DNA of 64,000 nt from Nitrosopumilus sp. (GTDB lineage: Archaea; Thermoproteota; Nitrososphaeria; Nitrososphaerales; Nitrosopumilaceae): positions 992,001 to 1,056,000 of the forward strand of contig OZ244651.1 in assembly GCA_965218695.1 (NCBI GenBank), written 5' to 3'. This document shows, in pieces, positions 1 to 64,000 of the stretch; position 1 is the stretch's first letter, and each line of letters opens with the position of its first letter. The position numbers and the translations under genes are program-made. The notes beneath the pieces were generated by a model that had not been told where the DNA came from, searched no databases, and worked only from the letters and a program-made list of their open reading frames with translations.

Positions 1-80
1 AATCCTGCCATTATGTACGATATCAGGGCCTTGTGGCCTTTTGCCTGCAACTGTGCAAACCTCTCGCTAATTCTTGACAT
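1..80 (-). CDS. trpA: Tryptophan synthase alpha chain, 5' part (runs off window)
   Basis: Minus-strand translation from ATG at 80: [26 protein letters not shown], a typical TrpA N-terminus; overlaps the end of trpB. Confidence 0.85.
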
Positions 81-1254
81 TTCTATTCAGATAGTTCTGC
101 ACCTCCTCTACGTCCTTGTCGCCCCTTCCGGACAGGGTCACCACCACCGACTCTGTCTTCTTGCCTTTTCTTGCAACCTTGATGGCCTCTGCCAGCGCGT
201 GGGCCGATTCAAGAGCCGGAATTATTCCCTCAGTCCTGGTCAGCATCAGAAACGCATCAACCACCTCCGAGTCCTTTGCCGCACGGTACACGACCCTTCT
301 GGAGTCCTTGTAGTATGCATGCTCCGGCCCCACCCCCGGATAGTCAAGCCCTGCCGAGATGCTGTGCGTCTCCCTTATCTGCCCCTCGCTGTCCTGGAGA
401 AGGTACGTCATCATGCCGTGAAGCACCCCCTTGCTTCCTGCCAGAAGCGATGCCGAGTGCATGCCTGACCTCAGGCCAAGCCCTGCAGCCTCCACCCCGA
501 TGATCTCCGCATCCGAGGATGCCATGGGATAAAACGTGCCTATTGCGTTGGAGCCTCCACCTACGCAGGCAACCAAGGTGTCTGGCCTCCTGCCAATCCC
601 CCTCATCTGGGAGGCTATCTCCCTTCCTATCACGCTTTGAAAGTCCCTTACCATTACCGGATACGGGTGCGGGCCTACTGCCGAGCCCAGAAGGTAGTAT
701 GTGGTGTTGACGTTTGTAATCCAGTCCCGAATCGCCTCGTTAATGGCATCCTTGAGCGTCTTGGAGCCGGACTCCACGGGATGGACCCTAGATCCAAGCA
801 GGTTCATTCTGAACACGTTGAGCTTCTGCCTTATGGTATCCTTGTATCCCATGTACACCTCGGCCTTCATCCCTAGAACAGCGCATGCCATTGCAGTGGC
901 AACCCCGTGCTGGCCGGCCCCGGTCTCTGCTATTATTCTCTTCTTTCCCATTCTCTTGGCAAGCAGTGCCTGGCCCAGCGTGTTGTTGATCTTGTGGGCC
1001 CCGCCGTGCAGCAGGTCCTCCCTCTTGAGGTATATCCTTGCGCCTCCCAGCCTCTTTGAGAGGTTCTCTGCATAGTACAGTGGAGTGGGGCGTCCTGCGT
1101 ATGACTTCAGGTAGTACCTCAGCTCGCTCTTAAAGTCCGGATCGTCTCTGAACCTCAGGTAGCTCTTCTCCAGCTCCTCGATTGCAGGCACAAGAGTCTC
1201 CGGTATGTATCTCCCGCCAAACTCCCCAAACCTGCCGTCCTTGGGATACCTCAA
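67..1254 (-). CDS. trpB: Tryptophan synthase beta chain
   Basis: [20 protein letters not shown] (PLP lysine), [29 protein letters not shown]; probable TTG start at 1254 overlapping the trpC stop. Confidence 0.97.
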
Positions 1255-2033
1255 TATGCACCCGCCAGTTCCCGCACGCTTCCTGTTATGTCCATGCTTC
1301 CCATTATGCTTGATCCTATAAGAAATGCAGAGGCCCCGCATTTTTTTAGATATCGGATCTCCTCTGGCGTGCTGATTCCGCTCTCGGAAAGAACGTGCCT
1401 GGAGACGTCTGCCGATGAGAGAATCCTCTCAGTCGTACCGAGATCAATCTCCAGCGTGTCAAGGTTCCTGTTGTTGATTCCTATCAGGTCAGCGTCTGTA
1501 TCCAGGGCTGCCTCAAACTCCGCACTCGTGTGCACCTCAAGCAGAACCTTCAGTCCCCTTTTGTGGCCATACCCTACAAACTCGTCGATCTCCTGCAGAT
1601 GGCCCTGATCAAAGAGCGATTGGATTAGCAGGATGTAGTCTGCCCCGATCCTGGATGCTGCGTCAATCTGGATTCTGTCCACCATGATGTCTTTCATGAG
1701 CAGCGGCACGTCCACCGCCTGCCTTACCTTCATAAAGTATTCCGGGCTGCCGTTAAACAGGTGCGGCTGGGTCAGAACCGACAGCGCCCTTGCGCCGCCT
1801 GCAATCATCTGCCTTGCAATGGATGCCGGATCCGCCTGCGTCCTTATCTTGCCCTGTGACGGCGATGCAAACTTTATCTCAGTTATCAGCGTCGGGTGCG
1901 GGTTGAGCCTGATGATGTCCCCCAGATCCTCCCCCGATCCCTGCAGGTCTGCTGCTGCCACGTCATACGTTCCGTCATCGATTGCCATTCTGGAATTGTT
2001 TACCAGCCTCTTTAGGACGTCCCGGGCCATCAC
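1251..2033 (-). CDS. trpC: Indole-3-glycerol phosphate synthase
   Basis: [27 protein letters not shown] motifs; trp operon context. Confidence 0.96.
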
Positions 2034-3088
2034 TGCAGCCCCCTTATCCGTGACACGGTGCCAGTATCTGCAACAAACCTCTCCAGAAGCGAAAAGGCGC
2101 CGCCCCCGTCCATGACGCCCAGCGCAGTCTCCACTGCCTCTCCGATGCCCTCTGAGATGCCTGCCACGACAAGCCCGCCTGCGGCATTGAGGGCCACCGT
2201 CTCAATCATTGCCCTGTTTGCGGTTCCGTCAAGCACCCCCACAAACGCCCTCATCGCCTCAGTACCCGTACTCACCTGTATGTCGCGCAGGCTCGATCTG
2301 CAAAGCCCGACATCTTCGGGCTTTACCACGCTCCGGGTTATGCTGCCTTCCTTGAGCATGCACACCGAGTTGGAGGAGATGGTGGAAAACTCGTCCATCC
2401 CGTTTGCAGCCCGCACAGTCATGATGCATTCTGCCCCGTTCCTTCTGAGGATGAGCGGGACTCTCTCAAGCATGTCCTTTGAGGACACCCCGATTAGCTG
2501 GTTTTTTGTGCCTGCAGGGTTCGCAAGCGGCCCCAGCAGGTTGAATGCGGTTCTTCTCCCAAGGGTCTTGCGGGCAGCTGCCACATGCCTCATTGCCGGG
2601 TGAAATTTTTGTGCAAACATGAAGCATATGCCGTGCCTGTGCAGGATTCCCGAGACCTCTGCAGGCCCCATGCCAAGATCATACCCAAAGTACTCAAACA
2701 CGTCGGCGCTGCCCGAGGCTCCGGAGTTTGAGCGGTTCCCGTGCTTTGCCACTGCCCCACCTGCTGCTGCCACCACAAACGAGGCTGCAGTGGATATGTT
2801 GAATGTTCCAAGCCCGTCCCCCCCGGTTCCGCACATGTCTATTGTGGTTTTGGCACCACCACCACCACCACCATCATCGGGTCTCATCACAAGGACAAAC
2901 CTCTGCATCGCATCGAGCATTCCCAGCAGCTCCTCGTCTGTCTCCCCCTTGTCGGCAAGGCCGGATATGAGTTCTGCACTCTGCCTGTCGTCTGTCCGTC
3001 CCGAGAGCATCTCCGTCATGGCGGCCCCCGCCTCCTCATATGTGATGTCCAGTCCCTGCTGCAGTCTGGAGACGAGGCGTGAAATCAT
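2030..3088 (-). CDS. trpD: Anthranilate phosphoribosyltransferase
   Basis: DMCGTGGDG, FNIST, KHGNRS, FNLLGPLANP. Confidence 0.97.
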   Translation of the reverse strand: MISRLVSRLQQGLDITYEEAGAAMTEMLSGRTDDRQSAELISGLADKGETDEELLGMLDAMQRFVLVMRPDDGGGGGGAKTTIDMCGTGGDGLGTFNISTAASFVVAAAGGAVAKHGNRSNSGASGSADVFEYFGYDLGMGPAEVSGILHRHGICFMFAQKFHPAMRHVAAARKTLGRRTAFNLLGPLANPAGTKNQLIGVSSKDMLERVPLILRRNGAECIMTVRAANGMDEFSTISSNSVCMLKEGSITRSVVKPEDVGLCRSSLRDIQVSTGTEAMRAFVGVLDGTANRAMIETVALNAAGGLVVAGISEGIGEAVETALGVMDGGGAFSLLERFVADTGTVSRIRGLQ

Positions 3089-3684
3089 CGTCGTACCGTC
3101 TCTCCTACCTGTCTTATAAAATTCCCAATAATCTTCTTTCCGTCCTGGGTCATTATCGACTCTGGATGAAACTGCACCCCCTGGACGGGATACGTCTTGT
3201 GTCTTACTGCCATGATCTCCCCGTCGTCGGCTGCCGTGGCAGTAACCTCCAGGACGTCTGGAATTATCGTCTTGTCGCCCACCAGGCTATGGTACCTGGT
3301 TGCCTGAAACGGTGACCTTACATCCCGGAACAGATCCGAGCCCGTATGGATTACGGGGCTTGTCTTTCCGTGTCTTACGCGTCCTGCATTGGTGACCCTG
3401 CCGCCAAAGGCATGAATGATTCCCTGGTGCCCAAGACAGATGCCAAGGATTGGGACAGTCGGTCCGATGTCGGATATGACATCAGAGCATATGCCAAAGT
3501 ATCTTCTCTCCTCCGGGGTTCCGGGGCCCGGCGAGATTATTATTGCATCGTACCCATTCTGCCTTATCTGCTCTGGAGAGATCCTGTCATTCCTGATGAC
3601 ATCGCACTCGGCACCAAGCTCCCCTGCATACTGCGCAATATTGTACACAAACGAGTCATAGTTGTCTATTATCAGTATCTTCAA
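3085..3684 (-). CDS. trpG: Anthranilate synthase component II (glutamine amidotransferase)
   Basis: IDNYDSF, ISPGPG, GICLGHQ, RYHSL, QFHPES; TTG start at 3684 inferred from overlap with the trpE stop. Confidence 0.95.
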   Translation of the reverse strand: MKILIIDNYDSFVYNIAQYAGELGAECDVIRNDRISPEQIRQNGYDAIIISPGPGTPEERRYFGICSDVISDIGPTVPILGICLGHQGIIHAFGGRVTNAGRVRHGKTSPVIHTGSDLFRDVRSPFQATRYHSLVGDKTIIPDVLEVTATAADDGEIMAVRHKTYPVQGVQFHPESIMTQDGKKIIGNFIRQVGETVRR

Positions 3685-5036
3685 TCCGATGCCTCCCTTA
3701 GCGCCTGAAGCATTGCGTCTGCCTTGTACTCTGTCTCCATAAACTCGTTTCTGGGAACCGAGTCCGAGACGATTCCCGCGCCGGACTGCACGAACCCCTT
3801 GTTCCCTTTGATGAATATGCTCCTGATTCCGATTGCAAAGTCGCAGCATCCGTTGTGTGAAAAGTATCCGACTGCCCCCGCATACGGCCCCCTTGCCTCC
3901 GTCTCCAGCTCGTCAATGATCTCCATGGCCCGGACCTTCGGTGCCCCCGAGACTGTCCCCGCGGGAAACACGGACTGGAACGCATCAAACATGTCCCTTT
4001 CAGGGGCCAGCCTGCCTGTCAGGTGTGTGACTATGTGTTGCACATGGCTGAACCTTCTCACCTTCATCAGGGATTCGGGATGGACGGTTCCGTACCTGCA
4101 GACCCTCCCTATGTCGTTCCTGCCAAGATCCACCAGCATCGTGTGTTCTGCCAGCTCCTTCTCGTCGCAGAGCAGCTCGTCTGCAAGCTCTTGGTTCTGC
4201 CTTTCATCCTTTGTGATCTTTCTTGTTCCTGCAATCGGAAACGTCTCCACCGTGTCTCCGGTGACGCGGACCAGCATCTCCGGGGATGCGCCAATGGCTG
4301 TGCTGCTGCCCTGTTTCAGGTGGTACATGTATGGCGACGGATTCAGCCTGCGCAGCGCACTGTACAATGCCAGATCGTCCCCGCTGACGTCAAATGTAAA
4401 CCTGCGCGAGAGGACCGCCTGAAAGATATCCCCGTCGTAGATGTATCTTTTTGCCCTCTCCACAATCTCTGAGAACTCAGACTCGCTCATGTTTGACCTG
4501 ACCTGGCTGGCATGGAATCTGCCAAACGCCCCGTCGCCGATTTGAAGTTCCTCAAACCTGTTCCTGTCGTGGTAAAAGTAGAACAGCTTTTTGTGCAGGT
4601 TGTCGTAGAGTATTCCGTCGTCATACACACCAAACTCCATTAGCGGCGCAGGCGCACCATGCGAATCCGGAATGTCTTCTATTGTCCTGACCGTGTCATA
4701 GTTTACAATTCCGACTGCCCCTCCACGATACCTGTATCTCTGATCTGTCGTCTCCCCAAGGAGGAGGAGGCGTTTTATCTCTTCAAACGGATTCGTATTC
4801 CGGATGACTCTGGTCTGTCCTTCTGCGACTATCTCCACCCTGTCAGAGTATCCCCTGAGGATCACGGCCGGATCAAAGCCCATTACTGATGTCTCAGAGA
4901 GTTTGCCTGGCCCTGTAAGTGATTCTAAGAGGAATGAGTGCGAATAGTTTCGTGAAATTCTGTTGTAAATCTGAAACTGGTTCTCAGATAGATCCAGTGG
5001 TATCAGTTTTGCCTGAGCCTTTCCAAATATGTCCAC
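3681..5036 (-). CDS. trpE: Anthranilate synthase component I
   Basis: LLES, GDIFQAVLSRR, PSPYM, PIAGT, EHTMLVDLGRND, FPAGTVSGAPK. Confidence 0.96.
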   Translation of the reverse strand: MDIFGKAQAKLIPLDLSENQFQIYNRISRNYSHSFLLESLTGPGKLSETSVMGFDPAVILRGYSDRVEIVAEGQTRVIRNTNPFEEIKRLLLLGETTDQRYRYRGGAVGIVNYDTVRTIEDIPDSHGAPAPLMEFGVYDDGILYDNLHKKLFYFYHDRNRFEELQIGDGAFGRFHASQVRSNMSESEFSEIVERAKRYIYDGDIFQAVLSRRFTFDVSGDDLALYSALRRLNPSPYMYHLKQGSSTAIGASPEMLVRVTGDTVETFPIAGTRKITKDERQNQELADELLCDEKELAEHTMLVDLGRNDIGRVCRYGTVHPESLMKVRRFSHVQHIVTHLTGRLAPERDMFDAFQSVFPAGTVSGAPKVRAMEIIDELETEARGPYAGAVGYFSHNGCCDFAIGIRSIFIKGNKGFVQSGAGIVSDSVPRNEFMETEYKADAMLQALREASD

Positions 5037-5340
5037 CCATGCGGTAAATCATCATGCCTTGTTATTTAAATTGATGAGATTGTCGTTCATGCTCCCGGGC
5101 AAACCCCGGCAGAGCACGGATGGCACGCCGGTTGCAGTCACCGTGCAGCAGTGGCATGGCTGGATTCTGACTGCAGACAGGCCGCACAACCGTTCTGTCC
5201 GCACCTGCCGGCAACCCTGTCTGCTATAAAATGAACCTTCTGGAGATGATCCGTTCTGCTGCTGCCGCTGGACGGCCGTGTACCTAATAGTACGGTTATG
5301 GTACGGTACTTTTAAATACCTACTGGTTCCATACCACTGC

Positions 5341-5532
5341 ATGTCTAAAACAAACCAGACGATCATACAGGACATGCAGGTCCTCAAGAAACCAGAATAT
5401 GCTTGGAGTTCTGCCAAAAATGTGGAATGTTATGTCTGTGGAAGGGGACTTGATTCCGGTTTCAGCATAACTGCCAGGACGCTGCCAAACGGAAACGCGC
5501 TGTTTTGTGATCTACACTACACGCCGCAGTAA
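5341..5532 (+). CDS. Small putative zinc-binding hypothetical protein
   Basis: CYVC...FCDLH motif; TATA-like TTTAAATA about 30 bp upstream of ATG 5341. Confidence 0.7.
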   Translation: MSKTNQTIIQDMQVLKKPEYAWSSAKNVECYVCGRGLDSGFSITARTLPNGNALFCDLHYTPQ

Positions 5533-5603
5533 ACACCCGAGCTTTTTTATCACCACACTACAAAAAGCCTGAGTCCTGCGCAGGCTAGTCCCTCACGCCG
5601 ACA

Positions 5604-5954
5604 TTATTCGTTCCATGCCGTCTGGGACCTGAGCCACGCAACCAGCTGCCTGTATATGGGACTGTTCTGCACGTTGAGTATGCCTATCTCTAGGTTGTTT
5701 GCAGACTTGGCCGTCTTGGAATAGTTGTCGTACTTTGTAAACATTATCCTGTCAAGGTACATCTCGTCCTGCATCTCCTTTTTGGCCAGCTCCTCGGACT
5801 CTGTCATGGCAAAACTTGCAAACATGACTCCGTCTGCCCAGTATGCGTTCATGGATTCCATCGAGGTCATCATTCCGATAAAGTCATCAAGGTTCAGCCT
5901 GATCACATCCCTTACATAAACCCGCTTGTACGGCCTGTAGACAAATTCTGTCAC
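5604..5954 (-). CDS. Conserved hypothetical archaeal protein
   Basis: 116-aa ORF with normal composition and an AT-rich upstream region. Confidence 0.75.
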   Translation of the reverse strand: MTEFVYRPYKRVYVRDVIRLNLDDFIGMMTSMESMNAYWADGVMFASFAMTESEELAKKEMQDEMYLDRIMFTKYDNYSKTAKSANNLEIGILNVQNSPIYRQLVAWLRSQTAWNE

Positions 5955-6315
5955 GTGCTGTTGTCCGTTGAAGAGTTTAATGAATATATTGATAATTGGT
6001 TTTGGATGATTTTTTTATAAAATCGGTCAGAAGAACAAGCGTCGTTGGGGTCATTGCATTACGTGAAACGTGGTCGTTCTTAAATGGTATGGCTTCAGAA
6101 TCATGATTCGGGATGCTGGCGCGAATTAGAAATAGCGTGAACGAGGGCTGAATTTTCAAAACGTGGACAACTCCCCTCGCAGGTTCTGTAAAGTAATTAA
6201 GAACGATTTTAATGTTGTTCTAATTTTTGGGTGCTTGTCCCGCCCACCCCGTACGCGACCGGCAGGCACCGCCAGACCACATAGACGCACGCCACAAGGC
6301 TCCCGGTTTGGTGCC

Positions 6316-6748
6316 TTATTTTCCATCCTGCTTCTGGGCACCTTCAGGCTCTGCGCCCGCGGGATCGTATGGCACGCCCGCGCCGGGGTGCATCATCCTG
6401 GCCATGTCGGCCATGACCGAAGTCATCCTTTGGATCGTCGTCTGCGCGTCTTGCAGCTGCTTCTCGGTCGTGCGGAGGCCGTCGTTTCCTCCCCCTCCTG
6501 AGAACGGCGGTTGTGGCGGCGGAGCGGCCTCCCCACCGGGACGACCATCCTGCGGCGGCTGTGGCAGATCCGGCGCCCCGGCCATCTCCAGGTATCTCTC
6601 GAATCCGGCAAACAGGTTGAGGCGCTCGGAGGCCTTGGCGTATTCGGCCCGCAGTTTCTCCGGGTACAGCACGGCCTGCTTCTCGTAGGAGTCCTTGGTG
6701 GCGTGCCCCAGCACGTGGTCGGCGGTCCACGGCGCGCACCCCGCCCTA
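6316..6748 (-). pseudogene. C-terminal remnant of a tyrosine recombinase/integrase
   Basis: ADHVLGHATKDSYEKQAVLYPEKLRAEYAKAS resembles the box II LGH...Y region of thaumarchaeal integrases; no upstream R-H-R motifs present. Confidence 0.65.
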
Positions 6749-6749
6749 G

Positions 6750-7052
6750 CCTGACGATATAGCCACGATCGAACCCACTGTGGATGCCGGCACTGTTGTT
6801 GTTGTTGCCGTTGCCAACGGTGCATCCGGCGGCGACTTTGACGGGTCCGAACTCCAGACCCTCTGGACGTGGGGTGGCTATTCCCCCCAAGTTCATTAAT
6901 GATGTCGAATTCTTGGGCGCGTTTGGATTCTAGGGGACGACTGTCCCAGACTACTTCAAGGGATGGCAAAGTGGTTCATAGACGGCACGCTGGACAGGCA
7001 GAACCTAATCCGCGCCCTGGAATACTTGGAGGTGCAAGGACTGCTGAACTAA
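6750..7052 (+). pseudogene. Decayed 3' end of a large secreted/surface protein (thaumarchaeal C-terminal domain)
   Basis: Across frameshifts and a stop it reads LWTWGGYSP..INDVEFLGAFGF*GTTVPDYFKG-MAKWFIDGTLDRQNLIRALEYLEVQGLLN*. Confidence 0.55.
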
Positions 7053-7097
7053 GACTTGGTTCTTGCCCAAATGATGTGATACGATCAGGATCAAGCA

Positions 7098-7295
7098 TTA
7101 TAGAGAATCTTCATCTGATTCTGCTAATTTTTTGATTGCCAATCCTGCAACTAATCCAACAAACGCTCCCAAAGCCAGGCTACCCACCCAGGAATACTCT
7201 GGCTTATGCTGCATTTCTTCTCTTGCTTTTCTCAGTTTGTCATATTCTGTTTTTGGGATTCTCATGCTGACGTATTTTGGCTCAGATTCTTTCAT
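7098..7295 (-). CDS. Small protein with an RHH-like N-terminus and a C-terminal transmembrane helix
   Basis: KYVSMRIPKTEYDKLRKAREE followed by hydrophobic WVGSLALGAFVGLVAGLAI; TATA-like sequence at ~7318. Confidence 0.65.
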   Translation of the reverse strand: MKESEPKYVSMRIPKTEYDKLRKAREEMQHKPEYSWVGSLALGAFVGLVAGLAIKKLAESDEDSL

Positions 7296-7387
7296 GATGT
7301 TTTATGACCGTTCGTGTTAAATATATACTCTTGCTGCATGCAAATTAACATACAACATTTAAATGCTGGAGTCTGACACCAAGACGT

Positions 7388-7624
7388 ATGATATTTTTAA
7401 TTCTTGCCGGTGTTGCAGGAGGCTATTTGCTTGCAGAAGCATACAAAAAATATGCAACGCCACAGCAGAAGCAAAAATGGGAAAATTATGTCAAAACCCA
7501 TCATGGTGAAGCTGGCATGCTGATGACTGCGGCTGGTGTTGTAACCAAATCTCCCACCCTTATAGGATCAGGCGTTGGTTTAATGGTACATGACAGAGAC
7601 GATGCAAGAAAATGGTTTAGGTGA
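7388..7624 (+). CDS. Small membrane-associated hypothetical protein
   Basis: Hydrophobic N-terminus and Gly-rich hydrophobic C-terminal half; TTTAAATG about 30 bp upstream; divergent from 7098-7295. Confidence 0.65.
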   Translation: MIFLILAGVAGGYLLAEAYKKYATPQQKQKWENYVKTHHGEAGMLMTAAGVVTKSPTLIGSGVGLMVHDRDDARKWFR

Positions 7625-7745
7625 TTGAACCCATGACCTTACCCACGCTTAGCGTGACGGTCGATCCCTGACACTGCATGATCGAAAGGATCTAGTTAAC
7701 GGGTCATCTAGGCACATCTGGAAGGGTGGTGGCTACTGGGATAAT

Positions 7746-7884
7746 ATGACCAACGTGCCACAATCATGATTGACGACGAGGTGGACCGCAAAATAAGGGA
7801 GCACCGGGCCAGGTGACGCTGGAGGGCAACAAGGCATGCAGCTACTCTGCTGCCGTCAACGACCTGCTGACAGGGGGAGTCTAG
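7746..7884 (+). pseudogene. RHH-like mini-gene copy 1 (two 1-nt deletions)
   Basis: 139 nt versus 141 nt in intact copies; ATGACCAA-CGT and AGG-TGACG frameshifts. Confidence 0.75.
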
Positions 7885-7887
7885 GAA

Positions 7888-8028
7888 TTGGCCAAGCGCG
7901 CCACAATCATGATTGATGACGAGGTGGACCGCAAAATAAGGGAGCACCAGGCCAGAAAGATTCTGGAGCGCAACAAGGCATGCAGCTACTCTGCTGCTAT
8001 AAATGACCTGCTGGCAAGGGGCGCCTAG
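7888..8028 (+). CDS. 46-aa RHH-like protein, copy 2
   Basis: TTG..TAG: MAKRATIMIDDEVDRKIREHQARKILERNKACSYSAAINDLLARGA. Confidence 0.8.
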   Translation: MAKRATIMIDDEVDRKIREHQARKILERNKACSYSAAINDLLARGA

Positions 8029-8031
8029 GAA

Positions 8032-8172
8032 TTGGCCAAACGTGTCACAATCATGATTGACGACGAGGTGGACCGCAAAATAAGGGAGCACCAGGCCAGA
8101 AAGATTCTGGAGCGCAACAAGGCATGCAGCTACTCTGCTGCCGTCATCGATTTGCTGACAAGGGGCACCTAG
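8032..8172 (+). CDS. 46-aa RHH-like protein, copy 3
   Basis: MAKRVTIMIDDEVDRKIREHQARKILERNKACSYSAAVIDLLTRGT. Confidence 0.8.
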   Translation: MAKRVTIMIDDEVDRKIREHQARKILERNKACSYSAAVIDLLTRGT

Positions 8173-8175
8173 GAA

Positions 8176-8316
8176 TTGGCCAGACGCGTCACTTTCCTGA
8201 TTGATGACGGGCTGGAGCGCAGGGTGCGGGGGTACCAGGCCAGGAAGATGCTGGAGCGCAACAAGGCGTGCAGCTACTCTGATGCCGTAAACGACCTGCT
8301 GGCGGGGGGCGCCTAG
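8176..8316 (+). CDS. 46-aa RHH-like protein, copy 4
   Basis: MARRVTFLIDDGLERRVRGYQARKMLERNKACSYSDAVNDLLAGGA. Confidence 0.8.
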   Translation: MARRVTFLIDDGLERRVRGYQARKMLERNKACSYSDAVNDLLAGGA

Positions 8317-8319
8317 GAA

Positions 8320-8460
8320 TTGGCCAGACGCGTCACTTTCCTGATTGATGACGGGCTGGAGCGCAGGGTGCGGGGGTACCAGGCCAGGAAGATGCTGGAG
8401 CGCAACAAGGCGTGCAGCTACTCTGATGCCGTAAACGACCTGCTGGCGGGGGGCGCCTAG
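8320..8460 (+). CDS. 46-aa RHH-like protein, copy 5 (identical to copy 4)
   Basis: Same DNA sequence as 8176-8316. Confidence 0.8.
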   Translation: MARRVTFLIDDGLERRVRGYQARKMLERNKACSYSDAVNDLLAGGA

Positions 8461-8465
8461 GAATC

Positions 8466-8606
8466 TTGGCCAAACATGTCACAATCTGGATTGATGGCGA
8501 GCTGGATCGCAGGGTAAGGGAGCACCAGGCCAAGATGATGCTGGCAAGCAACAAGGCATACAGCTACTCTGCTGCTATAAATGACCTGCTGGCAAGGGGC
8601 GCCTGA
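8466..8606 (+). CDS. 46-aa RHH-like protein, copy 6
   Basis: TTG..TGA: MAKHVTIWIDGELDRRVREHQAKMMLASNKAYSYSAAINDLLARGA. Confidence 0.8.
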   Translation: MAKHVTIWIDGELDRRVREHQAKMMLASNKAYSYSAAINDLLARGA

Positions 8607-8840
8607 CGGGCGTTGTCCATGCATCCAATGTCTGGCGGTGACGCGTCCGGGACCGCCGGCGGCCAAGGGACAGGCTGCGGTGGACGAGTTTGTGGCGGTG
8701 CTGGCGTACGTGCTTGAAAACCAATAATTGCCCAGTTGTTCTGCTGGCCTTTCGAACAAATACGCCAATTCTTATAGTGGCAGTCAAATCCGTTGTCATT
8801 GCGACCATTTAGTTACTCAAATCACTGGTGCCGGTAACAC

Positions 8841-9746
8841 ATGTCGCTTACCAGCCTGCTTAAACAAAAGAAATACAGGGATGCCTTCGCAGAACACTTC
8901 CCCGTACCTATCTGTTCTCTTGATGGAGACCTTCTGGCACAACCGAAAACGAAGCGGTACTCCATGATCGGAACCGCGTTCGATTACCTTCTCAGATTCC
9001 ACCTCAAGCGAACGAATCCGGATGCGGAATCGCGCCAGTGGGTGGCCGAATCGGGTTTGGATGAGCTGCGTCTGATGAGCGGTGGATACGGGCGAAGGTT
9101 GTCTGATGGCAAGGCCGTAAAAGTAGACCTGAACGGATCCGTAAAGGACATTTTCGTGCCTGTCGATGAGGACGGCAAAATGGTATACAGGGAGCTCGGC
9201 TTGGCGCAGGCGGAGGAGCGTTACGCCAAGACGGTAGCCGATTACGAGCGGTTCCTCAGCGACGGCAACATGAACCGTGGCATGATGCGCGGCGCGCTGT
9301 TTCTGGCACAACTCGATCCTATTCTTCGCGCCGGCCGCGTGGTATTCTCGGACATCGACGAGAATGACGTGGACGATTTGTCAAATCTGCTGGGAGTCGC
9401 AAAGAATATCGACTCCTTCACGCGCAGGCAAAGGTGCACGCTGAATCCCGTATTCGGGAAAGCGTCCGTAATAGTGGGAGGTGCTGATGCAGACCTCATA
9501 CTGGGCGATACGCTGATAGACATCAAGACGACCAAGTTCCTGAAGCTGAAACAGGATATGTGGAGCCAGGTGGTGGGGTATTACCTGCTGGACATGATCA
9601 ACGGAAACGGATATGACATCAAGAACCTCGGCATTTACTTCAGCAGACACGGGGTGTTGCAGACGTTTTCAGTGGACGATCTGGGCGATGTGGGGGATTT
9701 TATGGATTGGTTCAAGGAAGAAGTGAAAAAAGACAAGCGCCGTTGA
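8841..9746 (+). CDS. PD-(D/E)XK nuclease superfamily protein
   Basis: GTAFDY N-terminal motif; GADADLILGDTLIDIKTT (D...DxK) followed by Q..GY, as in RecB-like nucleases. Confidence 0.75.
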   Translation: MSLTSLLKQKKYRDAFAEHFPVPICSLDGDLLAQPKTKRYSMIGTAFDYLLRFHLKRTNPDAESRQWVAESGLDELRLMSGGYGRRLSDGKAVKVDLNGSVKDIFVPVDEDGKMVYRELGLAQAEERYAKTVADYERFLSDGNMNRGMMRGALFLAQLDPILRAGRVVFSDIDENDVDDLSNLLGVAKNIDSFTRRQRCTLNPVFGKASVIVGGADADLILGDTLIDIKTTKFLKLKQDMWSQVVGYYLLDMINGNGYDIKNLGIYFSRHGVLQTFSVDDLGDVGDFMDWFKEEVKKDKRR

Positions 9747-9857
9747 ATACGAAATGTGCCTAACGGTGCCGACGATCGTGTGCCATAACGAGCATTCATG
9801 CAGTGGACTATGAACTGTATTCAAAGCATGCACGCGCTTGGCATCTGACGACATCTA

Positions 9858-10346
9858 TCAACCAAAGTCTGCAAGAAAGGTATCCTTGGTCGCCCCGTTT
9901 CGTTTCACGCCGTCCACCAAGTGGTCATAGTCCTCTTGGAAGCATATCATGTTCATGCTTCCCGGCCCGTCTATACCGGTCGCCTCCGGCTCGCCGATGT
10001 TCTCAGGTTTAGGACGCATGTCGAAGTAGACTCTGCGTATCTCATGCGACTGCCGGCCTAGTTTTTCCTTCAACTCCTCGACTAGCGGACCACCTGCCCA
10101 TTTGCCAAAGAAGTTACGCTTCTTGTGGCTGATCCTATGTCTACCTGTGCTTACTTCCACCAGAAGAAGGACATTACCTGACCCAAATACGAGATCGACT
10201 TCTCCCTTTATCGGATCTGGGTGATCCTGAAGTATTATGTTGGAACCTACCAAATCAAAACCCATGTCAGACAGCAAGTACGCAACTTTTCTCTCATGTC
10301 CATCATGGATCTGCTCTACACGTTCACGCGTTTCCTCGTCCAACAC
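9858..10346 (-). CDS. Putative restriction-endonuclease-like (PD-(D/E)XK fold) protein
   Basis: HERKVAYLL..GF...GEVDLVF...LLLVEVS; the catalytic Lys position is Ser. Confidence 0.55.
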   Translation of the reverse strand: MLDEETRERVEQIHDGHERKVAYLLSDMGFDLVGSNIILQDHPDPIKGEVDLVFGSGNVLLLVEVSTGRHRISHKKRNFFGKWAGGPLVEELKEKLGRQSHEIRRVYFDMRPKPENIGEPEATGIDGPGSMNMICFQEDYDHLVDGVKRNGATKDTFLADFG

Positions 10347-10772
10347 CGATTCGTGTGCGACGTGGATTCATAAAGATTAGTATGATTGGGTCTGTTACCA
10401 AAATCTGCAAATAACAATCTTAAATTTTCATAATCAAATTTTGACCTGCAAAATCGATTCTTCACAATAACGATGTCTTCCCCAATGCCCTCATAGATTT
10501 GGTTACGGATGAATATGAAATGCTGCCTCTTGATATTTTCGATCTCCGGATCCCCGAACATCTTGCGCGAGATTAGTATTACCGCGGGAATATTACCCAT
10601 GTCGTAGACCTCCTCGATTATGTAATCGACGAATCTTTCCACATCATCCACGCCATGAAAAAGGAAGTCTCCAACAACGACCAGTATTCCAGTCTTGTCT
10701 GCCGGAATTTGATGTGTTTTTGCAAATCCCCTGATTCTGGCTTTTACCCTGTATTCCTGCCTTACATCGTTC
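10316..10772 (-). pseudogene. Hypothetical gene truncated at its 5' end by IS66
   Basis: Reading frame stays open up to the IS66 terminus at 10773. Confidence 0.55.
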
Positions 10773-12298
10773 GTAAGTGTTCACGTCGTGCCTAATTCAG
10801 TTCACTCTTGGGTAAATTTTGTGCAAACCACAGATCCAAATAGGATGGTAATCCAAACCCAATGTGAAAAGCCAGGCTGAACTCAAAAAGATGTACACGG
10901 ATCTCAAGACTGAGAACATCAAGCTCAAGCAGACGATTGAGATGCAAGGGCAGATAATTGAGGAATTGAATCTGGCAGTTGCTGATCTTAAGCGCAGGCT
11001 GGTGCGGCATGACAATTACAACACCCCGTCATCACAAAAAAGGGGGCCCGGATGGCCTGACACAAAGGGAAAAGGCGACGAAAAGAATGCCTACAATAAA
11101 TCCACAAAAGCCTCCCGGGATCAAAAGGACCGCGTGGATGCGGCCGGCAGCGGGAAGTCGCGCGGGGGGCAAAAAGGCCACATGGGCCGCACCCGCAAGC
11201 CAAAACCCACCGAGTTTGAGGAACACACCCCGGAGGCCTGCCCCGAATGCGGCTCGGGTAGCCTTTCCATAGTGCAGTCAGAAAAACGCGACATTACCAG
11301 AGTGGAGCGCACGATAAAGGTCATCACCACGCGCCACACCATAAACACGTGTCGCTGCTCCTGCGGTCTGGTGGACATCAAGCCCGAGACCGGCCTTCCA
11401 GACAAGGGCAGCTACGATCCGAGCATAACGACTGATGTTGCAGACGATTACGTGTGTCGCATGCCGTTTAGGATGATCGCAGACCGCATGTCGCGGTACG
11501 GAATTACACTCTCCTCGGGCACGGCGCACAACATAATGCGCAGGCTGGGAACGTCGCTGGGCGCCCCTGCGGCAGCCATTGCCGCCATGATACGCAAGGC
11601 CAAGATACTGCACGCCGACGAGACATCGATTCACCTAAACGGCCGCAACGTCTGGGTGTGGATACTGCACGATCCGCTGACCGGGCACGCGCTGTACGTG
11701 ATACGGGACAGCCGGGGGGCAAAGGTTCTGAAAGAAGCGCTTGGGGGTTGGGACGGCACGTTAGTGTGCGACGGCTGGACGGCGTACGGAAAATACCGCG
11801 TCCAGCGCTGCTGGTCGCACATAATACGCGAGGCCAGGGACATCTGCAACCGCAATCCGGACTGCCCAGGCGCGCGCAACGTCCTGAAGCACCTGCGCAT
11901 AATCTATGATTATGCCAGAAGGGCAAGCAGGAAACGCTCGCGCTCTCTCCGGGACAACGCGTCTGCCATGCTGACGTCATGCATCGAAAAGATCGTTGCA
12001 AGGTACGCCGACGATCCAATATTGGAAAAATTCATGGTCAAGATCAGCAATGCTGGCAGCGACCTGTTCCGGTTCGTGCTGAACCCAAAGATCCCGCCTA
12101 CAAACAATGCTGCAGAACGCGGGTTGCGCGAGATAGTCGTGCACAGAAAAATACGGGGCAGCATAAGGGCAGAGGAGACGATGACGTGGATGGCGAATTT
12201 CTTTTCATGTGTAATGACATGGAAAAACAAGAAATTGGATTACTTGGCGGAGATTGCAAAATACGCCTAAAAATGAGTTAAACCACGTGAACACTTAC
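10773..12298 (+). mobile_element. IS66-family element (single-ORF, ISBst12-like), copy A
   Basis: 14-bp TIR GTAAGTGTTCACGT / ACGTGAACACTTAC; 1526 bp; no target-site duplication visible. Confidence 0.95.
10864..12270 (+). CDS. IS66 transposase
   Basis: Coiled coil, NTPSS, GGQKGH, CPECG, HADET, DGW, QRCWSH, TNNAAERGLR. Confidence 0.95.
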   Translation: MKSQAELKKMYTDLKTENIKLKQTIEMQGQIIEELNLAVADLKRRLVRHDNYNTPSSQKRGPGWPDTKGKGDEKNAYNKSTKASRDQKDRVDAAGSGKSRGGQKGHMGRTRKPKPTEFEEHTPEACPECGSGSLSIVQSEKRDITRVERTIKVITTRHTINTCRCSCGLVDIKPETGLPDKGSYDPSITTDVADDYVCRMPFRMIADRMSRYGITLSSGTAHNIMRRLGTSLGAPAAAIAAMIRKAKILHADETSIHLNGRNVWVWILHDPLTGHALYVIRDSRGAKVLKEALGGWDGTLVCDGWTAYGKYRVQRCWSHIIREARDICNRNPDCPGARNVLKHLRIIYDYARRASRKRSRSLRDNASAMLTSCIEKIVARYADDPILEKFMVKISNAGSDLFRFVLNPKIPPTNNAAERGLREIVVHRKIRGSIRAEETMTWMANFFSCVMTWKNKKLDYLAEIAKYA

Positions 12299-12303
12299 GA
12301 AAA

Positions 12304-12647
12304 TTATTTAAGAACGCTATCATGCATGGTTTTCGATTTGCGTGTGTAAGACCTCCGACGTGTTGTTGTAGATGACTTGTTAGTTGCTGTATTGCTGTTC
12401 TGATAATTCTTGAATTCATATTCTGCTTCGTACACTAATCTCAAAATCTTGTCAGTAAACTTCAGTGTGAGTTCTACACGTGCCTTATCCGGCGGTTCAA
12501 CTTTATGAGTAGTTCTGTCTCCGTTTGTCCGTATGATGTTTGCCATGTCTTCCAAGGCAGGAGTAATATATCCAAGATTTTTTAGATGGTCTATATGCCC
12601 CACAAAATCCAAACTTTCTTCCGCTCCTTTGTCAACCGCCACATGCA
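12304..12647 (-). pseudogene. DUF4145-like protein, C-terminal fragment
   Basis: IDHLKNLGYIT...IIRTNGDRTTH resembles the DUF4145 (HEPN-like) RxxGNxxxH motif; 5' end cut by IS630. Confidence 0.6.
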
Positions 12648-13945
12648 TAGTAGACGACAGAATGTTTCGCTCATTTTGCCATGAGTGGCAAGTACCTGAT
12701 ATTCAAATTAAAACCCCGCCAGGACGACACGGCGTAAGCATGGTCCAAATGGTTTTGGTGCAAAAATTCCCGTGAAGATCCTTACGGCGTAAGGTACTTC
12801 ATGAGTTTGACGGGTTTCATCTCGCCTGTTCTGATTATTCTCTTGACGGCGCCTGCAACCTCACCTGTAGTCTTGAACTGCCTTCCGGCAAGTATTCTCT
12901 TGAGCACCCTCCACTGGACCTCGATGGGGTTGAGCTGCGGGGTGTACGGCGGGAGGAATATCAGCCGCACGTCTCCTCCGGTGCCCTTCACAAAATTCTT
13001 CACCGTATCCGTCTTGTGATATGACGCGTTGTCCAAAACCATGACGAATCTTCCGTACGTCCGGCGCATGTCTTTTAGGAAATCTACGAACGTTTCGGAG
13101 TTTGTGGACTCGACTTCTTTTGCGTGGATCCGGCCCAGGGCCAGCGCGCCAAACATCCGGACTGATCTCGTGCTGAACTTGACGCTTACCGTGCCTCTGC
13201 CTCCTATGGGCCTCCACCCGTATCCGGCGCCTGCCCCCAGCTGGACTGCAGCCTCGTCTCCTGCAAGCACGGCGTATCCGCGTGAAATTACGCCCAGGAT
13301 CGTTCTTTTTGTCTTCTCCTTGAATTGCTCCTGCTCCTCGGTCGTGGCAGACTTGCGGGGCGCGGGCCGGGGTTTTGTGTATGAGAACCTGATCCGGTGC
13401 AGTGCCCGCTGTAGCGTGCGGATGCAGCCGAATGCGCAGATCCTGCTCCTGATTGCGTCGCGCACCATGCCCAAGCTCCACGACGCGGATGCGAATCCGA
13501 ATTTGGACGGATCCTCGTACAGTCAGTTTCTTATCATCCTGACTGTGTGCTCGCCCAGTATCCTCTTTCTCCCGGTTGACTTTTTGTCAAACCTGCCGTT
13601 CAATCCATCTTGGACGAGCCGCACGAGCCACCCGCGGATGGTGGAGTACGGCCTCATCATGGAGCCGGATATGGCGCGCAGGCTCATTCCGTCTTTTCTC
13701 TTGCAGCACGCAACCAGTATGTCGCGCGCCTTGCCTGACGGCGTTTGGGAAATCATCCGGCGGATCTTGTCTTGGCTCACGTCTTGCAGGAATTGGTCGC
13801 CTTTGGGCAGCCTGTCATTCTTGTATGGCGTGTTTGAGAATATCACCCAGATTTTCAGCACGTTCTGGGATCAAAATCTTTCGGTGGGAAATAACACCCA
13901 CTCAATTTACGCGCTTAAATGATCGAAACATTTTGTCGTCCACTA
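12648..13945 (-). mobile_element. IS630-family element
   Basis: ~29-bp imperfect TIRs TAGTAGACGACAGAATGTTTCGCTCATTT / TAGTGGACGACAAAATGTTTCGATCATTT, flanked by TGCA on both sides. Confidence 0.9.
12782..13861 (-). pseudogene. IS630 transposase interrupted by an in-frame TGA at 13523-13525
   Basis: HTH ORF and DDE ORF (GDEA, DNASYH, LPPYTPQLNPIE) share one frame: ...IRN*LYEDPSKFGF... Confidence 0.85.
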
Positions 13946-13949
13946 TGCA

Positions 13950-14037
13950 TAGTAGACGACAGAATGTTTCGCTCATTTTCCTTTGAATTCATGCCTGATT
14001 TTGCTGGATAATGAGCGGATCATTATGTCCGGTACTA
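13950..14037. mobile_element. 88-bp MITE-like element sharing ends with the adjacent IS630
   Basis: Begins TAGTAGACGACAGAATGTTTCGCTCATT, ends AATGAGCGGATCATTATGTCCGGTACTA; flanked by TGCA. Confidence 0.75.
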
Positions 14038-14041
14038 TGCA

Positions 14042-14861
14042 TAGTAGGGCCTGGTTTGAGCTTTTTGTCTGCTATCGCCATAAAATTAGTGGCATATCCA
14101 GCATTGCCATTTGCACATGTATCTTTGAAAATCTTTTTACTAATAGAGGCCATTTGCTTTTGCATATTTTTGGTCGTGTCAAGCGGTTTAAACATGGCAT
14201 ATCCTTCTTTGCCGCCTTCACGCGTATTGCCTGTAAACGGTGGATTCATCACGATTACGTCAAAGAAATCGTTCGGTATGTCTGGATTGTAATAAGCATC
14301 CGTTCCCTTGCCGCGTATCGTTTCACCCTTCTTGTCAAACGTGATCTTGTCCAATATCAGATTGAGTGAACCCAAATGGCATACTTTAGCCTTCATTCCA
14401 AACCATGCCACTTTCACATTAGTTTGCTCAAACAGTTTTTTTGGGAAAAAATTTGCCAATGATGAAGCTGTCAGGTGGGTAGCACTTGGCAGTACATCCG
14501 CACCATACATGCATTTTTCCATCATCTTGTCATGGATCATCTCCATGTTGCCGCCGTTTATCTCATAATTTTGGATCAAATTCCTGTACAGTGAAGTCAG
14601 GAGAGTGCCTGTCCCGCATGCAAAGTCGGCGCACCTTACAGACAGCATGGATTTTTCGTTTTTGTAAACGTCCGCACTGATCGGTGGAGTCACGATGGAT
14701 GCCAAAAGTGCGGCTGATTCGGACATTGTATAAAATGATGCGAGTGCTTTACGATCGCTTATCATGCGTTGTATGAGCGAGCCATACATGTCGGTGGATT
14801 GCAGCAAACCCATCCTGCCTATGCGGCTGGTCGTCTGTACCAGTTTGTCAATTATTATCAT
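14042..14861 (-). pseudogene. Internal fragment of an N6-adenine DNA methyltransferase (type IIG-like R-M)
   Basis: ASFYT, DFACGTG (motif I), NPPF (motif IV), KLKPG; truncated at both ends. Confidence 0.85.
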
Positions 14862-14916
14862 GTATATCAGGACAAAATAATTTTATTTGGTTCCGTGCCT
14901 GCGACGCTCCAGCCTC

Positions 14917-15153
14917 TCATCTCGCGCAGACGCCGCCAGAATAGTCGCCCAGCACCAGCATGCGGGAACAATGGGCCAGCATCGCGTCGTCGTGGTCGTC
15001 CATCTTGCAGTCGCACCCCGGGCACATCCACGTGAAATCGTCGGTGTAGCTGTGGCCGTAATCTCTCTGCATCAGGGTGAGGCCGCATTCTGCCATCTGC
15101 GAGTCGGCGTGCTTTTCAATGGCTCGTCCGCAGATCGGGCATGTGCGTTCCAT
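14917..15153 (-). CDS. Small protein with two tandem CxxC-H-C metal-binding modules
   Basis: CPICGRAIEKHADSQMAEC and CPGCDCKMDDHDDAMLAHC; ATG at 15153. Confidence 0.65.
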   Translation of the reverse strand: MERTCPICGRAIEKHADSQMAECGLTLMQRDYGHSYTDDFTWMCPGCDCKMDDHDDAMLAHCSRMLVLGDYSGGVCAR

Positions 15154-15301
15154 GTCAGCGGAGCGAGCGTTGCTTAAAAAGGAAAAAACCAGTCCGTTCC
15201 CTAATGCGTGCCCGGCCAACGTGGGTTTTGGGCGTGGCAGAGACCAAAAATTGTGCATCCTGCCAGACACGCACGTCAAACGTCGCAACGCATGCAAGTA
15301 C

Positions 15302-16400
15302 TATAGTGGCGATCAAAAGTTCCTGCAAAATAATTCGGCTTTTCTGTTAAGGAATTTGAACAAATCCAGATTGAATCTTGCAGTTCGATAATACTGGGAG
15401 ACGGCACTGTGCATGTCCAAGAAGGTTTTGTAGTATTCTGAGACAAGCAGGTTCCGTTTTCCTTGGTGCCAGCATTCTTCCACGGCGTTGAGATACGGCG
15501 AGCCTTTTGGCAGGTATATGATCTTGATGTTCTTGTTCTCGCGCAGCAGCGTCCGGACGGCTTTTGCGCGGTGCGGGGACGCCCTGTCCACCATGACGGC
15601 CACCTTCCCAAAATGCCTCTGCAGGGCCTTGAGGTACGCAACAAATGTGGGCGCGTTAAACCCGCTGGCAGTCCTGAAGAACTGCCTGCCATCGGTCGTG
15701 ACTGAACCGTACACGGCGATTCTTTTGTGGCTTCCAGTGTATGGCACGGTTATTGGCACCCCCACGGGGGACCAATACTTGCGGCCAGATTTTACGTCGT
15801 GTATGAAGAACGCCTCGTCTTCCACGACTGGGACAAAATCGTCCTTTTCTAGGCGTGAAATTCTCTTTTTGAGGCGATATTGCCAGCTTTTTACGGCCGT
15901 TTTGGTGGCCCTGTTGATGTGGATCCTTTGCGACCCCTTGGGAGACAGGCCGTATTTTTGCATGATTTTCCTGATGTTCGTTCTGTGCATCTTTGTTCCC
16001 GTTTCCCTGTGTATGACCTGCTGCAGTTCGGCAGGAGTGGTCTTGAACCGGTCCACTACCTTGTCCAGTATGCCGTCCATCGCTTCCGGCGAAATCTTGG
16101 GCGGCCTGCCGGATCTGGGAAGATCCCGGAGGCCTTCGAGGCCTCCTTCCTCGTATCTGCGCATCCAGCGGTATACCCACCGGTCAGCCTGCAAGAGAAT
16201 GTCTGCGGCATCGCTTATGCTCATCTTGCGCACGTGTACCATGTGCACTGCAAGCATTCTGACACGCACCCTGCCGTCTTTTTCCTTTTTGTACGCCTTT
16301 TCGAGTTCTTCCTGTTTTGTTTCGTCCATGCTGCGTTCAAGGACCACGGATCTACATAGTTTTCGGGCAGAATTTGTCAAAACTTTTGCGCGTCACTATA
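15302..16400 (-). mobile_element. IS630-family element with an intact single-ORF transposase (15313-16380)
   Basis: TIR TATAGTGGCGATCAAAAGTT / TATAGTGACGCGCAAAAGTT; DEA, DRASPH, LPKGSPYLNAVEE. Confidence 0.93.
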
Positions 16401-16793
16401 GAATAGGGTTGGTTAGCAGGTTCCCATCCCAGTCGTACTTGTATATCCTGTTTCCCAGTTGGTGTCCACCCTCGCCAGCTGCTGTGAAATAGAGATAGAC
16501 TGTGGAATCGGCGCTGGTTATTCCCAGCAGTCCGCTCTCCCAGGTAGGATCGATGGTAACTTCCAATACGGGTTTGTTCTGCATGATTCCGTCCCGAATC
16601 AGGTGGACGGTGCCGGCCTTGTGTAATATCAGTATGTCATCATCCACAAAAGTATGGTGGTGTGTCCCCATCCTATTCCCTGCGCAAACTCCTCAAGGAC
16701 CAGGCTGTCATCGTGCAGTACGGGTTCGCCAAACGCTGCAGGCAGGACACCGACGAAAACAAATCCCAGAATAGCAAGAGACGGTGCGTCCAA
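16401..16793 (-). pseudogene. 5' fragment of a PQQ-dependent glucose/sorbosone dehydrogenase-like secreted protein
   Basis: Signal peptide plus EPVLHDDSLVLEEFAQG, a frameshift, then ESGLLGI, VYLYFT, NRIYKYDW; cut by IS630. Confidence 0.7.
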
Positions 16794-16890
16794 TTTCTCA
16801 TCATGTGGTGTTTGGCGTTAAATAGATTTGTTATGTTTGGTGGCAGAATCCCTGCCCACAGTAGAATATAATTTGGTGCCTGGCAGACGA

Positions 16891-17100
16891 CTATTTCTTC
16901 AGGACTGGGGTCCCGGCGGTGTCGTTTGCACGCTCAGAATCAAATGTCTCCATGTGGTCCAGATCCCTGTGCATGTAGCTGTGGGTCTCTCCCTTTTTCT
17001 TTCTGCAGAACTTTGAGTGGATCTTTACCTGTATGTCCAGCGTGGTCTGGTTTTCGTGGAAGATGCGTATTTCGCAATCAGGACATATCATCTCCGGCAT
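16891..17100 (-). CDS. Small putative zinc-finger protein
   Basis: CPDC...HSKFC; TATA-like ATATATT upstream. Confidence 0.6.
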   Translation of the reverse strand: MPEMICPDCEIRIFHENQTTLDIQVKIHSKFCRKKKGETHSYMHRDLDHMETFDSERANDTAGTPVLKK

Positions 17101-17221
17101 GAGTCGGGTCTGTGTTGAATATATTTAGATGTTTACAGGCGGTGTTCAGGAGAAGGCCCGGCAGGTACTCCATCAGTGCCTGGCGTGTGTCTGCAGTATG
17201 CCAAACCTTGTGTGGCGCCTG

Positions 17222-17686
17222 CTACTCTGCTAGCCATTTTACCAAGGCTCCGTTTGGATCTGCAAGCTCGTCTATGCTCGTGTAGTACCAGTCTTGCCAA
17301 CCCTTCTTTGGTAGACCCGCAAACAGCATCAAGTTGAGCGGGTACGCATCGCTGTCAGTGCACCGGCGAAAATCATCACGGAACAAAAAGATCTCCTTGC
17401 CCCACGCGATTGCCATGCCAAGCTCAACCATCACGCCCTCGTCTGGCGGTGTTCCGTTAACCACCGCAAAGATTCCGTCTGCGTCTTTGACGTCTTGCAT
17501 GTCAGAGCGGCCTATCTCGTACGGGCTGTCGTCTCCGGGTCTGCCTTTTTGGTTGTTTCGCTCAAAAGGTTCCCACACCTCGGCTCCGAGTCCGTCTAGC
17601 ACCCTTACAAGATCTTGCAACGGTCCCGCTTTTTGTTGTGCGGAGAACCCGTACGGGTTTGCAAGATAGAGCGTCTTTTTTGTCAT
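17222..17686 (-). CDS. Nucleoside 2-deoxyribosyltransferase family protein
   Basis: LYLANPYGF, D..DVKDAD, PPDEGVMVELGMAIA, NLML. Confidence 0.88.
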   Translation of the reverse strand: MTKKTLYLANPYGFSAQQKAGPLQDLVRVLDGLGAEVWEPFERNNQKGRPGDDSPYEIGRSDMQDVKDADGIFAVVNGTPPDEGVMVELGMAIAWGKEIFLFRDDFRRCTDSDAYPLNLMLFAGLPKKGWQDWYYTSIDELADPNGALVKWLAE

Positions 17687-18097
17687 CTCCTGATGTCTTC
17701 TTTTTGCATTTTGTTTGTATTTGTTTCGAGGCGTGTGGGAATCTTGGGGGCGTGGTTTGACCACAATCACGATGAGGGAGACGACGGCAAGCGCTTGTGT
17801 GCAAGATGCCGCTCAAGAAGGAAACAACAATGGGGGAACGGACAGGGGAGAAACGTCGGCTCCAATTGGATGTTTCAGATGTGCCCGGATACGCCGTCAA
17901 GGCAGGAGTCATCCAAATGACCGTGCCTGGTTTGGGGACAGTCGGCACGTACAAACAAAATCTTTAGATGCACACCGGCCCATCATGAATCATGGATGAA
18001 TTTGAAATATCGTCTTTTTCCATGTGGTCGCTGATTACAGGGATTCTAATGCTTGTCACCGGACTCAGTTATCGCATGTACATGAGGAAGAGGAGCG

Positions 18098-18673
18098 ATG
18101 AAGTCGTTTCATCCTGAGAAGAAGGGACTGCGCGGACTGACAGTTGCAGAGAGCTTTGGACAAAATAATGACAGGGCCGTTCTTGCCGGAGTCGTCATGA
18201 GAAGCGACCTTGTAATTGATGGTTTTGTGTTTGGGGATGCGATGCTGGCAGGGGACGATGCAACCCGTGCAATCCTTGACATGCATGCAAGACTTGGACG
18301 GTCCGATGTAAACTATGTGCTGGTATCGGGCATGATACTGTCCAGGTACAACATCGTGGATCTAAAGGAGCTGCATGAGACCCTCGGGATGCCTGTCGTC
18401 GGGCTCTCCTATCATGACTCTGACGGCCTAGAGTCCACCATCCGGCAGAACTTTCCGAATTCGTTTGAACCAAAGGTCGCAGCATACCGGAGACTGGGCA
18501 GCAGGCAGAGGATACGATTAAGGACGTCGCATGACGTCTTTGTAAGGGTGTCAGGGTGTACTGCAGGCGATGCCGCATGTATCCTCAACAAGCTGACACT
18601 GCACGGATCGGTTCCGGAGCCTGTGAGGGTATCGCGTCTGGCCGCAAGGGCACTTGATGCGTTTCAGGCATGA
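18098..18673 (+). CDS. DUF99/UPF0215 (endonuclease V-like) protein
   Basis: AESF, GVVMRSD, GDDAT, YNIVD, PEPVRVS. Confidence 0.8.
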   Translation: MKSFHPEKKGLRGLTVAESFGQNNDRAVLAGVVMRSDLVIDGFVFGDAMLAGDDATRAILDMHARLGRSDVNYVLVSGMILSRYNIVDLKELHETLGMPVVGLSYHDSDGLESTIRQNFPNSFEPKVAAYRRLGSRQRIRLRTSHDVFVRVSGCTAGDAACILNKLTLHGSVPEPVRVSRLAARALDAFQA

Positions 18674-18728
18674 CTTGTACACGTCACGGTACCCAGATAT
18701 TCTATCCTGGCATGTCTGGGGATGGTGA

Positions 18729-19490
18729 TCATCCTTCAGAGGCCGTCTTGCCCCCATCCACGTTCAGGATGGTTCCGGTGACCCAGCGAGCCTCGTCTGA
18801 TGCCAGGTAAAGCACAGCATTTGCAACATCTGATGGTTCCCCTATTCTGGCAAGCGGCAGCCTGTCCTCAAGCACCTTTCTTGCATGCGGGTCATCCAGG
18901 TACGGCTTGATCATTCCGGAGTTGACTATTCCCGGATTTATACAGTTGCACCTGATCGTTCTCCTTGCATACTCTACTGCAATTGATTTTGTAAACATGG
19001 ATATTGCAGCCTTTGTTGCAGAGTACACTGCCAGATGCACCCGGGGTATCGCCCTCTCTCCCGAGATGGATCCGACGTTTACGATCGAGCCGCTTCTCAC
19101 CTCATACATCCTTGCAAGCACCGCCTTTGTAATGTGAAACATTCCCAACAGATTCACGTCAAGAACCCTCTTGACCTCCGGGGTCGGCATCGTGTGAAAA
19201 TGTACTGGGTCGTTTATGGTTCCTGCGTTGTTTACAAGTATGTCGATCTTGCCGTACGTGTCCATAACCTGATTGACGACCTGCGTCGTGTATGACTCGT
19301 CAAGCAGATCGCAGGATATTGATACTGTCGACTTTTCATTTCCAATCTCCCTTCTGGCACTTTCCAGCACGTCCAGATTCCTTGCAATTAGAACCACCTT
19401 TGCCCCCTCTTGGACAAACCTGCTGACAATTCCCTTGCCTATGTCGCTTGAGGCGCCCGTAACAATTGCAACCTTGCCTTCAAGTCTCAT
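18729..19490 (-). CDS. Short-chain dehydrogenase/reductase
   Basis: [22 protein letters not shown]. Confidence 0.93.
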
Positions 19491-19681
19491 GTTGTTATGC
19501 GACACCACTACCCTTATAGGATTTTTGCTCATTTGTATATAACTGCCGGATTCACGCTCACCGCCCACATGCATCAGGCAGAGGCGGCACCACCATTCCT
19601 ACACCCTGCCGGTTCTGCCTGCGGGAGGGATGGTTTCTCTGGAGCATGACTGCAGATGCACCACGACAGATGTGCCTGCAG

Positions 19682-20569
19682 TCAGGTCTTTGAGTCGGCA
19701 TGTCCGGATTTTTCTATGTACCTGATGATTCCGGTATAGTCCATCTCGCCAAGTCCATGCCTGAGGGCATCCTGATACACGTCCTCTGCCCTTTCAATCA
19801 TTGGAAGGTCAATCCCCATGTTTCTTGCAGCGTGCGTTATGGTGCTGATGTCCTTCTTTAGGTTGGCAAGGGTAAATGTCGCATCCTTCATGTTCTCTAT
19901 CATCCCGTATGCCTTCCCCTGGCTCATGCCGGTCTTAAAGTACGTTGAGTTTAGGACCTCAAGGAATTTTTTGGGATCCACGCCTGACTTTCTGACAAAT
20001 GCTATTCCCTCTGAGAGTGCCAGTGCAAGCATCGTGATTTGAAGATTCATGGCAAGCTTGACAGAGTGTGCAGTTCCGCTTTCCCCCAGGAAGAACGTCC
20101 TGCTTGCAATCCCGTCAAATACGTCCCTGCAACGACTGAATGCCTCTCTGCTGCCTGATGCCATCATGACCAGATCCCCGGTGATTGCCGCGTTCGGACC
20201 TCCCATTACGGGAATGTCAAGCTTTTCGATGCCATGCTCCCGAAACACGACTGACATGTCTGCAGATTCTGAGGGATCAATTGTGCTCATGTCTGCAACA
20301 ACCAGGCCCTTGTGCGCCCCCATTACAATTCCGTTGCTCCCAAACGAGACGTCCCTTACTGCATCTGCATCCCGTACTATCGTGATCACAACGTCAGAGT
20401 CACGGGCCACCTCCATTGGCGATGGTGCAATGCGCGCGCCAGCTGCTGCCACCCTTGCAGCCTTGGTTTCGGTCCGGTTATATACCAGCACGTCAAACCC
20501 CGAATCCAGAAGATGCATGGCAACTGCGCTCCCAAGCATGCCAAGTCCGATTATTCCCACCCTCATCAT
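19682..20569 (-). CDS. 3-hydroxyisobutyrate/6-phosphogluconate dehydrogenase-family NAD(P) oxidoreductase
   Basis: GIIGLGMLG, DMST, DIPVMGG, KLAMN, KD. Confidence 0.9.
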   Translation of the reverse strand: MMRVGIIGLGMLGSAVAMHLLDSGFDVLVYNRTETKAARVAAAGARIAPSPMEVARDSDVVITIVRDADAVRDVSFGSNGIVMGAHKGLVVADMSTIDPSESADMSVVFREHGIEKLDIPVMGGPNAAITGDLVMMASGSREAFSRCRDVFDGIASRTFFLGESGTAHSVKLAMNLQITMLALALSEGIAFVRKSGVDPKKFLEVLNSTYFKTGMSQGKAYGMIENMKDATFTLANLKKDISTITHAARNMGIDLPMIERAEDVYQDALRHGLGEMDYTGIIRYIEKSGHADSKT

Positions 20570-20590
20570 GAGACACGCCCCCGAGTCATC

Positions 20591-20977
20591 CTAGTGCCGC
20601 TCCTCGTTTTTGATCTCCCACTGCCCGACTCCAAACCTTGATGCCACAAACTCCAGCTGCCCAATGGTCCTGTCGCCCCTCCTGACCTTGGCAAAGTCAA
20701 ACCTCTTCATCCTAAACACCCTTTCCTTGGGCTTGTACCCTCCCTCGATAACCTTGACCTTGAATCTCTTGCTTGCCCGGATTATCATCCTCCTTGCGGC
20801 CTGCACATCCCCAATCCACGAGAACATCTCAAAGTCCCCAAAATTGGCAGTCGAGATGCTGTACCCGTACAGTCTTGCCTCCAGTTTTATTCCCTGGGAC
20901 GCAGTCTTCTCGTTAAGCCATGCTACGACCTTTTCTGCATGTCCCTTCTCAACCCCGAACGTTTCTGAGTCACTCAT
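20591..20977 (-). CDS. Conserved hypothetical protein
   Basis: 128-aa ORF co-oriented with the dehydrogenase genes. Confidence 0.75.
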   Translation of the reverse strand: MSDSETFGVEKGHAEKVVAWLNEKTASQGIKLEARLYGYSISTANFGDFEMFSWIGDVQAARRMIIRASKRFKVKVIEGGYKPKERVFRMKRFDFAKVRRGDRTIGQLEFVASRFGVGQWEIKNEERH

Positions 20978-21553
20978 CTGATAAAATCTTCTACATCAAG
21001 CAATAATAACCATTTTGCCACACCGCTCCGTCAGGGCCTGGCAACGCCACTAATGCGGTTTTTTCCATGGTGCAGAAGTTCAGGCACATACATGGATTCA
21101 GACGACCAATGAGATTCGGTTATTTGAATAATCGTGATGTTGGGTGGACAGATCTCGCCTGCTGCTGCAGACATAACTTGAGGATTGGATCGGGTGTAAA
21201 AAAACAATAATTAAAACGGGCTGTAGGCATGTCTGTTTTTTTTATAAATGTGGAACCAATCATGTTGCAATTTCCGGTTATTTTAGGTAGTTTTAATTTT
21301 ATTTGTATTTATGCTCCAGTAATTGCCTTTATAATAAATTCAAGATACCCGAAGGCATGAAGATCACGCTACAAGACGTCAAATCCGTGGGGAACGCTGA
21401 TGCTGTTCCACCAGAGGGGCTTGTAGCCCACGAGAGCTGGAACCATTCATCCAAGTGTGTCGTGCTATTTACCCGGAAGCGAAGAGCTTTCAAAAGTGAT
21501 CCGCAGGTATGAGTAAACACGGTGATGCCACCAGAGGAGGCTGTTCTGGAATG

Positions 21554-22669
21554 TCAGTACGGCAACAAACACCGGCTACCCGATACTGAACAGTCTCCAA
21601 CCCAACTATAATTCCCCTCGATCAGTTTTTTGACAGTTGCCGGAGTTACGCAAACAGAGTTCCTGAGATCATCAGTCATTACAGTAACATGGGTGTTATC
21701 TGGGCAGGAGTGTTCCGTTATTCTATCAAGTAATGCGCCCTCAAGCATGCAGTGCAGGGCAGAGGTGCCATTCGGACAGGAGTGTTCCACTGCTGCATCA
21801 TGTGAATACCCAAACCTAAAGGTATTCACCAATGAGGCTTCCAGTACTATGGGCTGCGTGCAAATAACACTGCTGTTTGACAACAATACTGGTATTGATC
21901 CTCCTCCCCCTCCCCTCACATGAGTCCCAATACACAAATCCGGGAGTCATGAGAGCGCATGCAGCTGGGTCTACAGCATAGTAATCATTGTCCTCAACGC
22001 AGTGATCCGCCCACTGCAAGCCTTTGTAAAACTCCAAAGCGGTTCCTACAATTTGGTATGACTGAACAGAAACAGTCAGAAATGTAACACGAATATTGAC
22101 TCGATCGGCATGTGGAGAAGGAACCATGTTGGTTGTTTGGCGCCCGGACGTTTGATTGCTTACGCTTGCCTTCCCATCATGACCATAAATTGTAAATCCA
22201 AAAATATTATGAGATGTTATTGGTGGGATGATAGCGTAAGGGACAGTTAGTCGAAAATTGCTGGTTGTGTCTATGTCCTCAAAATAAGCCGTAATTCCGA
22301 AGTAATCACATTCCATGTTGACAACCCTGCTGCTTGTCAGTTCATAGTCAATACTAAATTGCGGTCCGGTTGCAGATCTGCCAAGATGCGACTCGCAACG
22401 TACGGGCACGATATTGACAAATCCCCTCTGTTCAAGCACATCCGCCGAACTCTCGTATACGCAAGATGGGCTGCCACCGGGAGAGGGCATCAGTATTTTT
22501 GCATCCGCGCATTGTATCTGTTCGGCAAGAACCCCCGCTGAAACTGCTTGTAGGGCTACATGGTTTCTGTCTCTGCAAATAATGTGTTAGTATTTTTGGG
22601 GCCAAGATGAATTATAAGCATAATTATTAGTGAGGCAAACGCAGCTGTCTTTATGTTTTGTAATGCCAT
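21554..22669 (-). pseudogene. Decayed secreted protein with thaumarchaeal Cys-containing repeat modules
   Basis: Signal peptide, stop, PYKQFQRG..QIQC..SPSCVYESSADVLEQRGF, and a C-terminal VCVTPATVKKLIE; several frameshifts. Confidence 0.6.
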
Positions 22670-22762
22670 ATAGTTAATCATACACACATATTGATATTTA
22701 GTTGTGTTTGTGTAACCAGAAGGCTTCCCAAAGGCAACAGGTCCCAAGGTTCCATTTGGTAA

Positions 22763-23407
22763 TTACCTTGACAGGATTACGGTCCCATCTCCAATAAACA
22801 AGGCGTTGACTGCCATGTATGCGATTATGGAGACGATGGCAATTCCGAATGCCTTTGCGGTTCCGAATGCGTTTATCGCCTTTATTGCCTTTATAGTCAC
22901 AAACAGAAACCACGCTCCAAACGAGATTGGGACTACATTGTACAGAATAGGGATATAGGAAAAGAAATCGGGCACGGTTAGCGGCGCAGATGAATCAGGG
23001 GGAACTGAGTAATACGACCAGAATGTACCAACCAGCCCAAGTAAAACCGCAAGCAAGATGTACAAAACATGTATGTGAAAAATTGCATCAAACGTCAGTT
23101 TCCAGCACCGGTTACCGCCAAGTCTCGTTCCTGCAATGTGAATTATCACCGGTACAGTCATGCTGCTTGCCAGAGTTGATATCAACCACCACAGACTATC
23201 CCGGCTCGATAAATCCAATTGTCCATAGAGGATACCTGACGATGTGATGGCGACGCCAAGGGTTACTCCGATCAAAAATATCACAACGGCCTGCCCAAAA
23301 TACACGCCATTGCCGTCTTTAATGCGCGCAAATGCGGCATTTGGCGATATTATTATCAGGTATGGTATTCTGAGATCAAAATGCACTGACAGTGCCACCC
23401 TAGACAA
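22763..23407 (-). CDS. Yip1-like multipass membrane protein
   Basis: IISPNAAFARIK followed by about five hydrophobic segments. Confidence 0.65.
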   Translation of the reverse strand: MSRVALSVHFDLRIPYLIIISPNAAFARIKDGNGVYFGQAVVIFLIGVTLGVAITSSGILYGQLDLSSRDSLWWLISTLASSMTVPVIIHIAGTRLGGNRCWKLTFDAIFHIHVLYILLAVLLGLVGTFWSYYSVPPDSSAPLTVPDFFSYIPILYNVVPISFGAWFLFVTIKAIKAINAFGTAKAFGIAIVSIIAYMAVNALFIGDGTVILSR

Positions 23408-24049
23408 TAATTTAGGGGTTTGTTTTGGTCAAATACTGCAGAATACTTCCAAATTGTGCGTTAATTCCCAAAATATGTTCAGGTATCGTCCCTGCCCGCA
23501 ATCCACCTCAGAAGATCATCCGGGAGGGAACCGAAACGCCACGGTATTTTTTGATTTTTTTGCTCTCTCAAGGATATTCTCCTCACGATTGTGAGACAGT
23601 CGCGTATGCCAGTGACTTCAGCATTTAGCCTGGAGTGCTCCTTTTCATGTGCCATAAGCGACGCCATAGGCAATACCGTAAACGGCTCGACATCACTTGA
23701 CGGTTCTGGAATAGGGGAATCAGATGCCAAGTTGGAACCCTCAATCGTGTAATAGTGTTCAGCTAACCCAAAAGTAATTTTGTCCACGTAACGCACATGC
23801 GCCAAAACATGGCTGCAGAAGCATTCGACCTAGATGATCAGTGTCAACGCACGTCACATCGGACCGCATTCCGGGCTCGGGATGGTTGTTGTGCAGATAA
23901 GTGGATTCGGGGATGCACGGCATGCACCACCACACAGGACAACCCAGAATCCATAATATCCTTGCCGGGTTTTTATTTAAGCGCACCCGTGCGGCGGCAA
24001 GGCGTGCCGTGCAGGCACAAACGCAGCACGCCCCGGGGAGGCAGCCGGG

Positions 24050-25288
24050 ATGAGCAGACACGGCGTGCCCTCCAATCAGGGGGCAAACAAGATCATGCGC
24101 GACTTCCGAAACAACTCCCGGATCCGCTGCCAAATGATGCCGGGACTCTGCGACGTCGTCGGGTCGATCGTCCCTCTTCCGGCCGGACGCAACAGGAAAT
24201 ACGGCGTATCGGACCTGAGCGACGGCATGGTGAGGGGAGCCATCCTTGACACGTCAGTCGGCGGCGCGGCCAACGGCATGCGGCCAACATCGGAGGCCGG
24301 AGACGCAAGGGCAGGCCATGCGGTTCCAAGTGACGAGTGGTTCCGGCTGAGGCTGCTTGGCATCGACGAGGACAACATGGCGTGCCGGTTCAGGCAGGCA
24401 GTCTCTGGGCAGCTGGACCGGCTGGGACAGGCAGGCATGCTGCCTGTCGAGGGGCTCACAGTCGCCATAGACATGCACCTGATATCCCGGTATGACCGAA
24501 CGCGCGGTCCCGAGCTTGCGCGCTCTAGGTACAAAAACGGGACAAAATATTTTGAAAGATACATCACCGCCCAAGCAGTCAACCCCGGCGCGCGCCTGAA
24601 CCTTGCCGCGCTGGGCGTGCCGGCGCTCACGTCAGGCCCGGACATGGCAGGAGCCGTGCTTGACGGCTGCCTTGCCGCAGGAGCCAAGATCGGCCTTGTC
24701 CTGATGGACAGGGAATTTTTTGCAATGCAGACGATCGACGCGCTAAACAGCAGGGGAATCGACTACCTCATGCCTGCCAGGAACACCCCCGGGGTGGCAG
24801 AGGCGCTGCGGGAGTTTGCAGAAGGCACCAGAAACGCAGTCTCAGAGTACGTCATGCACGGCCGGGGCAAGTCGGCATCGTGCTTTCTGTCCATAGTGAG
24901 GCGAAAGGGCTGCCAAGATCCCAACGCCAAACCAGAAGAGAAGTACATCGGGTTTGCCACCAGCGTGCCGGGCATAAACCCCGACGCGTATGCCGCCCGA
25001 TGGGGGATAGAGACCGGATACGCCAAGATAGAGAGCATGAGGGCCAAGACGCGCAGCCGCAACCGCGTCGCGCGCCTCTTCTGCTTCCTGTACTCCCTGC
25101 TGTTATTCAACCTGTGGGTTGCAGCCAACGCGCTTTTGGCGTTCCGGTCAGGAGACCATGCCGGCCCCAAGACCACGCAGACTGCGCTAAAGTTCGTGCT
25201 GCTGTTGTGGATCCTTGGGCAGCGGCCCGGTCCCGAACCCCCGCCGGGCTTGCCTGACTTGCCCGGCGTCCGGCCAGTGCCCGCCTGA
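24050..25288 (+). mobile_element. ISH3/IS4-like DDE transposase (element ends not resolved)
   Basis: AIDMH, MDREFF, YAARWGIETGY, RLFCFLYSLLLFNLW; high GC. Confidence 0.85.
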
Positions 25289-25566
25289 TCTCATCTGTTG
25301 CCTGCCTGCCTGCATGCCGCATGACAGGGCATATTGCGCACATTTTTTCACGCCGCGTCGATATCTGCACATCACATGGACAGGATGCCAGCACTCCGGG
25401 TTTGGGATGCGCGTGTCGGTCGACTAATTCCGTTTTCATGGAACCTGCGGGCAGTTTTACATCAGAATGCATGGCATCACGTGTTGGACTTGCGTGTAGT
25501 GAATTAGATTTGGGTTAGCTGGTGTTACCAATACCTACTTTAAGGCATAGTTGGAATGCCCATCAG

Positions 25567-26793
25567 TTGCCAGCAGAGTATCATTATGACGTAATAGTCG
25601 TGGGGGGAGGTCCGGCAGGATCCTCTGCAGCATGTACGGCTGCAAAAAACGGGGCAAGCGTGGTCCTGCTGGAGAAGGAAGGTGCCATTGCAGAGAGTGT
25701 CAGGACCAGTGGCGTCACATGGATTCAGGATGTCAGGGAGTTTGGAATTCCCGACGAGTGTTTTAATCCTGTAAAAAACTTCTCGTTCTGTTCTTCAAAC
25801 AACGAGGTCACCATAACAGATACGGTTCCAAGAGCAGCGGTGCTTGATGTGAGAGGGACATACAGATGGCTGGCAGAGGAGGCACGAAAGGCTGGTGCAG
25901 AGATCATGCTCAAGACCAACGTCACAGGCATCATCAGAAATAAGAGCGGCGACATTGCAGGAGTAAGCGGGACCGGGGCAGACGGGGAGGAGGCCACATT
26001 CCACGGAAAGGTGGTAATTGACGCAAGCGGGTTTTCGTCTGTAGTGTGCAGGGCAATGGATCTTGCGCCCCAGTGGAAGAGATTCGGTGCCGGGGCAGAG
26101 TACGAGGCCAGGGTGGAGAACGCGGATCCGGACACATGGTGGCTGATGGTGGGGCAAAAGTACTCCCCCGCAGGATACGCGTGGATCTTTCCTGTCGGAG
26201 GGGACGTTGTAAGGATTGGTGTGGGTGTGGGAAAGCCCGAATCGGACATAGACCCCACGCAGAGGCTCAATGACTTGATAAGGGACGGAACCGGACCCAT
26301 AAAAAAACTGGGCAAGATAACGCCAATAGAGTTTCACTACGGCATGATTCCAAACGACGGACTCGTGCGAAGGACAGTCTTTAACAACCTGATCATGGTG
26401 GGGGATTCTGCAGGACAGGCAAACCCGCTGGTGCTAGAGGGCATCAGGTATGCCATAAGGTACGGCAGAACCGCAGGAAGGGTCGCATCGGATGCTGCAA
26501 AAACCGGAAGAACCGACAGGGACAGCATGTACAGGTATGAGGAGGAGTGGAGAAGCGGGATAGAGTCAAAGATAAACTCCGCAGGAGGCATCCAGAACAG
26601 GTGGATTGGGTTCTCAGACAGGGAGTGGGACGAGGAGCTCAACGTCATCAGCGAGCTAAAGCCGGACGAGTTTCTGGATTTCATAAGGGCCGAGTTTGGC
26701 CTGTCATACATAATCAGGCTCACCAAAAATCATCCAAGGCTTGCCGTGAGGCAGCTGTTTGGCATGGTAAGAAGGCGCGCCGCACAGCGATAA
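25567..26793 (+). CDS. Geranylgeranyl reductase-family FAD oxidoreductase
   Basis: GGGPAG, DASG, GYAWIFP, GDSAG..NP..LEGI. Confidence 0.9.
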   Translation: MPAEYHYDVIVVGGGPAGSSAACTAAKNGASVVLLEKEGAIAESVRTSGVTWIQDVREFGIPDECFNPVKNFSFCSSNNEVTITDTVPRAAVLDVRGTYRWLAEEARKAGAEIMLKTNVTGIIRNKSGDIAGVSGTGADGEEATFHGKVVIDASGFSSVVCRAMDLAPQWKRFGAGAEYEARVENADPDTWWLMVGQKYSPAGYAWIFPVGGDVVRIGVGVGKPESDIDPTQRLNDLIRDGTGPIKKLGKITPIEFHYGMIPNDGLVRRTVFNNLIMVGDSAGQANPLVLEGIRYAIRYGRTAGRVASDAAKTGRTDRDSMYRYEEEWRSGIESKINSAGGIQNRWIGFSDREWDEELNVISELKPDEFLDFIRAEFGLSYIIRLTKNHPRLAVRQLFGMVRRRAAQR

Positions 26794-26945
26794 AGCCGGA
26801 TGCGGCCGCACGCCAACAAAACGACTGGGGCATGCAGCATTACCAGACTGCCCGTATTCCGATATGTGGCCAAACCGGCACACTCCCACGAGTCGTCCCT
26901 GCAAGACCCTGCCGGCAAAGGAAGATTAAGAGGGGCACAGACTGC

Positions 26946-27581
26946 ATGCATGTGGATGCAGTCGAGAAGACATTTGACAGCTGGGCCCTGAACGGGAAAG
27001 CCGAGATACTGGAAAAGGGACATGGCAGGAACGTGGCAAGGTTTCTCCAGGATGTCTCATTTGATCACCCGTTTACGTTTCTGGATGTCGGCTGCGGGAA
27101 TGGATGGGTGGTCAGAATGATTGCAGGGAATAAAAACTGTACAAAGGCAGTCGGGATAGACAAGAGCGGCAGCATGGTCGCGCAGGCTGCAAAGAAGGCC
27201 AAAAGCAAAAAGGAGGTATTTGTCCACACGGACATCGAGTCCTGGGGGCATGGGGAGACATTTGACTATGTCTTCTCGATGGAGTCGCTGTACTATGCAG
27301 ACTCGGTCGAGACTGCACTTGAAAGGATATACAGGCTGGTAAAGCCGGACGGGACGTTCTTTTGCGGAACCGATTTTTACACCGAGAACCGTGCCACAGC
27401 AGGGTGGGCAGATAACATGAAGGTCCGGATGCACCTGCATTCAAGGGACCGGTGGGTGGCCCTTTTTCAGGAGGCAGGATTTACCGTACAAACAAGGCAG
27501 GTGACGGATCCGTCGGATGCAGAAAAGTGGAAGAGGGATCTTGGGACTCTCTTCATCACAGGCACCAGGCCCAAAGGGTAA
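26946..27581 (+). CDS. Class I SAM-dependent methyltransferase
   Basis: LDVGCGNG, FDYVFSMESLYY, KPDG; start placed at ATG 26946 rather than 26547. Confidence 0.88.
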   Translation: MHVDAVEKTFDSWALNGKAEILEKGHGRNVARFLQDVSFDHPFTFLDVGCGNGWVVRMIAGNKNCTKAVGIDKSGSMVAQAAKKAKSKKEVFVHTDIESWGHGETFDYVFSMESLYYADSVETALERIYRLVKPDGTFFCGTDFYTENRATAGWADNMKVRMHLHSRDRWVALFQEAGFTVQTRQVTDPSDAEKWKRDLGTLFITGTRPKG

Positions 27582-28093
27582 CACTCAATAGCCAACTGTT
27601 TTTCCACTCCTATCTTTTCGAGTGATTTCAGCAGATACGAAACATTGCTCCAACAAAATTATATGGTTTACTGCATGTCTGCTGACGGTCTAATTATCAC
27701 AATTTTGGAAGTGTCATGGAACCCGACCGACGACCTGAACGCTGGCAAATTATCACATTTTGGAACAATGGCGGCAGTGCCGAGTGATTACTTTTCGGGG
27801 TCAGGAAGAGGATCCGATCAAGACGAAGCGGTTTCTGCTACTGGCTCTGTTCAAAATCGTGGATCTTGTCCAAAACCCATCCAATCGACGCGTGGCAGAT
27901 CACCATGTTTGAACAGAGTCTGTACTACAATATCCCTGGAATCTAGCATTATCCGATTCATATCTAACTTCTATTAGATCATATGAGTAATCGACCACTT
28001 TCAACATAACAAAAATACGCCGCAATAGATCCTATGATTAACCCCCCATCACATCGATAAATTTAGATCAGGCACGATCGCGTTTCACATCAA

Positions 28094-29341
28094 ATGCCAG
28101 ACTCACCTGATCAGATCATACGCAAGTTAGAACAGGAAAACAAAAAGCTAAAAAAGATTCTAAATCAGAAAGACAAAAAGCTGGAGCAGAAAGACGAGGA
28201 GCTGGAGCAGAAAGACGAGGAGCTGAGCCTTGAGCGCAGCCTGTGGAAGCGCAGGGACGGCGCGTTGAGCAAGGATGCCGGCAAGAGTGAAATGCTGCAC
28301 CGGATCGAGGTTTTTGACGAAATAATCGGCAGCAAGACCAAGATTTACCGGGCCACGCTAAAAGACAAGGAAAAGTTCCAGTTCATGCTGGTGTATGCCA
28401 AGGAATACATGAAGCATTCTGGCCAGATGCCGTTGTTTCGCGACGACGATTCCAGAAAGTCCGATCCCGGAAACCGGTGCAAGCTGCACCTGAGGCACGC
28501 CCTGCTCATGGCGTTGATGCACAAAAAGGACAACATCACCCAGGGCGTACTTGGCGCAGTCTTCGGGATAGACCAGGCCGCCGTGTCGCGGTACCTCAAG
28601 GTAATCGACGAGATGCTGGAAGGAACGCTTCCCACGGCAAACAGTGTGTCAGGGGAGATATCTGCAGCACCCACCAAAGAAGAGTTCAAGAAGATCGTGC
28701 CCGGCCCTGACGGGGGCAAGATATTTGCAGACGGCACGCACTGCCCCGTGCAGCGCCCGTCCGAAAGGACGGTCAGGCGCATGAAATACTCTGGCAAGAA
28801 AAAGAAATTCACCAATAACACCAATGTGTACGCCAACGAAAACGGGGTGATAATCGGCATATCAAAGAGCACCGTCGGGTCAGTCGGCGACATCACGCTT
28901 CTCAAGGAACGCCCCATGCCGTTTGGAAGATGGGAGGAGGTGATGCACGACCCGGATCTGCCCGAGGCACAACGGTGCCACGTCTTTGTCGACCGCGGCT
29001 ACCAGGGGATCGAAAAACACCTGCCCGGCACAATCCCGGAGATCCCGTACAAGAAGAGCAAGAAGGCGCCCCTGACGCCGGAGCAAAGGGAGCACAACCA
29101 CAGGATCCACTCCGAGCGCGTGCTAGTCGAGCACACCATAGGCAGGCTCAAGCGCTACGCGCGTCTTTCCGACCCGTACGACGGCAACGCGGCGCAGTTC
29201 AACCGGGAGTTCAACGTGCTCACCGGGCTGGTGAACCTGGACCTCTTGTGGGATTATGTGCAAAAGGGCCCGCCGCCACCGGGCCGGTGGAAGATGCAGG
29301 TAGACTGGGACAAAGCCTGCTCCCGGGAACCTGTCAAGTAG
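28094..29341 (+). mobile_element. IS5-family (ISL2/IS702-like, DDE_Tnp_4) transposase
   Basis: FGIDQAAVSR HTH, DGTHCPVQRP, YSGKKK, DRGY, RVLVEHTIGRLK. Confidence 0.88.
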
Positions 29342-29401
29342 AATTCAGGGCACATCGAGGTGCTACAGGACTGCGCACGCCATCTTGGATTTTGTAATAA
29401 A

Positions 29402-29726
29402 TTAATTCGCCACGCACTCGGCATAGTTGGCATTTAGTCGTATTTTTCTGATTTTATGGCCCAAACCGGCAAGATGGGAGGGATTACTCATGAGTTCTAT
29501 TGGAATATCTTCCCCAATGAGTCCTCGGATACCAGATTCAAGTTCTGTCGATTCATCCTTGTCAACGGTTATGGTTAAAAGTCCAGTAGATGAGCCGATA
29601 TAAACTTCCAATAGTGGGAGTTCACTTTCCACCAAGGCGGATGCTGCGTTAATCATCTGTTCTTTTAACTGTGAGTCAATTTCTACGGTTGGGCCAGGAG
29701 GAACTATTGTATCTAATTGTGCAAAC
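29402..29726 (-). pseudogene. Gene fragment between IS5 and IS66
   Basis: Open frame running to the IS66 end; low-GC composition. Confidence 0.4.
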
Positions 29727-31252
29727 GTAAGTGTTCACGTGGTTTAACTCATTTTTAGGCGTATTTTGCAATCTCCGCCAAGTAATCCAATTTCTTGTTT
29801 TTCCATGTCATTACACATGAAAAGAAATTCGCCATCCACGTCATCGTCTCCTCTGCCCTTATGCTGCCCCGTATTTTTCTGTGCACGACTATCTCGCGCA
29901 ACCCGCGTTCTGCAGCATTGTTTGTAGGCGGGATCTTTGGGTTCAGCACGAACCGGAACAGGTCGCTGCCAGCATTGCTGATCTTGACCATGAATTTTTC
30001 CAATATTGGATCGTCGGCGTACCTTGCAACGATCTTTTCGATGCATGACGTCAGCATGGCAGACGCGTTGTCCCGGAGAGAGCGCGAGCGTTTCCTGCTT
30101 GCCCTTCTGGCATAATCATAGATTATGCGCAGGTGCTTCAGGACGTTGCGCGCGCCTGGGCAGTCCGGATTGCGGTTGCAGATGTCCCTGGCCTCGCGTA
30201 TTATGTGCGACCAGCAGCGCTGGACGCGGTATTTTCCGTACGCCGTCCAGCCGTCGCACACTAACGTGCCGTCCCAACCCCCAAGCGCTTCTTTCAGAAC
30301 CTTTGCCCCCCGGCTGTCCCGTATCACGTACAGCGCGTGCCCGGTCAGCGGATCGTGCAGTATCCACACCCAGACGTTGCGGCCGTTTAGGTGAATCGAT
30401 GTCTCGTCGGCGTGCAGTATCTTGGCCTTGCGTATCATGGCGGCAATGGCTGCCGCAGGGGCGCCCAGCGACGTTCCCAGCCTGCGCATTATGTTGTGCG
30501 CCGTGCCCGAGGAGAGTGTAATTCCGTACCGCGACATGCGGTCTGCGATCATCCTAAACGGCATGCGACACACGTAATCGTCTGCAACATCAGTCGTTAT
30601 GCTCGGATCGTAGCTGCCCTTGTCTGGAAGGCCGGTCTCGGGCTTGATGTCCACCAGACCGCAGGAGCAGCGACACGTGTTTATGGTGTGGCGCGTGGTG
30701 ATGACCTTTATCGTGCGCTCCACCCTGGTAATGTCGCGTTTTTCTGACTGCACTATGGAAAGGCTACCCGAGCCGCATTCGGGGCAGGCCTCCGGGGTGT
30801 GTTCCTCAAACTCGGTGGGTTTTGGCTTGCGGGTGCGGCCCATGTGGCCTTTTTGCCCCCCGCGCGACTTCCCGCTGCCGGCCGCATCCACGCGGTCCTT
30901 TTGATCCCGGGAGGCTTTTGTGGATTTATTGTAGGCATTCTTTTCGTCGCCTTTTCCCTTTGTGTCAGGCCATCCGGGCCCCCTTTTTTGTGATGACGGG
31001 GTGTTGTAATTGTCATGCCGCACCAGCCTGCGCTTAAGATCAGCAACTGCCAGATTCAATTCCTCAATTATCTGCCCTTGCATCTCAATCGTCTGCTTGA
31101 GCTTGATGTTCTCAGTCTTGAGATCCGTGTACATCTTTTTGAGTTCAGCCTGGCTTTTCACATCGGGTTTGGATTACCATCCTATTTGGATCTGTGGTTT
31201 GCACAAAATTTACCCAAGAGTGAACTGAATTAGGCACGACGTGAACACTTAC
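29727..31252 (-). mobile_element. IS66-family element, copy B (transposase 29755-31161)
   Basis: Inverted near-identical copy of 10773-12298; identical protein, two nucleotide differences spotted; no TSD. Confidence 0.95.
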
Positions 31253-31425
31253 AAAATAACAAAAAATTCCAATCCTCTAAACTGCAGCAAAACGTATTTT
31301 TACAATAAAAAACATTCTCATTTTTTTGCACTCAAATTTTACGGCATTTAACAACAATTGCTGCCTTGCTCAGACCCGAATGTCTAAGCCTGGATTGACG
31401 GTGCGCAGCTGCGGGACGGTCAGTA

Positions 31426-33012
31426 TCATACGTGCTTGGAGAGCATTCCTGCCACCTTTCTTCTTCCGATGTCTGAGATGAACGGGCCTATCCTTGGGCC
31501 TCCGGTCGTTCCGAGGATCACCTGATAGAGTATCCTGAAAAAGTCCCTTGGCTTGATTCCGTTTGACTTTGCAATCTGATAAATCGCACCCTGGATGTCC
31601 TCTGGCCCCTCGTCTGCGCCCAGAACACCTACAAGGTCGCTCAATGCTTTCCTTGCATGCTCGTCCAGTTCAATGCGGACCGGCTCCTGCGCGTCAAACT
31701 CGTCTGAAAAGTTTCCTGCAAGCTCGGCAAGTGCCTCTACCTCCGGCCCTGCATCCTTTATGATTCCGTATTCCTGCAGCTTTTTTGTCACCATGTCATT
31801 TCTGTCCTCCTTGAAGATCCTTGCCAGCTCGACTGCGAGTCTGTAGTTTACGTGCACGCCGGGCTGTCCTGGCGGCTCCAGCAGATTCACGTACTCGTAG
31901 AGTCCCCTTGTCTTTGCAAGCTTTGCCTGGTTGTCCATCTTGACCCTTCCAAAGTAGACGTCCTCTAGCTCGTTGTATTCGTTCATCAGGGACGGAATGT
32001 CCTCAAACCCTACCTCCCGGGCGCCTGTGATTCTCTTGTACAGCAGCAGCAGTATCGACTTGGGACTGCCAAACCTCAGCCATCTCTGTGCAGTCATGAC
32101 GTTGCCAAGAGACTTTGATATCTTTTTTCCGCCCTTGTCCAGAAACATCTCATACTTTACGTGGTGGGGGTGGGGGAACCCAAGAATCTCCTGCGCAACC
32201 CAGTCGTTTACCATCACAGAATCCATGATGTCCTTTCCATACGCCTCAAACCTGATGTCAAATGCGGCCCACCTGGCGGCAAACTCCACCTTCCATGCAA
32301 GCTTGCCAGGGTCCCTTGTGATGTCTGCCTCCCCGCTGTGGCCGCAGCCGCCTACCTTCCTTGAGCCAATCTCCACGTCATGGCACCTGTATCTCACCCT
32401 CCTCTCATCGGGGATGTAGTCTGTGGATTCTGCAGTGTATATTCGGCCGCAGTTTGCGCATACCGGAAAGTACGGCAGGTACCTCTTGTACTTGTCCTGC
32501 CCGACCATGCTTGAGATCCTCTCCCCGATTCTTGTGCCGCTCATGAGGATTGTGTGTATCTGGTCCTTTAGCAGTCCCTGCCTGTACGTGTCAACTGCCC
32601 TCCTGAACTCGTACCTTATGCCGATCTTGTCCAGCCCGTCCAGCAGTATGCTGCTCATGTGCATGCCGTATGAATCGTGGCATCCAAACGGATCCGGGAT
32701 TGAGGATACGGGCTTTGCCAGGTGCTCCTCGAGTGATTCTGGAAGCCCCTCCGGGATCTTTCTGAGCCCGTCCATGTCATCAGAGTACGCCACAAGCTCT
32801 GACCTGTAGCCCATGTCCTCCAGGGCCATCTTGACTCCATACGCCCTGGCCGCATCCCCGAGGCTGCCAATATGTGGCACTCCGGATGCGCCAAGGCCGC
32901 TCTCCACCCTTAGCATGTCCAGACTTCTGCCAAGGGAGGTCTCGCGCTCGATCATCTCTGAGGCCAGCTTGTCAATCCATGTCCCCCTTCCGATTATCCC
33001 CTGTCCTGGCAT
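31426..33012 (-). CDS. lysS: Lysine--tRNA ligase, class I
   Basis: ASGVPHIGS (HIGH), DDMDGLRK, KLAWKVEFAARW, KISKSLGN (KMSKS), GPRIG. Confidence 0.96.
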   Translation of the reverse strand: MPGQGIIGRGTWIDKLASEMIERETSLGRSLDMLRVESGLGASGVPHIGSLGDAARAYGVKMALEDMGYRSELVAYSDDMDGLRKIPEGLPESLEEHLAKPVSSIPDPFGCHDSYGMHMSSILLDGLDKIGIRYEFRRAVDTYRQGLLKDQIHTILMSGTRIGERISSMVGQDKYKRYLPYFPVCANCGRIYTAESTDYIPDERRVRYRCHDVEIGSRKVGGCGHSGEADITRDPGKLAWKVEFAARWAAFDIRFEAYGKDIMDSVMVNDWVAQEILGFPHPHHVKYEMFLDKGGKKISKSLGNVMTAQRWLRFGSPKSILLLLYKRITGAREVGFEDIPSLMNEYNELEDVYFGRVKMDNQAKLAKTRGLYEYVNLLEPPGQPGVHVNYRLAVELARIFKEDRNDMVTKKLQEYGIIKDAGPEVEALAELAGNFSDEFDAQEPVRIELDEHARKALSDLVGVLGADEGPEDIQGAIYQIAKSNGIKPRDFFRILYQVILGTTGGPRIGPFISDIGRRKVAGMLSKHV

Positions 33013-33016
33013 AGTA

Positions 33017-34603
33017 TCACCTGTCCAATCCCTTGGCCATGTATGGCCCATATAACGAGTACCCCATCTTTTTGTAGTACTCCCTTGTGCCCACTGCGCT
33101 TATAACCAAAAGCCTTCCTGCATCAAACTCCTCTTTTGCGATCCTTTCGGCCTCTGCCATCAGGCCCTTCCCCAGTCCCGAGTGCTGTATCTGGCCCTTC
33201 TCCCTCTTGCCAATTCCCAGTGACCGTCCATAGATGTGCAGCTCCCTTACGATGCACGAGTCTGCACCGACTTCCTCCCTGTGGGCATTCTGGCTCGGAC
33301 TCCTAAGCCTCAAAAATCCGTATATGGACTCGTCTGTTCCCTCGTATGAGATAAAGACCTCGCGTCCTCCCGAGGAGTCATAGTCAATCCTGTTCAGCGC
33401 CATCTCGTCTGCATGCGGCATTCTGGACAGGCCCGCTTCCCTGCATCTTATGCACCTGCATGAAAGGCCCTGTCTGGCCAGGTTCTGATGGACCATCTGC
33501 CTCAGGTTGCCTGACTTTGGCCCTGCAACTATCTGGCTTGATGGAATCTCCCTCTGAATGCGCATGATTCTGACCCACTTTGGCACGCTCTTCTTTACCT
33601 CCGTCAGAACCCTGATCATGTCCTCATCCGAGTACGGGGAGTACCGTCCCTGCACGTACTCCTCATAGAGCGGCGTGTCCCTGATTACCAGCGCCGGATA
33701 AATCTTTAGCATGTCAGGGCGCAGCTGCGGATTCGAAAACAGCCTTTGAAAATCCTCAATGTCCCCGTCCGGACTCATAGTGGGCAGTCCGGGCATCATG
33801 TGTGCTGCAATCTTGTATCCTGCATCCTTTGAGATCTGAAACGACTCTATCACGTCGTTGTAGTCATGGCCCCTGTTTACAATCCTGTAGACGCGCTCCT
33901 GAAGTGACTGGACGCCGATCTCTATCCTCGTAACCCCGTATCTGAGCATCCAGTCTACGTGCTCTTTTTTGCAATAGTCCGGCTTTGTCTCGATTGTAAA
34001 TCCCACATTTCTGATTGCCGCACGTTCGTTGTTTGATTTTGCCTCGTTCAGGCTGCCCGAGTCAGTTCCGTTCAGCGCGTCATAGCACGACTTTATGAAA
34101 TTCTCCTGATACTCTGCTGGCATAAACAGAAAGGTTCCCCCCACAATCACAATCTCCATCTTTGACGGGTCGTGTCCAAATGCCACCAGCTTGTCAATCT
34201 TTGATGCTATCTGCAACCTTGGATCATATCCGTTTTCAATGGCATTGAGGGTGGCAGGCTCGCTTCCGGTGTAGCTGTTTGGGGAGTTGTACTTGGTGCC
34301 GCCAGGGCAGTACGTGCATCTTCCGTGGGGGCATGCATACGGCTTTGGCATCAGTGCCACCACTGACACCCCCGATGCCGTCTTTGCAGGCTTTTTTAGC
34401 AGGACCCTTCTGAGCATCTCAAAATCCGCCCCTTTGGCTTTTGAGAGAATCTCATGGTTTCTGGGGATCCTTTCAAGCTCGTATTTGGCGCAGATCCTCT
34501 TGATCTCCTGCCTTACATGCTTTTTATCCGGATTGTCAATCACAAGCAGATTCTGGGTAATCTCGCTGCACGCCTTGGAGAACGTCGAATTCAGACTGCC
34601 CAT
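33017..34603 (-). CDS. elp3: Elp3 tRNA uridine(34) acetyltransferase (radical SAM + GNAT)
   Basis: CPHGRCTYCPGG, GGTF, ETKPD, KIYP, RELHIYG, QHSGLG. Confidence 0.95.
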   Translation of the reverse strand: MGSLNSTFSKACSEITQNLLVIDNPDKKHVRQEIKRICAKYELERIPRNHEILSKAKGADFEMLRRVLLKKPAKTASGVSVVALMPKPYACPHGRCTYCPGGTKYNSPNSYTGSEPATLNAIENGYDPRLQIASKIDKLVAFGHDPSKMEIVIVGGTFLFMPAEYQENFIKSCYDALNGTDSGSLNEAKSNNERAAIRNVGFTIETKPDYCKKEHVDWMLRYGVTRIEIGVQSLQERVYRIVNRGHDYNDVIESFQISKDAGYKIAAHMMPGLPTMSPDGDIEDFQRLFSNPQLRPDMLKIYPALVIRDTPLYEEYVQGRYSPYSDEDMIRVLTEVKKSVPKWVRIMRIQREIPSSQIVAGPKSGNLRQMVHQNLARQGLSCRCIRCREAGLSRMPHADEMALNRIDYDSSGGREVFISYEGTDESIYGFLRLRSPSQNAHREEVGADSCIVRELHIYGRSLGIGKREKGQIQHSGLGKGLMAEAERIAKEEFDAGRLLVISAVGTREYYKKMGYSLYGPYMAKGLDR

Positions 34604-34706
34604 GAACATCCATGCCTGCCTGTACATAAATTCGTTAAACGAATCGCATGCTGGTGTCGCATCCTCGACGACATCGACGCCTGGCGGTTGTCAGAAACCG
34701 GCCTGC

Positions 34707-35954
34707 CTATTCTGCCTCGTGCGTTGCCTGCAGTCCTGACGAACCGCCATCCTTTTTTTGCTCTTTTCTGTATTCTATCTTCAGCCAGATCGGCGTAATG
34801 ATGGTTGTCACTGCCACCATGATTACTATCGTGGAGTAGACCTCCGAGGTCAGGATTCCGGCGGTGACTCCGATTCCTGCAACAATGAGGCCCACCTCTC
34901 CTCTGGATATCATCCCGATTCCTACCCGCATTCCCTGCGCCTTGCTCTTGAGGAAGAACATTGCAGGAAGGCCGCATCCGAACAGTTTTGTGACAACTGC
35001 CACCAATATTATGACCCCGCTTAGCATGAGAATGTTCAGATCCACTGCTCTCAGGTCGACTGCCGCCCCAATAATTGCAAAGAACAACGGCGCAAATATC
35101 AGACCGATCTTGTTGATAAACTCCTCCACCTTGTGAAATACCTTGGTGGTTGATAGCGCCATCCCGATTGCAAACGCACCTACAATCGGTGAGAGCCCAA
35201 TCGCTCCTGCAAGGGCTGCGGCTCCAAAGAATGCAGCAGTCGCTATCCCCTCTATGCTTCCCTTTGCCTTCCACATCCTTGAATTGACGACCCTTGGCAT
35301 TATGATTATGGAGGCGACTAGGATGACTGCAAAGAATCCCAACACCTCAAAGATGGTAAATACAACCTCCTCAATCTGGATGTTGTCTATTCCTGCACCG
35401 CTGCCGGCGACTGACGTTACCACTGAGAGCACCGCAATTGCCAGGATGTCATCGATCACTGCGGCCCCGATGATCAGCCTTGCCTCGCGTGTCTTGAGCT
35501 TACCAAACTCGTTTAGGACCTGGATTGAGATTGCAATGCTTGTCGCAGTAAGCGCCGTGGCAATAAGCATCGTCTGCAGGGCGTCAAACCCAAACGCCTG
35601 AAAGACCGCCATGCCGGCAAAGAACGGCACGACCACCCCCAGCGTTCCGACAGTAAACGATGCCTTTCCTCCCCTGATAAACTCCTTTGGAGTCATCTCA
35701 AGTCCTGCCATAAACAGGATTACGATGGCACCAATCTCCCCGAGAATCCTGATCTCCTCGTTTATCTGGATCAGCTGAGTGCCGTCAATAACCAACACGG
35801 ACCCAAGCGCAAACGGCCCTATGATCATCCCTGCCAAGAGCTCCCCTAGCACGATTGGAAGATTTAGCCTGAGGAAGAGCTCGGCCATCAGTTTTGCCGC
35901 TGCAAGGAGTATGCCTACCTCGATAATCGTCTGGATAAAATGCCCTTCTGCCAT
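34707..35954 (-). CDS. Cation:proton antiporter (CPA2)
   Basis: About 12 TM segments; GELLAG, TATSIAI, AAVIDD, RGEV. Confidence 0.92.
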   Translation of the reverse strand: MAEGHFIQTIIEVGILLAAAKLMAELFLRLNLPIVLGELLAGMIIGPFALGSVLVIDGTQLIQINEEIRILGEIGAIVILFMAGLEMTPKEFIRGGKASFTVGTLGVVVPFFAGMAVFQAFGFDALQTMLIATALTATSIAISIQVLNEFGKLKTREARLIIGAAVIDDILAIAVLSVVTSVAGSGAGIDNIQIEEVVFTIFEVLGFFAVILVASIIIMPRVVNSRMWKAKGSIEGIATAAFFGAAALAGAIGLSPIVGAFAIGMALSTTKVFHKVEEFINKIGLIFAPLFFAIIGAAVDLRAVDLNILMLSGVIILVAVVTKLFGCGLPAMFFLKSKAQGMRVGIGMISRGEVGLIVAGIGVTAGILTSEVYSTIVIMVAVTTIITPIWLKIEYRKEQKKDGGSSGLQATHEAE

Positions 35955-36153
35955 GTTTGTTTCAACATGACTATGACCTGATTATATACTATTATATCCA
36001 TTTGACCGAGTGCAAGCCCGACCCGGAACGGGCCATGGCGCAGCAGACGGCCTGATTTCTGGAGAAATTCCCGTTTACGCCATGACTGCATGCCAAATCC
36101 CTTCGTGGCTTGAATGGATCACGGCATCCCCACGGCACAAATCATGACACGAG

Positions 36154-36534
36154 TCAGCCCTCGGCATTTCTTCGGGTGAGTTCGGCAATATACTCCTCAT
36201 ACTCTGCCATCTCCTGCTTGAATGAACCGTATACCCACCTATCGGGATCCTCAAGACAGCCAAGACTGCTCATCTCCCCTTCAATCATCATGATTCTTGC
36301 CTGAAGTTCCTGCAGTCTTGGTGCGTCGGCAGGATCGTCTGGCTGCAGGTTGTCGCCTGCCACTTCGACTAGTATGTCGGCACTCTGGCGTACCAGGCTT
36401 CGGCAGCTGTCCACAACCTGGGAATCCAATGGCGCAGAGCGGCTCTGCTGCATATCCAGATACGCGTAAAGCGTTATGGTCAGTATGGCCAGCGCCGCCA
36501 CCCCGGACACAACCATCCTGCCGAGCCTATCCAT
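36154..36534 (-). CDS. Membrane-anchored hypothetical protein
   Basis: N-terminal TM helix followed by a helical domain. Confidence 0.65.
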   Translation of the reverse strand: MDRLGRMVVSGVAALAILTITLYAYLDMQQSRSAPLDSQVVDSCRSLVRQSADILVEVAGDNLQPDDPADAPRLQELQARIMMIEGEMSSLGCLEDPDRWVYGSFKQEMAEYEEYIAELTRRNAEG

Positions 36535-36537
36535 GCG

Positions 36538-36912
36538 TCATGCGACCTTTTGAACCTTCCAGTCCGCACCAACCCAGACTCCTACGATCTGTATGTCATG
36601 CCCCCAGGATTCTGCAATGGACACGCCCTCCTTGATCTGGGCAATGTGCTCCTCGTCAGATACAGGATTGCCTGCACAGTCATGGTGGCCAGAGATGACT
36701 ATCAGTCTTGACTTGTGCGCATTGATTGAGATCTCGGCCTTTCTCATTATGGATTCCAGGTTTTGATGATGCGATATCACCCTGTCTACGCCGGGCTCGG
36801 TGATTGTATCGACAAAGTCCACCGGATAATTTTCCTTGATCCAGTGCGTGATTGGCAGCTGGATGCGTCCGTCCATGCAGCTGATCGACGTTGCAAATCT
36901 TCCTTCAGCCAT
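36538..36912 (-). CDS. Beta-carbonic-anhydrase-like protein
   Basis: CMDGR and HHDC zinc ligands. Confidence 0.8.
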   Translation of the reverse strand: MAEGRFATSISCMDGRIQLPITHWIKENYPVDFVDTITEPGVDRVISHHQNLESIMRKAEISINAHKSRLIVISGHHDCAGNPVSDEEHIAQIKEGVSIAESWGHDIQIVGVWVGADWKVQKVA

Positions 36913-36940
36913 GCATGATGCAGGCCGCCCGCTAATAAAA

Positions 36941-37510
36941 TCATTTTTGATACATAAAGCAGCCCTCAGTATGGTCATTTACCATGCCTGTTGCCTGCAT
37001 CATGGCATAGCATATTGTGGGTCCCACAAAAGTGAATCCGCGTCTCCTGAGATCCCAGCTTAGCTTCTCTGATGTTTCCGTGTATGCCGGAATGTCTGAG
37101 GGTTTTTTGAATCCGTTTAGTATTGGTTTGTGCTTGACAAACCCCCACAGGTACCTGTCAAAAGAACCAAACTCGGACTGCACCTTGAGAAACTGCCGGG
37201 CATTGTTGATGGCAGAAGTGATTTTAAGCCTGTTCCTGATTATGGACTTGTCCTGAAGCAGCCTTTGGATGTCTTTTTGGGTGTACCCTGAGACAGATGG
37301 CGCATCAAAGTCAGAAAATGCCGTCCTGTAGCCCTCCCGGCGTTTGAGAATTGTGACCCATGACAGACCTGCCTGTGCACCCTCCAATACGAGAAACTCA
37401 AACAGCTTTTGATCGTCATGCTGTGGTATCCCCCATTCGGTATCGTGGTATGTCGTGTTTGGTTCCTCGCATGCCCAGCTGCACCTGCTTACCATGATGG
37501 ATTCTGGCAC
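36941..37510 (-). CDS. tag: DNA-3-methyladenine glycosylase I
   Basis: RCSW, YHDTEWG, LEGAQAGLSW, IIRNRLKI, FVGPTI, NDH..C. Confidence 0.95.
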   Translation of the reverse strand: MPESIMVSRCSWACEEPNTTYHDTEWGIPQHDDQKLFEFLVLEGAQAGLSWVTILKRREGYRTAFSDFDAPSVSGYTQKDIQRLLQDKSIIRNRLKITSAINNARQFLKVQSEFGSFDRYLWGFVKHKPILNGFKKPSDIPAYTETSEKLSWDLRRRGFTFVGPTICYAMMQATGMVNDHTEGCFMYQK

Positions 37511-37686
37511 CCGTACGGGATATTAGTTACACCATGGTTTGATGGCGGCCAGAAAGGGGCACGTTATCCACGTGATGGGACTGCAGTTTGAGATCCTTGG
37601 TGATTTCGTTTTTCGTCTTATGCTTGAACCGTCTCGTATACTCTTCGATGACCAGGACGGGAAACGGGGCGTACTCCACATCAAGG

Positions 37687-38940
37687 TATACCAAGAGTAA
37701 AAAATTCATGTGATTATTAAATAATTTCAACTCATATGGTAATGTGATCATCCCACGTGATCCAGTCAATGAAGACCAAGACGATGTTGAAAAGATACGC
37801 CACTGAGACCGATTGCAAGATCAAGGATCGCATGATGCTCATCATCAGGGTCCAGCGTGACAGAATAACCATAAGGGATTCTGCAAAATCCCTTGGCAAG
37901 TCGCCCTCGTGGGGCTACAAGTGGCATGAGCGCTACCTGGAAGTGGGATTTGACCGACTGGAGGACATGCCACGCTCCGGCAGGCCGACCAAGGCGGGCA
38001 AGGCAGACATGAAGAAGATCAGAAAGAATGCATGCAAGAAGACTGTATGGACGGGCAGGGAGATGCAGGAATACATCCTGCAGAGAACCGGCGTAAAGTA
38101 CGATCTCGGATACGTGCGCAAGTTGCTGCGTGGATGGGGCTATTCCCAGAAGGTTCCCGTGGGAAGGCACGCAAGCAGGGCCTCTGACGAGGAGATCAGG
38201 GAATTCCAAAAGTCAATGCCGGAGATTATAAAAAAAGAACAGTGAAGGGGCAGTCGTGGCGATACAGGACGAGTCCATAGTGATCTCCGATGCGCGGCCG
38301 CGGAGGCGTGGCTACACCAGGAAGGGAATGCGGGCGCTTTACACGTACACGGGCTCGCACTCCAAGACTGTACTCCACGGCCTGATCACCACAGACGGCA
38401 GGGGGATGTTCCGACAGTACGACAGGTTCAACCGGCACACCTTTGCGGATTTTTTGAGGCAGGCAGTATACAAATTCAAGAAGATCTGCCTGATCATGGA
38501 CAAGGCCTCCCAGCACAGGGCGACAAAGATACGCGAGCTGGTTGAGAAGACAGACGGCCTGGAGATAGTCTTCCTGCCCACGGCATCCCCGGACCTGAGC
38601 GCCATAGAGACGTACTGGAGGGATCTTAAGCGGGCAGTCCTTGACGTGCCGTACACCAGCCTGCGCATGCTCCGGGAGGCCATCACCAGGTACACGCGGT
38701 ATACGAAGCCGAACCTGGCAGTTGAAAACTTCCTGTACAGGGCCATCTAAGACAGCATCAAATTACGCCGGAGGCACGTCTAGCGTGTGCCATGCACGGT
38801 GCTTCAATTGTCCAGGATACCGGACGTTTGGGGTGTCTTTTCCCATCATTTGAGTATCACATACGCCATGATTTTCAGATGCAGCTGCCGCATCAATCAT
38901 TTATGGGCAATTTTGATATGAATTTTTAATTCTTGGTATA
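37687..38940 (+). mobile_element. IS630-family element, transposase split into 37757-38245 and 38232-38750
   Basis: TIR TATACCAAGAGTAAAAAATTCAT / TATACCAAGAATTAAAAATTCAT; QDES, DKASQH, SPDLSAIE; ORFs overlap at an A7 run. Confidence 0.9.
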
Positions 38941-39075
38941 GTACCTGATTATGGTATCGTCAGGCAGTGCTTTCAGGTATTTTATGATGAATTTTTCTGA
39001 CTTTATCTCCATGACAACGGTTCATCGTGTGCGCTTAAAGATTAGAGATCACAGATGCTGCAAAACGGGGGTTGC

Positions 39076-39438
39076 CTAGCCAAGATTCTTGTAATAGAGA
39101 CTTATGACCTTGTCTACTACCGTGTTTGTGTCACAGTCCTTTTCGGTGCTTACGAGAAGCAGGCGGTCATCTCCCAGATAGAACGAAAAGCGCTTGATCT
39201 TGTCATACTCGGTCATGGCGTATTTTGTTTTGCCAAGCCATTTTGACCTGTCTTTGCGGGCCTTCCAATCGAGGGTGGAGAGGTTGACCAGCTCGTTTTC
39301 TGCGCGCTCCGAAAGCAGGTTTTCCACGCCGTCCCTTATGCCGCCCCCCAGACGAACAGCCCACTCGTCATATACGGTGGCAAACCGAATCTTGGGTTCG
39401 GCATCCAGAATTTGCAAGCAGAACTTCTCGTAATCCAA
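39076..39438 (-). CDS. Thaumarchaeal small roadblock-like hypothetical protein
   Basis: IRFATV, GG.RDGV, LG..KYAMTEY.KIKR, LLLVSTE pattern. Confidence 0.7.
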   Translation of the reverse strand: MDYEKFCLQILDAEPKIRFATVYDEWAVRLGGGIRDGVENLLSERAENELVNLSTLDWKARKDRSKWLGKTKYAMTEYDKIKRFSFYLGDDRLLLVSTEKDCDTNTVVDKVISLYYKNLG

Positions 39439-39486
39439 TGAGAGTGTTACATACAGGGGGTATTAGAGTTTTAAAATTTGGATAAA

Positions 39487-39561
39487 CGGACCCGACCGGA
39501 TTTGAACCGGCGACCTAACGCTCCGCAAGCGTTCGCACTATCCAAGCTATGCAACGAGTCC
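39487..39561 (-). tRNA. tRNA-Arg(GCG)
   Basis: Reverse complement GGACTCGTTGCATAGCTTGGATAGTGCGAACGCTTGCGGAGCGTTAGGTCGCCGGTTCAAATCCGGTCGGGTCCG folds as a cloverleaf with anticodon GCG. Confidence 0.95.
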
Positions 39562-39596
39562 GAATTGTGTGCATGGTTTGTGTTTAATTTGGATTG

Positions 39597-40427
39597 CTAT
39601 TGCCGAGTGCGCGCAAACACGTATGGCGTGTCGTCTGGCTCGTCAAATGTCCATGCCGTGGGCAGGGAGACAGTCCGGATCAACTCAAGGCCATTTTCCT
39701 CAATGAATGTGCCCCATCCGGCCCCGTTTTTGGGATCCTGACGGTACTTTTGGGAGTACGTCCCTGCAAACACCCATCCTGCATCCCCACAACCAGACAC
39801 ACTCCTCATCACCCCGGCGGCGAGCTCACCTCCGCCCATCTGTGCAAGTCCGCCAATAAAGAATGCGGGCCTCTTCAGATCCAGTGCCGAGTAGTCAAAG
39901 GATGCAGCATCCGAGCAGAATGGATGAAAGTCCAGTATGTCCGAGAGGCTGTTCTGTATTCCGACTAGCATCTCATCGAGATCTATGCTGTAGGATTCCA
40001 TGCCTGCAACCCTGCCGCAGAATGCTATCCTGCCATCCCCGGATCCGACATCAACCATCTGGCCGTAGCCAAGCTCCCTTACAAACAGCGAGCCTACATA
40101 TGCAGACATTATCCATGTCGGAGAGAATGGTGCGCAGCTGGAGTCGTGCTGAATGCTGTTGAGCCAGTACCTGTTGATGTCCCCCTCGTAGACAGTGCAC
40201 GGGGTACTGTCCCCGACTGTCTTTTCAAACGAGTTGTAATAGATTGGATTGCTCCCGGCGAATCGGTGCAGTAATTTCAGATCATGGCTGCTTATTGGAA
40301 ACCGCTCGGATCTTGATGTCGGGATGACCTCCTGGATGTGGCCTGTCCCATCATACTCCTCTGCAAACTCCCTTTTTAGAACTGCAAGGTTCTTTGCAAG
40401 GTGTTCAACCAGACAATCCCTTCTCAT
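39597..40427 (-). CDS. Conserved hypothetical protein with a methyltransferase-like motif
   Basis: VDVGSGDGR motif I. Confidence 0.75.
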   Translation of the reverse strand: MRRDCLVEHLAKNLAVLKREFAEEYDGTGHIQEVIPTSRSERFPISSHDLKLLHRFAGSNPIYYNSFEKTVGDSTPCTVYEGDINRYWLNSIQHDSSCAPFSPTWIMSAYVGSLFVRELGYGQMVDVGSGDGRIAFCGRVAGMESYSIDLDEMLVGIQNSLSDILDFHPFCSDAASFDYSALDLKRPAFFIGGLAQMGGGELAAGVMRSVSGCGDAGWVFAGTYSQKYRQDPKNGAGWGTFIEENGLELIRTVSLPTAWTFDEPDDTPYVFARTRQ

Positions 40428-40893
40428 ACTGTCCTACAAACTCCCGGGTGCTCATCATTTGACGCAGATTCTCGTATGCTGCGGACATGTCAGTATCATT
40501 TCCCGTATCCTGAGACTGAAGGTTCTTGGTGGATTCGGTGATCAGGTCGGCAAGGTTTGCCTGAATTCTGGGATGGATGTCAGAATTGAACCTCTCAGAA
40601 ATTACTGACTCGGCATGAGTAATCCTGTCCAGCAGCTGCTTGTGCTTGACCGGGTCAAGCTGCTGCCTGAGCATGAGGGCCATCGAGGACACGTTGATGA
40701 CCTGATAATAGATCTCCACAATCTCAGAAACGGGCAGGTCTGTGACTGTTGCATTGCTGATCAGGCCTTTGAGCTTGTCCGACTCTGTATGAAACATTCT
40801 GGAGACATCTTCATGATTCATGCTGTCCGACTTCCAAAAATTGTTAAAAACGTTGGCATCCGGACTATGCTTCCTTTTCTGCCGGCTTGACAA
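40405..40893 (-). CDS. Conserved hypothetical helical protein
   Basis: Co-oriented and overlapping with neighbours; start uncertain. Confidence 0.65.
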   Translation of the reverse strand: MSSRQKRKHSPDANVFNNFWKSDSMNHEDVSRMFHTESDKLKGLISNATVTDLPVSEIVEIYYQVINVSSMALMLRQQLDPVKHKQLLDRITHAESVISERFNSDIHPRIQANLADLITESTKNLQSQDTGNDTDMSAAYENLRQMMSTREFVGQYEKGLSG

Positions 40894-41569
40894 AGACGTA
40901 GTTCATTATCAGACCCGCTATGATTCCGCCTAGGATTGGCGCTGCCCAGTACAGCCAGTGAAATTCCCAGAATCCTGAGATCAGTGCAGGACCAAACGTC
41001 CTTGCAGGGTTTACCGACGCGCCAGTCAGTGGAACTGCAATCAGGTGAATAAGGAACACCATTCCGCCTATGGTGATCCCGTGCAGACCAGGCGATGCCT
41101 TCTTGTGTACTGCGCTCATAAAGATCACAGTTACCAGGAAGAATGTCAGTATCGCCTCGACTGCAAATCCGGATGCGACGCTGCCGTTGATCAGTTCGCT
41201 TGGACCGCCCTGCGTTCCAAAGTTGACCTTGGCGCCAAGTTCCGGCAGGATTGCCATGAGTGTGGCCGCTGCGGCTACTGCGCCAATCAGCTGTGAGGCG
41301 ATGTAGCCGATTCCATCGGCAATCCCGATTTGCCTGGTAATCATCATGGGTATTGTAACTGCAGGATTGATGTGTGCCCCAGATACGTGTCCAAACGCAT
41401 AGATCATCAGGGCAATGGCTCCCCCGTGTCCAAGGGATATGAACAGTACAGACTGCGTAGTTAGCTCCTCGCCAAAGGATGCAATTGCAAGTATGACTGA
41501 AAGCGGGCCAAAGAACACCAGCCCGTAAGTTGAGATTGCTTCTGCAAGATAGGCCCTTGGATTAACCAT
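40865..41569 (-). CDS. Aquaporin (MIP family)
   Basis: SGAHINPAVT and SVNPART motifs, six TM helices. Confidence 0.96.
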   Translation of the reverse strand: MVNPRAYLAEAISTYGLVFFGPLSVILAIASFGEELTTQSVLFISLGHGGAIALMIYAFGHVSGAHINPAVTIPMMITRQIGIADGIGYIASQLIGAVAAAATLMAILPELGAKVNFGTQGGPSELINGSVASGFAVEAILTFFLVTVIFMSAVHKKASPGLHGITIGGMVFLIHLIAVPLTGASVNPARTFGPALISGFWEFHWLYWAAPILGGIIAGLIMNYVFVKPAEKEA

Positions 41570-41763
41570 CAGAATGTAACCACTTCAAGTTTCCATATAA
41601 AAGATTCGAATAATATGGGATGCCCATATTTTTGGCCCGAATCGCCACAGGGGTGGCGTTCATGGGTGCCTGGCACGGATTCAAATGGGTGGCAGGATGC
41701 ATTTTGCATAAGACACAGCAGACCATCAAAAGGTAATTATTTGTGAGGCCGGCGCCCTACCAC

Positions 41764-42228
41764 ATGGTTTCTCAAGGAGACACGGTTCCTGAATTTGAGC
41801 TGAATGATGCAGACGGCAACACCGTCAAATCTACAGATTTGAACGGAAGAAAGCATGTAATCTACTTTTATCCAAAGGACTTTACTCCCGGGTGTACGAC
41901 CCAGGCCGACGAGTTTTCAAGAGATTATGAACTGTTCCGAAAAGAGGGAATTGACATAATTGGAATCAGCCCAGATGACACAAGATCCCACAAAAAATTC
42001 TGTGACAAGATGGGAATCAGGTATACGCTCCTGTCAGATGCTGAAAAGGAGGTTTCAACCAGGTTTGGCGTATGGGGAAAGAAGAAGTTCATGGGCAGGG
42101 AGTACATGGGTGTGCTGAGAAGCACGTTCCTTGTAAATGATGATGGAAAAATCTTTAAGATTTATTCAAAAGTAAAGCCTGCCGGCCATTCAAAATTGGT
42201 ACTAGAGGATTTTCTAAGTCAGAAATAA
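41764..42228 (+). CDS. bcp: Peroxiredoxin, Bcp type
   Basis: YFYPKDFTPGCTTQA, RSTF. Confidence 0.92.
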   Translation: MVSQGDTVPEFELNDADGNTVKSTDLNGRKHVIYFYPKDFTPGCTTQADEFSRDYELFRKEGIDIIGISPDDTRSHKKFCDKMGIRYTLLSDAEKEVSTRFGVWGKKKFMGREYMGVLRSTFLVNDDGKIFKIYSKVKPAGHSKLVLEDFLSQK

Positions 42229-42366
42229 TGCGATTCCCGATAATTATGAAAAACTGCCAGACGCATGGGGCATGCAGGCTGTAGCCCAAAGTAACACAAA
42301 ATAATTTCCGAACGCAGGCATTGAATGTTTTGCTTGAATAAATAAATAAAAGAGATGGTAGATGGT

Positions 42367-43989
42367 TTAGAAGCCTTTTGGAAGTGTACCTCGGGAGGCC
42401 TTTGGTGGTTCTGGTTCAGGTTCTGGCGTAAACCCCTTGGGTAGAACGCCGCGGCCCTTCTTGGCATTAGCTGCTGCTGCCACAGCATTTGCTTCAGCTT
42501 GTAGTGCTTTCTGATATGCTTGCTCTGCTTCAATTCTTTCTTGCTCGATTCTTTTGAGGTAGCTGCCTTCATAATCCTTCAATTGCTCTTGTCTTGATTT
42601 CATGTCATTGTCGCTATGTCTTGTTTGCTGTGGAGGTGGAGCCTGCTGTGTTTGTGCTGGTTCCGGTGCCTGTGTGGCAGTACCGCCTTCGAAACTCATA
42701 CCCACACCACTAAATGACCCAAACGTCTTGTCGGGAGGGTGATATGCCAGTCGTGCCCTTGTTGCAAAGTACTGGTTGGATGGCTGCGTATAGCCTGTAA
42801 CCTTGGCCTTTTGATCGTTCCAGTTGGTTGTCGGAACGCTTCCCACAGGTGCAGTCAGTCGTACATAGTATCGGTTAGGAGACGGTGAGTATCCGGTCAC
42901 CTTTGTCCTGTATTCGTGGAAGTCCGTCTGTGGGCTTGCATAGTATGCATCCTCCAATGCGGCATTGAATGTTGCCGGTGGCTGTGATGTTGTTTCTGCA
43001 GGCTTTGGTGCCTCCTTGGGCTTTGGTGCCTCCTTGGGCTTTGGCTTGTCAAATCCCTTTGGAAGTGTTCCCTTGGGCTTGGCAGTCTCTGCAGGCTTTG
43101 GTGCCTCCTTGGGCTTTGGCTTGTCAAATCCCTTTGGAAGTGTTCCCTTGGGCTTGGCAGTCTCTGCAGGCTTTGGTGCCTCCTTGGGCTTTGGTGCCTC
43201 CTTGGGCTTTGGCTTGTCAAATCCCTTTGGAAGTGTTCCCTTGGGCTTGGCAGTCTCTGCAGGCTTTGGTGCCTCCTTGGGCTTTGGCTTGTCAAATCCC
43301 TTTGGAAGTGTTCCCTTGGGCTTGGCAGTCTCTGCAGGCTTTGGTGCCTCTTGGGGCTTTGGTGCCTCTTGGGGCTTTGGTGCCTCTTGGGGCTTTGGTG
43401 CCTCTTGGGGCTTTGGTGCCTCTTGGGGCTTTGGTGCCTCTTGGGGCTTTGGTGCCTCTTGGGGCTTTGGTGCCTCTTGGGGCTTTGGTGCCTCTTGGGG
43501 CTTTGGTGCCTCTTGGGGCTTTGGTGCCTCTTGGGGCTTTGGTGCCTCTTGGGGCTTTGGTGCCTCTTGGGGCTTTGGTGCCTCTTGGGGCTTTGGTGCC
43601 TCTTGGGGCTTTGGTGCCTCTACATTGGCAGTTACCTTTCGTGGCCTGCCTCTTGGTCTTGGAGTCTTTGGTGTCGTGTCAGCAGTTACCTTTCGTGGCC
43701 TGCCTCTTGGTCTTGGAGTCTTTGGTGTCGTGTCAGCAGTTACCTTTCGTGGCCTGCCTCTTGGTCTTGGAGTCTTTGGTGTCGTGTCAGCAGTTACCTT
43801 TCGTGGCCTGCCTCTTGGTCTTGGAGTCTTTGGTGTCGTGTCAGCAGTTACCTTTCGTGGCCTGCCTCTTGGTCTTGGAGTCTTTGGTGTCGTGTCAGCA
43901 GTTACCTTTCGTGGCCTGCCTCTTGGTCTTTTAGATCCAGTCTGTGATGTGCTTGGCTTTTTGCTTGAACTTGCGTTGTCATTTGCCAT
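42367..43989 (-). CDS. Pro/Lys-rich repeat protein with six AT-hook motifs
   Basis: 6x RPRGRPRK (54-bp period), ~16x EAPKPQ (18-bp period), several KGTLPKGF, then a non-repetitive C-terminal domain. Confidence 0.85.
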   Translation of the reverse strand: MANDNASSSKKPSTSQTGSKRPRGRPRKVTADTTPKTPRPRGRPRKVTADTTPKTPRPRGRPRKVTADTTPKTPRPRGRPRKVTADTTPKTPRPRGRPRKVTADTTPKTPRPRGRPRKVTANVEAPKPQEAPKPQEAPKPQEAPKPQEAPKPQEAPKPQEAPKPQEAPKPQEAPKPQEAPKPQEAPKPQEAPKPQEAPKPQEAPKPQEAPKPQEAPKPAETAKPKGTLPKGFDKPKPKEAPKPAETAKPKGTLPKGFDKPKPKEAPKPKEAPKPAETAKPKGTLPKGFDKPKPKEAPKPAETAKPKGTLPKGFDKPKPKEAPKPKEAPKPAETTSQPPATFNAALEDAYYASPQTDFHEYRTKVTGYSPSPNRYYVRLTAPVGSVPTTNWNDQKAKVTGYTQPSNQYFATRARLAYHPPDKTFGSFSGVGMSFEGGTATQAPEPAQTQQAPPPQQTRHSDNDMKSRQEQLKDYEGSYLKRIEQERIEAEQAYQKALQAEANAVAAAANAKKGRGVLPKGFTPEPEPEPPKASRGTLPKGF

Positions 43990-44126
43990 TCCTTACAGTA
44001 AATACAGCACTGTTTATTTACATTTTGATTAGTGCATACCATGGTTCAAATTAATTCATAAAATTAGACAAAAATTTGCAAAAATTTTATTGCGTTGCGA
44101 TCTAGGCCTAAAGGGAGATCTGTGAG

Positions 44127-44327
44127 TTAATCAGGTTCCCAAAATGCCATTACATACATGCAGTTATTGCATCGCCAGAGGTTTACATGAATTCCGTTGT
44201 CGGTGTCTGCAACGTATTTTCCTTCATCAGTCCGGCTTACCTTGGGCAGGTAACTCAATTCAGGGCTCTGTAGCCATTCCCTTTGTTGGCAGTTGGGACA
44301 TATGATATTTGGAGGCATAAATGACAT
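44127..44327 (-). CDS. Small zinc-ribbon protein
   Basis: CPNC...CNNC. Confidence 0.8.
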   Translation of the reverse strand: MSFMPPNIICPNCQQREWLQSPELSYLPKVSRTDEGKYVADTDNGIHVNLWRCNNCMYVMAFWEPD

Positions 44328-44377
44328 ACGCAGTAATCAAAAAAAACATTTCTATGAAAAAGAGAAGAATTGTGGGG

Positions 44378-45541
44378 TTAGAAACCTTTTGGAAGCTTGC
44401 CCTTTGCGGGTTTTGGTTCCGGTGTCTGCTCTGCCTGTGTGGCAGTACCGCCTTCGAAACTCATACCCACACCACTAAATGACCCAAACGTCTTGTCGGG
44501 AGGGTGATATGCCAGTCGTGCCCTTGTTGCAAAGTACTGGTTGGATGGCTGCGTATAGCCTGTAACCTTGGCCTTGTGATCGTTCCAGTTGGTTGTCGGA
44601 ACGCTTCCCACAGGTGCAGTCAGTCGTACATAGTATCGGTTAGGAGACGGTGAGTATCCGGTCACCTTTGTCCTGTATTCGTGGAAGTCCGTCTGTGGGC
44701 TTGCATAGTATGCATCCTCCAATGCGGCATTGAGTGTTGCCGGTGGCTGTGATGTTGTTTCTGCAGGCTTTGGTGCCTCCTTGGGCTTTGGTGCCTCCTT
44801 GGGCTTTGGCGTGTCAAATCCCTTTGGAAGTGTTCCCTTGGGCTTTGGTGCCTCCTTGGGCTTTGGTGCCTCCTTGGGCTTTGGTGCCTCCTTGGGCTTT
44901 GGCGTGTCAAATCCCTTTGGAAGTGTTCCCTTGGGCTTGGCAGTCTCTGCAGGCTTTGGTGCCTCCTTGGGCTTTGGTGCCTCCTTGGGCTTTGGCGTGT
45001 CAAATCCCTTTGGAAGTGTTTCCTTGGGCTTGGCAGTCTCTGCAGGCTTTGGTGCCTCCTTGGGCTTTGGTGCCTCCTTGGGCTTTGGCGTGTCAAATCC
45101 CTTTGGAAGTGTTCCCTTGGGCTTGGCAGTCTCTGCAGGCTTTGCGGCCGTATCGGTAGTTAACTTCCGTGGCCTGCCTCTTGGTCTTGCAGGCTTTGCG
45201 GCCGTATCGGTAGTTAACTTCCGTGGCCTGCCTCTTGGTCTTGCAGGCTTTGCGGCCGTATCGGTAGTTAACTTCCGTGGCCTGCCTCTTGGTCTTGCAG
45301 GCTTTGCGGCCGTATCGGTAGTTAACTTCCGTGGCCTGCCTCTTGGTCTTGCAGGCTTTGGTGCCTCCTTGGGCTTTGGCTTGTCAAATCCCTTTGGAAG
45401 TGCTCCCTTGGGCTTGGCAGTCTCTGCAGGTTGCTGTTCTGAATCAAGACTTGATTGTATGTCTGTGGTGTAATCGTGTAGTGATGTCTCTAAATCAGCA
45501 GCTTCGTCGTAATTTTTAGGCGATTTTTTAGCTTTTTGCAT
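44378..45541 (-). CDS. Paralogous repeat protein with four AT-hook motifs
   Basis: 4x KPARPRGRPRKLTTDTAA, LPKGF repeats, same C-terminal domain as 42367-43989. Confidence 0.85.
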   Translation of the reverse strand: MQKAKKSPKNYDEAADLETSLHDYTTDIQSSLDSEQQPAETAKPKGALPKGFDKPKPKEAPKPARPRGRPRKLTTDTAAKPARPRGRPRKLTTDTAAKPARPRGRPRKLTTDTAAKPARPRGRPRKLTTDTAAKPAETAKPKGTLPKGFDTPKPKEAPKPKEAPKPAETAKPKETLPKGFDTPKPKEAPKPKEAPKPAETAKPKGTLPKGFDTPKPKEAPKPKEAPKPKEAPKPKGTLPKGFDTPKPKEAPKPKEAPKPAETTSQPPATLNAALEDAYYASPQTDFHEYRTKVTGYSPSPNRYYVRLTAPVGSVPTTNWNDHKAKVTGYTQPSNQYFATRARLAYHPPDKTFGSFSGVGMSFEGGTATQAEQTPEPKPAKGKLPKGF

Positions 45542-45600
45542 TGCTCTGAGTGAATGATCTGGGGTTTATGTATATTTGGGTTATCTGGGGTGTGTCCTAG

Positions 45601-46642
45601 AGGCATATACCCCCGGATGACAAAAGATATGGATCGGCGGATCACGGCATCGCCTAATGACTACAAAGAAACGCGACCAACGACAGTACGATTTGGTTCA
45701 GCAGTACCTGTCGGGCCTCATGCTGAATACCGTGCTGGGAATAATCAAGAATCTTGGGGATCCGTACGCCGTCAGGCCCGGTCTGGGTGGCATGACGGCA
45801 TACCCGCCTGGCGCCATGGCAGCTGTCTGCATCATGCTTGAGGCACAGCGCACGACCTACCGTAAGATGGTCGGCATCCTCCGAAACAATAGCGCCATGG
45901 CAGCCAAGATGGGCCTAGAGAAAATTCCCTCCAAGAGCACGATAGCACGCGCCTACGGCCTGATCCCGGAATGGTACCTGGCAGAGGCACACCGGATTGC
46001 CATCAGGGAGGTGGAGGCAGGCTCCTTGGCAGCAGACAGCACCGGGTACTCGTACCTGCGGTTTGTCAGGTGGTTTAACGTCAGGACCGACAGTTTTCGT
46101 ACCAGAAAGGGATGGGTCAAGCTGCACGCAATCGTGGACATACGCACCAGGGTGATAATCGACTGCATGGTGACTGACAGCGCAGTGGCAGACATAAACG
46201 GGCTGTACGCGATGCTCGGCAGGCTCGGCCTAGGCACCGGTGACTTTTGCCTGGATTCTGCATACCTGGCAAGGCTCATGTGCAACATGATATCTGCGAT
46301 GGAAATGGTGCCCCGCATCAAGCCAAAATCCAACACCATACGCAACGCCAGGGGAAGTCAGTCGTGGCGCGAGATGGTAAGCCTGTACATGGATGACAAG
46401 GACAGGTTTGACTCGGAATACCACCAGCGCAGCATCATCGAGGCAGTCTTTGCAGCCCTCAAGAAGATGTACGGGGACAGCACCAGGTGCCGAAAACACG
46501 AGAACCGGACAAGGGAGACTGCGATCCGTGTCATGTGCTACAACGTCGAGCTCGTGGCCAGATTGCAGGCAAAAGACGGCAGGCTCACACAGGATCAAAT
46601 CGCGACACTTGCAGCGTAACCGGCGCGTCTTGACACGCGCCT
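45601..46642 (+). mobile_element. IS5-family element (transposase 45657-46619)
   Basis: DSTG, KLH, DSAY, YHQRSIIEAVF; ends AGGC...GCCT flanked by a direct CCTAG. Confidence 0.85.
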
Positions 46643-47547
46643 CCTAGCGGAGCCTCCGCACAGTGTCTTGAATTTGGGGGATTTTATGGGTTGTGAAAGA
46701 TTGACGGTGCGGCACTGTTGGTGTCGACGGGTTCTGGCACCAATCATGTCTTTGGCATCTTGGCACATGAAATGGCATTTTTTATTACTAGAACACACCC
46801 GGTTATCTGACTACGCCTCCTCATCCGGCGTATCTGGGCATGAACCATGCAAATAACTCCGCTTGGTTTTGAAACAATCTGAGCATGTATGTCTGATTCT
46901 CCGAATACGAGTGGTAACTGTATTCTCATCTTCGTACTGATGTTGTGCCTACCATGCCCTCTTGAATGGGATCCGTATGGATGTTTTACAAAATTACATC
47001 GGGCTCGTCCCACACTGATGCAAACATCACCGGTACTGTCTCTGGGGTATGGGGATGAGGCTGGCGCAGATATTTGTGTACAAAATGTCTTCAAAAGGAG
47101 AATTGGTGGTTGGCAAGCAGACTGGCGAGAAATACCATGTCTGGTGGGGGAGGCTATTTCTCGTACACCTGAATTGCCATGGATGTCAATTTGAATAAAT
47201 GGTGAATTCTTTTATGATTAATTGCGGCCAGACGTGTTTTGGGCATGTCCTGCAAACACGGATTCATATCTTGACCACGCAGGTTTGGTTTTTTCAGCGT
47301 AATAATCAAAAGCATGACACGTGTCATTGGCACGGTATGACATGCACCACGGCATTATGTCCGTGTAGCCAAACTCTGGCAGTCGCGTATGGGGGATCGG
47401 CGTCACGCATGCTGAATCTTTATTGTGGCTGGAACGTGATTCACAGCAAGCAGCCAAGCACAAAACGTGCATCATCTTGATTTGATGGTACAGAGAACAT
47501 CCGACCCAGCATAATCAAGTTTTATATGCATAGGGCGTTTATGATGT

Positions 47548-47925
47548 TTGATGGATGATTTTGAGAAGGATTTTCCGGATTTTGACTGGAAGAACGTGCC
47601 TGCATACGAGCATCCCGGAGGCAAGGACTGCCCATGCCCAAAGCACGAATACATCCGGGAACAGATCAATTTTACAAAACAGGTAAATGAAAAAGGCAAG
47701 GAACCATCCAAGATTACACTCAGATTTTGTCCTGATCACTACCGAGTCTACATGGATGAGGTTATTCCTGCAATGCCCCTGAAATACAAGCTGCTGACAA
47801 AGATAGCCCTGAAGATTGGTGCAATCCAGGTGGAGCAGTTAAAGTATATGGAATCCGGACTCTGCTTTTATTGCAAGTTTGGATCCGGGGGACACGACAA
47901 AAAGACAGAACTGCCCCCGATGTAG
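47548..47925 (+). CDS. Conserved Cys-rich hypothetical protein
   Basis: CPCPKH, CPDH, CFYC; TTTATAT upstream. Confidence 0.75.
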   Translation: MMDDFEKDFPDFDWKNVPAYEHPGGKDCPCPKHEYIREQINFTKQVNEKGKEPSKITLRFCPDHYRVYMDEVIPAMPLKYKLLTKIALKIGAIQVEQLKYMESGLCFYCKFGSGGHDKKTELPPM

Positions 47926-48159
47926 GGCAGGTATGCCAAGTCTTCTGATAATGCAACTGCGTGAATGGCAAAAGGGCACGACTGATGCCGTCTACGGAAT
48001 TGCAGTTCGGCGCGGCATACTGCATTGGCAGGCTTGGGGCACGTCGTGTGAAAAATCCGAATCCCGCTTTGTTGTGATGGACGGCAGCATGCAGGGCAGG
48101 CGCCATACACACGCTCTGAATCCAGTTAAGCTTATACCCAAACCGGCACCATATCCATC

Positions 48160-49602
48160 ATGACGATAAAAGACATTCACGAGCTCATCTCCGAGTTGGA
48201 AGGATGCGGGGAATTAAAGAGAGTCAAGGCAAGTGTTGATGCAGACCTTGAGGTTGCAGAGATCCTGAGGAGGGAGATGTACCGTGGAGGTCCGGCGATC
48301 CTGTTTGAGAACGTAAAAGGATACGACATGCCAATACTTGGAAACACGTTTGGTTCCATGAAGCGGCTGGAGATCGGACTCGGAATGACGGATTTTACCG
48401 AGATTGGCAGGCGCATAGTGGAGATGACAAGGATGAGCGTCCCATCGGGGCTTTTGGGCAAGCTAAGAAAGCTTCCAGAGCTCTCAAAGATGGCAGCAGT
48501 GTTTCCCAAAAATGAGACAAACGGGCCGGTATCGGAGGTCGTATCTGCAGAGCCGTCATTTGATGGGATTCCAATCATAAAGTCGTGGCCGAAAGATGCA
48601 GGAAGATTCATCACGCTGGGAATGGTTGCTACAGCGCATCCTGAGACGGGGGTTAGAAACTTGGGCGTGTTTAGAATGCAGGTTATAGACAGCACCCATG
48701 CCCTGATGCACTGGCAGAGACACAAGAGGGGAGCCCACCACGGCGAGATCTCAAGGGACCGAGGGGAGAGAATACCTGCTGCCATAATCATAGGCGGGGA
48801 TCCGGCAACCGTCTTTTCGGCGATTGCGCCTGTTCCCGAGGGACTGGACAAGTATCTGTTTGCAGGAATTACAAGAAAGGAGGGAATCAGTACAGTAAGG
48901 TGCAAGACAGTTGATCTGGATGTTCCTGCAAACGCAGAGATTGTCATGGAGGGATATGTTGATCCTGCGGATCTCAGGGACGAGGGGCCCTTTGGAGATC
49001 ATACCGGATACTACACGCCAGTCGAGCCATACCCTGTATTCACGCTTACAGGAGTCATGCACAGGAGGAATCCGGTATATGTGACTACTGTGGTGGGAAA
49101 GCCGGTTCTGGAGGATGCATACATTGGAAAGGTAATTGAGCAGTCATTTCTGCCGCTGATCAGGATGTTTCATCCAGAGGTGGCAGATTTCAGCATGCCG
49201 GCATCAGGATGGTTTCAGGGGCTGGCAGTCGTATCGATCACAAAGAGATACCCGGGTCAGGCAAAGAAGGTGATGATGGGCCTGTGGGGAATGGGACAGC
49301 TCTCCCTTACAAAGACGCTTGTAGTAGTCGACGAGGACATCAACGTTCACGATATGAACGATGTCATATGGGCAGTGACGACGAGGGCGGATCCTGCAAG
49401 GGATACGACGATCATTGCCAACACGCCTACCGACACCCTTGATCCGGCATCCCCGCTTGTCAACCTGGGCTCCAAGATGGGTATTGATGCAACGCAGAAG
49501 ACAAGCGAGGAGGGATACCAGAGGGAGATTCAGCAGAAGGTGGGGGTAGACGAGAAGACAAGAAGCATGGTTGATTCCAGATGGCACGAATACGGGCTAT
49601 GA
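48160..49602 (+). CDS. ubiD: UbiD-family decarboxylase (menaquinone biosynthesis)
   Basis: GPAILFE, RNLGVFRMQ, EGPFGDHTGYY, LDPAS, SKMGIDAT. Confidence 0.92.
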   Translation: MTIKDIHELISELEGCGELKRVKASVDADLEVAEILRREMYRGGPAILFENVKGYDMPILGNTFGSMKRLEIGLGMTDFTEIGRRIVEMTRMSVPSGLLGKLRKLPELSKMAAVFPKNETNGPVSEVVSAEPSFDGIPIIKSWPKDAGRFITLGMVATAHPETGVRNLGVFRMQVIDSTHALMHWQRHKRGAHHGEISRDRGERIPAAIIIGGDPATVFSAIAPVPEGLDKYLFAGITRKEGISTVRCKTVDLDVPANAEIVMEGYVDPADLRDEGPFGDHTGYYTPVEPYPVFTLTGVMHRRNPVYVTTVVGKPVLEDAYIGKVIEQSFLPLIRMFHPEVADFSMPASGWFQGLAVVSITKRYPGQAKKVMMGLWGMGQLSLTKTLVVVDEDINVHDMNDVIWAVTTRADPARDTTIIANTPTDTLDPASPLVNLGSKMGIDATQKTSEEGYQREIQQKVGVDEKTRSMVDSRWHEYGL

Positions 49603-50715
49603 TGCCAGGACGGGATTGTAAAAGTTGTCCCGCTCCTCCACGGTGTATCCGATCTGACGTATGGCCTCTGCTATGATGCTGCCGGTAAGCTCAGTAGAGC
49701 GGGCCCCCGTACAGGATACGACCTCCTCGCCGATGAGCGTTCCACCAAAGTCATCTGCGCCATACTGCAAGGCAAGCTGGGCCATTCCGACCCCGTTTGT
49801 AAGCCAGGATGACTGGATGTGCGGGATCAAGTCATCAAAGATCAGCCTGGATATGGCAATCATCTTTAGCAGCTGAATGCCGCCGGTTCCGTGCTTGACG
49901 GTTCCATCTTGCTGCATCAGTGTGTTGTTTGGCTCAAAATTCCATGGAATAAACGCCATAAACCCACCTGTCCGTTCCTGCAGTCTTGTTATCTTCATAA
50001 AGTGCTCTGCAATGTCTGCGTTGCTCTCTACATGTCCGTACATCATCGTCGCAGAGGCAGGAAGCCCGATGGAGTGCGCCTCGCCCATGATCCTAATCCA
50101 GTCGTCGCTTGCAATCTTCTTTGGGCTGATGATGTCCTTTACAGAGTCGACTAGTATCTCTGCCCCGGCTCCGGGGACCGACTGCAGTCCAGAGTCTTTG
50201 AGTCGGGAAAGAACATCCAGGGTCGAGGATTTTTCAACCTTTGCAATCATGTCGATCTCTGATGCGGACAGCCCGTGAAGGCCCACCATCGGAAACTTTT
50301 TGCGGATCATTCTGAATGCATCCTCGTAATACTCTATTCCAAGGTGGGGATTGTGTCCGCCCTGGATCAGGACCTGGCGTATCTTGAACATGTCCCATGC
50401 CGCACTCACCCTGGACTCAATCTGATCAAGGCTCAACGTGTAGGACTCGTCGTCTCCGGGCGGCCGGTAGAATGCACAGAACTTGCAGTCTGTAATACAG
50501 ACGTTGGTGTAGTTTAGGATTATGTTGTTTACAAATGACGCCTTTCTTCCAAACCGTCTTCTTGCCAGCTGTCCGGAGACAAGCCCCATGAGATGAACCT
50601 CGTCAGACTCCAGAAGCCTAATGCAGTCGTCGTACCCCGGCTTGCATCCGTTAAGCGAGTTGTCCAGAATGTCGCCGACGCCGCTATTTTTTATGTACTC
50701 TACGGCTTGGCTCAT
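49597..50715 (-). CDS. mqnC: Cyclic dehypoxanthinyl futalosine synthase (radical SAM)
   Basis: NYTNVCITDCKFCAF, QGG, PGAGAEIL, ATMMYGH, AFIPW, GADDFGG. Confidence 0.85.
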   Translation of the reverse strand: MSQAVEYIKNSGVGDILDNSLNGCKPGYDDCIRLLESDEVHLMGLVSGQLARRRFGRKASFVNNIILNYTNVCITDCKFCAFYRPPGDDESYTLSLDQIESRVSAAWDMFKIRQVLIQGGHNPHLGIEYYEDAFRMIRKKFPMVGLHGLSASEIDMIAKVEKSSTLDVLSRLKDSGLQSVPGAGAEILVDSVKDIISPKKIASDDWIRIMGEAHSIGLPASATMMYGHVESNADIAEHFMKITRLQERTGGFMAFIPWNFEPNNTLMQQDGTVKHGTGGIQLLKMIAISRLIFDDLIPHIQSSWLTNGVGMAQLALQYGADDFGGTLIGEEVVSCTGARSTELTGSIIAEAIRQIGYTVEERDNFYNPVLAS

Positions 50716-50870
50716 AATCCTGTGTTCCGTACGATTATTATTTAAACCATAATGAGTGCCAGATGTCTGGGATCTGTCCGGACGTGAATATGCAAACGAC
50801 CGTGCCTGATCTTGGAGACTGGCCGGGCGTGCACTGCCTGATTCTGGCACAGGAACATTTAGGTTATTTT

Positions 50871-52511
50871 GTATCTGTGTAGTTTTTTGATCAAATGTTG
50901 AACTCCATATCTACAATCAGAAAATCCGCGTCTGTCTAATTTTTTAAAACTATTTTTGATCACTTGATCGAGTTTTTCTCTCCGTCCTAATTTTTAGATC
51001 ATTGTTGCCCACGGTTTGCATATGTCTGATGATAATTCCGAGTCAAGGATTGCAGAACTGGAGGAAAAAGTGGGTATGATGGCAGAGCAGATGGCCGAAA
51101 AAGACCGGCAGATGGCCGAAAAAGACCGGCAGATGGCCAAACTCGCTGATCTTTACGCTGCCGCCCTCAAACAGATCCAGGATCTCACGGCAGAGTTGCA
51201 GGAGGCAAAGGGCATCATATCGGCTGCCGTTGCAAGGAGCATCGGCGCAAAACCGGACAAAAAGACCGGCAGTACCCGGCGCCGCGCAAAGGGCAAGGGC
51301 AAGGCCAAGGGCAAGCCAAGTGACCACAAACGCACGGGCCTTGCGCGTCCTGAAAGAATAGACGCAGAGGAGACGGCAGATCCCCACACGTGCGACAACT
51401 GCGGCAGCTCCGACCTCTCCGAGTGCGTATCCACGTACACAAAGGTGGTAAGGGAGGCTGCCAAGACGGAACTAAAGCACATCAAGGTGACAGTAAAGAG
51501 AAGGCGTTGCAGGAACTGCAAGAGGACCGTGTCCGGCAGGACTCCGCTGGCACTGCCAAACTCCAGGTACGGGATCAACTTTATGATAATGATGGTCATC
51601 CTCCGGCTGCACGGCATGTCAGACCTCAGAATATGCAATATTGTCATGATGATGTACTCGGCAAGAATCACGGAATCTGCGATAAACCGCATGGTGTGCA
51701 GGATGGCCCGGGAGCTCGGGCCGCTGTACGAGAAGATCAAGGAGGAGGTAAGAAACTCGCCTGCGATAAACGGGGACGAGACAATCTGGCGCGTCGACGG
51801 CACGAACTACTGGCTGTGGGTGGCTGTAGCCAGGTACGCCGTAATCTACGAGGTGCACCGCCACAGGAACTCGAAGGTTCCAAAAAAGATGCTCGGCAAG
51901 GACTACCCGGGATGCGTCACGTCTGACTCGTGGGCCGCGTGGAACGTCATCGGATCCGAACACCAAAAGTGCCACCTTCATTACGCCCGGGACATCAAGG
52001 ACACCCTGAAATACAAGAATCCCGGCTACGACTACAAGCGTCACGCAAGGACGCTGCGCGCGATACCGTGGGACTCGCACATCGACGGCGCCGTTCCGGG
52101 AGGGGCAGACGCGCTTGCCGCAAAGAAGAGGCTGGATCGTCGTATCGCGTCACTTATCGGCAGGCTCGAAAAGGACCGCGACTGCAAGCACTGCAACAGG
52201 ATGCGCAAGAGGCTGGTGCGGGAAAAAGGCCACCTGTTTGCGTTTCTGGAGACAGACGGCGTCGAATACCACAACAACCGGGCAGAGCGGGCCATCAGGC
52301 CGTGCGTCATCCTGCGCAAGAACAGCAACGGGAGCAGGTCAAAGAAGGGTGCAGATGCCATTGCCACGCTGATGAGCATCAAGCAGACATGCAAGGCAAG
52401 GGGAGATGATCTTGGCACGATCCTGCGCGAGGGCCTGGCTCCACGTCAAAAAACTGCATAGACGCGCGTAGGCATGGAGTTCAACATTTGATCAAAAAAC
52501 TATGCAGTTAC
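50871..52511 (+). mobile_element. IS66-family element of a second type (transposase 51016-52461)
   Basis: ~38-bp TIRs (GTATCTGTGTAGTTTTTTGATCAAATGTTGAACTCCAT); 8-bp TSD GTTATTTT at 50863-50870 and 52512-52519; GDET, QKCHLH, NNRAERAIR. Confidence 0.95.
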
Positions 52512-52548
52512 GTTATTTTTAATTAGGGTGTAAAAGCGAGAATAGCAC

Positions 52549-53337
52549 ATGGTATCCGGTAACCAGATAAGACTCAGTCGCATCCTCCGGAAGGGAAAGA
52601 TGCTCTGCATTCCAATGGATCACGGGATCTCAAACGGCCCCATCAGGGGCCTTGAGGATCCTGCCTCGGTCATATACAAGTGTGACGGACGGGGCCTTAC
52701 AAGCATAATCATCAACAAGGGAATCCTAAAGTCCCTGCCCAAGCCGATCAGGGCAGGAGTACTGGTTCATTTTTCAAGCAGTACGTCGCTTTCGCTATCC
52801 CCCAACCGCAAGATGCTGACTGGCACTGTAAAGGAGGCAGTCGCCATGGGGGCCGACGGGGTATCATTACACATCAACATTGGCGGAGCAGAGGAACCTG
52901 AGATGCTCAGGGATCTGGGAGATATCGCAGGCCAGTGTCACAGGTGGGGCATGCCGCTTCTGGCAATGATGTACCCGAGGGGTGAGAACATCAAGAATCC
53001 GCACGACCCGGAGATTGTGGCGCATGCTGCAAGGATAGGGGCAGAGTGCGGGGCAGACATAGTCAAGACACTGTACACCGGGAATCCGGACTCTTTTGCA
53101 GAGATTGTAAAGAGCACGCCGGTCCCGGTTGTGATTGCAGGAGGCCCCAAGGCTGAAACGGACATGGACATTTTACAGATGACTGAAGATGCCATCGGGG
53201 CCGGGGCCGCAGGGGTGACATACGGCAGAAACATCTTTGCACACAAGGCGCCAGAGAAGATGGTGGAGGCGCTGGCAGAGATAATCTTCAAAAAGGGGAC
53301 AGCCGCAGAAGCGATGAAGAGAATTGACCAAGCCTAG
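52549..53337 (+). CDS. aroA': 2-amino-3,7-dideoxy-D-threo-hept-6-ulosonate synthase (class I aldolase)
   Basis: PMDHG, MMYPRG, GADIVKT, AGG, GRNIF; heads the aro operon. Confidence 0.9.
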
Positions 53338-54343
53338 AGAACTGATAATTTTGCCCAGCGTGCCGGATGCGCAGCTGCCCGAGTTTCTTGCACAACTTGC
53401 AGAAGAGGGCATTCAGACAGTCTATCTTGACCCTGCCAAGGCAGGCAGCATGAAGGCAATCTGGAACTCGGCAGACGGCATGCTGGCAGAGGGGAATTCA
53501 GCCGGAAGGAGGTTCAAGGTACTCTCGAACCAGGACATCGATGACATAATGGCCGCAGCCGAGAAGGGACTGGACTTTGTAATAGTGGAGGTTGATGACT
53601 GGAGGATAATCCCGCTGGAAAACATCATTGCAAAACTGCACAAGGTAAATACCCGAATCCTTGCCATTGCAAGAACCCCTTCAGAAGTGAGAAAGATGTT
53701 CTCAATTCTGGATGTGGGGGTGGACGGGGTGATCCTCAGCACCTCGTCGATCGACGAGGTAAGGGAGGCCACCGTCTATCTTGGAACCACCGCCTTTGAG
53801 ATGAGTCCTGCAGAGATCACCGAGATAAGGGAGGTAGGGGACGGCGAACGCGTCTGCGTTGACACTGCATCCATCCTGCACCTCGGGGAGGGGATGCTTG
53901 TGGGAAGCAGATCAAACTTTCTGTTTCTGGTTCACAACGAGGCTGTGGGCTCGTCATTTACATCGCCAAGACCGTTTCGGGTAAATGCAGGAGCAGTACA
54001 CTGCTACACGCTTGCGCCCGACGGCACCACCAGGTATCTCTCGGAAGTTGAGACAGGAACCGAGGTGCTAATCTTCAATGCCAAGGGGGGCGCCAGGAGG
54101 GCAACTGTCGGAAGATCCAAGATTGAAAGAAGGCCGATGCTGATGATCAAGGCCTCTGCAGGAGACGAGACGGGAGGCATAATTGCACAGGATGCCGAGA
54201 CGATACGCTTTGTAAAACCCGACGGGGAACTGGTATCAGTCACACACCTGCAAAAGGGCGACACCATACTGGTACATTCAAAGGCTGCAACCGGCAGGCA
54301 TTTTGGAATGGAAGTCTCAGATGAATACATCCTGGAAAAATAA
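53324..54343 (+). CDS. aroB': 3-dehydroquinate synthase II
   Basis: [33 protein letters not shown]. Confidence 0.93.
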
Positions 54344-55094
54344 CACGACGCCGTACAGGACGTGCGTGTCTGTAGCAGAGTCCACCCCGCAGAAGACGGC
54401 GCAGACGCTTGCAGAGGCGCTAAAAAAGTCAGACTATGCCGAGGTGAGGTTCGACTATCTGGATTCTGGAGGTGGGGCAGGAATGCAGGAGGCCACAAAG
54501 GGGAGTCTGACGGCCAAGGCCGCTGCCGCCCAGATGTACCCTGGTGTGGTTGCAGAGACGCTGGAGGCCATAAAGGAAAGTCTGGACAGGGTAGTGTGCA
54601 CCCTCAGACCGGTTGCCGAGGGTGGGCGGTTTCAGGGGAGCGAGGAGGAACGAATCAAGACCCTGTCGCTCATTGCGTGGTACAAGCCGTTCCTCTTGGA
54701 CGTGGAGTTTGAGACGCTGCAAAGGTTCCCAATACTTGCAAAACTCATCAAGTCCGCGGGAACAAGACTGCTCGTATCCTGGCATGATTTTAACGGGACC
54801 CCTGACGACGAAAAACTGCAGGCGCAGATGGATGCGATGTTAGAGCATTCGTCCTGGATAAAGCTGGTGTGCATGGCAGAATCAAACGACGATGCGTCAA
54901 GAATGCTTGCGCTGTATGGAAGGAAGGGTGACAGGCACCTGATATCCTTTGCAATGGGCGATCACGGCAGCGCCTCAAGAATCCTGTGCCTGTACCTTGG
55001 CAGCCCGTACACGTACGTCTCGCTTGGACGCGCCGTCGCGCCGGGCCAGATTGACGTTGACCGGATGAGGAAGATAATAGGTGGGGAATGCTGA
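54321..55094 (+). CDS. aroD: 3-dehydroquinate dehydratase, type I
   Basis: EVRFD, TLRP..EGG, DVE, SWHDF..TP, K, MG, SR, APGQ; start uncertain. Confidence 0.9.
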   Translation: MNTSWKNNTTPYRTCVSVAESTPQKTAQTLAEALKKSDYAEVRFDYLDSGGGAGMQEATKGSLTAKAAAAQMYPGVVAETLEAIKESLDRVVCTLRPVAEGGRFQGSEEERIKTLSLIAWYKPFLLDVEFETLQRFPILAKLIKSAGTRLLVSWHDFNGTPDDEKLQAQMDAMLEHSSWIKLVCMAESNDDASRMLALYGRKGDRHLISFAMGDHGSASRILCLYLGSPYTYVSLGRAVAPGQIDVDRMRKIIGGEC

Positions 55095-55336
55095 GGCATC
55101 CGCCCAAGGCAATGCGTGAACTTTGGGATTGGTTGGGCATATTCAAGTGCCAGCGGCAGCAGCACGGCATTCTGCATGACCTGATGCTGCAGGGGAGTTC
55201 AGTCCAAACCAACTGCCGCCAACCTGCGTTTTGTGTAGGCTGTCGCAAAAGACTGACTTGGGCATGATGCCCGGCGGCAACTGTCTGATTCACCCTGTTA
55301 AGAATTTAAATTCGTCGTGCCGCCTCGAAGAGTACG

Positions 55337-56161
55337 ATGACTAAAACGTTTGCCGTAATCGGTGATCCCATTGATCACTCCATGTCCCCAAACATCCACA
55401 GTGCAGCATTCAGGGAGCTTGGCATGGACTGTGCATACATTGCATACAGGATTCCAAGGGGCGAGCTTGAGGAGGGTCTGGAGGGCCTCAGGAGGATCAA
55501 AGTCGACGGGTTCAACGTTACAATCCCCCACAAGATTGAGATGATGCGGCATCTTGACCGGGTCGACGAGTCATGCAGCCTGATCGGCGCAGTCAACACC
55601 GTTACAAACAGGGACGGATTGCTCAAGGGGTACAACACTGACATGGACGGATTTCTGGATCCCCTCAAAGAGAGGTGCCCTGACATGGGCGGTTCGTCCG
55701 TATTGCTGCTTGGCGCCGGGGGAGCCGCAAGGGCGCTGGTCACGGCATTTGCAAGGGAGGGCGCATCAGACATCACGATTGCAAACAGGACAGTCCCGAG
55801 GGCAGCCGGCCTTGCAGAGTTTGCCCGGAGGATGCACCTGAAGTCTAAGGCGGTAGGAATCGACAGCATAGGGGATTCTGCAAAAGACTACGACATTATC
55901 GTAAATGCCACTGCCGCAGGACTCAGGGGGGAGCCCAGCCCGATCTCCCTGGAGGGCATATCTGCAGACACCATAGTGTACGATATAGTGTACTCCCCGA
56001 TGAATACGGACTTTATCCGGAAGGCAAAGGAAGAAAAGGCTGTCATAATCTTTGGTTATGAGATGCTTTTGGGACAGGCGGCAAGAACCTTTGAGATTTG
56101 GCACGACGGCATCAAGCCACCATACAAGGCCATGAAGCGGGCGCTGCTTGGAGGGTTCTGA
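55337..56161 (+). CDS. aroE: Shikimate dehydrogenase
   Basis: HSMSP, NVTIPHK, GAVNT, NTD, GAGGAA, NRT. Confidence 0.95.
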   Translation: MTKTFAVIGDPIDHSMSPNIHSAAFRELGMDCAYIAYRIPRGELEEGLEGLRRIKVDGFNVTIPHKIEMMRHLDRVDESCSLIGAVNTVTNRDGLLKGYNTDMDGFLDPLKERCPDMGGSSVLLLGAGGAARALVTAFAREGASDITIANRTVPRAAGLAEFARRMHLKSKAVGIDSIGDSAKDYDIIVNATAAGLRGEPSPISLEGISADTIVYDIVYSPMNTDFIRKAKEEKAVIIFGYEMLLGQAARTFEIWHDGIKPPYKAMKRALLGGF

Positions 56162-57001
56162 TGGCTGAAGCAAGGGCCACCGTTCACGGTGCAGTATCGC
56201 TTGTAAACGCAATAGCCATCCAGAAGGGCGCCACTGTGGGAATCGCCCTGAAGGTGGAGGCGACGGTACGTACGGAGCCTGGAAAGGGGGTCGTCATACG
56301 GTCCGACAAGCCTACAAGCTCCCGACTCGTACTCGGCACGGTGGCAAAGATAGCCTCAAAGAGAAACATGGATCAGAACAGGATTACAGTATCGCTTGAC
56401 TCTGAGATTCCTGCAGGATACGGGCTAAAGAGTTCGAGTGCCATCTCGAGTTCCGTGGCCCTGGCGTGCGCGCGGATCTTCAAACCCGGACTCACAGACA
56501 GGCAGATCCTGCTTGCAGGCGTCAACGCCTCAATCGAGTCCAAGGTCAGCATCACGGGTGCGTATGACGATGCATGTTCATGCTACTATGGTGGGTTCAA
56601 CGTTACTGACAATGCAAGGAGGAGAAGGATCGCATTCGAGGACGGCCCGTCAGACATGACTGCAGTGATCCACATTCCCAAAAAGAGAAAGAGGGGAAAC
56701 CTCAAGAACCTCAGGATACTCTCCCCCGTGTTTGGGCACGCCTGGGATCTGGCAAGGGATGCAAGATACTGGGATGCCATGACAATCAACGGGCTGGCAA
56801 CTGCGGCCGTGCTGGGACGCAATTCGGGAATCATTACGGATCTTGTCGGGCAGGGCGCAGTCGGCGCATCAATATCCGGGAACGGCCCTGCAATCGCAGC
56901 GGTGGTCCAAAAGGGCGACGAATCGGGAGTCAAGAAGGTGTTTGCAGCACTAGACGGAGCCACCATACTTTCAGACATAAGCAACACAAAGGCGCATGTG
57001 C

Positions 57002-57012
<11 letters not shown>
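56161..57012 (+). CDS. aroK: Archaeal shikimate kinase (GHMP)
   Basis: NAIA, IPAGYGLKSSSA, TGAYDD, SGNGP. Confidence 0.93.
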
Positions 57013-58363
<1,351 letters not shown>

Positions 58364-58649
58364 CACGATCCCGTATATGGCAGGATACACACACTCCTAT
58401 CCACAACGCCTTTGCGTTGATAACATGCATTTTTCACGGGATCGCGCAGGTTATGCCATGAAATTTACATGTTTGACCATGTAACACATACGTAATTATG
58501 ATATATAACAGTTAATTGTAATTTTTACAAGTAATGTGTCCAAAACCATGATTTATTGGGCTTGGTCATGCCGGAACATTTCTCAGAACCCGGGTTCCGT
58601 CTGGATGTGAACCGTGCAAGATGCCGTGCTGGTCGGATTGCATGAGCGT

Positions 58650-58681
<32 letters not shown>

Positions 58682-58765
58682 CATCTGCATCATTCGGGCC
58701 AGGCGTGCCTGTGATGGGCATTGCAGGAATGAGGAATTATAAGCATGGTTTGATTCTGATATTGT

Positions 58766-59860
58766 ATGCCGGGAAACTCCATTGGCCAGCGTCTGGTGCT
58801 GACAAGCTTTGGCGAAAGCCATGGGAAGGTCATCGGGGCGGTTCTGGACGGATGCCCCGCAGGACTGGAGCTTGACGAGTCTGATATTCAGGATATGCTT
58901 GACAAGAGAAGGCCTGGCCAGAACATCATCTCAACACAGAGAAAGGAGACTGATGTTGTGGAGATTATATCGGGGGTATTTAGGGGGCATACCACCGGAG
59001 CACCGATTACAATGCTGATATGCAACAGCGATCAGAGATCCAAAGATTATGATGAGATGAGGACAAGGCTGAGACCGGGCCATTCGGACTATCCTGCGAT
59101 GGTAAAGTACGGCAGATACAATGACTACCGGGGAGGGGGCAGGTTCTCCGGAAGACTGACTGCCACCCACGTGATGGGTGGCGCCATTGCAAGAAAGCTT
59201 CTGTTGGTCGCCATGGGAGTGAGGACCGACTCGTATACGCTCCAGATAGGCAGTACAAGGATGAAGAAGGAGTTTGCCCCAGAAATGTCAGGCTCAATTT
59301 ATAAAAACGAGGTCAGGTGCCCGGAAGCCGGGACCGCAGAGAAGATGCGCAAGGAGATCCTGAATGCAAAAAAGAACGGGGACTCGCTTGGCGGAATAAT
59401 CGAGTCAGTCACAACCAACGTCCCGACGGGACTTGGCGAGCCGATATTCGGCTCGCTGGAATCGGATCTGGGAAAGGCGATATTCTCAATCCCGTCAGTC
59501 AAGGGCGTGGAGTTTGGCTCCGGATTTGCGGGATCAGGGTTGCGAGGCTCAGAGAACAACGATATCTATACCGTCCGGAAGGGAAAGATAGTCACAAGGA
59601 CCAACAACTCGGGCGGGATTCTTGGCGGGATATCAATCGGCATGCCCATTACCATGAGGGTGGCCTTCAAGCCGGCATCGTCCATTGCCCAGAAGCAGGA
59701 TACCGTAGACATCGATACTAACAGGAAGGCGGTGCTCAGCGTAAAGGGAAGGCACGATCCGTGTGTGGTTCCAAGGGCCCCGCCGGTTGTGGACTCGCTT
59801 GTGGCGCTGACAATAGCAGATCATGCCCTGATGGCAGGAGAGATCAAGCCGGTTTTGTAG
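58766..59860 (+). CDS. aroC: Chorismate synthase
   Basis: FGESHG, RPGHSD, GGGRFSGR, NNSGGILGG, RHDPC. Confidence 0.97.
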   Translation: MPGNSIGQRLVLTSFGESHGKVIGAVLDGCPAGLELDESDIQDMLDKRRPGQNIISTQRKETDVVEIISGVFRGHTTGAPITMLICNSDQRSKDYDEMRTRLRPGHSDYPAMVKYGRYNDYRGGGRFSGRLTATHVMGGAIARKLLLVAMGVRTDSYTLQIGSTRMKKEFAPEMSGSIYKNEVRCPEAGTAEKMRKEILNAKKNGDSLGGIIESVTTNVPTGLGEPIFGSLESDLGKAIFSIPSVKGVEFGSGFAGSGLRGSENNDIYTVRKGKIVTRTNNSGGILGGISIGMPITMRVAFKPASSIAQKQDTVDIDTNRKAVLSVKGRHDPCVVPRAPPVVDSLVALTIADHALMAGEIKPVL

Positions 59861-59861
59861 C

Positions 59862-61232
59862 ATGTCTGAGATAGATAGGCTCCGAGAGGAGATGGACACG
59901 GTGACCCTTGACATGATACGGTTGCTGGATATCAGGATTGAGATATCCAAGAAGATGGGTGCTGCAAAGAGACGCAGCGGCGTGGCAGTCAGTGACGAGG
60001 TGCGGGAGGCGGACCTGCGCGACAAGGTGACGCGTCTATGCGGCGAACTCGGTCTGGACAGGTCAGTTGCGGTGCGGTTCCTAAGCTACATGATAAACGA
60101 GTCAGTAAAGGTCCAGTCAGCAGACATCCGGACACACCTGGCAGTATTTCTCAAGGCAAAATCGCTAGAGGCGCAGGGCAGAAGAATAATACACATGGAG
60201 ATCGGCGAGCCGGACTTTATGCCTCCTGGCATCGTCCGGGATGCGCTGACAGATGCCTTTGACAAGGGGTTCTGCAAGTACGGCCCGGCCACGGGCATTC
60301 CCGCATTCAGGGGGGCGCTTGCCGGATACGCCTCCAAAAAATTCAATGCCGATGTGACACCAGATAACGTCATCGTAAGTCCGGGTGCCCGTTTTTCAAT
60401 ATTTGCCGCAATCACGACGCTTCTCAATCCGGGAGACGAGATGATAGTAATCGAGCCTGCATGGTCTGCATACCGGGACTGCGCCCTGCACGCAGGAGTC
60501 AAGGTCAAGACAGTCCGCACCACCCTGGCAGACAGATGGGAGCCGTCCGTGGGGCAGATACAAGAGAAGATCAGTGAAAACACAAAGATGATCGTGCTCA
60601 ACTACCCAAACAACCCCACGGGAATGATTCTGGATGCAAAAGTGCAAGATGGGATAATGAAGGCTGCCATGGAAGATGATCTGTACGTGCTTAGCGATGA
60701 GATCTATTCAGAGTATGCAGGGCCGGGCTGGAAGAGCATTCTGGAGTACGGCTACAAGAAAAGCATAGTCACGCAGTCCTTCTCAAAGTCACACGCCATG
60801 ACCGGCTTTAGAATCGGGTTTGCAGTGGCTCACCAGGACATAATCCGAAAGATGGCCCGGCTGTGGTCGCTGTGCATAACAAGCGTTGCAGAGCCTGTCC
60901 AGTATGCCGCCATGAGGGCCCTTGAGGCAGACACGTCAGGCAACGCAGAGACGATACGGGGAAGGCTTGAGGTGCTGGTACAAAAGGCCGGAGAGATAGG
61001 ACTGGACTTTGTCGCCCCTGACGGCGCGATGTACCTGTTTGCAAGGATCAACCGGGACGGCTTTGACGGGGTCCGTTTTGCAGACAGGGCACTTGAAAGG
61101 GGCCTGGCGGTGGCCCCGGGAGAGGGGTTTGGCAACTACAAGGACTTTATCCGAATATCCGCATGCAGGGATGAAAAAACACTAATTGAGGGGTTGCATA
61201 TATTGGGTGACATTATGGACGAGGCGCAATGA
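59862..61232 (+). CDS. Chorismate mutase (AroQ)-class I/II aminotransferase fusion
   Basis: N-terminal LREEMD...R...K....D..RE; then GEPDF, NYPNNPTG, SDEIY, SFSKSHAMTGFRIG. Confidence 0.9.
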   Translation: MSEIDRLREEMDTVTLDMIRLLDIRIEISKKMGAAKRRSGVAVSDEVREADLRDKVTRLCGELGLDRSVAVRFLSYMINESVKVQSADIRTHLAVFLKAKSLEAQGRRIIHMEIGEPDFMPPGIVRDALTDAFDKGFCKYGPATGIPAFRGALAGYASKKFNADVTPDNVIVSPGARFSIFAAITTLLNPGDEMIVIEPAWSAYRDCALHAGVKVKTVRTTLADRWEPSVGQIQEKISENTKMIVLNYPNNPTGMILDAKVQDGIMKAAMEDDLYVLSDEIYSEYAGPGWKSILEYGYKKSIVTQSFSKSHAMTGFRIGFAVAHQDIIRKMARLWSLCITSVAEPVQYAAMRALEADTSGNAETIRGRLEVLVQKAGEIGLDFVAPDGAMYLFARINRDGFDGVRFADRALERGLAVAPGEGFGNYKDFIRISACRDEKTLIEGLHILGDIMDEAQ

Positions 61233-62077
61233 AGATTACAGTGATTGGTGCAGGGGGCCAGATGGGGCAGTGGTTTACAAAATACTTTGTCAGTAAGGGT
61301 TTTGAGGTGACAGGGTATGACCCGGAAAACGAGGTGTCCGGAAAGAATGTCACTGTTGGAAACTCGCTGGTCGGCTCGGTTCTCAAAACCGACTACGTCA
61401 TGCTGTGCACCCCTACAAGAAGGACGCCTGAGATCATCAGGCTTATTGCAAAGGAGATGCAGAGGGGAACGTACCTCATCGATATATCCTCTGAGAAATC
61501 CAAGGTCGCATCGTCCCTCTCAAGGATGCCGGCAAAGATAAACCCCATATGCATACACCCGATGTTTGGCCCCGGGATAAAGACGATAAAGGGCCAGAAC
61601 ATCATTGCAATTCCCATAAGGGACGCCAAAAAGGAGCTAGACGTTGTCAAATCGCTCTTTGGGGAGGCCAACTTTGTTACCATTGATGCAGCAGAGCATG
61701 ACAAGAAAATTGCAGTGATTCTGGGGCTGACCCATCTGATTAACTTGGTATTTGCAAGCATCATCTCAAAGAACGAGAAGGTCCTGCTTACCGAGAGGAT
61801 GTCTGGAACCACGTTCAGGGTGCAAAAGACACTGGCAGAGAGCATCATGAGGGAGTCCCCGGAGCTCATCGAGACGATCATCGCAAATCCGGATATCCGC
61901 AAGTTTGCAGAGGAACTCTGGAAGGACATCGGCCGGCTCATTACGTCCGTCCAGGAATCCAAGACAGAAGAGATCCTCCAGTACATCAAGGACTGCCAGG
62001 AAAGACTTGCAGCGCATACTGACATCGACGAGTCCTACAAGAGACTTGCAAAGATGGTAAAGGCAGTTGAAAAGTAG
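61229..62077 (+). CDS. tyrA: Prephenate/arogenate dehydrogenase
   Basis: GAGGQMG, DISSEK, HPMFGP, EHD...LTH. Confidence 0.92.
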   Translation: MKITVIGAGGQMGQWFTKYFVSKGFEVTGYDPENEVSGKNVTVGNSLVGSVLKTDYVMLCTPTRRTPEIIRLIAKEMQRGTYLIDISSEKSKVASSLSRMPAKINPICIHPMFGPGIKTIKGQNIIAIPIRDAKKELDVVKSLFGEANFVTIDAAEHDKKIAVILGLTHLINLVFASIISKNEKVLLTERMSGTTFRVQKTLAESIMRESPELIETIIANPDIRKFAEELWKDIGRLITSVQESKTEEILQYIKDCQERLAAHTDIDESYKRLAKMVKAVEK

Positions 62078-62085
62078 TAGGTAGG

Positions 62086-62490
62086 ATGCGCTCTACAAAG
62101 ATAGTCACATCGTTTATCATGGATGGAAACCAGATACTGATCCTCAAAAGGAGCAGTAGCGTAAGATCCATGAAGTGGCTGTGGGCAGGCATCAGCGGCA
62201 TCATCGAGCGCAACGAGGATCCGCTAAAGAGGGCAAAGATTGAGATATTCGAGGAGGTCGGAATCCCGGAGGATAGGATCGTCCTGATCAACTCTGCAGA
62301 CCAGATGACAGTCAGCTCGCCGCAGTACAGGAACCACGAGTGGAGGATATTTCCGTTCCTCTTTGAGGCAAGGAACCCGACGATCAGACTGAACTGGGAG
62401 AACTCCGAGTTCAAATGGATAGGAATCGACGAACTGAACAACTACAGGACCGTCCCCAGCCTTCAAAGGGTTCTACTCAGCCTGCTGTAG
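62086..62490 (+). CDS. NUDIX hydrolase
   Basis: SGIIERNEDPLKRAKIEIFEEVG. Confidence 0.85.
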   Translation: MRSTKIVTSFIMDGNQILILKRSSSVRSMKWLWAGISGIIERNEDPLKRAKIEIFEEVGIPEDRIVLINSADQMTVSSPQYRNHEWRIFPFLFEARNPTIRLNWENSEFKWIGIDELNNYRTVPSLQRVLLSLL

Positions 62491-63798
62491 GACGGCGCTC
62501 TCGGCGTAGTTCTTCTGCTGTGGCAGCATCATGTAGACGCACGCCCCGCCGCACATGGTGCACGGCACATTGTTCCCCGGGTGTTGTCCGGTTCTGTTGT
62601 GGATCCGTGCAGCCTCTTCGGGATCAATGGACAGCGCAATCTGCTTCTCCCAGTCAAGGGTGCGCCTGGCCTCGGTCATCTCCGTATCCCATTTGATCGC
62701 CTTGTCCCGAATCTTGACAAGGTCGCCTGCGTGTGCTGCAATCCTGTATGCGATGAGTCCGGCCTTGACATCCTCCACGTTTGGCAGCGCCAGGTGTTCT
62801 GACGGGGTAAGGTAGCACAGTAAGTCGACGCCCTCGCTTGCAGAGATCGCCGCGCCTATGGCGCTTGCGATGTGATCGTGTCCGGAGGCAATGTCAGTCA
62901 CCAGCGGCCCGAGGACATAATAGGGCACGTCGCCAATCAGGGACTTTGCCAGTCGCACGTTGGCTGCAACCTCGTTGAGCGGCACATGGCCTGGCCCCTC
63001 CACCATCACCTGGACGTCCTGCTGGTGCGCGCGCTTTGTCAGCTGAGCGATGTTTATCATCTCCTGGACCTGCAGCTCGTCATGGGAGTCCAGTATTGAT
63101 CCCGGCCTGAGTGCATCCCCGAGGCTGAACGTAACGTCGTATTTTTTTGCAATCTCCATCAGGTAGTCATAGTGTGTCAGGTAGGGATTCTCCTTGTCGT
63201 GCTTTAGCATCCATGCAGCAGTGATTGTGCCGCCCTTGCTGACAACGCCGCCGTGTCGCCTGACTTGGAGTATCCTCTTTGCAATGGCCTTGGTGATTCC
63301 GCAGTGGATTGTGGTATAGTCCACCCCGTCCTTGGCGTTGTTTTCAAAGGCATTCAGGTAGTCATCCTCAGTCAGGTTCAGCGGGTTCTTGTGGACGCTT
63401 ACACCATAGTTGTACGCCTCGTATATTGGAACGGTCCCAAACGTTATGGGCGCCGTATCGAGAAGGCTCCTCCGTATCTCCCCGACATCCCCGCCGTCGC
63501 TGAGATCCATTATCGTGTCTGCGTGATACTTTACAGCGGTCTTGGCCTTTTTGATCTCCTCGCCCAGGTTGACATTCAGGGTGGACGTTCCGATGTTTAC
63601 ATTTACCTTCGTCTTGAGGCCACGCCCTATCCCGACATTGTGTATGTTTTGCGGGCGCCGGTTGTTGCTGGGAATTATGATCGAGCCGCGGGCGATCTTT
63701 GGGATGAGCCATTCCAGGGAGACGTCCTCGTCCCTTGCCACCTGCCGCATCTCGTCAGTAGCGACACCGCGGCGGGCAGCAGTCATTTGCGTAGCCAT
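62473..63798 (-). CDS. thiC: Phosphomethylpyrimidine synthase
   Basis: MDLS, GTVPIY, SLGDALRPG, EGPGH, LGPLVTD, CTMCG..C. Confidence 0.97.
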   Translation of the reverse strand: MATQMTAARRGVATDEMRQVARDEDVSLEWLIPKIARGSIIIPSNNRRPQNIHNVGIGRGLKTKVNVNIGTSTLNVNLGEEIKKAKTAVKYHADTIMDLSDGGDVGEIRRSLLDTAPITFGTVPIYEAYNYGVSVHKNPLNLTEDDYLNAFENNAKDGVDYTTIHCGITKAIAKRILQVRRHGGVVSKGGTITAAWMLKHDKENPYLTHYDYLMEIAKKYDVTFSLGDALRPGSILDSHDELQVQEMINIAQLTKRAHQQDVQVMVEGPGHVPLNEVAANVRLAKSLIGDVPYYVLGPLVTDIASGHDHIASAIGAAISASEGVDLLCYLTPSEHLALPNVEDVKAGLIAYRIAAHAGDLVKIRDKAIKWDTEMTEARRTLDWEKQIALSIDPEEAARIHNRTGQHPGNNVPCTMCGGACVYMMLPQQKNYAESAVLQQAE

Positions 63799-64000
63799 TA
63801 GTCAGTATGAACCCTCACCTGATTTAAACAGATACGGTACCCTCCACCTCATGAGGGGCCGTGGCGCACAGGGCCTTCCTGGCACGTGGTGCTTGGCAAG
63901 GTAGCCTATGGCCATCTTGGGGTGGCGCAGGGCACTCTACGCTCGACCTTCGGCCGCGGAGTCATTCTCCCCGGCGGGGGCGTCCTGGATTTCCTTCTCC

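Follow-up and report, generated by a model that had tools for sequence, protein, structure and literature searches.

What is a run of six near-repeats, each about long enough to encode a protein of 46 residues, doing in the genome of an ammonia-oxidising archaeon? The window analysed here is a 64,000-nt stretch of a Nitrosopumilus sp. genome, in which a tandem repeat of 144 bp in 5.9 copies fills positions 7746–8606. The original prediction had described six units of ~144 bp, five of them intact TTG-start ORFs of 46 codons, with GAA or GAATC as spacers, and this anatomy was confirmed by Tandem Repeats Finder (7752–8604, period 144, 5.9 copies, 87% matches, 0 indels, score 1093) and by the ORFs themselves. 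Our preferred explanation, to which we assign a probability of roughly 0.7, is a lineage-specific tandem amplification of a gene for a small ribbon-helix-helix (RHH) DNA-binding protein.

The five intact units (u2–u6; Table 1) open at TTG and close with TAG in u2–u5 and TGA in u6; they are separated by the 3-nt spacer GAA, extended to 5 nt (GAATC) before u6, and a CCTAGG palindrome sits at each of the four internal junctions from u2/u3 to u5/u6. In the decayed first unit (u1), the ATG at 7746 lines up with the start of the gene that a sister genome has in single copy, and two 1-bp deletions, one after the ATG (its placement is our reading of the alignments) and a second near 7812, lead to an early TGA. 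The unit alignment agrees with the prediction that alternate positions of the N-terminal strand vary (R-T-M in u1–u3, R-T-L in u4/u5, H-T-W in u6) while the motif SYS..(I/V).DLL is retained. Antisense ORFs on the minus strand at 7708–8091 and 8457–8768 are broken in units 4–5. In runs X1, X2 and X4, short-read contigs pass across the u1/u2, u2/u3 and u5/u6 junctions at 100% identity, as they do across u3/u4 in X1 and X4, and an X2 contig covers 8291–8464 at 100%, passing from a u4-type end into a full u4-type unit. These X runs may derive from the source sample, and the whole array is spanned by none of the contigs listed; because the junctions are covered at full identity, there is no obvious sign of an assembly artefact.

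Table 1. Array units and flanking features, in window positions.
Feature	Position	Strand	Remarks
TATA-like boxes	7318, 7322, 7358 (7318–7363)	+	motif scan; upstream of the 78-aa gene
78-aa small hydrophobic protein gene	7388–7624	+	no Pfam family above threshold; G002 ortholog 92% identical
Conserved intergenic stretch	7625–7745	+	within an 87%-identical block (6846–7882) common to G002
Unit 1 (u1)	about 7744/7746–7887	+	decayed; frameshifted, early TGA at 7767; ancestral ATG and upstream flank kept
Unit 2 (u2)	7888–8028	+	intact 46-aa ORF, TTG start; ribbon R-T-M; mosaic
Unit 3 (u3)	8032–8172	+	intact 46-aa ORF, TTG start; ribbon R-T-M; N39I
Unit 4 (u4)	8176–8316	+	intact 46-aa ORF, TTG start; ribbon R-T-L
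Unit 5 (u5)	8320–8460	+	intact 46-aa ORF; ribbon R-T-L; every base as in u4
Unit 6 (u6)	8466–8606	+	intact 46-aa ORF; ribbon H-T-W; TGA stop as in the G002 single-copy gene
'B' region	8607–8727	+	conserved, downstream of array; open frame ends in VLENQ-stop
301-aa PD-(D/E)XK-like ORF	8841–9746	+	PADLOC PDC-S61 E 1.4e-8, RTasPDDEXK E 2.1e-8; no Pfam match

Pairwise dN/dS among the units (Nei–Gojobori) ranged from 0.15 to 0.64, so purifying constraint on them is moderate and uneven, and it is weak for pairs that include u6. The synonymous excess from which protein-level selection had been argued is real, but it is unequally spread, with binomial P values against neutrality of 0.003 for u2–u3, 0.02 for u3–u4, 0.08 for u4–u6 and 0.28 for u2–u6. 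Four dispersed ortholog pairs of the family gave dN/dS of 0, 0.09, 0.22 and 0.63, and the array values are mostly above these. Under random substitution all four distinct units would stay stop-free with P of about 0.40, and the open frames by themselves thus do not exceed chance. There are no indels in the 690 nt of u2–u6 compared with two in u1, and units that differ by 9–24% keep every family-invariant residue apart from changes at three near-invariant positions: L8 in u4/u5, H4 and W8 in u6, and N39I in u3. Synonymous divergence is 0.23–0.49 between units and 0.08–0.63 between G000 and G002 orthologs. Because codons 2–7, upstream of an internal ATG, show synonymous changes and conservation across the family, TTG is probably the real start of the units; the public annotation begins 39-aa versions at the internal ATG, which counts against our preferred explanation.

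Structure prediction supported the reading of the units as coding copies of an RHH-type protein. An AF2 monomer of u3 from an 11-row alignment (pLDDT 87) was predicted to have residues 1–10 extended and helices at 11–28 and 34–44, and the top Foldseek rows for this model were NikR, TraM (TMq 0.76), ArtA, Arc, CdbA and MazE, none at E ≤ 0.001. A natural two-domain relative, P0038, was modelled as strand-helix-helix twice over (pLDDT 83, pTM 0.78; strands 4–12 and 69–77, helices 13–30, 36–49, 78–95 and 101–113) and matched the F-plasmid relaxosome chain 9f0x_E (Z 10.5, rmsd 2.7, 98 aligned), the permuted single-chain Arc 1u9p (Z 8.4, rmsd 2.1, 81 aligned) and AvtR (Z 6.4), many single RHH domains ranking after these; in Foldseek it reached a probability of 1.00 at E 3e-3. 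Since only two strands are present in the P0038 model and pairing is required for a strand call, they would pair with each other, and support for the ribbon fold rests on this distant fused relative rather than on the units of the window. A homodimer prediction for two u3 copies (66-row alignment, run without controls) scored 0.29 against a mark of 0.42 and gave no verdict. The helix-2 turn of RHH proteins is usually G-x-S/T/N, the small polar residue capping the helix; here S35 is found in 59 of 59 family representatives and in all units, S33 in 56 of the 59, both at the start of helix 2, and the turn glycine is absent. On these predicted structures we put the units in the RHH superfamily, in which case outward-facing alternate strand residues R4, T6 and M8 would mediate DNA binding.

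None of the four units compared matched any Pfam family at E ≤ 1. In NCBIfam u3 had no match and one family member matched NikR at E 0.046, and among 66 family members VAPB_antitox, RHH_1 and RHH_5 were each matched weakly by three (best E values between 6.7e-4 and 7e-3). The nearest ESM Atlas clusters are unnamed 47-aa proteins, one of them (score 0.89) with RHH_6 in 17% of its members, which we treat as a lead only. Searching PDB sequences with family profiles returned chance-level matches, which we discarded (the histone H3 C-terminus 'AKRVTIMPKD' at E 0.13, NikR at E 0.18).

The units belong to an uncharacterised family of small proteins, with 461 representative clusters at E ≤ 0.001, that, in the searches made, occurred only in a single genus-level group of ammonia-oxidising archaea; literature searches on ribbon-helix-helix proteins in Nitrosopumilus, in tandem arrays of paralogs and in archaeal tandem duplication brought up no account of the family or the array. 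At the syntenic locus of the closest genome, G002, the homologue is single-copy; 1–9 dispersed copies occur in 18 of 24 genomes of the genus. Most members stand alone behind a promoter of their own, and the genome studied here holds four such dispersed paralogs, stand-alone genes of 46 aa with TATA-like boxes 27–31 nt before the start. Among 59 distant representatives R4 (57), T6 (57) and M8 (48) are among the most conserved residues, and position 39 is N in 50. Given how little R4-T6-M8 varies in the family, the array's M8L and R4H/M8W substitutions could equally signal relaxed constraint or a new specificity. Position 8 is T in close array-type relatives (the G002 syntenic gene, P0003 and P0006). 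Fused two-domain members also occur (P0038, P0040, P0071, P0110, P0122 and P0135), and in 17 of 49 family promoters a C(A/C)CTAG element, which the junction palindrome resembles, lies about 53 nt before the start.

Comparison with close relatives suggests how the array came about. At the same locus G002 carries the 78-aa gene followed by one RHH gene, and the X6 contig of a related strain joins 7726 directly to 8467, leaving one unit only; because both carry a single gene at this site, the array appears to have arisen by tandem amplification in this lineage, from a gene present once in the closest relative. None of 150 other genomes of the genus holds a tandem array (adjacent matches, E ≤ 1e-16), the nearest pair of family matches among them being 1.2 kb apart, in G002. 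No tandem copy was seen at 20 and at 29 family loci inspected, the unit-junction DNA pattern had no match in the metagenome contig set, and a protein-pattern scan of metagenome contigs found 18 loci, each with a single copy. Two or more different array-type copies do share a contig in three cases (P0158/P0159, P0003/P0004 and P0005/P0160), and the case for other arrays rests on these protein records and on P0006, a read-through protein that implies the unit junction. Within the array, the 5' halves of u1, u2 and u3 are 92–94% alike and u2 matches u6 at 91% over its 3' half; since u4 and u5 are identical and units are mosaic, these patterns point to unequal crossing-over, with the u4/u5 pair as the probable most recent duplication. 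The history is not one of simple in-situ duplication: the junction (GGCGCC TAG GAA TTG GCC) is also found ahead of a lone TTG-start copy elsewhere in the sister genome. Synteny with G002 stops at the last unit.

The wider setting is an IS-rich, rearranged and variable stretch between the trp operon and lysS, and trpE–lysS spacing varies among relatives. Placement inside an integrated element, as originally proposed, was not borne out: among 35 ORFs of 1–36 kb Pfam identified DDE transposases (IS66 twice, DDE_3 twice, DDE_Tnp_1 and DDE_Tnp_4) and no integrase, no tRNA flanks the array (the sole tRNA, at 39486–39562, is 31 kb off), and the repeats detected around it are IS copies. The 78-aa gene is conserved in its place just upstream of the RHH gene. 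The TATA-like boxes ahead of it are a candidate promoter for the whole unit; a motif scan found no such box in the conserved intergenic stretch that follows, and dispersed family genes have comparable boxes 26–31 nt before their starts. The 'B' region is 81–82% identical to sequence adjoining TTG-start RHH genes at loci L012 and L029, and its frame is open in all copies, the last codons differing by synonymous changes; its coding status is uncertain because no start codon is conserved. No T-run of four or more occurs on the plus strand between 7395 and 9150.

From these observations we propose the following course of events. An ancestral ATG-start gene of 46 codons, lying about 130 nt downstream of the gene for the 78-aa protein, presumably of the membrane, would have expanded by unequal crossing-over and gene conversion into six 144-bp units, of which the first kept the old ATG and flank and then died while u2–u6 stayed intact. 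Because each TTG follows the previous stop by 3–5 nt and no unit has a promoter to itself, most likely the 78-aa gene's promoter drives one shared transcript of the units, and termination-reinitiation coupling their translation, although TTG starts lacking clear Shine-Dalgarno spacing or an individual promoter may be translated poorly. Each product would be an RHH monomer with the N-terminal strand KRVTIMI and two helices, dimerising so that the ribbon (R4, T6 and residue 8) enters the DNA major groove, by analogy with all RHH proteins, and acting most likely as a repressor or autoregulator. The array would raise dosage and supply subunits with altered ribbon residues (M8L; R4H with M8W), some of which may be heading to decay; the changes at near-invariant positions in u6, u4/5 and u3 are as expected of decaying copies.

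The array could instead be a by-product of recombination in a transposase-rich region, silent or irrelevant, with at most one unit working and the rest drifting to pseudogenes: u1 is dead, u4/5 and u6 are altered where the family is nearly invariant, stop-free frames are expected by chance often enough, constraint is not significant for u2–u6 or u4–u6, and the TTG-start units have no promoter of their own. We nevertheless think this unlikely, given the significant synonymous excess in u2–u3 and u3–u4, the freedom from indels of u2–u6, and the retention of almost all family-invariant residues despite considerable divergence. An expandable specificity cassette, as originally suggested, would have the array kept for its ribbon variants, homo- and heterodimers recognising several operators. 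Units do differ at ribbon positions 4 and 8, with core residues V5, I7 and I9 staying hydrophobic; position 8 varies again, to T, in close relatives; other contigs carry different array-type copies; the two-domain fusions indicate that this family tolerates RHH halves that are paired but not identical; and synonymous divergence between units is near that of the G000–G002 orthologs, suggesting that distinct units have persisted for about a species-level span of time. However, conservation of R4, T6 and M8 makes one ribbon, not many, the family norm, dN/dS never exceeds 1 (with too few sites for a positive-selection test at positions 4 and 8), u1 has decayed and u4 and u5 are the same sequence, no candidate operators are known for the variants, and the array changes fit relaxed constraint after duplication equally well. 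We regard such a repertoire as quite unlikely, and as less probable still its fuller form: a maintained, evolvable bank of mixing R-T-M, R-T-L and H-T-W subunits with distinct operator preferences and a number tuned by unequal crossing-over, in which, because CCTAGG at the junctions resembles the C(A/C)CTAG promoter element, the array DNA itself could provide periodic binding sites that titrate its own products or are silenced by them.

RHH proteins are common antitoxins and regulators, and the array might be the antitoxin-like or regulatory partner of the nuclease-like gene 235 nt downstream, controlling a defence or toxin module: that gene has the same orientation, no T-run intervenes, PADLOC relates it to the candidate-defence model PDC-S61 and to a DRT-associated PD-(D/E)XK protein, and weak VAPB_antitox and BrnA matches occur in three and two of 66 family members. 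Yet its homolog is missing from the rest of the genome and from the other family loci inspected, the single-copy gene of G002 is followed by different sequence, and most family members are solitary with their own promoter, which together make this association improbable. The related idea of an antitoxin or anti-element bank found no backing: the array neighbours include no toxin family and the dispersed copies are solitary, no relative was confirmed among 61 pattern matches in the viral contig set, and the 66 family members gave two weak single-member PHROGs matches. We reject, finally, read-through of TAG to give a single repeat protein with its RHH domains joined covalently. The internal units do end in TAG, in frame across GAA-TTG, and fused two-domain relatives exist in nature, but TAG serves this genome as a normal stop, closing 224 of 670 long frames (TAA 202, TGA 244), the 5-nt spacer between u5 and u6 breaks the frame, and the dispersed paralogs are stand-alone genes; this is the least credible of the explanations considered.

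If tandem amplification of a small RHH gene is correct, the locus would capture gene birth mid-process in a compact archaeal genome, with several stages visible at once: a dead founder, a base-identical newest pair and mosaic units, the fused two-domain relatives being a possible endpoint. The locus also draws attention to an unannotated family of RHH proteins, 46 residues long and found across the genus, in ammonia-oxidising archaea, where very few regulators are characterised and where public gene calls skip family members or begin at the wrong codon. Should the variants bind different sites, the array offers a natural experiment on the evolution of RHH specificity; should they not, it neatly illustrates how copy number can turn over neutrally.

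Set against known systems, the units share with the RHH superfamily (Arc, MetJ, CopG, the NikR N-domain, omega, ParG and many type II antitoxins) a size of ~45 residues, the order strand-helix-helix, an alternating polar/hydrophobic strand and a conserved serine at the start of helix 2, and predicted structural matches extend to PutA, AmrZ, ParD and VapB domains besides NikR, TraM, ArtA, Arc, CdbA and MazE. They differ from it in having no Pfam or NCBIfam RHH model at threshold, a long helix 1 (18 residues) and a loop without the turn glycine, and from type II RHH antitoxins in lacking a recurring adjacent, co-oriented toxin gene. Two archaeal cell-cycle regulators, aCcr1 (58 aa, Sulfolobales) and CdrS (Haloarchaea), are comparable as tiny RHH factors that stand alone; they are reported to repress a few promoters through short boxes (PMC9976878, PMC7617429), the former report placing aCcr1 homologs in Sulfolobales, Desulfurococcales and their viruses and plasmids. 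We saw no link of the present family to division genes. Tandem duplication of RHH domains is itself known from single-chain proteins, namely AvtR of an archaeal lipothrixvirus, the engineered single-chain Arc and chains E/F/G of the F-plasmid relaxosome entries, which we take to be TraY. The fused two-domain members of this family resemble these proteins, whereas the array consists of six separate genes with real stops rather than two domains joined in one chain.

The window carries a real, well-defined tandem array of ribbon-helix-helix (RHH)-family mini-genes, amplified in one lineage. Tandem Repeats Finder returned a single array in the window at 7752–8604 (period 144, 5.9 copies, 87% matches, 0 indels, score 1093), and such a repeat is very far from what chance would give. 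Unit boundaries were set from reading of the sequence, the ORF list and an alignment of the six units (u1–u6; see table), confirming the original prediction of six ~144-bp units, five of them intact TTG-start ORFs of 46 codons, with GAA between each stop and the next TTG (GAATC ahead of u6). The residues it listed at positions 4, 6 and 8 of the N-terminal strand, or ribbon (R-T-M, R-T-L and H-T-W), are likewise all correct. Units u4 and u5 are identical base for base, whereas u1 has an ATG at 7746 followed seven codons on by TGA; its alignment to the other units and to the single-copy counterpart in the sister genome G002, the closest of the genomes searched, is most simply explained by two 1-bp deletions in u1, the first placed by reading of the alignments. 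CCTAGG palindromes at 8024, 8168, 8312 and 8456, each enclosing a TAG stop, mark the junctions from u2/u3 to u5/u6 and make up four of the six found in the 64-kb window (9.7 expected by chance). The GCT ATA AAT codons (A-I-N) of u2 and u6 form CTATAAAT at 7998–8004 (34 nt ahead of the next unit's start) and 8576–8582 (about 30 nt ahead of the start of the downstream B region), where the remaining units read GCC GT(C/A) A(A/T)C; this could be an internal promoter, or a coincidence.

Coordinates of the array units and neighbouring features in the window
Feature	Position	Strand	Description
trp operon	window start to 5036
u1	7744–7887		decayed copy
u2	7888–8028		intact 46-codon ORF, TTG start, TAG stop
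u3	8032–8172		intact 46-codon ORF, TTG start, TAG stop
u4	8176–8316		intact 46-codon ORF, TTG start, TAG stop
u5	8320–8460		intact 46-codon ORF, TTG start, TAG stop
u6	8466–8606		intact 46-codon ORF, TTG start, TGA stop
B sequence	8607–8727		downstream of u6; conserved, 120 nt
301-aa PD-(D/E)XK-like ORF	8841–9746		PADLOC PDC-S61 and DRT-associated nuclease, E about 1e-8 (candidate-defence models)
162-aa PD-(D/E)XK-like ORF	9858–10346	minus	DruK match at E 0.019 only
IS66-family transposase genes	10864–12270 and 29755–31161		inverted orientation
lysS, Elp3, antiporter gene	from 31.4 kb

Contigs of public sequencing runs that may include the source sample, none of those listed spanning the array, match at 100% identity across the u1/u2, u2/u3 and u5/u6 junctions (X1, X2 and X4) and the u3/u4 junction (X1 and X4), and one X2 contig, also at 100% identity, runs from a u4-type end into a whole u4-type unit. 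Open frames alone are not beyond chance, as all four distinct units would stay stop-free under random substitution at the observed divergence with P ~0.40; the argument for coding rests on the substitution pattern. Here dN/dS between units was 0.15–0.64 (Nei–Gojobori), and the protein-level selection originally read from synonymous differences is significant for u2–u3 (P = 0.003 against neutrality) and u3–u4 (P = 0.02), and weaker for u4–u6 (P = 0.08) and u2–u6 (P = 0.28). Codons 2–7, upstream of an internal ATG, differ synonymously between units (AAG/AAA, CGC/CGT, ACA/ACT) and agree with a conserved N-terminus in relatives whose ATG stands where the units have TTG, so TTG is the start. Public calls of u2 and u3 on a 2.46-Mb contig as 39-residue products from the internal ATG at codon 8 (P0155 and P0156; window 7888–8172) thus cut away the conserved strand, and 46-residue calls are present on a 6-kb contig of another assembly. 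Overall, the coding status of the units is reasonably supported.

In G002, a 78-aa gene 92% identical to the array's upstream neighbour has a single RHH gene, with an ATG start, 129 nt downstream of it; the block in common (window 6846–7882, 87% identity) loses synteny where that gene ends. In run X6, a related strain's contig passes directly from 7726 to 8467 and from there resembles G002, so that strain has one unit only. Adjacent copies were found neither in 150 other genomes of the genus (E ≤ 1e-16) nor in 49 fetched loci. The units are mosaics, the 5′ halves of u1, u2 and u3 being 92–94% alike and the 3′ half of u2 91% like u6, a pattern that, with the identity of u4 and u5, suggests unequal crossing-over and gene conversion. 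Nor is the history of the array purely local: its junction sequence also stands ahead of a lone TTG-start copy at a different G002 locus (L012), the protein record P0006 (88 aa) reads, with a frameshift, through two adjacent units over a junction shared with the array, and three further contigs carry two array-type proteins apiece. Synonymous divergence between units (0.23–0.49) is of the same order as that between orthologs of this genome and G002 (0.08–0.63).

Because TAG acts as a normal stop codon here, the units are separate genes. At least 29 of 49 family promoters have a TATA-like box at −26 to −31, and each full dispersed copy in this genome has one 27–31 nt ahead of its start; no such box occurs between the 78-aa gene and u2, and the plus strand has no T-run of four or more across 7395–9150, from which we infer a single transcript that begins at the 78-aa gene's promoter. 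Units u2–u6 would then be translated by termination–reinitiation, a mechanism known in archaea, and their products are predicted to form RHH dimers that bind DNA via R4, T6 and residue 8. A repertoire of DNA-binding specificities is possible but unproven: family-wide conservation of R4/T6/M8 argues for one conserved target type, and the departures seen in the array (L8, H4 with W8, and I39 in u3), taken with dN/dS values that mostly exceed those of dispersed orthologs, are explained no less well by a relaxation of constraint following duplication than by new specificity. A C(A/C)CTAG-like element, a motif defined after viewing sequences from related loci (CACTAT and CAC[CA]AG were counted too), lies 48–55 nt ahead of the start codon in 17 of 49 distinct promoters (L008, L014, L018–L020, L026, L034–L037, L039, L040, L058, L059, L062, L063 and L065) and offers only a lead towards a candidate operator.

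Copies of the B sequence lie next to TTG-start RHH genes in this genome and in G002 (sister-genome L012 4870–4996 and 5136–5260; L029 5075–5206). All copies share an open frame that ends ...DEF..A.L.YVLEN(Q/A)*; its final codons vary synonymously, and no start codon is conserved across copies. The protein record P0007 reads unit-B-unit in a single frame, suggesting that the repeat may be RHH plus B in relatives. Neither PD-(D/E)XK-like ORF has a Pfam match, the rest of the genome holds no homolog of either, and the 301-aa ORF does not recur alongside other family members. The stretch from the trp operon to lysS contains an inverted pair of identical IS66 copies, transposases of the DDE_3 (two), DDE_Tnp_1 and DDE_Tnp_4 types, an N6 methyltransferase and housekeeping genes. 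The IS66 arms (12025–12299 and 29726–30000, at least these lengths) are 100% complementary and bracket ~17.4 kb that includes further transposases, a methyltransferase and housekeeping genes, an arrangement on which inversion or composite transposition could act. At 12643–14047, direct and palindromic 37–42-nt repeats (ATGCATAGTAGACGACAGAATGTTTCGCTCATTTT...), probably IS ends, surround a DDE_3 transposase gene (12782–13474) and abut the methyltransferase gene. With these transposases, no integrase among the ORFs scanned, no tRNA flanking the array region and a trpE–lysS distance of 26 kb here, 18 kb in another relative, G018, and 300 kb in G002, the proposed location inside an integrated element is unsupported, and the region is better described as IS-rich and rearranged. 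Array-type copies in G002 likewise lie among transposases.

The same genome holds four more dispersed copies (50–67% identical) and one remnant. Relatives occur in 20 genome loci (record titles: Nitrosopumilus sp. 17, Nitrososphaerota archaeon 2, archaeon 1) and copies in 18 of 24 other genomes of the genus (1–9 matches each), with none in 16 genomes representing other families within the order. Across the genus, one paralog is a syntenic core gene adjoining an 86-aa zinc-ribbon gene. An exhaustive profile search yielded 461 representative clusters (E ≤ 0.001), and conservation across 59 distant representatives was highest at S35 (59), R4 and T6 (57 each), R18, Q21 and S33 (56 each), N39 (50) and M8 (48). 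The best PDB sequence rows for the family profile (residues 2–22) were the histone H3 C-terminus (AKRVTIMPKD.L.RRIRGE, E 0.13), a strand-helix look-alike that we treated as chance. The profile search also returned natural two-domain proteins in one chain (P0038, together with P0040, P0071, P0110, P0122 and P0135), the latter five having in the second domain a two-cysteine insertion between helices (C-A-x-x-x-C-E-[LM]-P), possibly a metal or disulfide site.

No unit matches any Pfam or NCBIfam model, so a curated sequence model does not place the units among RHH proteins, and weak Pfam matches among 66 members are mostly to RHH families, three members each; the original assignment stands on predicted fold. 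The AlphaFold2 model of u3 (pLDDT 87) has an extended N-terminus and helices at 11–28 and 34–44, and its top Foldseek rows, none at E 0.001 or better, are the RHH proteins NikR, TraM (TMq 0.76), ArtA, Arc, CdbA and MazE. An RHH fold for the family is reasonably supported, the ribbon itself being seen only in the model of the fused relative P0038 (strand-helix-helix twice, pLDDT 83, pTM 0.78), whose two strands, being the only ones, must pair with each other. That model resembles chain 9f0x_E of the F-plasmid relaxosome, which we take to be TraY (Z 10.5, rmsd 2.7, 98 residues), a permuted single-chain Arc (Z 8.4, rmsd 2.1, 81 residues) and the viral regulator AvtR (Z 6.4), followed by a long tail of single RHH domains (Foldseek prob 1.00).
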